Source: Phycisphaerae bacterium (lineage in GTDB: Bacteria; Planctomycetota; Phycisphaerae; UBA1845; Fen-1342). From it: a stretch of DNA of 64,000 bases. Where the stretch lies: assembly GCA_050115495.1 (NCBI GenBank), contig JASFQK010000030.1, forward strand, positions 21,255-85,254. The letters are read 5' to 3'. Positions 1 to 64,000 of the stretch are shown here, in pieces. Every line of letters starts with the position of its first letter. Positions within the stretch are counted from its first letter, which is position 1. The notes beneath the pieces were generated by a model. That model was not told where the DNA came from. It was given only the letters and a program-made list of their open reading frames with translations, and ran no database searches. Made by a program: the position numbers and the translations under genes.

Positions 1-360
1 GCGTTCGAGCAGAGGGTGTTGGAGGGAGAGGATGAACCGGCGCTCGGCGACGCCTCGCACGAACCCTCGCCGTTCGGAGAGGACGATTCGACAGTGGAGT
101 CGGCCGAGGCGGACGAGCAGACGGAGAGCCAGCCGACGTCGGCCGCCAGCGCCGACGACGAGCCCCTCACAGCCACCGAGATCCTGTTGGTGCTGGCCTC
201 GGTGATCATGCTGATGTTTGTTCTGCCCGTTATCCTCGCCATCGAATCGCCGTCCGTGATCCTGTTCGTGGGCATCGCCCTGTGGGAAGCCTGGAGAATC
301 AACAAACGTCGCCCGCCCGACGTCAACGGGCCGTATCCCGTCGGCGAAGGTCCTCGGTAG
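1..360 (+). CDS. 3' part of a hypothetical membrane protein (probably begins before the window)
   Basis: Acidic linker, then two hydrophobic segments and ALWEAWRINKR; stop at 358-360; start not established. Confidence 0.6.
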   Translation, partial: AFEQRVLEGEDEPALGDASHEPSPFGEDDSTVESAEADEQTESQPTSAASADDEPLTATEILLVLASVIMLMFVLPVILAIESPSVILFVGIALWEAWRINKRRPPDVNGPYPVGEGPR

Positions 361-539
361 ACTCGCAAACGAGAGAAACTCGACGGCGATGCGTTCGTCA
401 TCGGCGCTTCCGTACCGGAAGCTCGATTGAACACATCTCTCGTCGGTGCACTCACCAGTTGAAGTCAACCGCGCGGCTCCTGGGTCCCCTTGGCCTGGTG
501 CACGCATCGTTCTTACGTGGAGACGTTCCCGTACTGACG

Positions 540-1196
540 CTACTTCAACGGCGTTGACCACGCGAGCTGCCGCCAGGGGCTTTCCGCCTGGGTCAACAGC
601 CACTTCACCCCCTCGGCAACGTCCGGACGGGAGTCGACGCCCTTCAACCAGTAGACGGCGCCAAGCGCGAAGTTCCGCCCCAGTTCATCCCAGGAGCGAT
701 AGGCCCCTTGTATCCGCTCGGCAACCCGCAGGATGAGCGGCCAGGATTCCGCCTCACGGAGGTACTCGGCCGTGACACCGAAACGAACCACATCGATCAG
801 ACGCGCCAGGTCCCAGGCAACGATATGGCCATCCTTGAACTCGTCCAGGTTGACCCACACGAAGTGCGCCTGCTGCATGGCCTCGGCCGAGAGGTCCTGC
901 ACGAGAGTCTCGAATCCGTCCTGTTCGAGCCCACACAATTGCCGATGAAGTACGGAGAAATGAGCGTTGTGGCCTTCGTTCTCCAGCCAATCAATCTGGC
1001 GAAGGCAGCCCTCTCGGTTGTGCGCACCCCACCATTCCGCCAGGGAGGTCCGCGCCTCTTGCGCGTCGAAGACGCACCGCGGCAGACAGTCCAGCCTGTC
1101 GCCGTGAGGCACCGCACAACACGCGCCCGCGGCGAGCGCCCAGCGCTGCGGCAGAGACAGCTTCCCCCCACCCCAGAATCGGCCCCAGTTCACCAT
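540..1196 (-). CDS. DUF1266-like protein
   Basis: 218 aa with LAEWWG...WLENEGH, AWDLARLIDVVRFG and YRSWDELGRNFALG motifs typical of DUF1266. Confidence 0.75.
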   Translation of the reverse strand: MVNWGRFWGGGKLSLPQRWALAAGACCAVPHGDRLDCLPRCVFDAQEARTSLAEWWGAHNREGCLRQIDWLENEGHNAHFSVLHRQLCGLEQDGFETLVQDLSAEAMQQAHFVWVNLDEFKDGHIVAWDLARLIDVVRFGVTAEYLREAESWPLILRVAERIQGAYRSWDELGRNFALGAVYWLKGVDSRPDVAEGVKWLLTQAESPWRQLAWSTPLK

Positions 1197-1576
1197 GTCA
1201 GAAGGCTCCTCCGTGCCGGACCGGCGCGCCCCATACGAATCGAGAGATGTGGCCCCGGCGCGACGTTGGTCGGTAATCCCTCTTCCGCTGCATGTAGCTT
1301 ACTGCCGCAACGCGGGTCGGCAAGCACAAGTGCCGCCTGACTCACGTGACACGCCCAGCGAGTCCCGTTCTGCAGGCAGACTCGAACTCCACAGCGATAT
1401 ACACACTCACGCCAGTCGCGCTGGAGATAGACCCACATCGTGGGCTGGAACGACCGGTGCGGCGCGCTGTATCCTATGATGGGAAGTGGGCCGCCTGCCC
1501 GCACGTCGAGGCCCGCGATTCTAACCAGCGGCGGACGCGAGCGGGCGGCGAGCCGTTTGCCGACGAGCACAACGAC

Positions 1577-2071
1577 ATGGAACCGACACCCGAACTGTCG
1601 TCTTTCTACGCACTCCAACCAAACACGCTGACCTCTGACCGTCTGTACCGCATCTTCATCACGCGGCAGGCGATCTGCGGGGCCTGGGTCGCTGGTCAGT
1701 TCCACAGCCGGGAATCAGCACAGCAGGTCCTGGTCGTCACGCTCGGCCTGCTGAGCTTCCTGGCCAGGCCGCTGGTCAACCGCTGGCTGCGCAAGCGAGA
1801 GGAGCGCGAGCAGTTCTACGATGCGCTCGACCCCGACGGCGCCGAGTTCCTCGAAGCCGACAAACGCAACTTCCGCCTGCTTCCGATGGACATCGACGGC
1901 GTGACCATCACGCAGAAGAAAAAGTTCTCCGGGCACGGCGTGCGCGGCCCCCGGCTCACGATCACCCGCTCGGACGGAAAGGCGCTCAAGCTGGTCGTCC
2001 TCCCGGAACATGAACCCCAGATCGTGCACACCGCCCTCTGCCGGCTTATACCCGGTGCCGAACTGGTCTGA
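1577..2071 (+). CDS. Hypothetical membrane-anchored protein
   Basis: GC3-rich coding-like frame from ATG 1577 (MEPTPELSSF) with one hydrophobic segment; the ORF track extends it to 1346. Confidence 0.6.
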   Translation: MEPTPELSSFYALQPNTLTSDRLYRIFITRQAICGAWVAGQFHSRESAQQVLVVTLGLLSFLARPLVNRWLRKREEREQFYDALDPDGAEFLEADKRNFRLLPMDIDGVTITQKKKFSGHGVRGPRLTITRSDGKALKLVVLPEHEPQIVHTALCRLIPGAELV

Positions 2072-2082
2072 GGATGGCGCCG

Positions 2083-2188
2083 TCAGGCGCGGCTGGGCAG
2101 CGGGACGTCCACCAGCAACGCCGCCGGAACGGGCGGAAACGCCAGCCGCACGCGGTAGCAGTCACAGTCCGCCGTCCTCCAGCCGAGG
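2083..2188 (-). repeat. Duplicated 3' end of the gene at 6610-7851 (gene remnant / att-like direct repeat)
   Basis: 2096-2188 matches 6623-6715 at 88/93 nt. It encodes LGWRTADCDCYRVRLAFPPVPAALLVDVPLPSRA* versus LGWKTADFDCYRVRLAFPPVPAALLVDVPLPTRT*, with the stop at the equivalent position. Confidence 0.95.
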
Positions 2189-2215
2189 ACGTGAAACTCA
2201 CGCCGTCTACCGGCC
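2188..2215 (-). promoter_or_regulatory. Candidate bacterial SECIS element after the SEC-C gene TGA
   Basis: TGA, an 11-nt spacer (GGCCGGTAGAC), then a 17-nt hairpin GGCGTGA-GTT-TCACGTC with G first in the loop. Confidence 0.55.
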
Positions 2216-2389
2216 TCATATGGGTCCTGTGCAAATGTCGCTCTCGCGTTGCGCGAAATACTTGCGGTCCTCCTCGTAGTGACACTTCTTGTATTTCTTC
2301 CCGCTGCCGCACCAGCAGGGGTCGTTGCGATCGAGCTTCCTTGCCGCTTCCGGCGGCCGTGGCCGAAAGAACCTGTCCCAGAATCCCAT
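2216..2389 (-). CDS. Small SEC-C (Zn-binding) motif protein, 57 aa; possible selenoprotein extending to 2207
   Basis: Not in the ORF track. Hand translation: MGFWDRFFRPRPPEAARKLDRNDPCWCGSGKKYKKCHYEEDRKYFAQRESDICTGPI*(TGA)GR*(TAG). SEC-C motif RNDPCWCGSGKKYKKCH; RBS AGGAGAGG upstream. Confidence 0.9.
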   Translation of the reverse strand: MGFWDRFFRPRPPEAARKLDRNDPCWCGSGKKYKKCHYEEDRKYFAQRESDICTGPI

Positions 2390-2511
2390 CCGTACCTCTC
2401 CTGTCGTCGGTTTGCACTCACTCGCCTGTAATCAGGGTTGTCCGTGGTCCGTTGCACCCGAACTGGCCTGTGTCTGACCACCAGGCATCAGGCCGGGGAG
2501 CCACACTCGAC

Positions 2512-2874
2512 TCAGGGCTCTTCCACACCAAGAACGTCGCGAATAGCCTGCTTGATCGTTCCCTTGGGCAATGCCCCGGTCACCATCTGAGGCTTGCCAC
2601 TGCTTGGCACAAAGAGCATCGTCGGAATGCTCCGGATGCCGAACACGGCGGCCAGCTCGCGCTCAACACCTGTATCCACCTTGTAGATGCGGATTTTCCC
2701 GTCGTATTCCTGGACCAACTCGTCCAGGACGGGCGCCAGGACCTTGCACGGCGCGCACCAGTCCGCGTAGAAATCGACGATGCATGGCACGTCACCCTCA
2801 AACCGCCATTCCCTGTTCTGTTCGAAATTGAAGACTTTCTGCAGGAATTCCGCCTTGTTCAGATGTTGCGTCAT
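2512..2874 (-). CDS. trxA: Thioredoxin (core domain)
   Basis: IVDFYADWCAPCK active site and GIRSIPTM cis-Pro loop. Confidence 0.95.
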   Translation of the reverse strand: MTQHLNKAEFLQKVFNFEQNREWRFEGDVPCIVDFYADWCAPCKVLAPVLDELVQEYDGKIRIYKVDTGVERELAAVFGIRSIPTMLFVPSSGKPQMVTGALPKGTIKQAIRDVLGVEEP

Positions 2875-3105
2875 GATGACCTCACGTGAATCAGTGGAAC
2901 CACTCGCGCCCTCGGTGCTGCGGAGCGACGAGACTTCGACGTTGTTGGTGCACTCGACCGAGCCGGCGCGTTCCCCTCACACCGGGCCCTCCCGAAGTTG
3001 GGTCAGGGCAAGAGCGGCAACCAACATGACCGGAACCAGGGCGGGAGCCGCCAGCAGGCGCCTGAGCAAGGAACGGTTCGCGGCGCGTTTCGTGCTGGAC
3101 TGCAA
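2875..3105 (-). other. Candidate selenocysteine-containing N-terminal extension of the thioredoxin (TTG start at 3105, in-frame TGA at 2977-2979)
   Basis: RBS AGGAG + TTG gives MQSSTKRAANRSLLRRLLAAPALVPVMLVAALALTQLREGPV-TGA-GERAGSVECTNN...REVI, in frame with the trx ATG with no other stop. A GCTC-GGTC-GAGT hairpin follows the TGA. Confidence 0.5.
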
Positions 3106-3246
3106 CGTTGTCTCCTGGCGTTTCGCTTCGCGTTCCTGTGCCTGAGCCGGAATGCCTGTCCGGGTCGTGCGAAGCTCGGCCCGGTTCGGGCTTCAACCAA
3201 TGATCAAGGTCACGACGGTGACCGCCGAGTTCCACGGAAGCGCACG

Positions 3247-4602
3247 TCACGCTTGCGCGGCGAGGAGTCCGAGCGCCTCCTCGCAAGCCTCCACGATAGC
3301 GTTGCGCGCGGGGAAGAAACTCTGCCAGGGTTGGGCGCTGTAGCTGAGCCTGGCAAGCTGTTCCAGCGTCAGGCCCTGCTGAATCGCCAGAGTGATCGTG
3401 TCCACCTTGTCGGTCGTGGGGGTTTCGCTGAGAACCTGCCCGCCGAGGACACGTTCGGATTGTGCGTCAGCAACGATCTTGACTTTCAGTTTGGTGGCAC
3501 CTGGCATCATGGGGAACAGGCTGGTCGTTGAGCCGTGGCCGCCCACCACCTCGAAGCCGCGTTGCCGCGCAAGCTCCTCGGTAAAGCCGGTAGCGCCCAC
3601 GCGATACTGGAAGGCGCACGTGGCAGCGCCGTTCAGGAAGCCCAGGTATTCGTCGGCAATCCCGGCGACGTTGCGGGCAGCCACTTTCGCCATGGGAACG
3701 GCATTGGTGGCCAGCTTCCCACCGACCGGCTTGCCATCGATGGCGGAATGGAAATGGCAATTGTCGCCGGCCGCGTACACGTCGGGGAGGCTGGTACGCA
3801 TGCGTGCATCGACGACAATCCCATCACGCTCAACTGCGAGCTTCGGGTGCTCAAACAGGCCGACGTCGGGCTTCATGCCTACACTGAGACAGACGAAGTC
3901 TCTTTCCGGGTCAATGTCGATTGTGTCACCGTTGGTCAGTCTGACCTGGCAGACCTGCTTCTCGACGGTCTCCATCTTCTCGACGCCGACGCCCAGTCTG
4001 AGATGGATGCCCTTCTCGACGAGAACGTCGTGCAGGGGCATCGCCATGTCTTCGTCGATCATGTTCGGCAGAACGTGGTTGGCGATATCGACGAGGTGCG
4101 TGTCGAGCCCCTTCTGTCGGTAGGCTTGGGCCTGCTCGATGCCGATGGCGCCGGCGCCGATTACTGCTACTCTCCTGGCCCGTGCCTGGACGCGGCCAAT
4201 CAGGGCGAGCATGTCGCCTTGGGTCTTTATGGTGAAGACGTTCCGGGCGGTCGCGCCGGGGATTGAAGGTCTGACCGGGACGGCGCCCGTTGCGAGGAAG
4301 AGTGTCTTGTAGCGAAAGACGGTTCCATCCGAGCCGGTCACCTCCTTGTCATCGAAGTTGACGTTGACGGCGTGAGTACGTACGAGGTTGACACCGACGT
4401 CGGTGACAAGCGAGTCCTTCTTGTACACCCTCTCGTGTTCGAAGAGCCCCTCAATCGCGTAGGGGATAGCGCAGTAAACCATCGAGTGCTCTTCCGGCCT
4501 GAGCATCGTGATGCTGGTCTCTAGCCGCAGCTTCCTGAGGGTCCGGCTGAACGTGATTCCGGCTGGTCCGCCGCCGATCACGAGTACATCTGACGTTACC
4601 AT
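3247..4602 (-). CDS. FAD-dependent pyridine nucleotide-disulfide oxidoreductase (NADH oxidase / CoA-disulfide reductase family)
   Basis: GGGPAG FAD motif, single redox Cys in YCAIPY, GAGAIG NAD(P) motif, TSLPDVYAAGD, C-terminal dimerisation domain. Confidence 0.9.
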   Translation of the reverse strand: MVTSDVLVIGGGPAGITFSRTLRKLRLETSITMLRPEEHSMVYCAIPYAIEGLFEHERVYKKDSLVTDVGVNLVRTHAVNVNFDDKEVTGSDGTVFRYKTLFLATGAVPVRPSIPGATARNVFTIKTQGDMLALIGRVQARARRVAVIGAGAIGIEQAQAYRQKGLDTHLVDIANHVLPNMIDEDMAMPLHDVLVEKGIHLRLGVGVEKMETVEKQVCQVRLTNGDTIDIDPERDFVCLSVGMKPDVGLFEHPKLAVERDGIVVDARMRTSLPDVYAAGDNCHFHSAIDGKPVGGKLATNAVPMAKVAARNVAGIADEYLGFLNGAATCAFQYRVGATGFTEELARQRGFEVVGGHGSTTSLFPMMPGATKLKVKIVADAQSERVLGGQVLSETPTTDKVDTITLAIQQGLTLEQLARLSYSAQPWQSFFPARNAIVEACEEALGLLAAQA

Positions 4603-4682
4603 CTGCGGAAAGCTCCCTGCTCGTCTGTACGGGTGTCGCCGTCGCTAAAGCGTCCGCCGCGAGCACACTACGCAGCCTGTTC

Positions 4683-4698
4683 TGCAATGCGCGCGCCG
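4683..4698 (-). promoter_or_regulatory. Sigma-54 (-24/-12) promoter for the oxidoreductase-trx-SEC-C operon
   Basis: Minus strand reads CGGCGCGCGCATTGCA (GG-N10-GC with TTGCA), about 80 nt upstream of the 4602 start and just downstream of a sigma-54 activator gene. Confidence 0.7.
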
Positions 4699-4739
4699 AG
4701 CTCGCAGCCTTCGCCGCGAGGTGGATGTAAACATTTAGT

Positions 4740-4752
4740 AATCAGTGAGTTA
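4740..4752. promoter_or_regulatory. IHF-like site
   Basis: AATCAGTGAGTTA is close to WATCAANNNNTTR, in an AT-rich patch between the putative UAS and the sigma-54 promoter. Confidence 0.5.
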
Positions 4753-4817
4753 CAGCAGAGGCCGCACCGCGAGAGCACGGCTGGGCCGGTCGCGCAACGT
4801 ACGACTACGCGGCGGAT

Positions 4818-4833
4818 TGAACAGAAGTGTTCA
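4818..4833. promoter_or_regulatory. Palindromic upstream activator sequence (putative binding site of the adjacent sigma-54 activator)
   Basis: TGAACA-GAAG-TGTTCA perfect dyad; near-identical TAGACAGAAGTGTTCA at 6333-6348. Confidence 0.6.
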
Positions 4834-4899
4834 CACCGCAGGCTCAACCCTCGGGTCTTATGTCGTAACGATCGCGGAGAATGCTGCCCGGTAGGACGA

Positions 4900-6276
4900 C
4901 TACTCGCGCGGTTCGTGGATTCCGAACTCCGACATCCGTTTGTACAGCGTGGTTCTGCTAATGCCAAGTCGGCGAGCCGCCTTGGCGATGTTCCAGCCTG
5001 CCGCTGCCAGGACCTCTCGCACTCGTTCGGGCAATACGTCCGACCGGCCGCGCGCTCGTGACGAAGCCGGTGGGTCCTTGGCCAGCGGCTCCGCAACGAG
5101 GCCTTCGCGCCGCAGCAGTTCGGGCGGCAGGTGCCTGGGACGAATGAGGCCCCGGCGCGCTTTGACGAACGCATACTCGATAGCGTTCTCCAGTTCGCGC
5201 ACGTTGCCCGGCCAGGGGTGATCGAGCACAAGCGCCAAAGCGTCTTCGTCGAGCCCGTCGATCTCTCTCCCGGTGCGTTCGCGGAACCTCTCGACGAAAT
5301 GCTGGGCCAAAAGCGGGATATCAGCGCGCCGTTCACTGAGCTTCGGCAGCCGGATCGGCACAACCCGCAGGCGGTAGTACAAGTCCTGTCGGAAGTCGCC
5401 GGAGGATACCAACTCCATGAGCGGCCGGTTGGTCGCGGCGATCACTCGAATGTCGACCGCGATCGGCCGCTCGTCCCCCACGCGCTCGATCGTTCGCTCT
5501 TGAAGCACGCGCAACAGCTTGATCTGAATGTTGGCGGATATATCGCCGATCTCATCGAGGAAGATCGTGCCGCCGGACGCCGTTTCGAAGCGGCCTCGCT
5601 TGTCGCGGGAAGCTCCTGTAAACGCACCGCGGGTGTGTCCGAACAACTCGCTTTCGAGCAGGCTCTCCGACAGAGCGGAGCAGTTCACGGGCACGAACGG
5701 CCCGGCGCCTCTGGGGCCCAAATGGTGAATGGCGCGCGCAACCAGCTCCTTGCCCGTACCGGTGTCCCCCTCGACCAGAACCGTCGCGTTCGAATCCGCG
5801 ACCTCCTCGACCAGCTCGAACACGTCCTGGATCGCCTTGCTCTTGCCCATGATGTTGTGAAGCCGATAGCGCTCGCCGAGGTCACGCCGCAGGCTGACCA
5901 ACTCGGTCACGTCACGGAAGATCACGACGCCGCCCCTTGCTTCCCGCTCACCTTCGCGAAAAACGACGCTGCGCATCGCGAAGACCCTTCGTTGCCCGGC
6001 GTGCGTTTCGACGGTCACCTCGTCGAAGTGGGTCGGTTGCCTCTTGGCGATCGACTCCCTCAGACGGGATCCCGGGGCGCAGATCTCCTCGCCGAGGAGG
6101 CAGGGGCATCCGTGGCTCAACGCTTCCGCTTTGGAGATCTCCAGGAGCCGGCAGGCAGCGCTGTTGATACCGATCACGTTGCCGTGGTCGTCGAGCGTGA
6201 CGATGCCCTCGTCGAGGCTGTCAAGGACCGCCTCGAACTCAGCACCGTCCAGTACGTGGTGCCTCGGCCGGGCCAT
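4900..6276 (-). CDS. PAS-domain sigma-54-dependent Fis-family transcriptional activator
   Basis: PAS N-terminus, GDTGTGKE Walker [24 protein letters not shown], Fis HTH ([15 protein letters not shown]). Confidence 0.95.
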
Positions 6277-6332
6277 AGCATCCGCACTCGGTTCTCCGGG
6301 TGAGGTCAGAAGCGCTTCACCCGGCAGGAGTG

Positions 6333-6357
6333 TAGACAGAAGTGTTCAGGTTGAACA
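6333..6357. promoter_or_regulatory. Second copy of the activator-box motif upstream of the activator gene (possible autoregulation)
   Basis: TAGACAGAAGTGTTCA overlapping TGTTCAGGTTGAACA. Confidence 0.5.
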
Positions 6358-6609
6358 GAACGCAGAACGACGTGCTCCTCCTGGTCTCACCCGGCCACTA
6401 TGAGTCGGTTCGCGACAACCTGCTTAACAGCAATGTGTTACAGCGATTCCGCCAACCGCCTGCCTCAGCGCGTAACACGGGCCTCAACATCACGCGGCCG
6501 ACTGGCCAGGCGCCGCAGCTGACCGTCGTCCCGGGGCAGGCCCGCCGGCAATCCATGACGCGGCGTGCCGGCTCGTGCCCGGGACGGGATTGCTCTGAAG
6601 GCGGCGGCA

Positions 6610-7851
6610 TTACGTGCGGGTCGGCAGCGGGACGTCCACCAGCAACGCCGCCGGAACGGGCGGAAAGGCCAGACGCACGCGGTAGCAGTCGAAGTCCGCC
6701 GTCTTCCAGCCGAGGCGCTCGCAGCAGTAGCTGATCAGCTCGCGGTAGCGGCCCATCTCGCGAATCGGTGGAACGTCCGGCCGGCACGATAGCCGCTCCA
6801 CGCGTGCCGCGATTGGCAGCAGATCAGCCTCCGTGTAGTGCGTCCCCAGGTTCTCCGTGAACATGTCGCTCGCCAGCCGCAATCCCGGCGAGATCTCCCC
6901 AAACAACTCCCGGTTCAGAAATACGTCCATCACGACGAGCTTGGCCGGCGTCCGCAGCGGAGCCTTCGTGCCCAACCCGCCGTGCCGCTCGTCCGGATAG
7001 CACGGCTCCGCCCGGCGGATGACCTCGCCGGTGAGGCACGTCACCGACTGCGCTTTGCTGACGCCCGACTCGGCGAGCACGTTGTCGATGATGCCGAACG
7101 GGCCGACGCAGCGCCGCACGGTCGGCAGCGGTTGTGAGCAGAACCCGGTCACCAACGGCACATCGAGCTGCGCCGCCCCCGGATCGATCGGCTCTCGCGG
7201 AAACTCACCGCGCACCTCGCCGGCGTCGTCGATCGTGTAGAAACGCGAGATGCGCCAGGGGACCTGCGGCCGCACGCGTCGCAGGTCGACGAAGCCGCGA
7301 ATCACGGCGGCGTCGATCGTCTCGCCGTCGCCGGACGGTTGGATCAGGTAGGTGTGCACCTGCATGCGGGCCTGGACGCCCCAGATGTAGCTGTTCGCTT
7401 CGTAGGCGGTCTTGCGCTGCTCCAGCCCGACGTCGATGTCCGCCGCACGGGTGTGCCCGTTGACTATCATGTCGAACAGCTTGCGGCTGCCCGCTTCCGA
7501 CTGCATGAACGCCTGGAGATCCGCGAACGCCCGGCGGGCCTCGTCGACAGCGGGGCGTGGGGCCTTGCCTCGGGCCGCAGCCCGCAGGAACAGCCGAATC
7601 CCGCGTTCGCCCGGCACGTACTTCATGGCCCGTAGCGGATCCCTGGGCTCGAGGACTTTCACGAACTTCCACGCCAGCCGGGAATCGACGCCGATGGACT
7701 GCACCAGGTCCGCCGCCCGCACGTCGTGATGCCCGACTAGCGAGGCGATGACCTCGGCGAGAGCGGCCCGCACGCGGGAGAGCACTTCGCGGGCCTTGGC
7801 CTCAAATGGGGAGAGGTTGGCGGCGTTGGCATTATCGACTGTCGTGGGCAT
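6610..7851 (-). CDS. Uncharacterised ~410-aa protein with N-terminal HTH-like segment (paralog of 22112-23326)
   Basis: Long GC3-rich ORF with RAADLVQSIGVDSRLAWK. ATG 7851 is preceded by TACAAT-N6 (leaderless-type start). Confidence 0.8.
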   Translation of the reverse strand: MPTTVDNANAANLSPFEAKAREVLSRVRAALAEVIASLVGHHDVRAADLVQSIGVDSRLAWKFVKVLEPRDPLRAMKYVPGERGIRLFLRAAARGKAPRPAVDEARRAFADLQAFMQSEAGSRKLFDMIVNGHTRAADIDVGLEQRKTAYEANSYIWGVQARMQVHTYLIQPSGDGETIDAAVIRGFVDLRRVRPQVPWRISRFYTIDDAGEVRGEFPREPIDPGAAQLDVPLVTGFCSQPLPTVRRCVGPFGIIDNVLAESGVSKAQSVTCLTGEVIRRAEPCYPDERHGGLGTKAPLRTPAKLVVMDVFLNRELFGEISPGLRLASDMFTENLGTHYTEADLLPIAARVERLSCRPDVPPIREMGRYRELISYCCERLGWKTADFDCYRVRLAFPPVPAALLVDVPLPTRT

Positions 7852-8128
7852 GTGAAGATTGTACCCGCGAACAGGCCGAAACACAAGGGCGTATTAACAC
7901 TCATGGTAGCATCATAAATCAATTGTTTTCAGGTTGTTACGTTATATCAAAGAGATTCTCTGGACATTACCTTTGGAGATGATTATGATCGGCTCTTAAC
8001 GAGCCGCGCGCCGCGTGAACCGTAGTTCGGCCGGCGACCTCCACAGCGCCTGCGGACGCGCGCCACATCGAACGGAGGAGTGTCAGTACCCGCTCGTAGC
8101 GGGTTCCGGCCGACCGAGGAGGAGCGTC

Positions 8129-8707
8129 ATGAAGTGTGCATGTCTCATCACGGCCATCATCGCCCTGGCCATCTCTGCCAACGCCGCCACCGTCTATGAC
8201 ACCGAGGCGGACTTCCTGTCGGTCATCGCGTCCAACTACTATCTCGAAGACTTTGACACCCTCGTCAGCGGCGAGACCTGGGACGCCCCGGGCGCCAACG
8301 GCTTCGACTTCCTCGCCCAGGCCGACGGCGGCGTCGCCGCCCGTAGTGAGGGCGACCCCGCCGCCCCATGCCTCTCGGCCAACTGGGTCGACGGCACCCT
8401 CGAAATCGTCTTCACCGGCGCCCCTGTCACCGCCCTCGGTGCCAACTTCTGCACGAAGCGCTTCATGCACGGCACTGACCAAATGAACGTCATCACGCTC
8501 AGCGATGGTACGGTCGAGCAGTTCATGGGGCTTGGCTTCCGCGGCTTCACGAGCGACGTGCCGATCACCAGCTTCACGCACGTCGGCGTGGATGACCCCA
8601 GCTACGCCTACGGCTGGCTCGACCACTTGTACGTCGGCACGATGGTCCCCGAACCCGGGGCCATCGCGCTATTGTCCCTCGGCGCCCTGTTCCTGCGCAG
8701 GCGCTAG
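8129..8707 (+). CDS. PEP-CTERM sorting-domain secreted protein
   Basis: RBS GAGGAGGAG, signal peptide, C-terminal VPEPGAIALLSLGALFLRRR. Confidence 0.9.
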   Translation: MKCACLITAIIALAISANAATVYDTEADFLSVIASNYYLEDFDTLVSGETWDAPGANGFDFLAQADGGVAARSEGDPAAPCLSANWVDGTLEIVFTGAPVTALGANFCTKRFMHGTDQMNVITLSDGTVEQFMGLGFRGFTSDVPITSFTHVGVDDPSYAYGWLDHLYVGTMVPEPGAIALLSLGALFLRRR

Positions 8708-8850
8708 GCCCGGGTGGGCGGCGCGTTCGGGACCACGCCCGCCGGCGATCCCGAACAGCGTCTCCCGCATCGCCCCCCCACACGCCCGGCGATTCGGCGG
8801 AGCCGTTTTGTCCGTTCGCCGGGCGTGCTTTCTCTTCCGAGGTGCTGACC

Positions 8851-10602
8851 ATGACCGCGCTCGCCGCTCTCGTGATCCTCGCCGCCCCGCTCTTCATCAC
8901 CCCCGACTCGACCAACCGCCAGACGACTTCCGCAGAAGCCACGGTACGCATCGGCCCGCCCACGTCGCGAGACTGCATCTGGGACAACATCCCCAGCGGC
9001 ATCCTCTCGACCGCCGTCCACGCCTCGCAGCGCGACGAGGTCTACCCGTTCCGGGCCGGTGCCGCCGACGACTTCATCTGCGGGGCGTGCTCGCCCGCGG
9101 GGCAGGAGTGCGCCATCGTCTCCGTGCAGTGGTGGGGCCAGTTCTTCAACCCCGGGCCGCCGGGCAACGCCACCGCGTTTGAGATCAACTTCTACGCCGA
9201 CGATGGCGATCAGCCGACCGGCGCCGGCCTGGACAACCCGCGTCCGACGGCCGCCATCGCCATCGACGTGCCGATCGAGGACATCAGCACCGTGCTGGTC
9301 GGCAGCAACATCTACCAGTTCGACTACATGTTCCCGCCGGGATCGGAGCCGATCCTCCAGTCACAGACGCGCTACTGGCTCGAGATCGTCTCCGTCAACG
9401 TCACCAACCCGCAATGGGGTCGCAGCAGCACGGCCAGCGATCAGACCCTCGCCGTCGCCACGCAGGGCTTCCCCGCGCTCAACATGCCCTACTGGACGCC
9501 GATCGAGGGCCGCGACCTGGCCTTCCGCGTGTATTCCACGAGCGGTGGCTCCGAGCCGCTCCCGCTGCGGCTCCTGCCGGTCGGCAACCCGGGCAACCTG
9601 CCCGATCTGCGCACCGACGCCGCCGGCGTCGGTGCGGTCCCGTACACCTACCAGATCGGCGAGACCGAGATCACGGCGGGCCAGTACTGCGAGTTCCTCA
9701 ACGCCGTCGCAGCGGACGACACCTACGGGCTGTACAACCCGGAGATGTGGGACAATGCGATGGGCTGCAAGATCGAGCGGCTCGGCGCGCCCGGCGCGTA
9801 CACGTACCAGGTGAGCGCCGCGTGGGTGAACCGCCCGGTAAACTACGTCTCCTGGGGCGACGCCGTCCGCTTCGCCAACTGGCTGACCAACGGCAAGCCG
9901 CACGGCCCACAGGACCTGACCACGACCGAGGACGGCTCGTACTTCGTCAACGGCGCCGTGGAGGTCATCGAGTTGCAGACGGTCACCCGCGCTCCCCAGG
10001 CGATCTTCGTACTACCCTCGGCCGATGAGTGGTACAAGGCGGCCTACCACTACAATGACGGCCCGACCGATCACTACTACGACTATCCCACCGGACACGA
10101 CAACCTGCCCAGCAACGACATCGTGAGCCCGGATCCGGGCAACAACGCCAACTTCTTCCAGGACGGATTCACGCTCGGCTCGCCGAGCTGGCGCACGCGC
10201 GTCGGCGAGTTCGAGAACTCATTCAGCCCCTACCGCACCTTCGACCAAGCCGGCAACGTGTGGGAGTGGACCGAGGAGCCCTACAACTGGTCCGATCGAA
10301 CCTGCCGCGGCGGGTCGTACGGCTCCTACGACAGCCACCTGCGGCCGGACTCCCCGCTCCGCCTGTGGAACATCGTCGAGGATGAGGAGATCGGTTTCCG
10401 CATCGCCAATGTCGCCCCGCCCCCCGGGGACGTGAACGGCGACGGCACCGTTAACCTCGACGACCTCGATCTCTTCGTCACCTGCCTGGCCGGTCCGGAC
10501 AACCTGCCCGGCTGTGAGACGCCCTGGGCCGACATCGACTGGGACGGCGACGCCGACCTGGCCGACTTCGCTACCTTCCAAACCGCCTTCACAGGCGACT
10601 GA
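8851..10602 (+). CDS. Secreted FGE/SUMF1-like domain protein with C-terminal dockerin-like repeat
   Basis: YQIGETEIT..QYCEFLN, RPVNYVSWGDAVRFANW, EWYKAAY, DQAGNVWEW, GFR; GDVNGDGTVNLDD and ADIDWDGDADLADF repeats. Confidence 0.85.
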   Translation: MTALAALVILAAPLFITPDSTNRQTTSAEATVRIGPPTSRDCIWDNIPSGILSTAVHASQRDEVYPFRAGAADDFICGACSPAGQECAIVSVQWWGQFFNPGPPGNATAFEINFYADDGDQPTGAGLDNPRPTAAIAIDVPIEDISTVLVGSNIYQFDYMFPPGSEPILQSQTRYWLEIVSVNVTNPQWGRSSTASDQTLAVATQGFPALNMPYWTPIEGRDLAFRVYSTSGGSEPLPLRLLPVGNPGNLPDLRTDAAGVGAVPYTYQIGETEITAGQYCEFLNAVAADDTYGLYNPEMWDNAMGCKIERLGAPGAYTYQVSAAWVNRPVNYVSWGDAVRFANWLTNGKPHGPQDLTTTEDGSYFVNGAVEVIELQTVTRAPQAIFVLPSADEWYKAAYHYNDGPTDHYYDYPTGHDNLPSNDIVSPDPGNNANFFQDGFTLGSPSWRTRVGEFENSFSPYRTFDQAGNVWEWTEEPYNWSDRTCRGGSYGSYDSHLRPDSPLRLWNIVEDEEIGFRIANVAPPPGDVNGDGTVNLDDLDLFVTCLAGPDNLPGCETPWADIDWDGDADLADFATFQTAFTGD

Positions 10603-10672
10603 CGCCGCACTCGCGGGCGGAAGCGCGGCGCGTATTGCCACGCTTCCCCCCGCCCGTGTACGCTGGACCCCC

Positions 10673-10927
10673 ATGAGTGCTATCACGATACTCGGCATCC
10701 TGGCCGGCACGCTGACCACCGCCGCCTTCACGCCCCAGGTGGTCAAAAGCTGGCGAACGCGACACACGAAAGACGTGTCGCTCGGCATGTTCATCATCCT
10801 CTGCGTCGGCACCACGCTGTGGCTCATATACGGGCTGCTGATGAGCGACCTGCCCATCATTCTGGCCAACGCCGTCACGCTCGTTCTGGCCACTTCCATC
10901 CTGGCCCTGAAGATCCGGCACGGCTGA
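10673..10927 (+). CDS. SemiSWEET (PQ-loop) transporter
   Basis: 84 aa: GILAGTLTTAAFTPQVVKSWRT..KDVSLGM..WLIYG..PIILAN. Confidence 0.9.
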   Translation: MSAITILGILAGTLTTAAFTPQVVKSWRTRHTKDVSLGMFIILCVGTTLWLIYGLLMSDLPIILANAVTLVLATSILALKIRHG

Positions 10928-11213
10928 CGCCCGTCTTCCCGTCGGCGGCCTGCTCTCCATCACCGACGCCAACCGCCTCATCGCGACGGACTTCCGCGTG
11001 GGCACGTCTCCCGTCACTCCGGCTGGAAGGGACAAGCCGGAGGATTTGTGCAAAGCCCGAGGAACCAGATCGGAATCGTCGTTGTCTGTCGCTGCGCGGC
11101 GTTGACTGGCGATACCTCTCCACTGGACCGATGAAGATGGAGTGACACGTTGCGCGAGAGCGCCGCACGACAAGTCCTTCGCCGCAAGCGATCACCGAGC
11201 AGGAAGGTCCGAG

Positions 11214-12953
11214 ATGAGTCTGAATCAGAAGACCACGGTCATGGTCGCCATTCCCGTGATGGCAGTCGTCGGTCTGGTGTTGGCAGGCGCGTGGACGCTG
11301 CGTAATGCGAGCCAGAAGCTCGACGATATCGTCAACCGGCAATTCGTCGGCCTGATCGACGGCGAGATCGCGCCGCTGATCACCGAGCAGTTGCTCCCCG
11401 TAGTCGATCGCGATCTGCCCCTCGTGCACAACCTGGACCACAGCATGCAGTTGATGCTGGAGGCCGATCGCGACATGCACCAGGCGCTCATCGCCGAGCG
11501 CGCCAGTCAGACGGCGGAGGGGGACGCGTTCGCCGCCGCCGACACGGCCAACGCCGAGAACATCGAGCAGGCCGAGACGCGTGTGAAGAAGGCTTCGGAA
11601 CTCTTCAATTCACAGGCCACGCGCGACCTGTACGCCAAGTTCACGACCGAGTTCAGCAAATGGCGGACGGTCTCGCGCCGCGCGGTCGAGCAGGCCGCCG
11701 GCGGGACGGTCGAGTCGGACCTGGCCGGCGAGTCCGCGGCGGCCTTCGACTCCGCCCGAGGGCTGCTGGACCAGTTGCAGGGATTGCAGCAGAAAGACAT
11801 CGACGCCGTCATAGCCGCCGTCGCGGCGAAGCAGACGGCGATCGACGCCCGGCGCCAGACCGTCGACCAGCGGAAGGCCGCCGCCGTAGCGGATGGCCAT
11901 GATGCCCAACACCGGGCAGCCAGCGCCACGACGCTGTTCCTCGTTATCGGCGGCCTCGTGGCGATCATCGTTCCGGCGATTGGCTTCGTTATCGGGCGCA
12001 GTCTCTCGCGCACGCTCCAGCGGGTCGTCTCGGCCCTCTCCACCGGGGCCGAACGCGTGAACGGTGCCGCGGCCCAGTTCGCCAGCTCCGCCCAACAGCT
12101 CGCCGAAGGGGCCAGTACGCAGGCTTCGTCGCTCGAAGAGACGTCCGCCTCGCTCCAGGAGATGGCGGCGATGACCCGCACGAACGCCGAGCACGCCAGA
12201 CAGGCCAACGAGTCGGCGGCGCAGGCCCGCACAAACGCCGAGACCGGCGACCAGACGATGGACGAGCTAAACCAGGCGATGGCGGCGATCAACGAGTCGT
12301 CCTCGCAGATCGGGAAGATCATCAAGGTCATCGAGGAGATCGCCTTCCAGACGAACCTGCTGGCCCTCAACGCCGCCGTCGAGGCCGCCCGGGCCGGCGA
12401 GCACGGCAAGGGCTTCGCCGTCGTCGCCGAAGAAGTGCGTAACCTCGCCCAGCGGGCCGCCGGCGCCGCCGGCGAAACGACCGCCCTGATCGAAGGCTCG
12501 GTCAGCCGCGCCCGCGCAGGCACGGAGGTGTCCAATTCGGCCGCGGAGGCCCTGCGCGCCATCGCCCGCGACGTGACGACGGCGGCGGGATTGCTCGGCG
12601 GCATCTCGGAGGCTTCCGGCGAGCAGGCCCAGGCCGTCGAGCAGCTCAACGTCGCCGTGTCGCAGTTGGATCACATCACGCAGCAGAACGCGGCCAACGC
12701 GGAAGAGTCCGCTTCCGCGTCCGAAGAGCTCAGTGCGCAGTCGAAGAAGCTAAACGCCATCGTCGCCGACCTGCGATCGATCATGGGGCAGGGTCAGGCG
12801 ACGCGGGAGCCATCATTCACGGCAGCGAAGCCGAAGGCCGTCGCGCCGAAGCCGCAGAAGCTGCCGGCTGCCAAGTCGGGCGGTTTCGGCGGTGCGGCGT
12901 CTTCCAACAGCAGCAGCGAATACGAAGACGCGGGCGACCTCAGCGACTTCTAG
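11214..12953 (+). CDS. Methyl-accepting chemotaxis protein
   Basis: Two TM segments and the signalling hairpin [37 protein letters not shown]. Confidence 0.95.
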
Positions 12954-13155
12954 GGCGCATCGCCGAAGACACGGTCGAACGGCCGGCGAAAGCCATAACC
13001 GCCGGCCGGACGGGTGCCGTGGCGACAAGTCGGCGCTGCGGGGGGCACTCTGTACAGGCTGAGCCTCGGGGGAACGCTGTGCCGTTCTGGCGGCGGCTGT
13101 GCTACAATGGCGCCTACTGTCGCATCTGGCAACGCCACCGAGGGGTATCGGCGGG

Positions 13156-15594
13156 ATGCAGCCAACAACGCCAACCAGTCTTCTGTTTCCAAAGCCCTCG
13201 ACGGAGGATCTGTTCGAGCGCTGGTGCCTCATCCTCTTCCGCACGCACTTCGGCGGAAGCAATTGGGACCGGTTCCGTGGCCGAGGACGTCCGCAGCACG
13301 GTATCGACATCCTGGGCTGCGACCAGGACAAGCGCTCCGTGGCCGTCCAGTGCAAGATGCGCAACACCGGCTCGCCGTTGACGATGGACGAGATCAAGGC
13401 GGATGTGAAGAAGGCGAGGAAGCTCGACTCGCCGCCAGCCGTCCTCATCTTCGCGACGACCGATGAATCGAAGAAGTTGCAGCAGGAAGTGCTGAAGTAC
13501 TCCAAGAGACGCCAGGCCGCCGGCGCCTTCCCAGTCGAGATCCGGTACTGGGGCGACCTGTGCGACCTCGCCAACGACCACCGCGAGATACACGCCCGAC
13601 TCTGGAGCACGCTCCGGTGCGAAGCCGCCGACAATCTCGCCGCCGCGGGCATCAGCCAGAACCAGAACTTCGTCGGCCGCACGGAGGAGCTGGCCAGACT
13701 CCACAAGATGCTCACCGTCGGCTCGACCCAGATCACGCAGGCTATCGTTGGCGAAGGCGGCATCGGCAAGAGCGAGTTGGCCAAGCAGTACGTGTTTGAG
13801 TTTGCCGACGAGTGGGACGGGCGCTGGTGGTTGGATGCGTCGGAGGCAGCCATCGAGGCAGCCACCGCCCGGCTGGCCGAACGGTTGCTGGGTGACGACG
13901 CCGTCCACGACCATTCTCCGAACCAGATCCGCATCGCCCTCGTCAACTTCCTGAGCGGCGAGAAGCACCTGTTGGTGCTGGACAACATCCAATCCGCCGA
14001 ACAGGCCAAGCGATTCGCCCTCCAGTCGCCGGCCCGTGTGCTCATCACGACTCGGCGGCGAGACATCCCGCCGGCCGTCGCCGGCAAGCTGGAACTCGAA
14101 GTGCTCGACCGCGAGGACGCGATCAAGCTACTGACGTCGGGCCGCGAGGACCTGCGTACCGCCGAGCACCGCCCGACGCTGAAGGCGATCGTCGACCACC
14201 TGGGCTGTCACGCCCTGGCAGTGGCTGTCGCCGGTGCACGCTTGTCGCAACCGCCACCACCCACGCCAGCCGAACTCCTGACACAGCTCCAGGAAGCCGA
14301 AGTCGGGACGCTGAACGACCCGTTCGAGGAAGGCGAACCGAACGAGGAGTTGGGTACCGGCTACCGGCACAAGGTGGCGGCATCGCTGAGCCTGCACCTG
14401 CCGACGTTCGCAAACACGCCGGCCGCGCGGTTACTGGAGCTGGCGGCCTTCTGTCATCCAAGCAGCATCCCGGCCGACCTCCTGGCCGACGCCGCCGGCT
14501 TGCCGCTGGCTGAGGCGAAGAAGGCTCTGCGGGAGTTGCACAACGTCTCGATCGTGAAGTGTGACGAAGCCGTGAGCATCCACCGGCTGACGCAATCGGT
14601 CATGCGAGCGAAGCTGGCTGACACGGCCCGGCGAGAGGCGCTGGCTGCACTGGTCGGCGTGATGACGAAGCACTTCGCCGATCCAGACGAGTACCGGCGT
14701 TGGGCCGAAATGGACCGCTACGCCGCTCACGCCACAGCGGTCGTGGAACACGCAGACAAACTCGCCGGAACCGAGGATGCGGGGTATCTGGCGAACCAGA
14801 CCGGCCTTTTTCTGAATAACCTCGGCCGCTTCGACGCCGCCCGGCAGAACACGGAGAGGGGCGTCGCGATCGCCCAGAAGGTCTCTGGACCACACCACGC
14901 CAACGTCGCAGCCGGCTACAGCAACCTCGCGACGATCCAATACCAGCAGGGCGATCTGAACGCCGCACGCGAGAACATGGAGAAGGCTATCGCGATCGAA
15001 CTCAAGCACTTCGCCCCGGACCATCCCGCACTCGCCACCAGCTTCTCCAACCTCGCGCTGATCCAGAGAAACCAGGGTGACCTGAACGCCGCGCGGGAGA
15101 ACATGGAGAAGGCCATCGCGATCAAACTCAAGCACTTCGCCCCGGACCATCCGTCGCTCTCCACTGGCTTCTCCAACCTCGCAATGATCCAGCATGCTCA
15201 GGGCGACCTCAACTCCGCGCGGGAGAACACGGAGAGGGCCATCGCGATCGAACTCAGGCACTTCGCTGCAGATCACCCCAAACTCGCGACACGCTACTCC
15301 AACCTCGCGGTCATACAGAAGGACCTCAACGACCTCGTTGGCGCGAGGACGAGCGCGGAGAAGGCCATCGGAATCCAACTCAAGCAGTTCACACCGGACC
15401 ATCCCGACCTCGCTATCCGTTACCATAACCTGGCAGGGGTCCTCGCGGCAGAGAAGGACTTTGCGGGTGCAGCGGAATGGGAGACGAAGGCGCTGGGCAT
15501 TCTCCTCAAGCACTTCAAAGACGCGCACCCAACCGTGAAGCTTGTGCGGAAGACTCTCGCGCGCTACCGCGCGCAGGCAGAGGCCGGGAAGTAG
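13156..15594 (+). CDS. PD-(D/E)xK nuclease-like + NB-ARC (STAND) + TPR protein (bacterial NLR-like)
   Basis: N-terminal FERWC..GRGRPQHGIDI..VAVQCK, Walker A GEGGIGKS, Walker B LLVLDN, IHRLTQ winged helix, 42-aa TPR repeats. Confidence 0.85.
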   Translation: MQPTTPTSLLFPKPSTEDLFERWCLILFRTHFGGSNWDRFRGRGRPQHGIDILGCDQDKRSVAVQCKMRNTGSPLTMDEIKADVKKARKLDSPPAVLIFATTDESKKLQQEVLKYSKRRQAAGAFPVEIRYWGDLCDLANDHREIHARLWSTLRCEAADNLAAAGISQNQNFVGRTEELARLHKMLTVGSTQITQAIVGEGGIGKSELAKQYVFEFADEWDGRWWLDASEAAIEAATARLAERLLGDDAVHDHSPNQIRIALVNFLSGEKHLLVLDNIQSAEQAKRFALQSPARVLITTRRRDIPPAVAGKLELEVLDREDAIKLLTSGREDLRTAEHRPTLKAIVDHLGCHALAVAVAGARLSQPPPPTPAELLTQLQEAEVGTLNDPFEEGEPNEELGTGYRHKVAASLSLHLPTFANTPAARLLELAAFCHPSSIPADLLADAAGLPLAEAKKALRELHNVSIVKCDEAVSIHRLTQSVMRAKLADTARREALAALVGVMTKHFADPDEYRRWAEMDRYAAHATAVVEHADKLAGTEDAGYLANQTGLFLNNLGRFDAARQNTERGVAIAQKVSGPHHANVAAGYSNLATIQYQQGDLNAARENMEKAIAIELKHFAPDHPALATSFSNLALIQRNQGDLNAARENMEKAIAIKLKHFAPDHPSLSTGFSNLAMIQHAQGDLNSARENTERAIAIELRHFAADHPKLATRYSNLAVIQKDLNDLVGARTSAEKAIGIQLKQFTPDHPDLAIRYHNLAGVLAAEKDFAGAAEWETKALGILLKHFKDAHPTVKLVRKTLARYRAQAEAGK
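14923..15450 (+). repeat. 126-bp intragenic tandem repeats encoding 42-aa TPR units
   Basis: AACCT(C/G)GC recurs at 14923, 15049, 15175, 15301 and 15427, a period of exactly 126 nt. Confidence 0.9.
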
Positions 15595-15639
15595 GGTAGC
15601 AACATCGGTGGCGGGGCGCGTCGTCGCGAGTGAGGCGTT

Positions 15640-15890
15640 GCCCGCAAACAACGTCGCCCACGGGGGGGACGACGCTACAAGCGTTCCTGGCGTGTGATGT
15701 GCTCTGCGCGACCACAGACGGTCAGTCGCCGGGTGCCACTGGTGGCTTGTCCACCAGTGCCCCGGAGGCAGCGTCAGCCAAAGACGGCCGACATCCCGGC
15801 GCGCCGGGTGCCGCTACGCAACGCGACGGCCGACACGGAGGTCGGCCGCTACAACCAGCCGACGCAGCCGCTACAGCACGGTCACCTGCC
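15640..15890. repeat. Cluster of REP-like palindromes
   Basis: GGGTGCCACTGGTGGCTTGTCCACCAGTGCC (15731) and CGACGGCCGACACGGAGGTCGGCCGCTACA (15824-15853, identical at 46894-46923). Confidence 0.85.
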
Positions 15891-15892
15891 CG

Positions 15893-16471
15893 CTACTGCG
15901 CGGCGTACAGCACGATGAAGTACCCGAAGCACTCGGTATCGCTCTCCAGGGCGAGGTCGAGTGTCGGCGGGAGGTCGTCGCCGGGTTCGAGGTCTTCGAG
16001 AATGCCGGTCGAGAGGTGGACCTCTTCGCCGTAGATGACCAGGTCGAGCGTCATGATGTGCCAGCGGTCGCCCTGTGAGTCGGTCCAGCGGTCGTAGTAG
16101 CCCGTGCCCGTGACTTCGTTCTCCTCGCCGGCGAACGAGAAGAACCAGTCGGCGACGGTCACGTCATAGGCCCGGTGACCCGGCGGCGTGTGGTGGTTCG
16201 GCGTCAGCGTGAAGCTGCCCGTGAACTCGAGCGCCGCCAGCAACGGGCACATGCAGCCCTGCTTGCCGGCCTCGCTGCCCAGGCAACCCTCGGCGAAGAT
16301 GCTCTCCGGCGACAGCACGTACTCCGTGCCCGGGCTCGCCGACACGGCGATCGACGCGCTCACCGCCGGCGACGCGTCCCGCACCGGCGATACCGCCGCA
16401 CCCGCCACCAGAAGCACGCCCACCCCCACCGCAAAGCCCATCGCCAACCGCGAGTATCGTGTCACGCTCAT
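15893..16471 (-). CDS. Hypothetical secreted protein
   Basis: RBS GGAGG, signal-like N-terminus, Cys motif EGC...CMCP. Confidence 0.7.
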   Translation of the reverse strand: MSVTRYSRLAMGFAVGVGVLLVAGAAVSPVRDASPAVSASIAVSASPGTEYVLSPESIFAEGCLGSEAGKQGCMCPLLAALEFTGSFTLTPNHHTPPGHRAYDVTVADWFFSFAGEENEVTGTGYYDRWTDSQGDRWHIMTLDLVIYGEEVHLSTGILEDLEPGDDLPPTLDLALESDTECFGYFIVLYAAQ

Positions 16472-16759
16472 CTGCCTGTCCTCCATAGCAGAGCTGATGG
16501 AGCGCGGCCGCCGACCGCCGGCGGAAAAGAAGTGTGTGATGCCCAGCGCTCCGGGTGATAATCCGTCACTGGAGCGCAGAATCCGCCAGCGGCGCGCAGA
16601 ATCCGCCAGAATCGAGCAGAATGGGCGCCGCCGAGCGCGAATCAGCACCCATCGGGGCGGCGCACGGTCGCCGCAGTCCCCCACACAGCGGACAATCAGG
16701 AGTGGGGAGCGCAGGCGGCCGGGCACGAACCGCCCGGCCGCCAGCGTCGCCGCCGCCGG

Positions 16760-18169
16760 TTACCCGCCGGTGAGCAGGTCCACGAACGGCGAGATGTCGA
16801 AGTTGTTCACGGCCCCGTCGCCGTTGACGTCCGCCAGGTCGCGGTCGCAATCGGGGTAGGCGTCCGCGTAGCCCGCTTCATCGGTCAGGGCCAGGACGAA
16901 CGCCCGGATGTCGAAGTTGTTCACGATCCCGTCGCAGTTCAGGTCACCCAGCGCCGGCGGCCCGAGGTTGTTGCGCATGTAGAGATCGATGTTGCCGTCG
17001 CGCTTGTCCTGCCAGACGGCACAGAAGCCGGTGTCATACTCACCCAGTCTGACGTAGCTCGCCCCCTGCTGAGGCAGATCCATGGGGTCGATGTGCTCGT
17101 TTTGAGAAACGCGGAACTCGTCCCCCCACGTCAATCCCGAGTCGTCACTGAACTTGTACCGGATGATGCCGTAATCGGCACTGCTCCAACTGGCCGGCCA
17201 GCCGCTGTCGCCGTGGTACTGGCACCAGACGGCGTGCAGGCCCTCCTCGTCGGTCAGCAGCTTCGGCCGCGCGCCGTAGAACGTGTCGTTCAGTTGCAGG
17301 TCGCTGCTCCACGTCGCGCCGTCGTCGGTGCTTCGCGAGTACACGATGTTGAAGTAGTTGCTGCGATCGTCTTCCCAGGCCACAACGAGCGCCTCATCGG
17401 CGACGGCAATCTGGGCGAGCTGCGCGTGCGGTCCAGCGCCCTGAGAAACCGCCACCGGCGTGGTCCACGTATCCCCGTCGTCGGTGCTTCGGCAATACCG
17501 GATGCGCGGGGCAAACTCGTAGCGCCCGAAGGCCATGTGAATAACGCCGTCAACCACTGCGAACGTCGGGTGCTCGACCGTGTCCCAGGGCAGCAGCGGC
17601 TTCTCCTCCCAGGTCCCACCGCCGTCACGGCTGACGTACAGGTAGCTGTAGATGATCTCGAACTCCCAGTCCATGTTCTGGGCGTAGACGAAGAGCACGT
17701 CGCCGTACGTGAAGGCGTCAACCGCCTCGATGTTGTCGCGCTCTCCCACCCGCACCGGTTCGGCGAAGGTCTCGCCGCCATCTGTGCTGTTGGCGCAGTA
17801 GAGCCACTTGTACTCTTCCTCTTCATCCTCGAAGTACTCGGTGAACAGCAAGTGCAGGCCCTGTTCGTTGGCGCAGATGGCCGCGTTGTCATAGGGCATT
17901 CCGTCGAAGGCGATCCACGGGCCGTTCCACGTTTCGCCCTTGTCGGGGCTCATCATCAACGTGATCTTGGTGTCTTCCCAGTCGGTCCAGTCAAGCCAGA
18001 GCACGTAGAGCGCATCATCCGGCCCGGTCGCGACCCGCGTGACGTACTGCACGACCGGATCCTGGGTGATGAAGGACTCATCTTCCCAGTCGCCGCCGGA
18101 CGCGACGCCCGCGGCCAACAAGACGACCGCGAACAAGCCCACGAGGCGGGCGCTAATCAAACGACTCAT
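16760..18169 (-). CDS. Secreted BNR/Asp-box (sialidase-like propeller) protein with dockerin-like tail
   Basis: Repeated S-x-D-x-G-x-T-W boxes; GDLNCDG and ADVNGDG repeats. Confidence 0.85.
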   Translation of the reverse strand: MSRLISARLVGLFAVVLLAAGVASGGDWEDESFITQDPVVQYVTRVATGPDDALYVLWLDWTDWEDTKITLMMSPDKGETWNGPWIAFDGMPYDNAAICANEQGLHLLFTEYFEDEEEEYKWLYCANSTDGGETFAEPVRVGERDNIEAVDAFTYGDVLFVYAQNMDWEFEIIYSYLYVSRDGGGTWEEKPLLPWDTVEHPTFAVVDGVIHMAFGRYEFAPRIRYCRSTDDGDTWTTPVAVSQGAGPHAQLAQIAVADEALVVAWEDDRSNYFNIVYSRSTDDGATWSSDLQLNDTFYGARPKLLTDEEGLHAVWCQYHGDSGWPASWSSADYGIIRYKFSDDSGLTWGDEFRVSQNEHIDPMDLPQQGASYVRLGEYDTGFCAVWQDKRDGNIDLYMRNNLGPPALGDLNCDGIVNNFDIRAFVLALTDEAGYADAYPDCDRDLADVNGDGAVNNFDISPFVDLLTGG

Positions 18170-18457
18170 TTTCCCGCTCCTTTCTGCAACGCGTGAAGTG
18201 AATGACGCCGGGCGTGTGCCGGCCCTCGACGTCCGGTGCTGCGCGTGCTTTCGTTCATCTTAACACGCCACGAGCCACCCGAATAACACAAACTCCACAA
18301 GACATCACCGCGTTGATGGTCGCTGAGTCCCGGAGTCGTTACTTCGCCATGATCTGCGCGCACCGGGACTCTACGCAGCGTCCGCGGCGAACGCTGCCAC
18401 GCAAACGGTGAGGCGCGTAGTCAATCCCCCCTCCCGACGGGCGTCGACGCTCGCCCT

Positions 18458-19012
18458 CTACCGCCGACGAACGGTCAGCACGCCGACAGCCAGCAGCAAC
18501 AGCGCCCCCGGCTCCGGCGTCGTTTCCACGCCGATGGAATGGATCGTCGGGCTCGAGCCGGTGTTGGTCAGGATGTCCTCGACACTGACGTCGACGTAGC
18601 CGTCGAAGTACATGTGGAAGTTGCTGTATAGCAGCAGCGCTTCGCCCGCGCTCTGCGGCAGTGGCTCGAACGCCGGGGGCACCTCGGCAACGAGCACGTC
18701 GTTGATGCGGTCGCTCTGGATCGTGCCGGCATCTGTCTCACCACCGAACAACCCGCCCGGGTCGACGATGCCCAGTTCGTGGAACGTCACCTCACCGTCG
18801 CCCAGCACGATGTCGAACTCGGCCAGCCCGAGCGCGTCATCCGCGCCGCCACCCCAGACGTAGACGTCGAAGTAGCCGTCATAGAAAAACGGGAAGTCGC
18901 TCGTGTTCCCGTCCGGCGCTTCGCCGTGCCCGGTGACCTCGAAGTACACATCCCCCGCCGCCACACCCATGCCCAGCATCAAGACGATCGCGACGATTAC
19001 CGGTACGCGCAT
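18458..19012 (-). CDS. PEP-CTERM sorting-domain secreted protein
   Basis: RBS AGGAGGAG, signal peptide MRVPVIVAIV.., C-terminal TPEPGALLLLAVGVLTVRRR. Confidence 0.9.
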   Translation of the reverse strand: MRVPVIVAIVLMLGMGVAAGDVYFEVTGHGEAPDGNTSDFPFFYDGYFDVYVWGGGADDALGLAEFDIVLGDGEVTFHELGIVDPGGLFGGETDAGTIQSDRINDVLVAEVPPAFEPLPQSAGEALLLYSNFHMYFDGYVDVSVEDILTNTGSSPTIHSIGVETTPEPGALLLLAVGVLTVRRR

Positions 19013-19339
19013 TGTTCTCTCCTCCTGCGCTTGTGACTTGCGTCTCCCGCCCACATCGAGCCACCACGCACGAACAGCGGCGCCGCCACCCACCCCAGCG
19101 AGCGAGTTGCGGGTGCCATCGTGACGTGAACTGGAGACGAACATCCCTGGTCATCCGCCGGCCGAGACCAGCAGACACACACGTCGCATACTGCAACTCA
19201 ACCGTCATCATTATACCATAACAAGCCAGCCCAGCGAACAATCTTCTCGGACCTGCCGAGTTGTTGCTGTCTCGACGGTCCGCGCCGGCGAATCGGCCCA
19301 CGTGCCGTGCGCGCCACCGTGGACGGAACCGCATCGCGC

Positions 19340-19756
19340 CCGTACGCTGGGCACCGTGAAGCGCGTCGCCGCCTTCGTTCCGCCGCGAGGTCGCCGTGTG
19401 GTGGGACCAACTGGCTCTGCCGACCGCCTTCTCGGCGGAGACGACGCCCGCCGGTCTGCCCCGTCAGGCCATGCTGGGGCGCCTCCTGCGTGAGGGGCTC
19501 GACGACGCGAAGGCCGTTCTCGCCGGATGGACGCCGCGCCACGGCACGAGAGTCCCTCGGCAGCACGGCGAACTGGACGAAGGCCGAATGGCTACCCGGC
19601 CGCGGCCCGAGCCGCCAGCTCATCCGGGTCACGTTCCAGCCGCCGAACGAGCGGGCTCCATCGGCGACCCTGGCCCGGTCGCACAAGACGTTTACGCTGC
19701 TCAGCCCACGAAAGCTCGCGATAGACTTGTGCCACTGGCTGATGCCGAGGCTGTGA
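19340..19756 (+). pseudogene. Possible frameshifted TIR-like domain remnant
   Basis: Joining frames gives VKRVAAF / VAVWWDQ..LGRLLREGLDDAKAVLAGWTPRHGT / ESLGSTANWTKAEW..LIRV, resembling the TIR beta-B to alpha-C region. Confidence 0.4.
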
Positions 19757-19813
19757 CCTTAACACATTCGCGTTAAGACCGTCATTGCCCAGCAGGCAAA
19801 CGGGAGAACCACG

Positions 19814-20314
19814 ATGTCATCCGCGGCCAACCACCCGCAACCAGCGAAACCAGAACTCGCCCTCTCCGACAAAGCCAGGAGTCATCCGGCGTGGCTGCGG
19901 CTGGAGGATCAATTCGGGTGGTACCACCGCAAGAGCATGCATTGCCAGAAGAGGTACAAATGGCTGAAGCTTGTGCAGATCGTCCTCGCGGTCGCCATAC
20001 CGATTTTCAGCCACCTCCCGCTCGTCGCCGAGTGGCTCACGTCGGTGGCCGGGGCGCTGATCGCGATCCTGGAGGGCGTGCAGCACGTCTTTCAGTATTC
20101 CACGCTGTGGATGAGGTATCGCTCCACCGCTGAGCACCTGAAACACGAGAAATTCCTGTGCCTTTCGGCGGCCGGACCCTACCGCGATCTGTCCGAGCAG
20201 GAGCGGTTGACATTGCTGGCGGAGCGTGTGGAGGAGCACGTGTCGACCGAACATGCCGCCTGGCTCCGCGAGACGCGGCGCGTAACGACCGAACGGAAGC
20301 CCGAGACGAAGTGA
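19814..20314 (+). CDS. DUF4231 / SLATT-family two-TM protein
   Basis: RLEDQFGWYHRKS, two TM helices, WMRYRSTAEHLKHEK..AGPY..VSTEHAAW. Confidence 0.85.
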   Translation: MSSAANHPQPAKPELALSDKARSHPAWLRLEDQFGWYHRKSMHCQKRYKWLKLVQIVLAVAIPIFSHLPLVAEWLTSVAGALIAILEGVQHVFQYSTLWMRYRSTAEHLKHEKFLCLSAAGPYRDLSEQERLTLLAERVEEHVSTEHAAWLRETRRVTTERKPETK

Positions 20315-20704
20315 CCGCCGTAGAGCCCGCACCGCGCGGCACCGGCCACAACGACCGAGAACTCGTGGAGACCAGTCCGGACCCGGCCTCTTCGTCACAC
20401 GTTCCGGATTCACAGTCCACTCGGCGCCGGTCCCACGGCGCTCCGTGATTAAGATTCCGTTGGGGCGGCGGCAGTACGTGGCTATACTGCCGCCGACCCT
20501 GAGCGGAGATGTGGCCGGCCTGTGTCCCGGCCGGGCACAGGCAAACCGTATCCCACCACCCCGAACCCCGGCGAGGAGGATCGTGCGGGGGCGCCGGCCA
20601 ATCGCTCCGCCGAATACGTCGCGGCAAACCGTGTGTAAGACCGGATCAGCCATAATCCTGCGGAATCTTCCCTGTGCCTCATTCAAGATAAGGAGACATA
20701 CGTG

Positions 20705-21955
20705 ATGACCCTGGCGGAATTCGACACCGGCAGCACGGGCTTCATGCTCGTGGCGACCAGCCTGGTCATGCTGATGACCCCCGGGCTGGCCTTCTTCTAC
20801 GGCGGCCTCGTCGGGCGTAAGCACACCCTGACGATCATGACGCAGAGCTTCGTCTCGCTGGGCTGGACCACCGTGCTGTGGTTCATCTGCGGCTACTCGC
20901 TCTGCTTCAGCGGCACGATGGCGGAGGGCACCGACTTCGCCGGCCTGATCGGCAACTTCAAGCTGGCCTTCCTGAACGGCGTCGACCTGAACACACCGTT
21001 CGCCGCCGGCCTCATCCCGCTCTTCGTGTTCGTGGCCTACCAGATGATGTTCGCCATCATCACTCCCGCCCTGATCACGGGCGCCTTCGCCAACCGCGTC
21101 CGCTTCAGCGCCTACATGATCTTCCTTACGCTGTGGCTGTTCCTCGTCTACTTCCCACTCGTCCACATGGTCTGGGGCGGCGGCCTGCTGGCGGCCAAAT
21201 ACGGCGTGCTCGACTTCGCCGGCGGTATCGTGGTCCACGCCAGCGCGGGCATGGCGGCCCTGGCCTCGGTATTCTTCGTCGGCAAACGCGGCTCGGTCGA
21301 CTCCGGCCCGCACAGCATCCCGCTGGTCGCTCTCGGCACCGGCCTGCTGTGGTTCGGCTGGTACGGCTTCAACGCCGGCAGCGAGCTCGCTGTCGACGCC
21401 ATCACCGTCACGGCCTTCATCAACACCGACATCGCCGCCTCGTTCGCCGCGATCACCTGGCTGGCCATCGCCTGGGTCCTCGAGCGCAAGCCCAAGTTTG
21501 TCGGCCTGCTCACGGGCGCTGTGGCCGGCCTGGCCACCATCACGCCGGCAGCCGGCTTCGTCACGCCCATGAGTGCCATGATCATCGGTATCGTCGCCGG
21601 CGCCGTCTGCTACGGTGCCGTCGCCCTCAAGAACAAGCTCCACTGGGACGACGCCCTCGACGTCTGGGGCGTGCACGGCGTCGGCGGAACCATCGGCGTC
21701 GTCATGCTCGGCTTCTTCGCCTCCGAGACTGTGAACCCCATGGTCACCAGCAGCCTGGAGACCGCCGGCGGCCGCGGCGGCTTCATCCTCACACAGATCA
21801 TCGTCGTCGCGATCGTCGGCGTGTACTGCTTCCTGTTCTCCTGGGTCATGCTGGCCGCGATCAATGCCTTGGTCACCGTGCGCGTGACGAAGCAGGAAGA
21901 GGAGACCGGCCTCGACGCCAGCCTGCACGGTGAGATGGCCTACCTGGCCGACTAG
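20705..21955 (+). CDS. amtB: Ammonium transporter (Amt)
   Basis: MTPGLAFFYGG, YQMMFAIITPAL, DFAGGIVVH, LLWFGWYGFNAGS, DDALDVWGVHGVGG; twin His retained. Start GTG 20702 or ATG 20705. Confidence 0.95.
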   Translation: MTLAEFDTGSTGFMLVATSLVMLMTPGLAFFYGGLVGRKHTLTIMTQSFVSLGWTTVLWFICGYSLCFSGTMAEGTDFAGLIGNFKLAFLNGVDLNTPFAAGLIPLFVFVAYQMMFAIITPALITGAFANRVRFSAYMIFLTLWLFLVYFPLVHMVWGGGLLAAKYGVLDFAGGIVVHASAGMAALASVFFVGKRGSVDSGPHSIPLVALGTGLLWFGWYGFNAGSELAVDAITVTAFINTDIAASFAAITWLAIAWVLERKPKFVGLLTGAVAGLATITPAAGFVTPMSAMIIGIVAGAVCYGAVALKNKLHWDDALDVWGVHGVGGTIGVVMLGFFASETVNPMVTSSLETAGGRGGFILTQIIVVAIVGVYCFLFSWVMLAAINALVTVRVTKQEEETGLDASLHGEMAYLAD

Positions 21956-21982
21956 CCGCTCGCAGAACGTCTCGATGACATC

Positions 21983-22027
21983 AACAAGCCGCAGGCGGCG
22001 CACTCAACGTGCCGCCTGCGGCTTGTT
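21983..22027. terminator. Long hairpin between convergent genes
   Basis: AACAAGCCGCAGGCGGCGC...GTGCCGCCTGCGGCTTGTT. Confidence 0.7.
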
Positions 22028-22111
22028 CACGCGCGGACCGCTCAGCCGCGGCACGCTTCAACGTGGTTCCGGCGGGACGATACCCCCGCACCACTCCCCC
22101 CATCGACCCGC

Positions 22112-23326
22112 CTACTCCTTCGGAATAGGCGCATATGTGCGGATATCGACGACCGTATGCAGGATCGGATAGCTGGCCCGACACCGGAAGATATCAAACT
22201 CGGTCCGCTCCCAGCCAACCTCGCTCAGCACGTGCCGCACCATCTCCGGGCAACGCGGCACGACCGGATCATGCAGGGCATCCAGCGGCGTACCCAGATA
22301 GGTTACCGTCTCCTGGCTCGGCATCGCGTACGCGAGTTCACTCCGCATGGCCCGATCCGGAAGCAGTGAGTAGCCATACGTGTGTGTCTTCACCAATGAC
22401 GGGTCATATACGCCGTGCGGAACGAGCAGATCCATGACCAGCTCCTCGCACGGCATCGTGATGAACGTGCCACCGCCGGCGCTGAGCTGCTCGCGCCGGA
22501 CGACCACGTTGTGCAGCGTCGTTGCCATGAAGAAGTCCACGCGAGCAGTCCGCCCCACGCCGAGCATGTGCAGCGCTTCCGTCAGATAGTCACCCTCCCG
22601 CTCGACGGACATACTGGGTGGCGGATCGCTGCAGAAATCCGTCAGCAGCCACGGGCTCCGATCAACCTCACCCACGCACATCGAGTGGCTGCGCTCGACC
22701 AGCGCGTGCCGGAAGGCCACCGGCAAGGACTGAATGCGGCGGTTGGCGCGCAGTCCCAGCACGCCACGCATCGCCATGCCATCGCTGGTCTTCGCCCCCG
22801 CGTCATGCTGGTAAATCGTGCAGCGGTACATGGTGGCCGCCTGGAATCCCCACAAGCTCGCATTGGCGCGAAACGCCGCCCGCCGCTGCTTGAAACTGAT
22901 CTGCTCACCCGCTTGGCCGCCGAGCGCGGCGATCATCGCATCGAAGGTGCCGCGGTCGCCGGCATGGTGCTGAACGAAGCGGTCGAATGCCTCGTACGTG
23001 TTCGCCGCCTCATCGATCACCTCGGCCCGGAATCCCTTTCGCCGCGCCGCCTCGAAGAGCTTGCCCATCGATTCCGCCTGCGGGATGTGCGGGACGGCAT
23101 CGAACGGATCCTTGGCAGTGGCCAGCCGGAAGACCTGCCAGGCAAGGGACGTACGCACCTCAAGAACGCGCTGGAGATCGGTCGCCCGTTTGATGGCCGC
23201 CGGCGACGCGGACACAAGGCGACTGATGGCGGCTCGGAGACGCGTCAGCACCTCCTCCGCATCCCTTTCGAAGTGATACTCAGGTGGAGCGCCCGCGCGT
23301 GCATTCCGCGTGTTTAGACCCGTCAT
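22112..23326 (-). CDS. Uncharacterised ~405-aa protein with N-terminal HTH-like segment (paralog of 6610-7851)
   Basis: Shared blocks AGDRGTFD/AGSRKLFD, QRRAAFRANASLWGFQA/QRKTAYEANSYIWGVQA, FCSDPPP/FCSQPLP, GWERTEFDIFR/GWKTADFDCYR. Alternative in-frame start at 23371. Confidence 0.85.
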   Translation of the reverse strand: MTGLNTRNARAGAPPEYHFERDAEEVLTRLRAAISRLVSASPAAIKRATDLQRVLEVRTSLAWQVFRLATAKDPFDAVPHIPQAESMGKLFEAARRKGFRAEVIDEAANTYEAFDRFVQHHAGDRGTFDAMIAALGGQAGEQISFKQRRAAFRANASLWGFQAATMYRCTIYQHDAGAKTSDGMAMRGVLGLRANRRIQSLPVAFRHALVERSHSMCVGEVDRSPWLLTDFCSDPPPSMSVEREGDYLTEALHMLGVGRTARVDFFMATTLHNVVVRREQLSAGGGTFITMPCEELVMDLLVPHGVYDPSLVKTHTYGYSLLPDRAMRSELAYAMPSQETVTYLGTPLDALHDPVVPRCPEMVRHVLSEVGWERTEFDIFRCRASYPILHTVVDIRTYAPIPKE

Positions 23327-23547
23327 GCGGCGATTGTACACAAGGTCCAAAATCGGGCCAGACTCACTCATGCCTGCATTCTACCATGAAAACGAATATT
23401 CGTGCGAAAATTAGGTTGAAATTTCATGTGAATCCCGATACCGTGAAACTGCGGCGATCAGACGCTTGCGGTGCCGTCGTCAGTGTGGGCGACACGTCCG
23501 ACCGCCGCCGACCCCGCGGCCACCGGCCGCCTCCGGAGGAGTGAGTC

Positions 23548-24246
23548 ATGACGCACAAGTTGATCCCCCTAGTCGCGGTAGTGTTCTGTGCCGGCACGGT
23601 CTTCGGTGACGTGCTGTGGGACCAGAGCGACCTCTACACCGACGCCTTCGCGGCGTATGAAGAGGAGAACGTCGGTAACGACGAGGAGTACTCCAGCTAC
23701 GTCGTCGACGATGTCGAGGTCGGCGAAACCGGCTGGAACATCGAAACCGTATCCACGTATATGACCAACTTCACCAGCGACTGGTCCGACATCAGTCAAG
23801 CTCGCCTGAACATCATCCCCAAAGACGGCCTCGTGCCGTCCAACACGTTCGACCCGCGCGACGGCACGCTCGTCCCGGTCACGGCGACCGAAGTCAGCGG
23901 CTACTACTGCGTTCTCAAGATCACCGCGGATAGCCTGGACATCACGCTGACGCCGGGGCAGTACTGGATCGGCCTGACCCCCCTCGTCGACACCACCTAC
24001 GGCCTGGAGGGGCACGTCGCCACCGAGACCAGATTGCTGGACGAGCCCGCCTGGCGGAATCCCGCCGGCGGCTGGGATGACTACATGAGCCTTGGCACCG
24101 ACTGGATCCAGTGGGGTGACTACGACACCGAGTGGCGTGACTACTACTACGACTCAGCGTTCATGGTCACTGGCACGCCGACGCCCGAGCCGGCCTCACT
24201 GGCCCTGATCGCGCTGGGCGCCCTCGCCCTGCGGCGGCGGAGCTAA
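23548..24246 (+). CDS. PEP-CTERM sorting-domain secreted protein
   Basis: Signal peptide; TPEPASLALIALGALALRRRS. Confidence 0.9.
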   Translation: MTHKLIPLVAVVFCAGTVFGDVLWDQSDLYTDAFAAYEEENVGNDEEYSSYVVDDVEVGETGWNIETVSTYMTNFTSDWSDISQARLNIIPKDGLVPSNTFDPRDGTLVPVTATEVSGYYCVLKITADSLDITLTPGQYWIGLTPLVDTTYGLEGHVATETRLLDEPAWRNPAGGWDDYMSLGTDWIQWGDYDTEWRDYYYDSAFMVTGTPTPEPASLALIALGALALRRRS

Positions 24247-24314
24247 CGTCGTTCGACCGCAACGGTACGGCCTCTCGCGCCGGCCAGCACAGACAACTGG
24301 CAAAGGACACTGAA

Positions 24315-24989
24315 ATGCCCCGCTTCGCTCTCATCCTCGGCCTGACGCTGACCCTGGCGCTGGTGTCCGCCGCGCCGGCCGAGACGATCGTACGCACCGC
24401 GTACATGGACACCTACGTCGATAGCAGCCAGCCGGCCGAGAACTTCGGCCAGGACAACTGGCTCCACGTCGGCATGGCCGCCGCCGGCGGCAGCGGCACG
24501 ATACGGGACCTGCTCTGTTTCGATTACGGTGACCTACCGACGAATCCCGGCATGATCGCCTCGGCCACGTTGCACGCCTGTCAATTCCAGGTTCAGGGCG
24601 GCAGCGCCGGCCGGACCGTCGGCGTATACCGCGTCACAAGCACGTGGGACGAGGCTTCCGTGACCTGGAACACGCAGCCCACAGTCGATGCTTCCACGGT
24701 CTGGGCGACGGAGGTCGTCGGCACGAACCAGGATGGTGGCTGGATCACCTGGGACGTGACCGACCTCATCCGCGCCCAGGCCAGCGGCGCACTGCCGAAC
24801 TGCGGCCTCGCGCTATGCGATCTCAGCGAAGGCCTCGGCACGCCGTCGCTCGGCACGGTCTGGAGCACCGAGTACATCTTCAACAACAACGAGAACTTCC
24901 AGTTGACGATCGAAACCGTGCCCGAGCCAGGCAGCCTTGCGGCACTCGCTCTGGCCTCATTCGCCGCCTTCGCCCGGCGGCGTTCGTAA
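24315..24989 (+). CDS. DNRLRE-like domain PEP-CTERM protein
   Basis: DTYVDS..P..NFG, SATLH, TWNTQP, WDVTDLIR; VPEP tail. Confidence 0.85.
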   Translation: MPRFALILGLTLTLALVSAAPAETIVRTAYMDTYVDSSQPAENFGQDNWLHVGMAAAGGSGTIRDLLCFDYGDLPTNPGMIASATLHACQFQVQGGSAGRTVGVYRVTSTWDEASVTWNTQPTVDASTVWATEVVGTNQDGGWITWDVTDLIRAQASGALPNCGLALCDLSEGLGTPSLGTVWSTEYIFNNNENFQLTIETVPEPGSLAALALASFAAFARRRS

Positions 24990-25048
24990 GGCGCGTGAGC
25001 AGAAGCGTAGTACGTCTCCGCGCCACGTATTTTCGAGGAGGAAGAACC

Positions 25049-25741
25049 ATGAAACGCATCGCGACCCTCACCGCCCTGGCCCTGGCGGCAATGCTCTTCA
25101 CCGCCAACGCTTTGGCGGACAGCATCGCGCTGAGCCCCACCAAGGACACGTTCGTGTACAGCGCCACACCCACGACCAACTACGGCCAACTGGACAGCTT
25201 CCTGCTGGGCGAGGCAGCCCCCGCCGGCGCCGGGACCATCCGTGGCTACCTCCAGTTCGATCTAACCTCACTGCCCAGTAATCCGAGCCTGATTCAGTCC
25301 GCCGTCTTCCGCGCCTATCAGCACGCTCCGAACACGGGCGGTCCCAGAGACTGCTACATCTACGGCTGCACCAGTTCCTGGACCGAAACGGGCATTACCT
25401 GGAACACGCAGCCCTTGCACGACTACACAACGACATGGGCCGTCGCCGAAGTTGGTGACACCTGGCAATACCCTCAGGGGCTGGTCGACTGGGTCGAGTG
25501 GGACGTGACTGACCTCGTCCGGGCCCAGGCCAGCGGCGAGTACCCCAACTACGGCTGGTCGTTCCGCGTCAGCTTCGAAACATACGGCGCTCCCCGCGTT
25601 GGCTACTTCCACAGTAACGAGTACCTCGGCAACCCGGAACTCCGCCCCCAGCTCGTTGTCCAGTGCTCCACTGCCGTTCCCGAGCCGGCGGCAGTCTCTC
25701 TGCTGGCCGTGGGCGGGTTGTTGGCTCTCCGCCGGCGGTAG
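25049..25741 (+). CDS. DNRLRE-like domain PEP-CTERM protein
   Basis: RBS GAGGAGG; DTFVYSATPTTNYG, TWNTQP, WDVTDLVR, RPQLVV; VPEP tail. Confidence 0.85.
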   Translation: MKRIATLTALALAAMLFTANALADSIALSPTKDTFVYSATPTTNYGQLDSFLLGEAAPAGAGTIRGYLQFDLTSLPSNPSLIQSAVFRAYQHAPNTGGPRDCYIYGCTSSWTETGITWNTQPLHDYTTTWAVAEVGDTWQYPQGLVDWVEWDVTDLVRAQASGEYPNYGWSFRVSFETYGAPRVGYFHSNEYLGNPELRPQLVVQCSTAVPEPAAVSLLAVGGLLALRRR

Positions 25742-25829
25742 CGGTTGGTTGCGTGCGGCGGGCCGCCCGCTGCACGCCCACCGTGATGGATGAGTAATGA
25801 TGTCTGGCTCTCACTCAAGGATAACCGTG

Positions 25830-26510
25830 ATGAAAACATACGCTCCCCTCCTGATCGTAGGTGTGCTACTGGCCGCGGCGAGCGCCGCCCTCGCCGACAA
25901 TCCCCGGATCTACTACCCCTGGAACGACACGTACGTGGACAGCGCCCTTCCCGACGCCTGCTTCGCCACCTCGCACGAGCTGCGCATGGGCAGTGGCCCC
26001 GATCGCAACCGTGCCGTGCGGACCTACATCGGCTTCGTGATCCCGGACGACGAGTTGCCTCAGGACACGCAGCTCATCGAGTCGGCCACGCTGCACATAT
26101 ACCAGTTCAACACGTCCGGCGACGCCGCCGGCCGTACCGTCGGCGTGCGTGGCTCCACATCCGACTGGTCCTGGCACGGCCCGACCTGGAACGACCAGCC
26201 CGAGCTGACGAGCACCGTGTACGCCAGGGCGACCGTCGGCAATCCGAACGATATCGGCTGGATCGAGTGGGACGTCACCGAACTCGTCCGCCGCTACGCC
26301 GATCCGGACTACGTGAACTGGGAGTTCTACGACTTCATTCTGTGCGATGTGCATGAGGGTACCGGTGCCCCCAGCATAGGGTACTTCGAGAGTCACACCC
26401 ACGGTGGTACGCCGGGGCTGGAGCCCTATCTGGAAGTAGTCGCGACCCCCGAACCGACCTCCCTCCTCCTCCTTGGACTGTCAAGCCTCGCCATGCTGCG
26501 TCGCCGCTGA
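25830..26510 (+). CDS. DNRLRE-like domain PEP-CTERM protein
   Basis: DTYVDS, SATLHIYQ, TWNDQP, WDVTELVR, PYLEV; TPEP tail. Confidence 0.85.
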   Translation: MKTYAPLLIVGVLLAAASAALADNPRIYYPWNDTYVDSALPDACFATSHELRMGSGPDRNRAVRTYIGFVIPDDELPQDTQLIESATLHIYQFNTSGDAAGRTVGVRGSTSDWSWHGPTWNDQPELTSTVYARATVGNPNDIGWIEWDVTELVRRYADPDYVNWEFYDFILCDVHEGTGAPSIGYFESHTHGGTPGLEPYLEVVATPEPTSLLLLGLSSLAMLRRR

Positions 26511-26632
26511 TACCCACAGCCGCGTGCGCACAGGCGTGAGCAGTCCGCACTGAGTCTCCCGCGCCGTGGGGGCCTGGATCAGACGGCGCGGGAGACTCCT
26601 CCTTCATATCCGGCTTGACGATCAGCAGGTCT

Positions 26633-27511
26633 TCACGGCGAGAAGAACGTCTGCTGCACCAGCGTGACGTTCTCGGGCAGGCAAGCGTGCACCGCCGACG
26701 CGTACGCGGACATGTCCTCGTCCGTGCAGCCGGTCGTGGCCACGTCGTCCAGGCAAGCGAGCAGTTGCGCCGCCTCGTCGGGCGAGCCCGGCAGGTCCTC
26801 CGGGTCGCCCGATGAAGCCAGCACCAGGATCTGCCCCACCGGGGAGGCGTCGGCGAGGCTGAGCGCAATCTCTAGCGTTTGGTCCGGGCTGAGCGCCGCC
26901 ATCGTGTGTCCGTGGGAATCCCACTCGAACAGCTCCCACCCCAGGCAGCGACAACCTTCGTCGCAAGCCCGAAACAGGGCCACGACGTAACACGTTTCCT
27001 CTGACACCGTCCGGAAGCGAGCCAGCCCCGTATCCTCGCCGTCCTCGGCCTCAGGATCGTGGCACAGCAGAATCGGCACGCACGCCGCCTGATCCAGGTT
27101 CAGCGGCGCCACACAGCGTTCACCGACCGGTCGCGGCTGCACGTCGGGCACGCTGTAGCGCAGTTGCAGGACGTACACGGCCGCCATCGCCGCCGCCGCC
27201 ACCGCCGTCCCCATCACCCACCGCCCGCGCGTCAAACGCCACGCCGACCGTGCCTGCGGCCGCGCGATGTTCTCGGCAATCTGGAAAGCCTCATACCGGG
27301 CGCGGCACAGTCGGCAGCGCGACAGATGGCGCCACTCCTCCCGCGTCGGCGTCAGACCCGCCCGCACCAAGCTGCCCAGCCGGCCCATCGTCAGGCAGGC
27401 CGGCGTGCGCGAACTGGCCGCGGCGAGGTCATCCGGACCGTCGCTTTCCACCGCCAGGCGGATCAGGTTTTCCAGCCCGCTGTCCTTCACGAACGGATAC
27501 CTCCGGGCCAA
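26633..27511 (-). CDS. Putative zinc-finger anti-sigma factor
   Basis: HLSRCRLC (HxxxCxxC), one TM helix, Cys-rich extracytoplasmic part; directly downstream of an ECF sigma gene. Confidence 0.7.
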   Translation of the reverse strand: MARRYPFVKDSGLENLIRLAVESDGPDDLAAASSRTPACLTMGRLGSLVRAGLTPTREEWRHLSRCRLCRARYEAFQIAENIARPQARSAWRLTRGRWVMGTAVAAAAMAAVYVLQLRYSVPDVQPRPVGERCVAPLNLDQAACVPILLCHDPEAEDGEDTGLARFRTVSEETCYVVALFRACDEGCRCLGWELFEWDSHGHTMAALSPDQTLEIALSLADASPVGQILVLASSGDPEDLPGSPDEAAQLLACLDDVATTGCTDEDMSAYASAVHACLPENVTLVQQTFFSP

Positions 27512-27519
27512 TGCCCCGG

Positions 27520-28188
27520 CTACTCACCCCCTTGTTCACCCCAGGCGAGCCCGCGCTCGACCAACTCCTCCGTAAATCCTTTATCCGCCAAGCACTTACG
27601 CATTTTCTCCAGGGCTACTTTCTTCCGCACGTTGATGGTGCTCGCCGCCGCCCCCAGCCGCCGGCCCAGGGCCCGCTCCGATTCCCCCTCAGCCAGACCC
27701 GCCAGAACCGCCCGCTCCTCCGCCGTCAGACTATGGGACGTCCGCATCCGATGGAGGCAGTCCTGGACGGCGTCCAGCAGCTCGCTGAAATGCAGGGCCT
27801 CCTCCGGCAGCCGCGACCCGTACAACGCGTCGGCGACGTCATCGACGCTCAGCCGCGTCTCCGCCGGCCGACCCGCCGCCCGCAGGTGCCGCAGCACCAT
27901 CTTGTAGCCGATGGCGTACACGAACGTCGTGATGCGGGCCCGCTCCGGGTCGTACCGCCCGCCGTGCAGCGCCCGCCAGACCTCGACCCACGTCATCTGG
28001 CTCAGCTCTTCGACGAGTTCCGCCCGGCCGCCCACGCGCCGCTGAATGAACCGGCTCAACCCGCCGCCCAGCCGACGATGCAGTTCCTCGAACGCCTGCT
28101 CGTCCCCCTCCATAGCCCGCATAGCCAGCGTGTTCGCCGGCGGCGGCGATGACGGATCGGGTCGGGATGTGGCGGGCGGCTCGGACAT
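27520..28188 (-). CDS. ECF RNA polymerase sigma factor
   Basis: GDEQAFEEL..VEELSQMTWVEVW..ITTFVYAI region 2; LTAEER..HTH region 4. Confidence 0.85.
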   Translation of the reverse strand: MSEPPATSRPDPSSPPPANTLAMRAMEGDEQAFEELHRRLGGGLSRFIQRRVGGRAELVEELSQMTWVEVWRALHGGRYDPERARITTFVYAIGYKMVLRHLRAAGRPAETRLSVDDVADALYGSRLPEEALHFSELLDAVQDCLHRMRTSHSLTAEERAVLAGLAEGESERALGRRLGAAASTINVRKKVALEKMRKCLADKGFTEELVERGLAWGEQGGE

Positions 28189-28261
28189 CGTGTGATCTTG
28201 GTGGCGAACTACAGCATGCGGCGGCCGGGAACGCAACCCGCATCCTCGGCTCCGACAGCCC

Positions 28262-28348
28262 GTCGAAAAAGGGGACTAGCTCCGAGCCGGAAGACCCTGC
28301 CCGGCCTCGGAAACCGCGCGGAGCTCGGTGCCTGTCCCCTTTTTCGGC
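28262..28348. repeat. ~87-bp palindromic element (GTCGAAAAAGGGGAC...GTCCCCTTTTTCG), intergenic copy
   Basis: Terminal inverted repeats and central AGACCCTGCCC shared with 29080-29165. Confidence 0.85.
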
Positions 28349-28354
28349 GGGCTG

Positions 28355-30400
28355 TTACGGCTGTTCGGTCAGCGCCGCATGCTTCTCCAGCAGCACGCCG
28401 CGGAACGGATCGCCGGCCTGAACCGTCGGCAATAGCCGCTCCAACTCCCGCTGGGCGTCGTCACGCCGGTCGAGGGCCATGAGCGCCGTGATGTACGTGT
28501 CGATGTAGTCCGCCTGCCCCGGAGCGATGGTGATCGCCTGCTCGGCGTATGGCAACGCCCGCACCGGATCGCGCAGCTCCGGCGGCTGCGCTGTCAGCAG
28601 GCTCCACGCCAGATTGTTGCGGGCGGCGGCGGCATGCTCATGACCGGGCGTCGCGACGTATTCCTCCAGCAACGCGATGGCCGTGCGGTGATCGCCGCGC
28701 TGCGTGCAGATGTCCGCCAGTGCGACCTGCCCCTGTTCGTCGTGCACGCCGCCGAGCTTGAAGTAGCGCGCGAGGCACTCCAGCGCCGTGTCTTGCTCGC
28801 CGGCTCGCCAGTGCGCCAGCCCCGCCGTGCGCCATGGTGTGCTGTACTCGGGACAGATAGCCAGCGCCCGTTCGGCGTCCGCGACGGCCTCGCCGAAATG
28901 CTCCGCGTTGTACGCATCCGCCGCCACCGATGCCCACAGCCGGGCCGAACGCGGCTGCCGCAGTGCGTCCACGAGATTCAGCCGCGCCGTGGAATGGAAC
29001 TCGCCGTTGCGCTGCACCGTCAGAACCGCGCAGAAGATGCCGACGCCACAAACCGCCGCCAGCAGCGCGATGGACGCCGGTCGAAAAAGGGGACCGGCTG
29101 CGCGCCGCAGACCCTGCCCATCGCCGGACGATGCACCTGGCGCGGTGCCTGTCCCCTTTTTCGACAGCATGCGCACAGCACCCTGCACGATCACCCCCGC
29201 CAGCAGGCACCAGCCGACGCTCGGCAAATACAGCAGCCGCTCGGCGAAGATCGTGCCGATGACGATGTACGTATTCGAGACGATGCTGTACGTGATCAAC
29301 AGCGTCCCCAACGCAACCAGCACCACCCGCCGGCGAAACCACGAAACCGCCATTAGCCCCAGCATCACGACCAGGCAATCCGCCCCCCACGCCAGCCGCG
29401 GATCGCTCCATCGCCGAACGGTGTCGATGGCGGCGTACGAATAGTCCCAGCTCAGCGGCCGCGGCCAAGCGAGCAGGCCAACCGCCTTGCCAAAAACCGC
29501 CAGCGGCGTGCCCCAACGCGCCAATCCAGCACTTTCTCCCGGCTCCAGGTGATAGTCAGGATGGGCGATCACGTTGTCGACGATGTTGATGGCGGTCGCC
29601 GGCCGTTGCAGCGTCCCAAGTGCCGCCCAACGCGCCGCCAATACGAGCGCGACGCCGCCAAGAAGCGGCAGATAGCAACGCCACAGGCGCAGCCGCCACC
29701 ACCCCGCCGCTCGGCGTATCTGCTCCACGCGCGGCCGGGCGATATCCATCAGCAGGACCACGCCCGGTAGCACGAGGACGCTCTCTTTGCACAACGCGCC
29801 GGCGGCAAAACACACCGTCGCCACGACCGGTCGGCGCCAACCGCTTCGACCCGCCGCCCCATCCTGCCACCAGAGCCAGACCGCGGCGAGACCGAACAGC
29901 GCCGCCGCCAGATCCGCCCGTCCAACGATCGGATTGAGCGCATCGGCGTGGATCGGGTGAACGATGAACACGCTCGCCCCAGCCAGTGCCGCCCACGCCG
30001 ACCCCAGCAGCGCCCGCCCCCACAGGAACAGCAACAGCCCGACGCCGGCGTGCAGCAGCAGGTTCGGCAGGCGGAACGTCCACGGCGCCTCGCTCACCGC
30101 CCAGTTCAGCCCGTAGCTCAGGCTCACCAGCGGGCGATACAACAGATCGGCGTCCGGCTCGTTCCAGTACGCACCGGTGACGAGCGCCCCGAGCCGCCCC
30201 TCTTGCACGCGTGCATCGCGCAGAATCGCCAGTTTGTCGTCCGTGAGGAAGGGGTTAGCCAGTGCGTTGCCGTACACGGCGAACGTCAGCAGAACGAGCC
30301 ACGCGCCCGCCAGCCACACGGCCCACCCCGACCACCGTCGCCCGCCCGCCGGCGGAGCAACCTGCGCAGCCGCTGTACCGCGATCTCTCCGGTTCGTCAC
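28355..30400 (-). CDS. TMTC-like membrane glycosyltransferase (GT-C/DUF1736-like + TPR)
   Basis: FLTDD loop, YRPL, HPIHADAL..IVGRAD, CKES, PLSWDYS, FAERLLYLPS, C-terminal TPRs. Start approximate. Confidence 0.85.
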   Translation of the reverse strand: MTNRRDRGTAAAQVAPPAGGRRWSGWAVWLAGAWLVLLTFAVYGNALANPFLTDDKLAILRDARVQEGRLGALVTGAYWNEPDADLLYRPLVSLSYGLNWAVSEAPWTFRLPNLLLHAGVGLLLFLWGRALLGSAWAALAGASVFIVHPIHADALNPIVGRADLAAALFGLAAVWLWWQDGAAGRSGWRRPVVATVCFAAGALCKESVLVLPGVVLLMDIARPRVEQIRRAAGWWRLRLWRCYLPLLGGVALVLAARWAALGTLQRPATAINIVDNVIAHPDYHLEPGESAGLARWGTPLAVFGKAVGLLAWPRPLSWDYSYAAIDTVRRWSDPRLAWGADCLVVMLGLMAVSWFRRRVVLVALGTLLITYSIVSNTYIVIGTIFAERLLYLPSVGWCLLAGVIVQGAVRMLSKKGTGTAPGASSGDGQGLRRAAGPLFRPASIALLAAVCGVGIFCAVLTVQRNGEFHSTARLNLVDALRQPRSARLWASVAADAYNAEHFGEAVADAERALAICPEYSTPWRTAGLAHWRAGEQDTALECLARYFKLGGVHDEQGQVALADICTQRGDHRTAIALLEEYVATPGHEHAAAARNNLAWSLLTAQPPELRDPVRALPYAEQAITIAPGQADYIDTYITALMALDRRDDAQRELERLLPTVQAGDPFRGVLLEKHAALTEQP
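29080..29165. repeat. Second copy of the palindromic element, inside the TMTC-like CDS
   Basis: GTCGAAAAAGGGGAC...GTCCCCTTTTTCGAC, read through as SKKGTGTAPGASSGDGQGLRRAAGPLFR. Confidence 0.85.
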
Positions 30401-30592
30401 GTGCCGTGCTCCGTCGTCCAGCGCCGCGGCCACCCACCGCGCGATTATACAACATACCACCTGCTACCCGCCTCGCTTGAACACCCCCGCCCCAGGCGTT
30501 CCAATGCGCATAGCGAGACGCGGGCGCCCAGCGGATCGCTGACCCGCTCGACGCCGGCCGCTCGAACACGGCCACCCTCCCGGAGACACCGC

Positions 30593-31873
30593 ATGACCGC
30601 TTACCGCCTCGCCGTGACGCTGGCCCTGCTCGCCCTCGGCTGCTGCTGCACACCCGCCCAGACCACCCAGCCGGCCGAAGGCACCTGGACACCCCTTCTC
30701 CACGGCGACACGCTGGACGGCTGGACCCAGCGCGGCGGCGGAGCCACGTACCGCGTCGACGACGGCGAGATCATCGGCCAAACTGTCCCCAACACGCCCA
30801 ACACCTTCCTCTGCACCGACCAACTCTACGGCGACTTCATCCTCGAACTCGAATTCAAGGTCGATCCGCGGCTCAACTCCGGCGTCCAGATCCGCAGCAA
30901 CAGCGTGCCCGGCTATCGCCACGGCGTCGTGCACGGCTACCAGGTCGAGATCGACCCGTCGGACCGCGCCTGGTCGGCGGGCATCTACGACGAAAGCCGC
31001 CGCGGCTGGCTCTGCGACCTCGAGAAAAACGAAGCCGCCCGCCAGGCCTTTCGACAAAACGAATGGAACGCCTTGCGTATCGTCGCCCGTGGCCCGCGCA
31101 TGCAGACCTGGCTCAACGGCGTACCCGCCGCCGACCTAACCGACGACCTGACCCGCACCGGCTTCATCGCCCTCCAGGTGCACGGCACAACGTCGACCGA
31201 GCCGCTCGAAGTCCGCTGGCGCAAACTCCGCATCCAGGATCTCGGCATCCCCGACCGCACGCCCCCCGCCGGCGCCATCGTCCTGCTCGACGCCGGCGGC
31301 GATCTCTCCGCGTGGCAACATCCCGACCGACCCGGCCAGACCATCGGCTGGAAGTTCCACGACGGCGCCCTCGAAATCGAGCCCGGCACCGGCAGCATCA
31401 TCACCCGCCGCCCGTTCGGCGATTGCCGCCTGCACGTCGAGTTCTGCACCGACGACAACGGCCAGACCGGACAAGCCAACGGCAACAGCGGCGTCTACCT
31501 CCAGAGCCGCTACGAGGTGCAGGTCCTCAACTCCGCCGGCCAGGAGCCCGCTCTCGACAACTGCGGCGCCATCTACGGCGTCAAGGCCCCGGACATGAAC
31601 ATGGCCCTCCCCGCCGGCCAGTGGCAGACCTACGACATCACCTTCCGCGCCCCGCGCTGCCAGCCCAATGGCGAGAAACGCTCTCCGGCGCGCCTGACCG
31701 TCTACCAAAACGGCACCCGCATCCACGACAACGTCGAGATCCCACAGAACACCGGCACCGGCCAGCCGGAAGCCCCGGGCGACGCCCCCCTCCTGCTCCA
31801 GGACCACGGCAACCGCATCCGTTACCGCAACATCTGGATCGCACCGCTGCCTGCCGCCGCCGAAGACCAGTAG
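30593..31873 (+). CDS. Tandem DUF1080 (3-keto-disaccharide hydrolase-like) secreted protein
   Basis: Two copies of DF.L..EF..NSGV..Y[QE]V[EQ]..LQ[VD]HG. Confidence 0.9.
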   Translation: MTAYRLAVTLALLALGCCCTPAQTTQPAEGTWTPLLHGDTLDGWTQRGGGATYRVDDGEIIGQTVPNTPNTFLCTDQLYGDFILELEFKVDPRLNSGVQIRSNSVPGYRHGVVHGYQVEIDPSDRAWSAGIYDESRRGWLCDLEKNEAARQAFRQNEWNALRIVARGPRMQTWLNGVPAADLTDDLTRTGFIALQVHGTTSTEPLEVRWRKLRIQDLGIPDRTPPAGAIVLLDAGGDLSAWQHPDRPGQTIGWKFHDGALEIEPGTGSIITRRPFGDCRLHVEFCTDDNGQTGQANGNSGVYLQSRYEVQVLNSAGQEPALDNCGAIYGVKAPDMNMALPAGQWQTYDITFRAPRCQPNGEKRSPARLTVYQNGTRIHDNVEIPQNTGTGQPEAPGDAPLLLQDHGNRIRYRNIWIAPLPAAAEDQ

Positions 31874-31880
31874 GAACGCC

Positions 31881-33161
31881 ATGAAACGGACCAACACGCT
31901 CTCGCGCCGCCGTTTCCTCCAGCAAGCCGGCCTGCTCGCCACCGCCCCGCTGCTCGTGCCGGCCACCGCCCTCGGCCACGCGGGCCGCCGAGCCCCCTCG
32001 GAGCGCATCACGCTCGGCCTCATCGGCCTCAAGAAGATGGGCCGCGCCCACCTCGACCTGCTGCTCGGCGATGGCGACGTGCAGCTCGTCGCCGTCTGCG
32101 ACGTAGACCGCAGCGCCCGCGACGAGGCCCAGCGGAAGGTCGACCAGCACTACGGCGCCGCCCGCCGGGACAGCCACCACGCCGGCTGCGCCGCGTACAA
32201 CGAGTACGAGCGGATCATCGAGCGGGCAGACATCGACGCCGTGGTGATCGCCGTACCCGAGCACTGGCACGCCATCATCGCCATCGCCGCCTGCCGTGCC
32301 GGCAAGGACGTCTACTGCGAAAAGCCGCTTTCTCTCACCATCCACGAAGCGCAGGAGATGGTCCGCGCCGCCCACCGCTACGACACCATCTTCCAAACCG
32401 GCAGCCAGCAGCGCTCCGATGCCCGCTTCCGCTTCGCCTGCGAACTGGTGCGCAGCGGCCGCCTCGGCGAGATCCGCAGTGTGCACGTCGACGTCGGTCC
32501 GCCTTCGCAGGACATCCCCCTGCCCGCCGAGCCAGTCCCCGACGGCTTCGACTACGACCGCTGGCTCGGCCCCGCCCCCTGGGTCCCCTACAACAAGCTG
32601 CGCTGCGGCTCGTACTACGAGGACGGCTGGCGCCGCATCCGTGACTACTCCGGCGGAAAGATGACCGACTGGGGCGCCCACCACTTCGACATCGCCCAGT
32701 GGGGTCTCGGCATGGACGGCAGCGGCCCCGTCGAGATCGTCCCGCCCGACGAGCAGCGTGGCACACCCCTCACGTACCACTACGCCAGCGGCGTGCAGGT
32801 CTTCCACGGCGGCGCCGACGGCGTGCTCTTCGTCGGCACCGAGGGCCGCCTCGAGGTCAACCGCGATCACCTCACCACGTGGCCCGACACGATCGCCCGC
32901 TCGCCTATCACCCCCAATGAGGTGCATCTCTACGAAAGCCCCGGCCACCATCAGGACTGGCTCCGCTGCATCCGCGCCCGCCGCCGACCCATCTGCGATG
33001 TCGCGATCGGCGCCAGCTCCGTCACGGTGTGCCACCTGGGCAACATCGCCTGGTGGCTCGGCCGCCCGGTGAAGTGGGACCCCGCGAAGCAGGAGATCAT
33101 CGGCGACGAGGCCGCCGCCCGCTGGCTGGACCGCCCGAAGCGGGCCCCGTACCGCCTGTAG
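31881..33161 (+). CDS. Tat-exported Gfo/Idh/MocA oxidoreductase
   Basis: SRRRFL Tat motif; AGKDVYCEKP, QTGSQQRS, DWGAHHFD. Confidence 0.93.
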   Translation: MKRTNTLSRRRFLQQAGLLATAPLLVPATALGHAGRRAPSERITLGLIGLKKMGRAHLDLLLGDGDVQLVAVCDVDRSARDEAQRKVDQHYGAARRDSHHAGCAAYNEYERIIERADIDAVVIAVPEHWHAIIAIAACRAGKDVYCEKPLSLTIHEAQEMVRAAHRYDTIFQTGSQQRSDARFRFACELVRSGRLGEIRSVHVDVGPPSQDIPLPAEPVPDGFDYDRWLGPAPWVPYNKLRCGSYYEDGWRRIRDYSGGKMTDWGAHHFDIAQWGLGMDGSGPVEIVPPDEQRGTPLTYHYASGVQVFHGGADGVLFVGTEGRLEVNRDHLTTWPDTIARSPITPNEVHLYESPGHHQDWLRCIRARRRPICDVAIGASSVTVCHLGNIAWWLGRPVKWDPAKQEIIGDEAAARWLDRPKRAPYRL

Positions 33162-33310
33162 CCACTCGCACCGGTTGACCCCGCTGCGGCCGAGGGCGAG
33201 AATTGCGTCTTCGGTCCGGGAGTCTCACGTTCACCGCGGACCGTGGTGCGGGACAAACCAAGCTCGGTTTCCGCGGTGCATTCAACTATCGCACGCAAAG
33301 GAGGATCGTC

Positions 33311-34594
33311 ATGCACGCAGGCAAGCTCTTCTCGCTGGCCGTTGTATTGGCCCTCGCCCCCTTCGCCTTCGGCCAGGTGAACTTCGCCACCGCGGTGGAC
33401 GTCGCCGCCGGTGACGGCACGCAGACGTTCGAAGGCGCCGCCATCGCCGCCGGCGACTTCGACGAAGACGGCGACATCGATCTCGTCGTCACCAGCACCA
33501 ACCTCGACCTCGTCGGCGACCCCGTCGTCATCCTCGCCAACAACGGCAACGGCGGCTTCACCATCGCCGACAGCATCGACCTGCGCCGCCGTCCCGCCGC
33601 CGCCGTCGCCGCCGATCTGAACGACGACGGCCACCTCGATCTGGCCATCGTGCTCCTCGCCGATGACGAGGTTGCCGTCCTGCTGGGTGACGGGACCGGT
33701 GCCTTTGGCGCCGAAGAGCGCTACTTGACCGGTAACGGCCCCGTGCACATCACCGCCGGCGACGTCGACGGCCAGAGCGGCCTCGACCTCGTCGTCGCCA
33801 ACGAGCAGGCCGACACCATCACCGTCTTCTTCAACGACGGCGACGCCAACGCCACGTTCACGATGGCCCTGGACGTCGTCGTCTCCTTCCAGGACGGCCC
33901 CTCCCGCTCCGAGCCCAACGGCACCGCCATCGGCGACTTCGACGGCGACGGCGACAACGACATCGCTGTCAGCCTCGCTGCCCGCAACCAGGTCGACGTG
34001 CTCTTCAATGATGGCACCGGCGACTTTGGGGCCTACGTCCTCTACGACGTCGGCGGCGATCCCGAGGCCATCGCGGCCGCCCTGCTCAACGATGACGCCT
34101 ACGTCGACCTCGCCGTCGCCAACCGCACGGACGACACCATCAACGTCCTGCTCAACAACGGCGCCGGCGCCTTCACCGTGCTCGCCGCCACCGCCGCCGG
34201 CAACGCCCCGACCGACCTCGTCGTGGCCGACATGGACGATGACAACATGCTCGACCTCGTCACCGCCAACCGCGAAGGCGACAACGTCAGCGTCCTCCTC
34301 GGCGACGGCGACGGTACGTTCGACGCCCCCGACAACTTCAACGTCGGCGGTGGCCCCGTCGGCCTCGTGGTCGCAGACCTCGACGACGACGACCTGCTCG
34401 ACATCGCCACCATCAATCAGGAGAGCAGCCTGACCGACCAGGACGAGGTCTCCATCCTGCTGGCCACGGAGGAGGACGAGCCGGGTACCGACGGCAGCAC
34501 GGTCCTGCCCCGTTGCGGGAACTTCGGCGGCCTGCCGTTCTTCATGACCGTGTTGGGTCTGGTCGCCATGAAGCGACGCGTCGGCCGGCCGTAA
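33311..34594 (+). CDS. FG-GAP/VCBS repeat protein with C-terminal Cys-Gly/TM/basic tail
   Basis: About seven GDFDxDGxxDL repeats; tail PRCGNFGGLPFFMTVLGLVAMKRR. Confidence 0.9.
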   Translation: MHAGKLFSLAVVLALAPFAFGQVNFATAVDVAAGDGTQTFEGAAIAAGDFDEDGDIDLVVTSTNLDLVGDPVVILANNGNGGFTIADSIDLRRRPAAAVAADLNDDGHLDLAIVLLADDEVAVLLGDGTGAFGAEERYLTGNGPVHITAGDVDGQSGLDLVVANEQADTITVFFNDGDANATFTMALDVVVSFQDGPSRSEPNGTAIGDFDGDGDNDIAVSLAARNQVDVLFNDGTGDFGAYVLYDVGGDPEAIAAALLNDDAYVDLAVANRTDDTINVLLNNGAGAFTVLAATAAGNAPTDLVVADMDDDNMLDLVTANREGDNVSVLLGDGDGTFDAPDNFNVGGGPVGLVVADLDDDDLLDIATINQESSLTDQDEVSILLATEEDEPGTDGSTVLPRCGNFGGLPFFMTVLGLVAMKRRVGRP

Positions 34595-34626
34595 CACCCG
34601 CCGCTCGCTTCAGTAGATGTGACGCG

Positions 34627-35703
34627 CTAGCGCGGCCAGCGCTGCTCCACCGGCGGAATCGCCGGGAAGGCAGCGTGTGGCTCGACTTGGTACCAGTATG
34701 CCGTCGACGCGATATCGTCCGTCAGCGGCTGAAACTTCCCGTTCGGCCACCAGCCCAGCGCCTGCACGGTGACGCGCAGCCGTTGCCGAAACCGGATCGG
34801 GTCCATGATGTGCCAGCGGTACAACCCGTACTTCGGCACTTCATTCGGCTCGTGCCGGACGAGCGGCAGGCCCAGGTACGGCGTCGAGTAGGGCTCCTCG
34901 CGCCCGTCCGGTCCGCCGAACCCCCACGCGCCGCCGAAGTAATCCTCGGTGCCCGTGCCGCAGATCGTCGGATGCTGCGCATCGTCGTCAATGTAGAACT
35001 TGACTTCGCCCTCGCCCCACCAGCCGTTGGATAACTGCGTCCAGGCGAGGTACGTGCCGACGTAATGGCCGGCCCCGCTGACACCGTCGAGCAGCGTATG
35101 CTCCGGATGCTCCCGCTGCGTCAGCGAACGCCGCCACTGCGCGTGCAGGTACGCGGCGCCGGCGGGAACCTCGCACAGCGCGTACGTGATCTGATAGAAG
35201 AACCCGCGAATGCGCTCGCGGTGCTGGCTCTCGATCGTGATCCGCGCCCCCTGCCGAAACGGCATCGGCCAGTAGCAGTTAAAGCCACCGGCCGGATTCA
35301 CCGCGACCGGCAGCGAGTTCACCTTCGTCCGCAGCGCGTGGCCGCACGCGAAGAAATCGCCCAGCGGCACTTCGATCGACGGCGTCGCCTCGCCGTCCCA
35401 GTACATGCGCAGATTGCAATCGCGGTACGTCTTCACGTCGGCGGTGATCCAGATGTGCTGAATCAGCCCCGCGCCGGCGATGTCGGCCAGCACCACCGTC
35501 TGCCCCGGCTCCAGGTCGATGCACGGCCGCACCTTCCAGCCCGGCCCCAGGCCCGACGCACAATCGCTCGGCCCCGGCACGGCCCGCGCCCCGCCGCCCT
35601 TCTCCCCCGTCGGATTCTCCGCACAGATCGAGCGCGTCTCCGCCTCGCTCAGCAGCGGCAGGCTGGCCAGATTCGTCGCAAACGGCAGGGGGAAACCGGT
35701 CAT
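34627..35703 (-). CDS. DUF2961 / GH172-family glycoside hydrolase
   Basis: SICAENPTGEKG, PLGDFF, WWGEGEVKFY, GTGTEDYFGGAW, YRWHIMDPIRF. Confidence 0.9.
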   Translation of the reverse strand: MTGFPLPFATNLASLPLLSEAETRSICAENPTGEKGGGARAVPGPSDCASGLGPGWKVRPCIDLEPGQTVVLADIAGAGLIQHIWITADVKTYRDCNLRMYWDGEATPSIEVPLGDFFACGHALRTKVNSLPVAVNPAGGFNCYWPMPFRQGARITIESQHRERIRGFFYQITYALCEVPAGAAYLHAQWRRSLTQREHPEHTLLDGVSGAGHYVGTYLAWTQLSNGWWGEGEVKFYIDDDAQHPTICGTGTEDYFGGAWGFGGPDGREEPYSTPYLGLPLVRHEPNEVPKYGLYRWHIMDPIRFRQRLRVTVQALGWWPNGKFQPLTDDIASTAYWYQVEPHAAFPAIPPVEQRWPR

Positions 35704-35727
35704 TCCCGAGACTCCTGGAAACGTACG

Positions 35728-37590
35728 TCAGCGCTGCGCCTCGGCCCGCAGACGCGCCAGCGCCTCGCGGTCCGGCAGCCGCACGATCGGATACACGTTC
35801 AGCCGCTCGTCCCAATACGGTGACCGGCGATAGAAGAAGTCCAACCGGGCCGACCCGTCGGCGGCGAACTTCTCATCCGTCGCCAGCCGCTCGGCGAATT
35901 CCGCCGCCAGCGCCGGATCCTCCGCCCGCATCCGCTGGGCGATCGGCTCCATGACGAAACCCGCGCAGTACTCCTTCTGCTCGAAGATCGCGTTCATCAG
36001 CCCCCAGGCCACCAGCGAGTCAGGCGACGCCGGCTCGAGCAGCGTGCCAACCAGCCGCGCCCGCGGCTGATCCATGGGCACGACGAACACCGCGCCAGCA
36101 TCATAGTCCTCCGTACTCCGCTCCGAACGCACCTCGTAGCTCGGCCGCTGCCGCCCCTCGTACGATCGCGCCGCCAGCTCGACGTGCTCGAAACGGTACG
36201 TCTCTACTTCCAGCCGCGCAGCGTGCCGCAGCCGGAACAACAGCACACCGTGCCAGCGCAGGCGGGCGATGACGTCGCCCCATTCCGCCGGCACCAGATA
36301 CGCTGCCGGCGGCGCGACGGTCCGCTCGGCCCGCGCCTGCTGATAGAGCCGCGTCTCGACGTCCACGGGCGCATCGCCGTATTCGAGCACCTGCCCGCCG
36401 GTGATCTCGCTATTCCGCCGGCGTATCTCGTACCCGTGGTAGATGATCGGTTCCGACTCGTCCGAGCGGGCCTGCGTAAGCACAAGCTGCCCATCCTCAC
36501 CCGCCCCGAGCTGCCGGCAGGTGCGGTCATCCGCCGCACTGCACACCCGGCGCAGCGCCGCCGGATCGCGGTTGAGTTCGCGCAGCACGTGCCACATGAA
36601 GTCGTACGTTACGCGCACGCGCCGTTCGTAGCTCTTGAAGGCGTGCGCCTCGAGCAGCAGCGTCGGCCGATTGCACATCGCCCCATAGCCCGTCGAGAAG
36701 CGCGGCCCGAACGACACCACTGCCTGCACGCCCTGCCCCGGATCACCCGCATCGCGTAGACCCGAGTACGGCAACACGAGGTGCCCTTCGTCCGCGAGCG
36801 GCGACAGCACCGCCGGCAGGAGCGTCCCGTCGATCCATGCCGCCAGCTCCGCATCGACCGCCGGCCCGCTATCGATGGCGTAGAACAGGTCGTATCGGTG
36901 ATCGGCGCCGTTGGTCGTGTGGTTGTCGATCAGCATGTCCGGCTGCCACTGCCGCCAGCAGCGCAGCCAGCAACGCATCTCGACCGCGTCCGCCTTCGTG
37001 TAGTCGCGGTTGAGGTTCAGATTCGTCGCCGTGACCCGCCAGCCCATCTCCCGCGGGCCGTTCTGGTTGATCCGGCTGTGCGGACCGAAACGCTCGTGCC
37101 CGTCGGCGTTGAAGATCGGCATGATGACCAGGATGACGTGGTCGAGCAGCTCGCGCTGTTCACCCGTGATGAGAATATCGCGGGCCAGCGCCAGGCTGGC
37201 GTCCTTGCCGGCGCACTCGCCCGGGTGGATGCAGTTCTGCACCAGCACGATCAGCTTATCCGTGGCCGCCGCCGCTTCGGGCGTAAACGCCCCATCGCGT
37301 GAGAGAATCAGCAGTGGCAGCGGTCGTCCCGCCGCACTAAGGCCGAACGTCGTGCAGCACGCGTACGGCGACGTCACTCCCAGCCGCCGGCAGAAATCCA
37401 CGATCTCGTCGTACCGTCCCGTCTCGGCGTAGTCCGTGCGCTCTGCCCGCGTGCGCCACGCATCGGGCAGTGCTTCGGGTGCGATGTAGTCGGCGAGAAC
37501 CAGTCCACCCTTCGTCTCCCGATCGGCGGTGCAGCCGGCCAGCCCCTCCACCACGACCGCCACGCCGCACACCAGCAACCAGCGACCCAT
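35728..37590 (-). CDS. M14-family zinc carboxypeptidase (probable lipoprotein)
   Basis: IHPGE..G, NADG, NLNRD, IDNHTTNG; LAGC lipobox. Confidence 0.9.
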   Translation of the reverse strand: MGRWLLVCGVAVVVEGLAGCTADRETKGGLVLADYIAPEALPDAWRTRAERTDYAETGRYDEIVDFCRRLGVTSPYACCTTFGLSAAGRPLPLLILSRDGAFTPEAAAATDKLIVLVQNCIHPGECAGKDASLALARDILITGEQRELLDHVILVIMPIFNADGHERFGPHSRINQNGPREMGWRVTATNLNLNRDYTKADAVEMRCWLRCWRQWQPDMLIDNHTTNGADHRYDLFYAIDSGPAVDAELAAWIDGTLLPAVLSPLADEGHLVLPYSGLRDAGDPGQGVQAVVSFGPRFSTGYGAMCNRPTLLLEAHAFKSYERRVRVTYDFMWHVLRELNRDPAALRRVCSAADDRTCRQLGAGEDGQLVLTQARSDESEPIIYHGYEIRRRNSEITGGQVLEYGDAPVDVETRLYQQARAERTVAPPAAYLVPAEWGDVIARLRWHGVLLFRLRHAARLEVETYRFEHVELAARSYEGRQRPSYEVRSERSTEDYDAGAVFVVPMDQPRARLVGTLLEPASPDSLVAWGLMNAIFEQKEYCAGFVMEPIAQRMRAEDPALAAEFAERLATDEKFAADGSARLDFFYRRSPYWDERLNVYPIVRLPDREALARLRAEAQR

Positions 37591-37591
37591 C

Positions 37592-38380
37592 TCAGCTCCT
37601 GTTCTTTTCACGGCGGTTCTTCTCCCCCCAGTACAGCACCACGCCCCCCATATTCATCCGCTGTGCCGTCACCCGGCGGAAACCCACATCGGTCAGCCGC
37701 CGCATCATGATCTCCGGCGGCTCGAACGTTTCCATCGACCGTGTCAGGTAGCAGTACGCCCCGACGTGGTCGCCGGCCACCCACCGCCCCAGCCACGGCA
37801 GCACGACCCGGCAATACACGCCATACACCCACCGCAGCACCCGCCCCGCCGGCGGCGCGAACTCCAGGATCAGCACCCGGCCGCCCGTCCGCAGCACCCG
37901 GTACATCTCTTCGAGCCCGGCCTGCAAGTCCTGGAAGTTCCGCACCCCGAACGCGCAACTGACCACGTCCACCGATTCATTCGCCAGCGGCAGTTGCAGT
38001 GCGTCCGCCTCGATGAGCTCCACGGGCACATCCAGGCCCGTGTAGTCGCCGCGGTCCAGCATCTCCCGGGCGAAGTCCACTCCGATCAGCCGCGCCGGCG
38101 GCGGCGAGCCGTGGGCGAACGCCCGGATCATGTCCCCCGTGCCACAGGCCACGTCGAGCACTTCGTCCGTGGACTGGACGCAAGCGGCGGCCACCGTCCG
38201 CCGGCGCCACACCGCATCGCGCCCGAACGTCGCCAGCGTGTTCACCCGCTCGTACCCGCCGGCGATGGCGTTGAACATCGCCTGCACGCGCTGCGCCTTG
38301 TCCTGCTGGCCGTGCGGATCGCGCAGCGCCGCCCGGTCCCAGGCGGGCGGACGGGACGGTACGGGTGCGGGGTCGGTCAT
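37592..38380 (-). CDS. ubiE: UbiE/MenG quinone C-methyltransferase
   Basis: VQAMFNAIA..YE..N, LDVACGTGD, AFGVRN, YLTRS. Confidence 0.9.
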   Translation of the reverse strand: MTDPAPVPSRPPAWDRAALRDPHGQQDKAQRVQAMFNAIAGGYERVNTLATFGRDAVWRRRTVAAACVQSTDEVLDVACGTGDMIRAFAHGSPPPARLIGVDFAREMLDRGDYTGLDVPVELIEADALQLPLANESVDVVSCAFGVRNFQDLQAGLEEMYRVLRTGGRVLILEFAPPAGRVLRWVYGVYCRVVLPWLGRWVAGDHVGAYCYLTRSMETFEPPEIMMRRLTDVGFRRVTAQRMNMGGVVLYWGEKNRREKNRS

Positions 38381-38447
38381 GGCGGGCGGATTGTAACCGC
38401 CCCATCCCCCGCCCGCGCGTGCACCGTACACCTTCCGACGTTCCCCC

Positions 38448-38650
38448 CGGTGCCACCGGTGGCTTGCCGGGTGCCGGGTGCCACTGGTGGCTTGCCCACC
38501 AGTGCCGCCTTTCCGTGACGCCCACGCCACGCCCACTGTGCCACTGCTCTGTGAGCAGTGTCTTCGTCCCGCCAGAAACGCCCCGCCCGCCCCCCTTTTG
38601 CCCCTCTGCTCCCTTGCTCCTTTGCTCCTTGGCCCCTCTGCCCCTTCCCC
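38448..38650. repeat. REP-like palindromes plus an 8-nt-period pyrimidine-rich tandem repeat
   Basis: GGGTGCCACTGGTGGCTTGCCCACCAGTGCC at 38476; CCTCTGCT/CCCTTGCT/CCTTTGCT units at about 38600-38645. Confidence 0.8.
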
Positions 38651-38689
38651 TCACTGTACCCCCTCACCACCGCCCGCTACTCTGCTCAC

Positions 38690-40126
38690 ATGGATCGTCT
38701 CCACCGCGGCCTGGTCTGCGCAATCCTCGCGGCAGGCGTGGCCCTGCGCCTCGCCCTGGCGCTCGCGATCCCGCCCGACCGGGCCTACGACGACCACTAC
38801 GAACCCGTGCGCATCATGCTCGACAAGGGTGTGCTGCCCAGCGCCGCCGACTGCTGGGAGTGCTACCAGCCACCGCTCTACTACGTGATTTCCGCCGGCC
38901 CGGCCGCCCTCGCCCGCAGCATTGCGGCAGCCATGGGCGCCCCGGACACCGCCGAGCAGGCCGCCCGCCGCGCCCTCCAGATCGTCTCATTCCTCGCCGG
39001 TTGCGCGACGCTGTGGGTCTGCCGGCTCATCCTCCGCCGCTTCCCGGAACTGACCCGCCACGAAGCCCTCGGACTCGCCTTCGTGGCGTTTCTGCCGCGA
39101 CACGTCTACATGTCGGCGATGGCCACGAACGACGCCCTGACCTACCTGGCAGCGTCGCTGGCCGTGTACGCCGCCTTACGAACGCACGCCGCCGGCTGGC
39201 CGACGCGTGGCTGCGTGCTGACCGGTCTGGCTGCCGGCACCGCGGTGCTGTGCAAGGGCTACGGCTGGGTAACGGTCGCCGCCATTCTTCTGCTGATCTG
39301 GCTCTTCACGCGTGTACGGGGCACAACGCCGCCGCGCCGCGAGCTGACGCGCCCGCTTCTGCTGACCGCGGCCGCCGCCTTCGCTCTCGGCATCTGGCTG
39401 GTGGCCCGCAACGTGTGGATCTACGAGCACCCGCACGTCGACAACTTCGAGATGTTCCCCGAAACGCCCATGCGTTATCAGCCACCGGGCTCGATCGGGC
39501 AGACCAGCTTTGCGTCGTTGCGCTGCCGCGACCTGCTCACTCACCCGTGGGTCCACGTGACCCACGTCGACAGCTTCTGGACACAGCTCTACGCCCGCCT
39601 CTGGTTCGACTACGAGGGTTTCAACACGACGCTCGGCCCCTACCCGCCGTGGTCCCGACTCTGGGACCGCTGCGCCACGGCCGAGCCCGCGTGGAACGGC
39701 AACCGGTGGGACATGCTTCTCAGCTACGCCGACGATGAGGTACCGCCCGGCTTCCGCCGCGTCGCCGTGGTGGCGTACATCGCCGGCGCACCGCTGACGC
39801 TCGCCGTGCTATGCGGCCTGGTGCTGGCAGCGCTGCGCGCCCGGCGCGACTTCCGCTTCGCCCTCATCCTCGTCCACGCTCTGTTCGCCCTGAGCGTGCC
39901 GCTGGTGCAGACGCTCCGACTACCCCACTTCGCGGCGATGAAGGCCGCCTTCGCCCTCAGCAGTCTGACCAGCGCCGCTGTCCTGGCCGCCCTGCCCGTG
40001 GCGACCATCCGCCACAAGTGTTGCTCGCTGTTGCTGGCTGGCGGATTCTGGCTGCTGCTGGCGGCAATTGCGGCGACGGATATCGCCTACGTCGTTCTGC
40101 AATTCACGTGGCCGCCAGCCCCCTGA
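38690..40126 (+). CDS. GT-C (ArnT/PMT-like) membrane glycosyltransferase
   Basis: YDDH loop after TM1, YQPPLYY, TNDAL, multiple TMs; TACTCT-N6-ATG start. Confidence 0.75.
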   Translation: MDRLHRGLVCAILAAGVALRLALALAIPPDRAYDDHYEPVRIMLDKGVLPSAADCWECYQPPLYYVISAGPAALARSIAAAMGAPDTAEQAARRALQIVSFLAGCATLWVCRLILRRFPELTRHEALGLAFVAFLPRHVYMSAMATNDALTYLAASLAVYAALRTHAAGWPTRGCVLTGLAAGTAVLCKGYGWVTVAAILLLIWLFTRVRGTTPPRRELTRPLLLTAAAAFALGIWLVARNVWIYEHPHVDNFEMFPETPMRYQPPGSIGQTSFASLRCRDLLTHPWVHVTHVDSFWTQLYARLWFDYEGFNTTLGPYPPWSRLWDRCATAEPAWNGNRWDMLLSYADDEVPPGFRRVAVVAYIAGAPLTLAVLCGLVLAALRARRDFRFALILVHALFALSVPLVQTLRLPHFAAMKAAFALSSLTSAAVLAALPVATIRHKCCSLLLAGGFWLLLAAIAATDIAYVVLQFTWPPAP

Positions 40127-40164
40127 CCCGTAAGGCGCGTTCCACCCGCCGCTCCTCGTCGCGC

Positions 40165-40215
40165 AAAAAAAAGCGAGCGGGTGTCAGGCGCACCGCGGCG
40201 CGACACCCGCTGCTT
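40165..40215 (-). terminator. Rho-independent terminator after the 6S RNA
   Basis: Minus strand GCGGGTGTC...GACACCCGC followed by a T8 tract. Confidence 0.85.
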
Positions 40216-40218
40216 TAT

Positions 40219-40425
40219 CTGGAACAACCTCCGCCATTGCCGGTGGGAGAGGTTTGCTGGAACCTAGTAAACTAGGTGGGTGGCCGTCGGCGACTCTGAC
40301 CAAACGCTCTGAGGCGCCTCCGCCGGAGCTCTGCCTGCCCGGCCTCCCTGATTCCAGCGTATCGGTCCTCGCAAACGTCGTCTCCCGTGTCGAACACCGC
40401 AGGGGTTGGTCCGTTCCAGTCCTGC
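40219..40425 (-). ncRNA. ssrS: 6S RNA
   Basis: ~200-nt rod closed by CTGGAAC/GTTCCAG, with 5' CCCTGCGGTGTTCG, GGCCACCCACCT..AGGTTC and 3' CGGCA. TATACT -10 box at 40433-40438; terminator downstream. Confidence 0.75.
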
Positions 40426-40643
40426 TGTGACAAGTATAGTCATAGCATCGGTCGATTCCAAAGCGGAAATTAGGCGCTCCCGTCCGCGAAGACACCGCTG
40501 TTTCCCACGATTTTCGGCACAAATATCCTTGACTTCGCACGCACTGTCGCCCGTGTCGGCGACGGCCGGCGCACACGCTCCCAGTCACCGATGGATCGTG
40601 CTACACTTGGCGACGGTGAGCCGGCGTGCGATGATGAGTGACG

Positions 40644-41264
40644 ATGAACGAACACGGGCGGGTACAGGCGGTCGCGCGCCTTCAGCAAGGCGACCTCGAA
40701 GCGTGGCAGCAGCTCGTCGTCCACTATCACCAGCCGTTGCGACGGTTGGTCGAGTCACAGATCGACGCGCAGCTCCGCCGGCGCATCGACCCCGATGACG
40801 TGCTCCAGCAGGCATACGTCGCCTCGTTCACGAAACTCAACGAGCAGCGCTTCGACGGGCCGGCCGGCTTCCATGGATGGCTCGAGACGATTGTGCTCAG
40901 CAAGCTACACGATGCGCAGCGCGCCGCCGGCCGCCGAAAGCGCGATGTCGCCCGCGAGATAAGCGACGCCGGCGCGGCGACGTCCTATCCCGACCTGTGT
41001 CACCGCCTGATCGGCGCCGACACGACGCCCAGTCACCACCTGGCTCGCGATGAGGCTGTGGGCGCCCTGATGTCCAGCCTGGCCCGCCTGAGCCACGAGC
41101 AACGCGAGGTGATCCGCCTGCGTTATCTCGAAGGCTGGTCCGTCGCCGACGTCGCCCGCCACCTCGACAAGACCGAACCCGCCGTGCACATGGCCTGCCA
41201 CCGCGGCCTGAAGGCCCTCCGTCGCCTGATGGTCTCCCTGACCGACTACCTGATCCGCTTCTAA
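40644..41264 (+). CDS. ECF sigma-70 factor (planctomycete type)
   Basis: LRRRIDPDDVLQ, FHGWL, RKRDVARE, TPS, LSHEQREVIRLRYLEG. Confidence 0.9.
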   Translation: MNEHGRVQAVARLQQGDLEAWQQLVVHYHQPLRRLVESQIDAQLRRRIDPDDVLQQAYVASFTKLNEQRFDGPAGFHGWLETIVLSKLHDAQRAAGRRKRDVAREISDAGAATSYPDLCHRLIGADTTPSHHLARDEAVGALMSSLARLSHEQREVIRLRYLEGWSVADVARHLDKTEPAVHMACHRGLKALRRLMVSLTDYLIRF

Positions 41265-41336
41265 TGCACCGTGCTCAAGCGTAATCAGGCGAATCGGCAA
41301 GGTAACGAGGCAAAGACGCCGCGGCTTCTCCGTCCC

Positions 41337-43586
41337 TCACGGCTCTGACACACTCGGCACCTCTCGCCCCTCCCGAACAAGCACATGCCAATGCTCGCGC
41401 CAGTACCGCTCATCCAGACCCGCCCGCGCCGCGCTCGACACGACGAACTGCTGCACATCGAGGTGCCGATCAACGATCAGTATCCCCGGCCCCCGTACGT
41501 CCGCCCCGTGCGACAGGTTCACCGCAAACCACGGTCGCAACTCGCCACGGGCATCGGCGATCACCTCCAGACCGCTGATGCTCGTCCGCTCACCCGGCAG
41601 CGGAAGTCGTGGCCCCTCCACCCGCTCGGGCGCCAACGCCGTCCAGCTCGACACCGGACAATCCAGGAAGCCATAGGCGTGCACGTGCGCCGGCGCCAGC
41701 TCCGGCAGCCGCGCCGCCAACGGCGGCCCAACGCCTTCCAGATCGCTCGGATCCAGCACCATCGCCACGCCGACGAAATCCGCCCGCGTCACCGGCGGCG
41801 GATCGCCCCGCCGTGGCTCGAAGTACCCATCCAGCTTGTTGTTCAACCCCGCCGCCGCGATCGCCGGCCGACTCGGACCGAAGTAATCCGGCACCACCTG
41901 CACGAACGACAACTCACCCGCATGCCAGAACGTCGCCCGCACAGCTCCCGTCCGGCCATCGAGGATCGACAGACGCGTCGGATACTCGTACGGGTCCCGC
42001 GCGACGGCGATCACCTCGTCACCGGCCCGCCCGTCGAGATCCGCCGCCGTCAAAAGCGTATACTTCACCGCGGTCGGGGGCGCACAATCCGGCCAGCGCC
42101 AATCGAACGATAAACGCTGCTGCCACACTTCCGCTCCGCTGTCGGCGTCAAACCCATACAGCCCCGCCCCCGCCGCCGGCGCCGACAACCCAGCCACCAC
42201 GAGCTTCCGCCCCGGTGACTCGCCCGTCACCAGCGTGACGGCACCGACCTCCGCTCCCGGCGCCGGGAACTCGTGGAATACGCGTTCCGACCCCGCGACG
42301 CCATACCGGGCCAGCACCACGTGGGGCCGCTTCTCGTCCACCCACACGACCGACACCGGCTCCGTAGTGCTCGCCCGCCGCTCGCGCTGTGCCCACCAGC
42401 CGCCGCCAATGAGCAGCAACACGGCGCACACGCCGCCAATCAACCGCCGCACGAACCGGCGCCGCTGCGCACGCAGCGCCACTCGCCCACCGCCCGTCAG
42501 TGCCGCCAGCGTCTCCTCCGCCGACGCGAACCGATCTTCCGGCCGCTTGGCCATCAGGCGCAGCGACAACCGCGCCAGATGCTGATCGGCACGCCCCTCC
42601 ACCCGGCACGGATGCTCCGGTTCCTGGTGCAGAATGCGGTGCAGCGTCGCCGTCGGCGTTCCGGTGCGAAACGGCGTTCGGCCGGTGAGCATCTCGTACA
42701 GCACCACCCCCGCCGAATACAGATCCGCGCGATGGTCGACGTTCTCGTCGCCGCGCGCCTGCTCCGGGCTCATGTAATCAGGCGTCCCCAGCACGGAGTC
42801 CGTGCACGTCATCCGGGTCTGCGCATCGCGCATCCGGGCCAGTCCAAAATCGGCGATCTTCACGTGCGCCGGTAACCCCCCATCCGCCGCCGGCACGGTC
42901 CCCGCCGCCCACCCATCGAGCAGAATGTTCGACGACTTGACATCGCGGTGGATCAACCCCGCCGCGTGCGCCGCCCCCAACCCGGCGAGCAGCTCGGCGA
43001 ACCACTCGCGCACCCACGCCGCCGGCCGCGACCCGCACTGCCGAACGGCCTCCGTCAGTGTGATGCCCGCGATGCACTCCATCGCCATGTAGTGCACGCC
43101 GCTGTCTTCGCCGACGGCATGCACCGTCACGATGTTCGGATGACGCAGGCCGGCAGCCGCCTGCGCCTCCCGTTGAAAACGGGCCACCGCCCGCTCATCC
43201 TCGGCCAGCTCCGGCCGCAGCACCTTCAGTGCAACCTGCCGGCCGAGGCTCGGCTCATACGCCCGCAACACGACGCCCATCCCCCCGCCGCCCATGTGCG
43301 CGATAATCTGATACGGCCCCAGCGACGCCGCGTACTGCGGATCGGCCGACCGCCGCAGCACCCCCTGCATCACCAGCGCCCCAATCTTCCCCGTCGACGG
43401 CCGCAGGTCGGCCAGTAGCGCCAGATGCTCGCGCAGCTCCTCCGCCAGATCCGGATGCGCAGCCAGCAACGCCGCCTCGTCCGCCGCCTCACCCTGCGAT
43501 CGGCGGTCGAGATACTCGTTCAACACACGACCGACGCGCTCCTCGCGTTCAGCGGTGGATTCCGGGATGTCCTCCGTCTCCGACAT
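41337..43586 (-). CDS. Hanks-type Ser/Thr protein kinase with TM and extracellular FG-GAP-like region
   Basis: HPDLAEEL N-terminus, GGGGMG, VALK, HRDVKSSN, DFG, GTPDYMSPEQ. Confidence 0.93.
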   Translation of the reverse strand: MSETEDIPESTAEREERVGRVLNEYLDRRSQGEAADEAALLAAHPDLAEELREHLALLADLRPSTGKIGALVMQGVLRRSADPQYAASLGPYQIIAHMGGGGMGVVLRAYEPSLGRQVALKVLRPELAEDERAVARFQREAQAAAGLRHPNIVTVHAVGEDSGVHYMAMECIAGITLTEAVRQCGSRPAAWVREWFAELLAGLGAAHAAGLIHRDVKSSNILLDGWAAGTVPAADGGLPAHVKIADFGLARMRDAQTRMTCTDSVLGTPDYMSPEQARGDENVDHRADLYSAGVVLYEMLTGRTPFRTGTPTATLHRILHQEPEHPCRVEGRADQHLARLSLRLMAKRPEDRFASAEETLAALTGGGRVALRAQRRRFVRRLIGGVCAVLLLIGGGWWAQRERRASTTEPVSVVWVDEKRPHVVLARYGVAGSERVFHEFPAPGAEVGAVTLVTGESPGRKLVVAGLSAPAAGAGLYGFDADSGAEVWQQRLSFDWRWPDCAPPTAVKYTLLTAADLDGRAGDEVIAVARDPYEYPTRLSILDGRTGAVRATFWHAGELSFVQVVPDYFGPSRPAIAAAGLNNKLDGYFEPRRGDPPPVTRADFVGVAMVLDPSDLEGVGPPLAARLPELAPAHVHAYGFLDCPVSSWTALAPERVEGPRLPLPGERTSISGLEVIADARGELRPWFAVNLSHGADVRGPGILIVDRHLDVQQFVVSSAARAGLDERYWREHWHVLVREGREVPSVSEP

Positions 43587-43810
43587 CAGGCCTCTTGCTC
43601 CGCAGCAACGCCGACCACGCCGCCAGCCGGCCAGCATACCACGCCTGGACGGCGCCGCGCCTGAGGTGAACACCTGAAACCACCCCCACCATGGCCCGAT
43701 AATACCAACCCAGGAAGCCACCCGAAACAAACCGCGAGAAACTGCGTTAGATACCGGTCCAAATGACGTTTATGAAGGTAGAGCCGTTGCAGCATTAACT
43801 CGAGGTCACA

Positions 43811-43843
43811 AGCGGGCCGCTCTCTCGGGGGGAGCGGCCCGTT
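43811..43843. terminator. Hairpin downstream of the phosphoesterase gene
   Basis: AGCGGGCCGCTC...GAGCGGCCCGTT. Confidence 0.55.
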
Positions 43844-43863
43844 ACCTCTTTCCCCACCCCACC

Positions 43864-44445
43864 CTACACCAAGCGCTCGGGGGACAACTCCCGCAACGCC
43901 GGTTCGCGCCCGCCGCGCTCCGGATTGACCTCCCAGAAGCGCAACACGTCGTGGCCCAGGTCGAGCGTCGCCACGCTCGGCACCCGCGCCCGGTAGATCG
44001 CCCCGGGATTGATGAACCGCACGCTGCCGACGCGCACATCGTGCGGCGCGTGCGTGTGCCCGCTCAGCACGTAGTCCACACCGTTCAGCGCCGATTGCAG
44101 CTTGTCCGTCTTGCCCGCGTGAAGCAGGTCGAGCAGCCACGAGAACCGCAGCTCGTGCCCGTGAAAGACGATGAGCGTTCGGCCGTCCACCTCGATCCGC
44201 AACGGCACCTCGGTCGGCACGCCGAGCCCCAGACTGCGCCCGTACTCGAACACCATCGGCCCGGGCTCATCTGTATTGCCCCGCACAAACCACGCCTGCG
44301 AGCCGGCCAGCTCGTCCAGAACCGCTGTCCCGCCCACATCGCCGCAATGCACGAACGCTTCCGCCCCGGCCCGCCGCAGAACGGCCAGAGCGGCACTGGC
44401 GGCCCGCCCCTGGCCGTGTGTGTCCGACAAGATACCGAGGATCAC
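43864..44445 (-). CDS. YfcE/MJ0936-family metallophosphoesterase
   Basis: SDTHG, HCGD, GNTD, HG, GHTH, INPG. Confidence 0.9.
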   Translation of the reverse strand: MILGILSDTHGQGRAASAALAVLRRAGAEAFVHCGDVGGTAVLDELAGSQAWFVRGNTDEPGPMVFEYGRSLGLGVPTEVPLRIEVDGRTLIVFHGHELRFSWLLDLLHAGKTDKLQSALNGVDYVLSGHTHAPHDVRVGSVRFINPGAIYRARVPSVATLDLGHDVLRFWEVNPERGGREPALRELSPERLV

Positions 44446-44494
44446 AGAAGCCGTACTCCGGAATGGGTCAGCCAGCGACGCAGCGCGCCGTCAC

Positions 44495-45631
44495 TCAGCC
44501 GCGCAGGCCGCTCAGGAACGCCGCCAGGCTGTCCGTGCCACCCATCCGCTCCAGCAGCGTCAGCATCTGCTTGGCGGGCGGCAAAGGGTCGAGCTGCCGG
44601 CGGAGCATGTGCATCTTCTTCAAAGCGTCTTCGTCCAGGAGCTTCTCTTCCTTCCGCGTGCCCGACTGCTTCAGATCCATGGCCGGCCAGATGCGCTGGT
44701 TGGCCAGTTCGCGATCGAGCACGAGTTCCATATTACCCGTGCCCTTGAACTCCTGGAAAATGAAATCGTCCGCCCGGCTGCCCGTATCGACCAGCGCCGA
44801 GGCGATGATCGTCAGCGAGCCGCCGCCCTCGATGTTGCGGGCCGAGCCGAAGATCTTCTTCGGCTCCTGCAAGGCGCGGATGTCCAGCCCACCAGTCATC
44901 GTTCGGCCACTCGTGCCCACAAAGGCATTGAACGCCCGGGCCAGCCGCGTGATGGAGTCGAGCAGAATGACGATGTGCCGGCCGATCTCGGCCAGCCGCC
45001 GGGCCCGCTCGATCACCAGGCGCGCCACGCGAACGTGCGACTGCACGCTCTCGTCGTTGCTCGAGGCGATCACCTCGCCGTGCACGTTACGGCGCATCTC
45101 GGTGACCTCCTCCGGCCGCTCGTCGATCAGCAGCACGATCATGTAGACCTCGGGATGGTTGGCGGCCACCCCGTGCGCCATCTGCTGCAGCAGTATCGTC
45201 TTGCCCGTACGCGGCGGGGCCACGATCAGCCCGCGCTGCCCCCGGCCGATCGGCGTGAACAGCTCGACGACACGCATGGTCAGCGGTCCGCCGGGCATAT
45301 CGAAGTGCAGCCGCTCCTCCGGATCGATGGCCACCGTGTCATTCAGCGGCTTCGGCGGCATCCAGTCTGCCACCGGCACGTCCAGAACGCGCTCGATCTT
45401 CGTGATACGCCCCCGCCGGCCGTTGCCCGCCCGCTCGAGACGAACCGTCAGCGATTCACCCCCGCGCAGACCCAGCTTGCGCACCATGTCGGCCGGCACG
45501 GCCGGATCACTCTGTTGCACCTTCAGGTGGCGCTGTGGATCGCGGAGAAAGCCGCCGGTCTGAGGATCCAGTTCCAGCACGCCTTCCACGACGCCGCTAT
45601 CCTTTTCCACTGGTTGTTCTCCCAGAGACAC
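44495..45631 (-). CDS. rho: Transcription termination factor Rho (short form)
   Basis: PIGRGQRGLIVAPPRTGKT, LLIDERPEEVT, DSITRLARA, EFKGTGNMEL, SGTRKEE. Confidence 0.95.
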   Translation of the reverse strand: MSLGEQPVEKDSGVVEGVLELDPQTGGFLRDPQRHLKVQQSDPAVPADMVRKLGLRGGESLTVRLERAGNGRRGRITKIERVLDVPVADWMPPKPLNDTVAIDPEERLHFDMPGGPLTMRVVELFTPIGRGQRGLIVAPPRTGKTILLQQMAHGVAANHPEVYMIVLLIDERPEEVTEMRRNVHGEVIASSNDESVQSHVRVARLVIERARRLAEIGRHIVILLDSITRLARAFNAFVGTSGRTMTGGLDIRALQEPKKIFGSARNIEGGGSLTIIASALVDTGSRADDFIFQEFKGTGNMELVLDRELANQRIWPAMDLKQSGTRKEEKLLDEDALKKMHMLRRQLDPLPPAKQMLTLLERMGGTDSLAAFLSGLRG

Positions 45632-45827
45632 GTGTCCGGGGCGGACGATCCCGCACAGGACCCTCCGCGGGGCGCGACGAGCACCTCCGCCTGCCGCTTC
45701 GAGGTCGGGCTCGAACCAGAGAAGACCTCACCCCGCCACGAACCACCGCGCGCCCACTAACTTGCCCGGACTCCCCACCAGTCCAACGTCCAGTGTACCC
45801 CCTCCGCCGGGAAAAGAACAGCAACCC

Positions 45828-46640
45828 TCAGCCGCAATCGCCGGCGGCTCCACGACGCGTCACATCGTTTACCAGCGTGCCGATCCCGTCAATCTCCACC
45901 TCGATCCGATCACCAGGCCGCAGAAACACCGGCGGCTGCCGCGCAAAACCCACGCCGTCCGGCGTCCCGGTCAGAATCACCGTCCCCGGCAGCAGCGTGA
46001 ACTGCTGCGACAGGTAGCTGATCAGCGCCCGGCACGAGAATGTCATCTGGCTCGTGTCGGATTCCTGCATGATCTGGCCGTTCAGCCGACTGCGAATCGC
46101 GCGATGTTCCGGATCGAGTTCGTCCAGCGAGACCAGCCACGGCCCCAGCGGACAGAACGTGTCGAAACCCTTGGCCCGCGTCCACTGCTTGTCGTTGCGC
46201 TGGCAATCGCGCGCCGATACATCGTTCGCACACGTCACGCCGGCCACGTACGACAGCGCCTCGTCCGGCGTCACGTCGCGCGCCGCGCGGCCGATGACCA
46301 GCGCCAGCTCCGCCTCGAAATCGACTTCCTCCGGCGCCGCCTCCGGCAGCACGATCGAATGGCGGTGCGCGTTCAGCGCCGTCGTCGCCTTCTGGAAGAT
46401 CAGCGGCGCCGCCGGCGGACGCGCCCCCGTCTCTTCCACGTGCGCCCGGTAGTTGCGCCCGATCGCGAAGATGTTCGGCGGCTCCACCGGCGGCAGGTAA
46501 CGCTGGATGAGCACCGGTGTATCACCGTACCGCAGCGGCTCGCCAGCGGCGGACAGCAGCATGCGGGCATGGTCCCCATCAACCGGCGTCCCCACCCGCA
46601 CAGCCCCCGTCTCATCCACAAACCGCACGCTCTTCATCAC
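45828..46640 (-). CDS. Fumarylacetoacetate hydrolase family protein
   Basis: IGRNYRAH, DFEAEL, NDVSARD, KGFDTFCPLGP, ILTGTPDGVG. Confidence 0.93.
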   Translation of the reverse strand: MMKSVRFVDETGAVRVGTPVDGDHARMLLSAAGEPLRYGDTPVLIQRYLPPVEPPNIFAIGRNYRAHVEETGARPPAAPLIFQKATTALNAHRHSIVLPEAAPEEVDFEAELALVIGRAARDVTPDEALSYVAGVTCANDVSARDCQRNDKQWTRAKGFDTFCPLGPWLVSLDELDPEHRAIRSRLNGQIMQESDTSQMTFSCRALISYLSQQFTLLPGTVILTGTPDGVGFARQPPVFLRPGDRIEVEIDGIGTLVNDVTRRGAAGDCG

Positions 46641-46669
46641 AGTTCCTTACGACAGCCAGAGAACTCACC

Positions 46670-46923
46670 GGTGTGCCACTGCTCTTCGCACCACCACCGC
46701 ATCACGATCCGAGCCGCGAGCGGCAGCGACCGGTTGCTGCACCGCCGCGTGCCATTGGCAGCTCGCCCACCAGCGCCGACCCTTTCGCCAACCGACATCC
46801 GGTGTGCCACTGCTCTTGAGCAGTGCTCTTCGACCGCGCGAAGGGCCGGGCACCACCGATGGCTCGCCCACCAATACCGGCCCTTTCGCCAACCGACGGC
46901 CGACACGGAGGTCGGCCGCTACA
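46670..46923. repeat. Cluster of REP-like palindromes
   Basis: CCGGTGTGCCACTGCTCTT twice, GCTCGCCCACCA..CCCTTTCGCCAACCGAC twice, and a 30-bp copy of 15824-15853. Confidence 0.85.
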
Positions 46924-46931
46924 GCGCCCCC

Positions 46932-47474
46932 CTAATAAAACACGGTCACAAACAAATTCGGCTCCGAGCTCGACTTCCCTTCCACCGTCCCCACGCAGTT
47001 CGAGGCGAATCTGATCTCGATGTCCGGATGACTGTCCACCCACTCGTTGATCACCTCGTTCATGTGTGTGATCGAGGCATCGTTCAGTTTGCAGTGGAAC
47101 GTCCGGCACCGCGTCGCGTGCGGCGAGTCTGCCAGCAGCGGCCGGCGAAACTTCGCCTCCGGTCGCACCGCCGTCCCGTAGGACGTTCCTCCGCTTGGTC
47201 CACCGCCGAAAGCCTGGATGTGCGTCGCGGGTTTGGCCGGCGCGTCGGCCTCCTCCTCCACCAGCGCGAGGGGTTCCTCCGGCTCCTGCGCGTCGTTCGT
47301 GTCGGCCAGGGCTGCCGCCGGATTGACGGTGGCGATCAGCTTCCGCTCGGCCAGGCAGTGTTTGCACAGCAGCTTGCCCATCCACACTTCGGCCGTGCCC
47401 TTCTTGATGTGCTCGGGGTAGATCGTCGCCCCGCACAACTCGCACGCCTTGAGCTCTTCTTCCTGCTTGGCCAC
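46932..47474 (-). CDS. Hypothetical protein with N-terminal CxxC...CxxC zinc-finger
   Basis: AAGGAGG + GTG start; CELC..CKHC; C-terminal RCRTFHCKL..INEWVD domain. Confidence 0.75.
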   Translation of the reverse strand: MAKQEEELKACELCGATIYPEHIKKGTAEVWMGKLLCKHCLAERKLIATVNPAAALADTNDAQEPEEPLALVEEEADAPAKPATHIQAFGGGPSGGTSYGTAVRPEAKFRRPLLADSPHATRCRTFHCKLNDASITHMNEVINEWVDSHPDIEIRFASNCVGTVEGKSSSEPNLFVTVFY

Positions 47475-47719
47475 CGGCTGACCTCCTTGCGCCGCGCCGG
47501 GCGCCGACTTGGCCTCTGGCCCGGAACCGGTTCCGGACCCGCCCCCGTCACCGACAGCCGACACCGCCCGCCGGGCGGCCATGGACGCACCGGCAACAAT
47601 GCCGGACACAGGACATCTGAAGTGTTCGACGACACAGTACAATATACGTGCCCCGGCGGCAGCGCCAAGCTCGCCCGAACGCAGGCTCGGCCCGCCAGCT
47701 TCTCACCTCGGAGGTGCAC

Positions 47720-48166
47720 ATGTTCTGCGTCACTCGCGTACGCCTCGCCGCGATCGTCGCCCTCGCCACTGCCCTCAGCCTCCCTGGGTGCATCCCGCTC
47801 CAGACCACCGACGACGATACCTCCGGAACCGTGCCGGAGATCAACGATCCGTACGACGAGAACCAGCGGGCCGAGGACAACCAGGCCCCGACGGCCAACG
47901 CCGGCGATGACCAGACCGTCAACGCCGGTCAGACCGTCACCCTCAGCGGAAACCACTCCACCGACCCCGACGGCGACGCCCTGACCTACCTCTGGCGGCA
48001 GTCCGGCGGCAGCCCCCAGGTCGAGCTCCTTGCTCCCTTCTCCGCCCTCGTCCGTTTCACCGCCCCTGCCGACCTGGACGAGACCGTCACGCTGGAGTTT
48101 ACGCTGACCGTCGCCGACGGCTACGCCAGCGCCACGGACCAGATAACGGTTACTGTCCAGCCCTGA
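47720..48166 (+). CDS. Lipoprotein with PKD/REJ-like Ig domain
   Basis: LPGC lipobox; NQAPTANAGDDQTV, DPDGDALTYLWRQ. Confidence 0.85.
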   Translation: MFCVTRVRLAAIVALATALSLPGCIPLQTTDDDTSGTVPEINDPYDENQRAEDNQAPTANAGDDQTVNAGQTVTLSGNHSTDPDGDALTYLWRQSGGSPQVELLAPFSALVRFTAPADLDETVTLEFTLTVADGYASATDQITVTVQP

Positions 48167-48301
48167 GCCGCCCTCCCCGCCGATCTCCAGGCCGCTTTTC
48201 GCCGGCCGCCTCGTGCCCTATGATGCGCTTCTCGGCCCCGGGGCCGCGGCGCCCCCGGACCCGCCGGGAGACGCTCTGCATTTGCCAGGAGGCTAGCGCC
48301 C

Positions 48302-49783
48302 GTGCTGAAGTTCGCGTGTTTCTCCCCCAACGGCGAGCCGCCCGACGGCAAGCTGCACGGCCTGCATTTGCTCGGCAACGACGGCGTCCCCGTCCGCGGC
48401 GAGTTGACCACGCGCAAGGGCGAGATCCGCTGCAAGCCGCGCACGCCGGACCCGGTCGCCCTCTCGCTGTTGTGGCCGGTCGAGGGGTTCGGCACGGTGC
48501 AACTGGAGACGACACGCCTGCCGCCGCGGGATGAACCGTACATTCTGAACCTGGAATTGGCCCGGCACCGCCTGATGCGCATCACACTGAAGCGTGAGGA
48601 GTGGGGGCTGTTCGACTATCGCGGTATGGAGGACATCAGCGAGCAGATCGACCAGGCCCGCCAGCGCTTCATCGAGGCCCTCCAGGCCGCGGATGATCCC
48701 CGCACTGCCGCCCGTCTGGCCGACGAGTCGCTGCAATCGAGCCTCTGGGCCGGCGAACGACTGTGCCAGTTCCACGCCGCCGTCTTCCTCGATCGCCGGC
48801 AGCAGGGCGGCGGCTTCGCCAGTCCGTTCCTCGGCACCGCGATCGCCCCGGGCACGCCCTCCGATCAGCTCAACGGCAACCTGCGCAGCGCCTTCGACTT
48901 CGTCTGTATCCCCTTCGTCTGGCGCGAAGTGCAGCCGAAAGAGCAGGACGTCCGGTTCGGCCCAATCGACGAATGGGTCAAGGCCTGCGCCGACGCCAAG
49001 CTCACGATGCGCGGCGGCCCGCTGCTGAACTTCGGCGTGCAAAGCGTCCCCGACTGGATGTACATCTGGGAAAACGACTTCGACACGATCCGCGACTACG
49101 CCCACGAGCACGTCCGCCGCTGCGTCGAGCGCTACGCCAACAAGATCCAGACCTGGACCGTCGCCAGCGGCCTGCACGCGGACAACGTCTTCTCGTTCAG
49201 TCTCGAACAGATCATGGAGATCACGCGGACCGCCGCTGGCGCCGTGCGCCAACTGGCTCCGCGGGCCCAGATCATCCTCGACCTGACGCAGCCCTGGGGC
49301 GAGTACTTCGCCCGCAACCAGCGCACCATCCCGCCCCTGCTCTATGCGGACATGGCGGCCCAAAGCGGCGTGAGCTTCGACGCCTTCGGCCTGCAATTCC
49401 TGTTCGGCATCAACAGCGACGGCTATCACCTCCGCGACTCGCTTCAGATCAGCGCCCTCATCGACAAGCTGGCCAATCTGGGCAAGCGTCTGCACGTGAC
49501 CGCGGTCGCCGTGCCCTCCGTCGACGACGCCCCCGGCTGCGGCCACGGCGGCCAGTGGCACGAACCCTGGACCGACGAGGCCCAGGCGACTTGGCTCAAC
49601 GAATTCTGCGAAATCGCCCTGTCGAAGCCCTACGTCGACTGCGTCTGTCTGCAAACGCTCACGGACCACCACAACGGCGCCATTCCGACCGGCGGTGTCT
49701 TCCGCGAGGACGCCAGTCCGAAACCCGCCTTCGAGACCCTCACCGAGCTCCGCCGCCGACTCCAGGCCGCTCCCAAGAAATGA
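48302..49783 (+). CDS. GH10-like TIM-barrel protein (catalytic glutamates apparently absent)
   Basis: WREVQP, GGPLL..PDW, FDAFGLQ, PKPAF; WTVASG and LHVTAV replace WDVVNE and ITE. Confidence 0.8.
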   Translation: MLKFACFSPNGEPPDGKLHGLHLLGNDGVPVRGELTTRKGEIRCKPRTPDPVALSLLWPVEGFGTVQLETTRLPPRDEPYILNLELARHRLMRITLKREEWGLFDYRGMEDISEQIDQARQRFIEALQAADDPRTAARLADESLQSSLWAGERLCQFHAAVFLDRRQQGGGFASPFLGTAIAPGTPSDQLNGNLRSAFDFVCIPFVWREVQPKEQDVRFGPIDEWVKACADAKLTMRGGPLLNFGVQSVPDWMYIWENDFDTIRDYAHEHVRRCVERYANKIQTWTVASGLHADNVFSFSLEQIMEITRTAAGAVRQLAPRAQIILDLTQPWGEYFARNQRTIPPLLYADMAAQSGVSFDAFGLQFLFGINSDGYHLRDSLQISALIDKLANLGKRLHVTAVAVPSVDDAPGCGHGGQWHEPWTDEAQATWLNEFCEIALSKPYVDCVCLQTLTDHHNGAIPTGGVFREDASPKPAFETLTELRRRLQAAPKK

Positions 49784-50157
49784 CCTCCGAACTGCCCCAA
49801 CGCCAGCATCGGCAACCGTGGGGCAGCGTGAGTCTCGGCGTCGCCCTGCTGCTGTGCCTGGCCCACGTTCCCGGCGTTATCGATTGGCAAAGCAGCCACG
49901 CCGGTCAACCTGCCGACACGGCCGACGTTCGGCTGCGGCTCGACCCCAACACCGCCACCGCCGACGAACTGGCCCTACTGCCCGGCGTCGGGCCGACCCT
50001 GGCCGCGAGAATCATCGAACACCGTGAATCCTGCACAACGCAACCGGCGTTCACAGCCGCCGACGATCTTGACTCCGTGCGCGGTTTCGGCCCCAAACGC
50101 GTCGCCGCCCTGCGCCCCTATCTGCGTTTCACGACACCACGGGAGGGCAACCCATGA
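49780..50157 (+). CDS. comEA: ComEA-like helix-hairpin-helix DNA-binding protein
   Basis: LDPNTATADELALLPGVGPTLAARII..VRGFGPK after an N-terminal TM; ATGA overlaps on both sides. Confidence 0.85.
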   Translation: MTSELPQRQHRQPWGSVSLGVALLLCLAHVPGVIDWQSSHAGQPADTADVRLRLDPNTATADELALLPGVGPTLAARIIEHRESCTTQPAFTAADDLDSVRGFGPKRVAALRPYLRFTTPREGNP

Positions 50158-51155
50158 ACACCCCGCCGATCCCCGTCGTCTTCGAGTCGCTGTTCAAGCC
50201 GAAACCCTGGGGCGGCCGCCAACTCGCCGACCTGTTCGGGAAACCGCTCCCGCCCGACGAGCCCATCGGCGAGTCGTGGGAGATCGTGAGCCTTCCCGGA
50301 AACGAGTCTCGCGTCCGCGGCGGCCCGCTGGCCGGCCGCTCGCTAAGCGAATTGCTCGATGCCTGGGACAATGCTCTCTGTCCCCCGGATGCTCGGGCGG
50401 ACGGCCGCTTCCCCCTTCTCATCAAGTTCCTCGACGCCCGAGAGAACCTCAGCGTGCAGGTGCACCCCAAGCCCCCTGAGGACGACCCGACGCGCTGGCG
50501 ACCCGGCATCAAGCACGAGGCCTGGTACGTCCTCGCCGCCGACCCGGGCGCCGAGCTGTTCATCGGGCTCCGGCCGGGCGTGACCCACGCCGACCTCGTC
50601 GAAGCAGCGAACACACCCCGCTCAGCCGAGCTGCTCCGCCGCTGGCCGGTGCAGGTCGGCGACTGCTACTACCTGCCCAGCGGCGTGATCCACGCCCTGG
50701 GCGCGGGCATCGTCGTGGCCGAAGTCCAGACCCCATCGGACGTTACGTATCGTCTATACGACTGGGACCGGCGCGGGACGGATGGTCAGCCCCGCGAGCT
50801 GCACCTCGATCAGGCCCTCGCGAACGTGCGGATGGATGTTCCGGATTCCGCGATCGTCCAGCCGCTTCGCCGTGGCGACCGGGCGTACGCAACCGCGGAC
50901 AGAATCACGACCTGCGAGCGGTTTCAGATCGAGCGTGTCCGCTTCGGCGCCGGCGAGCATCTGGAGCTCTCCCGGCCCGCGATGGTCATATGGATCGTGC
51001 TCGCCGGCGCCGGCACGCTGCGCCGAGAGGGGGTTGAGACAGCGTTTTCCATGGGCGACACGATCCTGATACCGGGAGCTGGTGCGACGCGGGTCGAGAT
51101 CGGTGCGGCCGCGGAAGTGCTGGAAGTATCGCTGCCGGGCGCACACGACTCGTAA
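50154..51155 (+). CDS. manA: Type I mannose-6-phosphate isomerase
   Basis: KPWGG, GESWE, FPLLIKFLDA..LSVQVHP, KHEAW, HALG, EVQTPSDVTYRLYDW. Confidence 0.9.
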   Translation: MNTPPIPVVFESLFKPKPWGGRQLADLFGKPLPPDEPIGESWEIVSLPGNESRVRGGPLAGRSLSELLDAWDNALCPPDARADGRFPLLIKFLDARENLSVQVHPKPPEDDPTRWRPGIKHEAWYVLAADPGAELFIGLRPGVTHADLVEAANTPRSAELLRRWPVQVGDCYYLPSGVIHALGAGIVVAEVQTPSDVTYRLYDWDRRGTDGQPRELHLDQALANVRMDVPDSAIVQPLRRGDRAYATADRITTCERFQIERVRFGAGEHLELSRPAMVIWIVLAGAGTLRREGVETAFSMGDTILIPGAGATRVEIGAAAEVLEVSLPGAHDS

Positions 51156-51477
51156 CGCCCCCTTCCCCGCGGGCCGTTCCGTGCCGTAGGTGGCACGCCA
51201 GCCGCCACTTGCAATCGCGCTGGGCGCAGCGTATGCTAGCCATTGGGAATGTTGTCGGTGCGCTAGGATTCTGCGGCGGACTGGTCATGCTCACGGGCGG
51301 CCGGGCCGGCGTTGAACGGGCGCGACGACGACCGTATATCGTGAAGCGAGTGGAATGGACCACGCTTTCGGCGAGTGCCGGTGGCTTGGGAGTTGGGAGA
51401 GGTCTTGTGTCCGAGATGCGGCCCCGTTGTCAGGGCGCCGTGCCTCACACGGGCCGATTCTTGCATCGGAGGACCTG

Positions 51478-51786
51478 ATGAATAGATGGACACGCGGCGC
51501 GGCGGTGAACAGCAAGCTGATTATTGCTCTCGTTGTGCTGGTCCTCGTCGTCGGCGGCTACTGGGTGATGTCGTGGCGCAGCAAGGCGGCGGAGAAGGCG
51601 AAATACCAGGGAGACGCTAACACCGTCTACAAACTCTACTGCCCACAGTGGGACGAGCCGCGCGAGTACACCAAAGAAGAAGCGCTGAAGCTGAAGAGCG
51701 AAGGCAAAAAGATAGAGAACCCCGAGACGGGCGTCTGTGATTGCAGTTGGACGAAGCCCCGGGGCGACGTGATCTCGGTTCCGTAG
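51478..51786 (+). CDS. Small membrane-anchored hypothetical protein
   Basis: GGAGG RBS, TM helix, Cys-containing C-terminus; upstream of the prepilin-type gene. Confidence 0.65.
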   Translation: MNRWTRGAAVNSKLIIALVVLVLVVGGYWVMSWRSKAAEKAKYQGDANTVYKLYCPQWDEPREYTKEEALKLKSEGKKIENPETGVCDCSWTKPRGDVISVP

Positions 51787-51888
51787 CAACGCTGAGCCGG
51801 TCCGGATACCGGAACCCGCGGCCGAACTGAGCCGGCAATAATCACTGGAATTGAGGGAGCCGAGCCCGCTCCCTCAGGAGAGCAAATT

Positions 51889-52950
51889 ATGTCCCCTGTG
51901 TTTCGCAAGAAGGCCTTTACCCTGATTGAGCTGCTGGTGGTCGTGGCGATCATCGCGCTGCTCATCTCCATCCTGCTGCCCAGCCTGAGCCAGGCCCGCG
52001 AGCAGGGCAAGAAGGCCGTGTGCATGTCGAACCTCAAGTCGATCGCCCAGGCCTCCCACGCCTACGCCGCCGACGACGTACGCGAGCAGCTCGTCCCGCT
52101 GCACATCTCGCACGTGTCGAGCACGTCGTCCCAGGGCTTCGGGGCCGAGTGGTCGTGGCGCACGGCCGCCCCGTACGCTTACGGCGGCCGCACGCCGACC
52201 AAGCCGTTCACCGGCAACGGCGGCAACACGGAAATCATGATGGACGAGGATGGCATCTGGGCTGCCCACACGCGTCCGCTCAACCGGTACGTCTACGGCG
52301 ACATCGACCAGGCGGACTCGAAGAAGCTCGAGATGTACCACTGCCCATCGGACAAGGGCTATCCGGACAACGACCGTTGGGTGCAGGACGCCCCGCCCGA
52401 TTGCGCCGAGATCCCGCTGTACGACATGCTGGGCAACGGCTACCGCATCAACACGTGCGGCCTGGGCTGGACGCAGGGCAACCAGGACGCCGGCTCCGTG
52501 TCGGTCAGTGCCTGGGGCCACGCGGCCTCGACCGTCGACAACCCCTCTCGGACGGTTCTCTACTCCGAGCCGCTGTTCTACAACTTCAGCCGCCAGGAGT
52601 CCGGCGAAGATCCGACGCTCGTTCCCATTGAGGGTTGGCACCGTCGCGTGATGTCGGACAACGTCGCCTACTGCGATGGCTCTGGAAAGATGACCCGCGT
52701 GGATCAGCTCTCGAAGTTCGACGGCGTGACGATCGGCGCGATGAACGTGACGCGGGCGTTTGACTGGACCTACTTCCTGCGTCGTGGCCGCACGTGGCAA
52801 ACGGACTGCTACCCGTCGCCCGGCGCTCTGATCCAGATCTACAACCCCAACGGCTCGCTGTTCTTCGATGCCGCTGGCTACATTGCCACCTCGGGCTACC
52901 GCGGCTGGCCGTTCGACGGCATTCGCGCGAACACGTCGCCCAACAACTAG
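51889..52950 (+). CDS. Prepilin-type N-terminal cleavage/methylation protein (DUF1559-like)
   Basis: AFTLIELLVVVAIIALLISILLPSL..AR, CMSNLK, CPSD, H...NVAYCDG. Confidence 0.9.
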   Translation: MSPVFRKKAFTLIELLVVVAIIALLISILLPSLSQAREQGKKAVCMSNLKSIAQASHAYAADDVREQLVPLHISHVSSTSSQGFGAEWSWRTAAPYAYGGRTPTKPFTGNGGNTEIMMDEDGIWAAHTRPLNRYVYGDIDQADSKKLEMYHCPSDKGYPDNDRWVQDAPPDCAEIPLYDMLGNGYRINTCGLGWTQGNQDAGSVSVSAWGHAASTVDNPSRTVLYSEPLFYNFSRQESGEDPTLVPIEGWHRRVMSDNVAYCDGSGKMTRVDQLSKFDGVTIGAMNVTRAFDWTYFLRRGRTWQTDCYPSPGALIQIYNPNGSLFFDAAGYIATSGYRGWPFDGIRANTSPNN

Positions 52951-53185
52951 GCGGCACCGCGAATCGGGCTTGAATTCCACCGCGGCGCCGGTCGGCCCCT
53001 TGGGTTCGTCCGGCGCCGCGTCTGTTGCGCCCCCCCCGCGTGCGGCCCTGCCGCTCAAGCCCCGCTCCGACCACCGCCGATAATCACATAGAACTGCACG
53101 CTGACCCGGCGAGGCCCCCGGCCCATCGAGCCCGGCGAGCCATGCACCACGCCGGGCCCCGTAGCGGCTCACGGAGGAGCCTGCC

Positions 53186-54802
53186 ACGAACCCCCGGCAC
53201 CAGAAGCAACCCGCTCCGCGACGCCGACGACGTTCACTGTCCGCGTGGGTCCTCGTCGCCGCCGCTCTCGGAACCGTCCCTGCCGCCGCCCAGCTCAGTC
53301 CCGACTCGTGGTGGCCGAAATTCCAGCGTGACGTCCGCAACTCCGGCAGCGTCCCGTTGCCCGGTTTCGCCGCCGACATGCACGTCGTCTGGGCCACGCA
53401 GTTGAGCCCGCCCGTCGGCGCCACGCCCGGCGAGAACCACGCCACGCCCGTTCTCTCCCCGGACAACACCCGGCTGTACGTCGGTGGCCCCAACTCGAAG
53501 CTGTCCGCCGTCGACGCTGTCGACGGCACGCTCCTCTGGACGCTCACGCTCGGCGACGGCACCGGCACGATCCTGCAAACCGCCGCCGTCGCCGCCGACG
53601 GCACGCTCTACGTCGGCGTCTGGGACAACACCTCGCCGTACGACGGCTTCTGCAAGATCCGCGACGAGGGCGATCACGGCACGATCGTCTGGACGTTCCC
53701 GCTCCGCCGCGCCCTGGCGAGCCCGACCATCACCCCCGACGGACTCATCATCGTCGGGGGCGAGCATCAGACGCTCGGCTGGCAGCACTACGCTCTCACC
53801 GACCTCGGCGACACATACGAAATCACGTGGTCCGCCGCCGCCGACACAACGAGTAGTGCCCGCATCGGCGGCACACCGGCGCTCTCGCCCGACGGCGACT
53901 GGCTCTTCGCCGCCACCTACAAGAACCAGACGTTCTGGCAGCTCGACGCCGCGACCGGCGACGTCACCGTGCAGCAGCCGCTCGATTACTACTGCCTCGC
54001 CCCCAGCCCGGTGGTCAACGCCGCGGGCTGCGCTTTCATCGGCGAGGGCATGAGCACGCAGACACCCGACGACCAGACGCAGGGCAAGCTCTACGCCTTC
54101 GAGCCGGACGCCGGCGGCGTCGTGCAATTGCTCGGCAGCCTCCCGTTGCTCGCCGGTCACCTCAACGGCGGCACCGCGGCCCTGCGCGAGCGACTCGACG
54201 GCACGACCCGGCTCTACGTTCCGGCCAACGGCTACGGCAAGACCAGCGCCAAGCTCATCGCCGTCGACTTTGATCCCGAAGCCGCCCATGGCGAACCGCC
54301 CACGTCCGGACTGACCAAAGTATGGGAGGTCCCGCTCGGCACGTCCGTGCGCACGTACCCGCAGGCCGTCGTCACGGCCGACCGTCTCGTCTACGTGCTC
54401 GGGCCCGTTAACCATCAGCTCTACGGCATCCGCGACGCCGACGATGAAGGCCGCACGCTCTGGACGGTCCCGCTCACGACGATCACGCGCGTCACCGGCT
54501 GGCAGCCGGGCACCGCGGTCGGCCCGCAGGGCGTCACCGTCGGCCCGGACGGCACGCTCTACTGGCACGCGATCGACGGCTATCTCTACGCCCTGCGCGG
54601 CTGGATCTCCGGCGACCTCGACGGCGACGGCGAATTGACGACGCTCGATCTGCACTTCATGGCCATCGCCCTCGTCGATCCCGCGCAGTTCGCCGTGCGC
54701 TTTCCCGAGATCGACATCAACGTCGTCGGCGATCTGACCGGCGATGAGCGTGTCAACTTCTTCGATCTCAATCGCCTCATCGAAGTGCTCGCCGGCGAGT
54801 AG
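53186..54802 (+). CDS. Secreted PQQ/BamB-like beta-propeller protein with dockerin-like tail (probable non-canonical ACG start)
   Basis: The frame is open from the TAG at 53162-53164. The signal peptide and WPKFQRDVRNSG lie upstream of the first TTG (53357); GGAGGAG-N6-ACG at 53186; GDLDGDG/GDLTGD repeats. Confidence 0.8.
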   Translation, partial: TNPRHQKQPAPRRRRRSLSAWVLVAAALGTVPAAAQLSPDSWWPKFQRDVRNSGSVPLPGFAADMHVVWATQLSPPVGATPGENHATPVLSPDNTRLYVGGPNSKLSAVDAVDGTLLWTLTLGDGTGTILQTAAVAADGTLYVGVWDNTSPYDGFCKIRDEGDHGTIVWTFPLRRALASPTITPDGLIIVGGEHQTLGWQHYALTDLGDTYEITWSAAADTTSSARIGGTPALSPDGDWLFAATYKNQTFWQLDAATGDVTVQQPLDYYCLAPSPVVNAAGCAFIGEGMSTQTPDDQTQGKLYAFEPDAGGVVQLLGSLPLLAGHLNGGTAALRERLDGTTRLYVPANGYGKTSAKLIAVDFDPEAAHGEPPTSGLTKVWEVPLGTSVRTYPQAVVTADRLVYVLGPVNHQLYGIRDADDEGRTLWTVPLTTITRVTGWQPGTAVGPQGVTVGPDGTLYWHAIDGYLYALRGWISGDLDGDGELTTLDLHFMAIALVDPAQFAVRFPEIDINVVGDLTGDERVNFFDLNRLIEVLAGE

Positions 54803-54869
54803 CATAGCGCCGCAGTCACCGGTGGGCGCATCCGCGCATCTCCTGTAGACTCCCCATGTTGAGCCGAAG

Positions 54870-55182
54870 CACCGTAGCGGTCGGGCTCCGTACCGAGCGC
54901 CCCGTAGCGTTGGCCCCCCGTGGCCAATGTCTTCCGTAGCGGCCGATCCCGGCGCGCCGGGATGTCGGCCGTCGATTGCGGGAAACACCTGGCGCGCAGT
55001 CCATCCGAGCCGCGACCGGCAGGAAACGATTTGTCCCGAAGCGGGGCCGTGTCGCGCGGGCGACCCCGCGCTGCCGCTTGGGGCTCGGACAGACGCCGCC
55101 GTAGCCGTAGCGTCGGCCCCCCGTGGCCGACGTTGATCGCCGGAAGACCACCGCCTTGGTGGACAAGCCACCGCTGGCACTC
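54870..55182. repeat. Cluster of GTAG-flanked REP-like palindromes
   Basis: GTAGCGTTGGCCCCCCGTGGCCAATG, GTAGCGGCCGATCCCGGCGCGCCGGGATGTCGGCCG, GTAGCGTCGGCCCCCCGTGGCCGACG; inverted copy of the GTGCCA..GGTGGCTTGTCCACCA unit. Confidence 0.8.
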
Positions 55183-55209
55183 ACTTGTCACCTCCTGACG
55201 GAGAAGACC

Positions 55210-58200
55210 ATGAAATCCGTCATTGCCACCGCCTGTTGCTGTCTGTGGGCCCTGTTGGTCGCCACCTCGCCGGCGCAACCGCCCGAGTCGGCGGCGTCCG
55301 CCCCGGCCAACGGCCCCACCGCCACAACGGACCCCCTCCTGCTCGCACCGCCCAAGACCGTCGAGGACACTGCCGCCCGCGCCGCCCTCGCCCGCGAGCG
55401 GATGGCGAACTGGCAGGCCGCCACGCAACCGGCCACGCAGCCAACAGATGAACCGGCGCAGCGTCTTCTCGCCGCCCGTGCCGCCCTCTATCGCGAATGG
55501 GAGGCTTATCTCACCGAGCTCGAACGGCTGTCCGCCCTTCAGGAGAGCCTGACCACGCTCGCCGGCGAGCAGCGCGTCCAGGAAGTCGCCCGCAAGATCG
55601 AGGATCTCGAGAACAAGACCGCCGCCGTCGAAGCCGCTCCGCCGCCCGTGGTCGTGAGCGAAGACGAGCTGGCCGGCGTGACGGCGGAGCACAAACAGTA
55701 CGACGGCGAGCTCGCCGCTCTCAACGAGCTAGCCGCTCGTCGTCAGGCGCAGCTCACCACCGGCTTCAAGGAGCAGCGTGCCCGCCTCACGGCTGAACTG
55801 GAGCGGCTGCGGACCGCGCGGCAGACGCTGCAAGCGTCGATCGACGCCGGCACCACCACCGCCCCCGCCGAACGTGAATCGTCCGCGCTCGAACGCCGGC
55901 GACTCGACGTGCAAATCGCCGCCGTCGAGCTCACCGGCCAGGCGCTGACCTTCGAGCAGGAGCAGACTGAGCTGTTGCAGAAGCAGGACGAGCGGCTGCT
56001 CGAAGCCCTGCGCCGCTACGTGGGTACACTGCGGCAGCGCGTCTCCGCGCTGAACGAGGCCAAGCGCCGCAGCGTGCTCGATATCATCAAGATCAAGCGG
56101 ACGCGGACGACCGTCCCGCACGAACTGGCCTTGCTCGACCTCCAGTACTTCAAGGAAGACCTGCTGCTGTCGTTCTTCGAGAACCGCGAGCGGCGCGAGG
56201 CCCTCCAGGAACGCTTCACCGTCAACGACCTGACCCGCCTGCACGAGCGCATCAGCCTGTCGGCCGCCACCTGGAACGAGGCCGTCAGCGACCTGTCGCA
56301 GCGCAGCGGCCAGGAAACCATCGCCTTGCGCGCCGACGTGCGGGAGGAGCAGCGCAGCTTCGAGGCCGAGCTAACCCACCTGCATACGCTGCTGGCCGAG
56401 ACGCTCGACGAGCTGCACCAGATGCAGACCGTGCGCGAACGAGCCACCGACCACTTCCGTCAGTTGCAGAACACGCTGTCCGACCGCCTGCAAGCCGTCG
56501 ATTCCGCCGAGCGCACGCGCATCGAAACCGAGGCCACGGCGCTGCGCTCGAAGATGGATGAGTCGATGAAGGCCATGATCGCTGAAGCGCAGGATCTGCG
56601 CCAGCGCCTCGATCAGGCCGTCGAGGAGACCACTGCCCACGTCGCCACGCTCGCCGACGCCGAGCACAAGCTCTACTGGATCGCCCTCGGCCGCCGCGAG
56701 TCGGGTCTGGCCGACCTCGACTGGGGGCTGCTGCGCCACGAGTGGGGGCAGCTCGTCAGCGGCGGGCACGCCGCCGACGCCGACAAGCCGGCCGTGCTCG
56801 CCGAACTGCTCGAACCGCCCGACGACGTCCGCACGAAGCTCGGCGCCCAGCTTCAGGCCATCCGCGACGACCTCCGCAATGTCGGTGGCATCGACTGGCT
56901 GCTGGCCGCCATCGTGCTGATCGTGTCTGGTGCCATCGGCTGGTTCATCCGCCACGCCGCCCGAACTCAGGCCGAAGGCGTTCGCGCCCGGCTGGCGGCC
57001 GAAACGGTCGAACCCGCCGACGGCACCCCCGCCCGCCAGTTCAGCGCCCGCCTGCATCTGCTCTGGTGGCGGTTGCTGCGGGACCTCGGCGTGGTGGCGG
57101 GTATTGCGTTCGGCGCGTGGCTGGCGGCAGCCCTGATCGAACTGCCGCCGCGCACACGCTGGCCGGGCGTCGCCGTGCTCGGCTCATTGCTCGGTGTATA
57201 TGCCCTGCTCGTGCTGCTCCGCCGGCTGTTTGACCCGGAGGAGCGGCAGCGCGTGATGCCCTGCGACGACGTCGTCGCCCGGCACTACCGCCGCTGGGGC
57301 GAAGCGCTGTTGATCTTCACGCTGGTTCTCGTGCCGCTACTGGCGTTTCTGACCACGGCCGCGACCGCTCCTGGAACACGCCAGCTGCTGTGGGAATTGT
57401 GGAAGAGCGGCGTGCTGGCTCTGCTCGCCGGCTTCCTGCTGCGCCGGCGGCGCGTCATGGGCGCCGACGCCGCCGGCGGTGCAACCTGGCGGCACGCCCT
57501 GCTCGCCGCCGGCTATCCCCTGCTGTTCCTCGGCGTGCTGGCGCTCCTGATCCTCCAGGTGATCGGCTACGGTCTGCTCGTCGAATACGTATGCGTCGGC
57601 GTGCTCAGCAGCCTGGCCATCCTGGTGCTCGTTCTCGGCACCGTCGAGTACGTGTGCGACCTGCTGGACGGTCTGCAACAACAGCGGACGCCCGCCACGC
57701 AGGCCCCGCGCATGTTGAAGACGCTCCTGCGCCTCGTCGGTCTGGCCGCCATCGTCATCCTCATCGTGCACGTCTGGGGCGGACGCGGTTACCTCCGGCA
57801 ACTCACCTGGCAACAGATTGCGTTCTTCCTGGCCGCAGTCGTCGCGGCCCTGGTGGTCGACCGCCTGGTGCTCACGGCATTGTTCGCTCTGCGAACCTCG
57901 GGCCAACTGCCGGAGAGCACGTCGAACATGATTCGTCGCTGGACGCGCGGCCTGCTGACGACGGCCGTAGTGTTCTTCGTCATCGCCCTCGCGGGGGCGC
58001 CGGTTGGAATGCTGTGGGCGCCACTCTCCGCGCTGTTCGCTATGGTGGCCGTTGGTTTCATCGCCGTCTGGAGCGTGTTGAGCAACATCCTGGCGACGCT
58101 GATCATCCTCATCTGGCGGCCGTTCAATGTGGGCGAGGAGATCGAGATCCAGCCGGACGGCATCGCCGGCACGGTCATCGATATCAACTTCATGTTCACG

Positions 58201-58344
58201 CTGTTGAGGGGGGAGGGCGGAACGCGTACGACGGTGCCGAACTCGCTGTTCGTGCAGAAGTTCGTCCGCCGGCACAAGGTCATCGCCCGCCCCCGGCGTT
58301 CACTCGCCGAGCAGCTCGTCGCCGACCGCCCCGCCAACGACTGA
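55210..58344 (+). CDS. Large mechanosensitive channel (MscS family, MscK-like architecture)
   Basis: Signal peptide, long coiled-coil region, about 11 TMs, LSNILA..RPFNVGEEI..GTVIDI..TVPNS. Confidence 0.85.
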   Translation: MKSVIATACCCLWALLVATSPAQPPESAASAPANGPTATTDPLLLAPPKTVEDTAARAALARERMANWQAATQPATQPTDEPAQRLLAARAALYREWEAYLTELERLSALQESLTTLAGEQRVQEVARKIEDLENKTAAVEAAPPPVVVSEDELAGVTAEHKQYDGELAALNELAARRQAQLTTGFKEQRARLTAELERLRTARQTLQASIDAGTTTAPAERESSALERRRLDVQIAAVELTGQALTFEQEQTELLQKQDERLLEALRRYVGTLRQRVSALNEAKRRSVLDIIKIKRTRTTVPHELALLDLQYFKEDLLLSFFENRERREALQERFTVNDLTRLHERISLSAATWNEAVSDLSQRSGQETIALRADVREEQRSFEAELTHLHTLLAETLDELHQMQTVRERATDHFRQLQNTLSDRLQAVDSAERTRIETEATALRSKMDESMKAMIAEAQDLRQRLDQAVEETTAHVATLADAEHKLYWIALGRRESGLADLDWGLLRHEWGQLVSGGHAADADKPAVLAELLEPPDDVRTKLGAQLQAIRDDLRNVGGIDWLLAAIVLIVSGAIGWFIRHAARTQAEGVRARLAAETVEPADGTPARQFSARLHLLWWRLLRDLGVVAGIAFGAWLAAALIELPPRTRWPGVAVLGSLLGVYALLVLLRRLFDPEERQRVMPCDDVVARHYRRWGEALLIFTLVLVPLLAFLTTAATAPGTRQLLWELWKSGVLALLAGFLLRRRRVMGADAAGGATWRHALLAAGYPLLFLGVLALLILQVIGYGLLVEYVCVGVLSSLAILVLVLGTVEYVCDLLDGLQQQRTPATQAPRMLKTLLRLVGLAAIVILIVHVWGGRGYLRQLTWQQIAFFLAAVVAALVVDRLVLTALFALRTSGQLPESTSNMIRRWTRGLLTTAVVFFVIALAGAPVGMLWAPLSALFAMVAVGFIAVWSVLSNILATLIILIWRPFNVGEEIEIQPDGIAGTVIDINFMFTLLRGEGGTRTTVPNSLFVQKFVRRHKVIARPRRSLAEQLVADRPAND

Positions 58345-58439
58345 CGTAGCGTCCGGCTCAAGGCTCAAGGCTCAAGGCCTGCAACTTCTGGCTGACGGCT
58401 TCCCCACAATGACCACCACGCCCCAGTACGCCTCTTCTC

Positions 58440-59894
58440 TCAACTCTCTCGCGCAACGCGTTTCGGCCAGAGATGCATCCCGAACGAGTCCAGCACCCGT
58501 GCGTACCGCGGTGACGGCTGCGGCTTCCCGCCGAAACGCGTCGCATCGTGCGGCACCTGGATGCGCCCCATGCGCTTCCAACCGCGGTTCATGCCGTACA
58601 CGAACAGCGCCGTGCTGATGGACCGCGTGCGGAAGAACGTGCGCACCGCCCGCTTGATGACCCACGGCCGCTCGACCGCCGCGTAGCGCAGTTCGTAAAT
58701 CGCCTCGTCCAGTTCGCGAGCCGTCATACGCTTCGGCTGATACACCGTCTCCACGAACGTGTACCGCTCCCAGTCGCGCGGATAGTCCGTCGCCAATAGC
58801 CGCCCCTCGTCACGCAACCGCTCGTACATCCGCGTGTCCGGCAGCGGCGTCAGATTCGTGATCTGAATGATGTCGATCCCGATCTGCACCGCCATCCACG
58901 CCGTATCGGCCGCCGTCTCCGGCGTATCCTCGTCCGAGCCGATGATGAACCCGCCGAACACGGCGATCCCCGCCCGGTGAAACCCCTTCACCAACTCCGG
59001 ATACCGCTCCAGATTCTTGCGGTTGATGCCCTTGTGGTAGTCCTTCAGCGACTGCTCGTTGAACGTCTCGAAGCCGACGAGCATTCCGCGGCAACCCGCC
59101 TTGTACGCCAGCTTCAACCCCTCCGGATCGTCGCCCATGTTCACCGTCGTCTGGCTGAACCACAGGCGGCGCTTCCCGTGCCGAATGATGGCCCGCAGCA
59201 GCTCCTTGGCCCACTCGGCGTGCTTCTCGCCCACGCCGAAGAAGTTGTCATCCACGACGAAGATGAAGTTCCGCGGCGTGCAATTCCACTCGTCGAGGAT
59301 GTCGCTGATCCGCCGCCGGCGAATCGTCGGTCCGTTGAACTTCGTCACCGAGCAGTATTCGCAGCCGCACGGACAGCCGCGCGACGTCTGAATCGCGGCG
59401 ACGTCGTACCGGCCGTTGACCGGCTGTCGCGCCTGGTCCGCCCTCCCGATATCCGGCCGCTCCAGGTCAGGATGCCCGCCCTTGTAGAACGGCTCCAGCC
59501 GGCCCGCCGCCGCATCGCGCACAATCTCTGGCCAAATATCGTCGCACTCCCCCACTGCCACCGAGTCGAAATGCTGCGCCACCTCGTCCGGGCATGCCGA
59601 CGCGTGCGGCCCGCCGATAATCGTCGGAATACCCTTCCGGCGGCACGCCGCGGCGATCTCGTACGCCCGCGTCGCCCCGCTCGTGTACGCCGTCAGGCCA
59701 ACCAGGTCATACCGGTCGCGTGTAAGCTGCGTATCGGTCGCCTCCGGCCCGAACACCTCGTCGAAGATGTCCACTTCGTGCCCGTCCGGCACCAACTGGG
59801 CGAGCACTTGCAGGCCGAGCTGCGGGATATATGTGCCGATCGTGTGGTAGCCCTGCGTCCGCCGCGTGATGGGGTTCACCAAGGCAATGCGCAC
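58440..59894 (-). CDS. Cobalamin-binding radical SAM protein
   Basis: LGLQVLA, IIGGPHAS, SRGCPCGCEYC (CxxxCxxC), VDDNF, GFET, LTPLP; AAAGGA + GTG start. Confidence 0.9.
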   Translation of the reverse strand: MRIALVNPITRRTQGYHTIGTYIPQLGLQVLAQLVPDGHEVDIFDEVFGPEATDTQLTRDRYDLVGLTAYTSGATRAYEIAAACRRKGIPTIIGGPHASACPDEVAQHFDSVAVGECDDIWPEIVRDAAAGRLEPFYKGGHPDLERPDIGRADQARQPVNGRYDVAAIQTSRGCPCGCEYCSVTKFNGPTIRRRRISDILDEWNCTPRNFIFVVDDNFFGVGEKHAEWAKELLRAIIRHGKRRLWFSQTTVNMGDDPEGLKLAYKAGCRGMLVGFETFNEQSLKDYHKGINRKNLERYPELVKGFHRAGIAVFGGFIIGSDEDTPETAADTAWMAVQIGIDIIQITNLTPLPDTRMYERLRDEGRLLATDYPRDWERYTFVETVYQPKRMTARELDEAIYELRYAAVERPWVIKRAVRTFFRTRSISTALFVYGMNRGWKRMGRIQVPHDATRFGGKPQPSPRYARVLDSFGMHLWPKRVARES

Positions 59895-60360
59895 AAAACG
59901 TCCTTTCTTCGCCCAGGGCAGCCTGCCTCGGCCCCGGCAAGCCTCTCGGCGCCATGCACCACGCCCGTTCAGCCCCAGCAACGACGAAGCACTCGCCGTC
60001 TCCGCCGGCGATGACCGGGTTCGGATGCTCGATCCCTGTTAGCCCGGGCACCCGGCGGGGGGCACCCGGGGCCCGAACACGCGCAGATTCTACCCGTATC
60101 CGCCCCGCCCCGCACAAAGATCGGCGAACCTTTCCCATCTCCGCCGACCCCGCCCGTCCGGAAGCCCCCCGCCGCGCTTCCGCTGTCCCGGCCGTCGGCT
60201 ATACTCCACCCTGGCGACCCGGGTGCCGCCGGCCGGCCCGATGCTGCCGAACGGGGCAAAGCCGCATACAATGCAGTATCGTGCGCGGGCGCCCGAACCC
60301 GCCGGCTCCCCGGCCTCACCGGCCGGACCGGCGTGATTGGCGGATCGCGAGGAGGAGCGC

Positions 60361-61035
60361 ATGACGACCGTACGGATCAAGGACCGCGTGCTCGACAGCG
60401 AGGCCATGCGCCTGACGCCGCGCATGAACGAACCCGCCCCCCTCTTCGAAGCCAACACGACGCACGGCCGCAAGTGCCTCACCGACTATCGCGGCCACTG
60501 GCTGCTGCTCTTCTCGCATCCGGCGGATTTCACCCCCATCTGTACCAGCGAGTTCCTCGCCTTCACCGCCGCCTTCGACGAGTTCAAAGCCCTCGACTGC
60601 GCCCTGCTCGGACTCTCCGTCGACAGCAACTTCTCGCACCTAGCCTGGATAACCGCCATCAAGGAGAAGTTCGGCGTCGACATTCCCTTCGCCATCATCG
60701 ACGACGCGTCGATGTGGGTGGCCTCGATGTACGGCATGATCCAGCCCTGCGCCGCCGAGACCGCCGCCGTGCGAGCCTCGTTCATCATCGACCCGGAGGG
60801 CATGCTCCGCATGATGATGTACTACCCCATCGGCGTGGGCCGCTCGGTGCGCGAGTTGCTGCGCATCGTGGCCGCCATGCAGGTCGTGGAGAAGCACGGC
60901 GTCGTCACGCCCGAGGGCTGGCAACCGGGCGACAAGGTCATCGTCCCGCCGCCGGCCACCGCCGAAGAGCTGAAGCAGCGGCCGCACGCCGGCTACGAAT
61001 ACACCGACTGGTATTTCTGCAAGCGCGAGCTGTAG
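60361..61035 (+). CDS. Peroxiredoxin (Prx6/AhpC-like)
   Basis: FSHPADFTPICTSE, LSVDS..SHLAW, YYP..VGR, TPEGWQPGD. Confidence 0.93.
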   Translation: MTTVRIKDRVLDSEAMRLTPRMNEPAPLFEANTTHGRKCLTDYRGHWLLLFSHPADFTPICTSEFLAFTAAFDEFKALDCALLGLSVDSNFSHLAWITAIKEKFGVDIPFAIIDDASMWVASMYGMIQPCAAETAAVRASFIIDPEGMLRMMMYYPIGVGRSVRELLRIVAAMQVVEKHGVVTPEGWQPGDKVIVPPPATAEELKQRPHAGYEYTDWYFCKREL

Positions 61036-61107
61036 TACCCGGGATCGAGGCGGCCAAGCCGACGTACCGCCGCCACCTGCGTCCCGTGGGCCGACGGGAG
61101 CAAGACA

Positions 61108-62415
<1,308 letters not shown>

Positions 62416-62452
62416 CGGCGGCGCCTGACGGCCACAAGCAGGTTATGCGCGT

Positions 62453-62502
62453 CAAGAGTCTCAAGGGGCTCATGCTGGCGCGCGCCGTAAATGAGACTCT
62501 TG
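62453..62502. terminator. Inverted repeat downstream of icd
   Basis: CAAGAGTCTCA...TGAGACTCTTG (11-bp arms). Confidence 0.5.
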
Positions 62503-62897
62503 GCGGTGCGCAGGCGGCCGTGTGGGGTTGTGGGGCGAGTTGAGCTGGTCGGGCGCGTGTTGGTCATTGTGGGGAAGCCTTCAGCCATCAGCCGTCAGCC
62601 TTCAGCTACGAGCCGTGAGCCGTAGCGGCCGGTCTCCGTGCCGGCCGTTTGTAGCGTCCGGGCTCCGTACCGGACGTCTTTGGAGTGTGGCATGCTGAAG
62701 CCTTAGGCGCCGGCATGTCTTCTCCTCGTGGCGTGAAAAACATGCCGGCGCTGCGCTTCGGCATGCCACACACTCCGTCGTCTGTGTTAAGTGTAGATCA
62801 CGGATGTGCGTGGTGACGGAGCGGCGGGAGAGATTGGCGGAATCTGTCGTGTTCTGGCGGATTCTGTCGCGGATTGCGCGGGCCACGTTTGCCCGGC

Positions 62898-63578
62898 CTA
62901 CTCCTTCTTCCCCCACCATCGCCGCCAGAAGGCGGGTTTCGGCGGCGGCGCCAGAACCGGGGGTTCGTCCCGCTTCCACGCCGCATAGCGCGACACCACG
63001 TACTCGCCGGCGGCGAAAACCACGCTCCGAACCAGCCGGGCCCAGGCTTCGTCCGTTACGCCGGCGTGGCTGCCCTTCGCGCTCGCCACACTGTACGCAC
63101 ACAGCAGAACGGCGTTCTCGTCCCCATCGGTGAACCCGCTCGCCAGCAGGAACTCCCGATCCGTGCTGAACGCCACGAACACCGGCGATCCGTTACGAAC
63201 ACGAACCCGCGACTTGCCCGGCGTTCGGCGTTCCACCGCCTGGGCGACGCCGGCAACGAGCCCCTCCAGGAACGACCGCGCCTCGTTGATCGCGGCGTGC
63301 CAGAACCCATGCGCCGCCGTCGCATCCGACTGCTCGAGGTGATAGGTCAGCGTGTGCAAGTCGAGCTCGCCATGCGGGCGCAGTTCATGCGCCAGCGCCG
63401 CCAGCAAGACGTCCGGCGGCGCGGCCGCGTCTCCCACCGCAGGCCGCGCCACGCTACGGGCCCCGTCCCCCGCCCCCGGCGTAGGGCGAACCGTGTCCGC
63501 CACAGCACAGGTCGTGCCCGCCACGGAATGGGCCAGTCCCGCCGATTCCGCCGTCGCGGCAACGATGCTCGCGGTCAT
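62898..63578 (-). CDS. Hypothetical protein
   Basis: 226-aa ORF; helical C-terminal part (AINEARSFLEGL..YSVASAKGSHAG) weakly reminiscent of HEPN/Abi_C-like domains. Confidence 0.6.
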   Translation of the reverse strand: MTASIVAATAESAGLAHSVAGTTCAVADTVRPTPGAGDGARSVARPAVGDAAAPPDVLLAALAHELRPHGELDLHTLTYHLEQSDATAAHGFWHAAINEARSFLEGLVAGVAQAVERRTPGKSRVRVRNGSPVFVAFSTDREFLLASGFTDGDENAVLLCAYSVASAKGSHAGVTDEAWARLVRSVVFAAGEYVVSRYAAWKRDEPPVLAPPPKPAFWRRWWGKKE

Positions 63579-63874
63579 GTCGCCCGACTCTGACGGCCCG
63601 GGCGTTTAGCTTCGCCGTTTCCGACTGCCTGGCGCGCCGCCGCTCGGCTCCGCTGTTGACGAAGGCGTTTCAACCGTTTCATCACCGGCGCGTCGAGCAG
63701 TCGGTACAGGCACTCGGCGAGAACACCAAACAACGTCTCCCGGCTGGCCCGGCGCAGCACGCGTTCCAGCCGCGGCGGCGGTTCGAGGTATTGCGGCGGC
63801 TCTCCGTCGATCGCGTTCGTGACGGCGCCCAGTATGCTGATGAATTGCCGATCGGCCTCGGACAGCGCTTGCCA
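63575..63874 (-). pseudogene. 3' part of a gene interrupted by the IS256 element
   Basis: Open frame WQALSEADRQF...RQSRAT* begins right at the IS end and overlaps the next start (ATGA). Confidence 0.6.
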
Positions 63875-64000
63875 GAGCTATTGTCAAAAGTCGTTGATGG
63901 CGTCGTGATCAGGCGGCGGCTTTCTCGGGTTTTTCTCCGTCGATGAAGCGGACGCTGGCGATCACGTCCGGCAGAAGCTTCGCGCCATTCAGCGTCCGCC
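63875..64000 (-). mobile_element. End of an IS256-family element (transposase C-terminus 63909-64000 plus terminal inverted repeat)
   Basis: RTLNGAKLLPDVIASVRFIDGEKPEKAAA* followed by ...TTTTGACAATAGCTC, resembling IS256-family ends. Confidence 0.75.

Follow-up and report, generated by a model that had tools for sequence, protein, structure and literature searches.

A 60-residue SEC-C protein, very likely a selenoprotein, encoded in a sigma-54-type redox cassette of a Phycisphaerae bacterium

Introduction

Do the in-frame TGA codons of a short gene cluster in a Phycisphaerae bacterium end translation, or are they read as selenocysteine (Sec)? The question was raised by a sequence-only reading of a 64,000-nucleotide stretch of its DNA, here called the window, which proposed a sigma-54-controlled redox cassette with two hidden selenoproteins. 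All the elements described there on the minus strand are present, namely the activator, palindromic upstream activating sequence (UAS), IHF-like site, -24/-12 promoter, flavoprotein, thioredoxin and SEC-C open reading frame (ORF), and the thioredoxin and SEC-C genes carry in-frame TGAs in the peptide contexts REGPV-TGA-G and CTGPI-TGA-G. As a selenoprotein, the SEC-C protein is strongly supported (TGA in 96/96 loci, and a hairpin), and the thioredoxin is plausible, with two intact copies. The best overall explanation, to which we assign a probability of roughly 0.7, is a SEC-C selenoprotein whose Cys53-x4-Sec58 tail is a predicted redox pair, encoded in one sigma-54 operon together with a flavoprotein and a thioredoxin.

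Results

A SEC-C protein with a Cys-TGA tail

2207..2389, minus strand: SEC-C gene, very likely of a selenoprotein, 60 amino acids with TGA read as Sec
2216-2389, minus strand: SEC-C ORF as ended at TGA, 57 codons
2397..2403, minus strand: Shine-Dalgarno (SD)-like site of the SEC-C gene
2216..2218, minus strand: TGA, very likely Sec58; the first stop is TGA in 96/96 Cys-tail loci
2188..2204, minus strand: SECIS hairpin, 7-bp stem and GTT loop, 11 nt past UGA, beyond the true stop
2173..2191, minus strand: rival 7-bp hairpin that arose at a repeat junction and overlaps the SECIS 3' arm

The ORF matches PF02810 with 46.4 bits, and CxC-x8-C[HC], a Ser and an aromatic residue are the invariant columns. 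The protein comprises an N-terminal basic/hydrophobic segment, a knuckle (C25-C27-C36-H37), a predicted helix (38-53) and the tail C53-x4-U58-G-R-stop (TAG). With its CxC-x8-CH motif and conserved Ser/Tyr it resembles the C-terminal metal-binding domain of SecA and the other SEC-C domains (PF02810; SecA, YecA, YchJ), and it matches the knuckle motif, Ser and Tyr of the SecA domain given in the available part of 10.1101/613315. Unlike these, it stands alone at 60 residues with a helix and a Cys/Sec tail, and the catalogues searched hold no Sec form. The predicted structure is of medium confidence (pLDDT 73, pTM 0.48); Foldseek returned no match at E<=0.001, with weak ones only to 9l6b and 2i9w. 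Amphipathicity is modest, with a mean moment of 0.46 against 0.33 for shuffled sequences (52/69 above) and 0.39 in the window copy.

The first stop is TGA, 2-5 residues past the tail Cys, in all 96 distinct Cys-tail homolog loci. Grouping of these loci gives 24 clusters at 70% identity, 8 at 60%, and in every one of the 96 another stop is reached 1-5 codons later. The tail after UGA thus has 1-5 residues in homologs (2 in 53/96, 3 in 27/96), the window copy having 2 codons. Neighbouring genes use TGA in about 50%, and the background counts are 97/206 and 50/96. Among protein matches, 91 of the best 120 end 3-5 residues past a Cys. Ten homologs without this Cys, all from one clade, stop at TAG (6), TAA (3) or TGA (1), and the hairpin is found in 0/10. 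The G-P-[IV]-U-G motif that both proteins had been proposed to share is not conserved: SEC-C homologs read C-x3/4-U with variable residues between (KTSS, STGS, GPT), and the other thioredoxin copy reads PGSV. Nitrospirota-type members carry an extra Cys four residues upstream. Atlas clusters of SEC-C look-alikes number 353, 95 and 62. A scan of genome contigs with the 57-residue protein was dominated by SecA and methionine aminopeptidase knuckles, yielding one family member in 80 loci, and was set aside.

The Sec machinery that decoding would need is complete in this genome: SelA (E 2.6e-132), SelB and SelD over cut-off and tRNA-Sec (66.7 bits), and the SelD gene contains its own TGA, with a SECIS of 7-bp stem at 33 nt. 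FdhA (TIGR01591) was not found in the genome, so an fdh SECIS could not serve for calibration. SelA was found in 52 of the 55 SEC-C carriers tested, and the three without a match (G665, G897, G1015) each have SelB, a TGA-containing SelD or tRNA-Sec. In a sample of one phylum, SelA occurs in 36/37 carriers versus 72/164 non-carriers, by a test that ignores kinship.

A conserved hairpin behind the TGA

Bacterial SECIS (bSECIS) criteria, as given in the accessible text of PMC13188914, are a loop of 3-9 nt, a stem of 4-16 bp, G in the first two loop positions, a spacing of 16-37 nt and an energy of <= -7.5 kcal/mol. The sequence-only reading had seen a hairpin behind each TGA. That of the SEC-C gene, with its 7-bp stem, lies within all these ranges (loop 3, stem 7, spacing 18, -14.8 for UGA+39 nt); that of the thioredoxin has only a 4-bp stem, with a GGTC loop. 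A G-loop hairpin of at least 5 bp, with compensatory changes, is present in 90/96 Cys-tail loci, and 95/96 fold at <= -7.5 kcal/mol. Across 42 sequences, 98.6% of cells are paired and two-sided changes occur in 5/7 pairs; this pairing was reached in 0/500 shuffles, and slid controls gave 40-57%. In this genome, a G-loop hairpin of at least 7 bp at the SEC-C spacing follows 758/135,817 TGA triplets (0.6%). A search against Rfam gave three chance matches and no SECIS model, a genome-wide SECIS scan of this genome proved too noisy to use, and a scan for terminators and sigma-70 promoters found nothing relevant.

Could the TGA nevertheless be an ordinary stop, the hairpin being a terminator, a protection of the mRNA end or a sequestered SD site? 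In keeping with this, no Cys was found at the Sec position among the 120 + 150 protein matches listed or in 107 loci, and nearly all selenoproteins are said to have a Cys homolog; the 5' arm is SD-like in many planctomycete loci; and the hairpin is kept in a lineage in which CGA replaces TGA (L102, L136, L209; SelA is still in G1001). An ordinary stop would leave unexplained, however, the TGA in 96/96 loci, the second stop 1-5 codons on, the fixed spacing and the G-first loop, as well as the fact that Cys, TGA bias and hairpin disappear together. Against a terminator, a U-tract stands behind the hairpin in only 1/96; against an SD role, compensatory changes abolish SD-likeness and preserve pairing. 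We consider an ordinary stop very improbable and decoding of the family's TGA as selenocysteine very likely. The sequence-only reading had proposed to check for TGA or Cys at this column: the Cys-tail loci all have TGA there, none TAA or TAG, and none of the matches listed has Cys.

In the window copy itself the rival hairpin is more stable than the SECIS (-11.5 vs -7.2 kcal/mol), and the equilibrium probability of the SECIS is 0.004-0.09, compared with 0.29-0.94 in G028. The repeat at the junction may have given rise to a hairpin strong enough to mask the SECIS, leaving mostly the 57-residue form. Against such poor decoding, which we regard as unlikely, the SECIS is undamaged and is the first of the two to fold as the RNA is transcribed, and the rival hairpin too has a GG-first loop, 31 nt past UGA and inside the 16-37 nt consensus. 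Efficient decoding of the window copy is probable, and is rated below that of the family because of the rival hairpin.

Place among known selenoproteins

The gene very likely encodes a 60-residue selenoprotein, and its family, so far uncatalogued, has members in several bacterial phyla. The family is absent from a 2026 list of 119 selenoprotein families, and the protein has no match above cut-off to the selenoprotein models of NCBIfam 20.0; the families of Haft and Tolstoy 2025 were compared as review-table rows and NCBIfam models. Like SaoC (NF040734), KCU-star (NF033934) and UXX-star (NF041114/NF041211), it is small and cut at UGA by annotation, and it shares with them a Cys near Sec and a SECIS beyond the stop, that of SaoC having a 7-bp stem and a G-containing 3-nt loop, as far as the available texts describe them (PMC13188914; 10.1101/2022.07.06.499078). 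It differs from all three in its SEC-C domain, its C-x3/4-U spacing, the lack of a match to their models and the lack of a Cys homolog in our searches.

A thioredoxin with an interrupted extension

2512..2874, minus strand: thioredoxin domain (WCAPC), preceded by an SD-like site and beginning with an ATG of its own
2875..3105, minus strand: in-frame N-terminal extension, TTG start, SD at 3111-3117
2977..2979, minus strand: TGA of the extension, possibly Sec43; TGA in G1015, TGG and a frameshift in G028
2952..2963, minus strand: weak candidate for a SECIS, with a stem of 4 bp and its GGTC loop 17 nt past UGA

The thioredoxin scores 99.3 bits against TIGR01068 (cut-off 96.8), with WCxxC present, and occurs in 5/279 and 2/276 genomes at the thresholds used. 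Its extension consists of a hydrophobic segment (17-35), the TGA at codon 43, Cys52 and a Ser/Thr-rich linker. The UGA and frame are kept in 2/3 copies with an extension, these two being the intact copies. No Cys homolog of the extension was found in homolog searches, and plasmid matches cover the domain only and leave out the extension. The hairpin reaches the minimal bSECIS values (-10.2 for UGA+36 nt) yet is common by chance: a G-loop hairpin of at least 4 bp at such spacing follows 17,387/135,834 TGAs in this genome (12.8%). It is identical in G1015, where it is not the lowest-energy fold over 50 nt, and broken in G028.

A first interpretation of this TGA as a plain stop, based on G028 alone, was revised after G1015 was found. 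A real stop would leave a 42-residue membrane peptide or the remnant of an older anchor, followed by a cytoplasmic thioredoxin from its own ATG. Consistent with it are the thioredoxin's ATG and its SD-like site, which the window shares with G028 and G011, a stem of just 4-5 bp, the TGG and 2-nt deletion in G028, the absence of the extension from G011 and G013, the lack of any long form among 280 candidates and the lack of a SelA match in G1015. Yet G1015, from another family, keeps TGA and frame (with a 12-nt indel) and 15 identical nucleotides over the hairpin, whereas upstream third positions are saturated (18/29 differ); ACG replaces the thioredoxin ATG there, with no ATG/GTG/TTG after the TGA, and the genome encodes tRNA-Sec and, where a contig ends, a SelB-like fragment. 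In G028, moreover, TGA, hairpin, Cys52 and frame were lost together. We lean towards Sec43, and hold the real stop to be a quite possible alternative.

Flavoprotein and activator

3247..4602, minus strand: FAD pyridine-nucleotide disulfide oxidoreductase (Pyr_redox), CoA-disulfide/persulfide-reductase-like, active-site S-x3-C44
4684..4697, minus strand: sigma-54 -24/-12 promoter, GG-N10-GC
4740..4752: match to the IHF consensus
4818..4833: candidate palindromic UAS, 6-bp arms
4900..6276, minus strand: PAS-AAA-HTH sigma-54 activator (HTH_8), OrpR-like, three PAS-domain Cys, C-x-C-x6-C
6333..6348: a further, near-identical UAS sequence, on the upstream side of the activator

The description of the flavoprotein as single-Cys applies to the active site (Cys44) and fails for the protein overall, which has 6 Cys. 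Judged from its sequence, the protein is CoA-disulfide-reductase-like and not a thioredoxin reductase: it has no CxxC, and of its 63 NCBIfam matches the best 25 include no thioredoxin reductase. The best NCBIfam match is TIGR03385 (227 bits, below the equivalog cut-off of 578.8), and the protein aligns to A. fulgidus 6PFZ (E 7e-43) with the single active-site Cys aligned. The single active-site Cys is shared with the CoA-disulfide/persulfide reductases (TIGR03385; 6PFZ), from which it differs in having no rhodanese tail and in forming its own subfamily, marked by YCAIPY (110/120 homologs), with Cys rather than Sec.

The activator resembles OrpR of Desulfovibrio vulgaris in its PAS-AAA-HTH architecture, three PAS cysteines and association with sigma-54 and IHF, OrpR having C-x8-C-x3-C in its PAS domain according to the available portions of PMC8359166 and PMC6345978. 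The first two OrpR cysteines are present; unlike in OrpR, the third is Ser and there is an extra Cys at +2; the cassette differs from orp in its palindrome and has no orp genes. G028, G945 and G011 have UAS-like and -24/-12-like sequences in the corresponding position. The near-copy at 6333-6348 makes it possible that the activator is autoregulated.

Origin and distribution of the cassette

2039..2188: direct repeat of 150 nt, left copy, matching the 3' end of ORF 6610-7851
6566..6715: right copy of the repeat, within and just past ORF 6610-7851

The conserved synteny looked for in the four-gene set was not found: the full set occurs in just 2/279 genomes of the order. Identity with G028 is 81-83% from 2183 to 6479 only, the GC content of the cassette is 62% vs 67%, and the flanking 150-nt direct repeats, which the sequence-only reading had missed along with the rival hairpin, are 84% identical. 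The cassette (about 2189-6480) likely entered the locus as a unit. In read set X1, a possible source, depth over the cassette equals that of the flanks (20.2-20.7), so nothing points to excision. In RNA library X2, contigs with exact matches span portions of the SEC-C gene, the thioredoxin end and the flavoprotein, and also the activator and ORF 6610-7851, at a depth of 2-4 that could stem from DNA carry-over.

Elsewhere the SEC-C gene lies in orp-like metal-cluster operons or alone. Orp-like neighbours (NifB/NifX, ARMT1, DUF5320, ferredoxin-ATPase) occur at 11/45 loci and at 7/8 loci of the same order; many homologs stand, as in orp operons, with OrpR-pattern activators and NifB/NifX and ferredoxin-ATPase genes. 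Outside planctomycetes, neighbours are mostly unrelated to redox.

Discussion

In the mechanism that we propose, SelB acting on the hairpin 11 nt downstream would insert Sec, two residues more would be added and TAG would end the SEC-C chain. The N-terminal segment may tether the protein to the membrane, Fe or Zn may be bound by the CxC-x8-CH knuckle like in SecA-type domains, and the long helix could keep the metal and the Cys/Sec pair apart; reading these roles from sequence, we give the three together even odds. We infer an NADH-to-selenopeptide relay, in which the pair would alternate between a selenenylsulfide and a thiol/selenol state and maintain the thiols or metal-sulfur clusters of partners in reduced form, thioredoxin would re-reduce it, and the flavoprotein, using NADH, would not act on thioredoxin directly but would provide reduced CoA or clear persulfides; as a set, these steps are somewhat doubtful. 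The OrpR-like activator plausibly switches the operon by redox potential through its PAS cysteines, and the thioredoxin may, with similar plausibility, have a second form of 197 residues that is anchored in the membrane and contains Sec43.

The SEC-C protein might instead handle metal, the knuckle and Cys/Sec tail each being a metal site, from which Fe, Cu or Mo-sulfur species would be handed to orp-type proteins or which would capture Hg/As. The orp-like metal-cluster genes beside SEC-C loci and the extra Cys of Nitrospirota-type members fit this, as does the binding of Fe-S and Mo-Cu-S clusters by ORP proteins, reported in the accessible part of PMC6345978. C-xn-U pairs at flexible C-termini, however, form selenenylsulfides in SELENOS, where long helices precede the pair of Sec and an upstream Cys (PMC10650576, in its available text), and thioredoxins or CoADR-like enzymes lie near several SEC-C loci. 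We think metal handling in place of thiol redox the less likely reading. As a works-like analogy only, the SEC-C protein recalls eukaryotic SELENOK/SELENOS in being putatively membrane-associated and basic with Sec close to the C-terminus; unlike them, it lacks a transmembrane helix and has a metal knuckle and a bacterial SECIS, and no homology is expected.

Tentatively, a widespread Sec-only SEC-C family might act as a membrane-bound redox/metal relay for orp-type proteins, joined here to a redox-sensing cassette with a second selenoprotein, a membrane-anchored Sec-linker thioredoxin, for which UGA read-through would be the sole route in one genome. Bacterial selenoproteins would gain a domain never listed among them, with hundreds of database entries, all cut at UGA; since no Cys homolog was found and there is no homology past UGA, the family is missed by both of the usual ways of searching. 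A second new architecture would be the thioredoxin extension, if real. At 60 residues, direct synthesis and assay of the SEC-C protein are feasible, which would make testable both the effect of Sec beside a SecA-type metal site and the use of selenium by orp operons.

Organisation and origin of the cassette

All the elements of the four-gene relay proposed in the sequence-only reading could be located in the window.

4900-6276, minus strand: PAS/sigma-54-AAA/HTH activator
4818-4833: palindrome
4740-4752: IHF-like site
4684-4697: GG-N10-GC promoter
3247-4602, minus strand: flavin pyridine-nucleotide disulfide oxidoreductase
2512-2874, minus strand: thioredoxin
2216-2389, minus strand: SEC-C ORF of 57 codons

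Both in-frame TGA codons, in the SEC-C ORF (2216-2218) and upstream of the thioredoxin (2977-2979), are as described, but the G-P-[IV]-U-G motif they were thought to share is a local likeness only. The palindrome and promoter have counterparts at the equivalent place in three comparison genomes (G028, G945 and G011), and identity to G028 is 81-83% from 2183 to 6479, with none outside. The relay is not a conserved system: the order was represented by 279 genomes, and the complete set was found in two of them; partial sets comprise activator and flavoprotein (G945), promoter, thioredoxin and SEC-C (G011) or thioredoxin (G1015). The flavoprotein was detected in one of 60 relatives and not in any of the six same-genus genomes searched. 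A 150-nt direct repeat, 84% identical and derived from the duplicated 3' end of ORF 6610-7851, lies on both sides of the cassette (2039-2188 and 6566-6715), whose GC is below that of its surroundings; the cassette was probably inserted as one unit, and not recently. Around the selenoprotein candidates it is a rare, ordinary-looking regulatory unit.

ORF 6610-7851 (minus strand) has a second copy at about 22184-23323 of the window, adjoins a PEP-CTERM gene and belongs to a Pfam-less family with a large paralog set (more than 45 tblastn places in the window's genome, G000), possibly a lineage-specific regulator. The region is flanked by a DUF1266 gene (540-1196, minus strand) and a PEP-CTERM gene (8015-8707, plus strand).

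The TGA codon of the SEC-C gene

A protein search with SEC-C gave 610 matches among 627 candidates and, among the 120 listed, 91 were short proteins ending 3-5 residues past a Cys. Metagenome contigs, scanned by a pattern fixing the tail Cys and leaving the stop codon free, yielded 53 loci, and a DNA search of the 279 genomes of the order 13 more. Genome samples were searched with an alignment of 69 Cys-tail sequences, which matched at least 3 of 301 genomes in the same phylum (one match being a longer unrelated protein), at least 23 of 351 in the phylum of G362 and at least 37 of 201 in that of G361; these carrier counts are lower bounds because only 18-32 candidates were scored per genome. 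The final tally, requiring at least 64 bits, a tail no longer than 35 residues, 45 nt downstream and distinctness across the last 90 coding bases, comprised 107 loci, with 7 matches without a locus from the genome-sample search left out.

TGA is the first stop in all 96 loci having the tail Cys (24 clusters at 70% identity, 8 at 60%), against a background TGA use of 97/206 and 50/96 by long ORFs of the same loci. The Cys-to-TGA spacing is 4 in 66 loci, 3 in 29 and 2 in one, and a further stop follows 1-5 residues beyond the TGA in every case. The ten Cys-less homologs end in TAG (6), TAA (3) or TGA (1) and have no hairpin (0/10), but all belong to one clade and so form a single contrast. This sister clade (L163-L172) has basic tails and often adjoins PAS/histidine-kinase genes. 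In one lineage (L102, L136 and L209) CGA replaces TGA and the hairpin is kept, with SelA still encoded in G1001. The sequence-only reading proposed checking homologs for TGA or Cys at this column; TGA was retained. A point against Sec is that no Cys-for-Sec homolog occurred among the 120 and 150 protein matches listed.

The hairpin downstream (2188-2204) has a 7-bp stem that is paired in 98.6% of cells across 42 aligned sequences, with two-sided changes at five of the seven pairs; its pairing was reached by 0 of 500 shuffles, a test inflated by relatedness, and slid controls gave 40-57%. Other phyla have different stem sequences and loops with G first or second. A 5-bp hairpin test was passed by 90 of the 96 Cys-tail loci, folding at -7.5 kcal/mol or lower was found for 95 of 96 versus 2 of 11 other loci, and a U-tract occurs at one of 96. 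The hairpin agrees with the bSECIS model as given in the Fig. 2 legend of PMC13188914. In the window copy a stronger hairpin (2173-2191), formed at the repeat junction, competes with it.

The Sec machinery sought is encoded in G000 (92% complete), namely SelA, SelB, tRNA-Sec and SelD with its own TGA. In one phylum sample 36 of the 37 carriers encode SelA, against 72 of 164 non-carriers, kinship being ignored; in the other, SelA occurs in 11 of 12 Cys-tail and 10 of 10 Cys-less carriers. Of all carriers tested, 52 of 55 have it. Of those without a SelA match, G665 has SelB, G897 a TGA-containing SelD (SelB was not found) and G1015 tRNA-Sec and a SelB-like fragment. The invariant TGA, the hairpin and the machinery strongly support the proposal that the SEC-C TGA is read as Sec, to which we assign a probability of about 0.93, and sequence comparison indicates that the family is real and widespread.

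A second ARAGORN tRNA-SeC call in G000 (C3:95769-95868), not among the Rfam RF01852 matches, is probably spurious. SelW-like CxxU, UxxC and G-U proteins with strong hairpins (contigs C23, C14 and C32, minus strand) are likely further selenoproteins of this genome.

Term searches of the deep-Sep main text and four supplements, of the BSepDB main text and of part of one BSepDB supplement found no SEC-C selenoprotein family, nor did a literature search find a paper on one. SEC-C/PF02810 was not found in the portion of Table 1 of PMC13188914 (119 families) consulted or by term search, the sections seen of 10.1101/2022.07.06.499078 yielded no such family and those of 10.64898/2026.03.03.709296 nothing further, and NCBIfam 20.0 has no selenoprotein model matching the gene. 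The comparative evidence gives good support to the view that the SEC-C gene represents a bacterial selenoprotein family that is new and has a knuckle of the SecA type.

The thioredoxin extension

The 42 codons upstream of the thioredoxin TGA show protein-like evolution, with 13/5/18 differences by codon position between the window and G1015 over codons 14-42, and a hydrophobic 19-mer is conserved in three genomes. G1015, from another family, retains the SD, TTG start, TGA and frame, with 15 identical nucleotides across the 4-5-bp hairpin, and has ACG at the place of the window's thioredoxin ATG and no standard start past the TGA. G028 has lost the TGA (replaced by TGG), the frame (2-nt deletion) and the hairpin (stem broken), and Arg stands in place of Cys52. 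G011 and G013 have no extension, and in G1277 (locus L234) a DUF6132 membrane domain, which has two cysteines, takes its place, fused to the same thioredoxin subfamily. Because only two copies are intact and their stem is weak, we lean no more than slightly towards Sec in what may be a second new selenoprotein.

Gene neighbourhoods and proposed function

At other planctomycete-type loci SEC-C lies in operons with NifB/NifX, ARMT1, DUF5320 and ferredoxin genes and an activator having the C-x8-C-x3-C pattern of OrpR, the sigma-54 activator of the Desulfovibrio vulgaris orp operons of metal-cluster proteins (treated in part of PMC6345978). Such orp-like neighbours occur at 11 of 45 loci in one set and 7 of 8 same-order loci in another; the other two phyla have varied neighbours (92 of 120 extracted ORFs scanned). 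G028 has a second SEC-C copy within an orp-like operon (L227, contig C10), and at L094, L106, L124, L125, L128 and L138 the gene has a pilin gene on one side and, on the other, a cluster of multiheme cytochrome, outer-membrane and formate dehydrogenase genes. The window activator has three PAS cysteines, spaced otherwise than those of OrpR, in which redox potential is sensed by an Fe-S cluster (PMC8359166, in part). The SEC-C knuckle matches the SecA metal-binding domain, for which bound Zn or Fe is described in the part seen of 10.1101/613315. The main rival to a redox role is that the selenoprotein serves metal handling.

An AlphaFold2 model (pLDDT 73) has the knuckle followed by a helix up to Cys53 and a flexible tail. 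A resemblance to single-Cys CoA-dependent di/persulfide reductases (PMC7969121 and PMC6026696, both in part) suggests that the flavoprotein would more likely act via CoA than on thioredoxin. By analogy to the selenenylsulfide pair of SELENOS (PMC10650576, in part), the SEC-C selenoprotein may be associated with the membrane, where its Cys53/Sec58 pair would cycle as a selenenylsulfide and be re-reduced by the thioredoxin.
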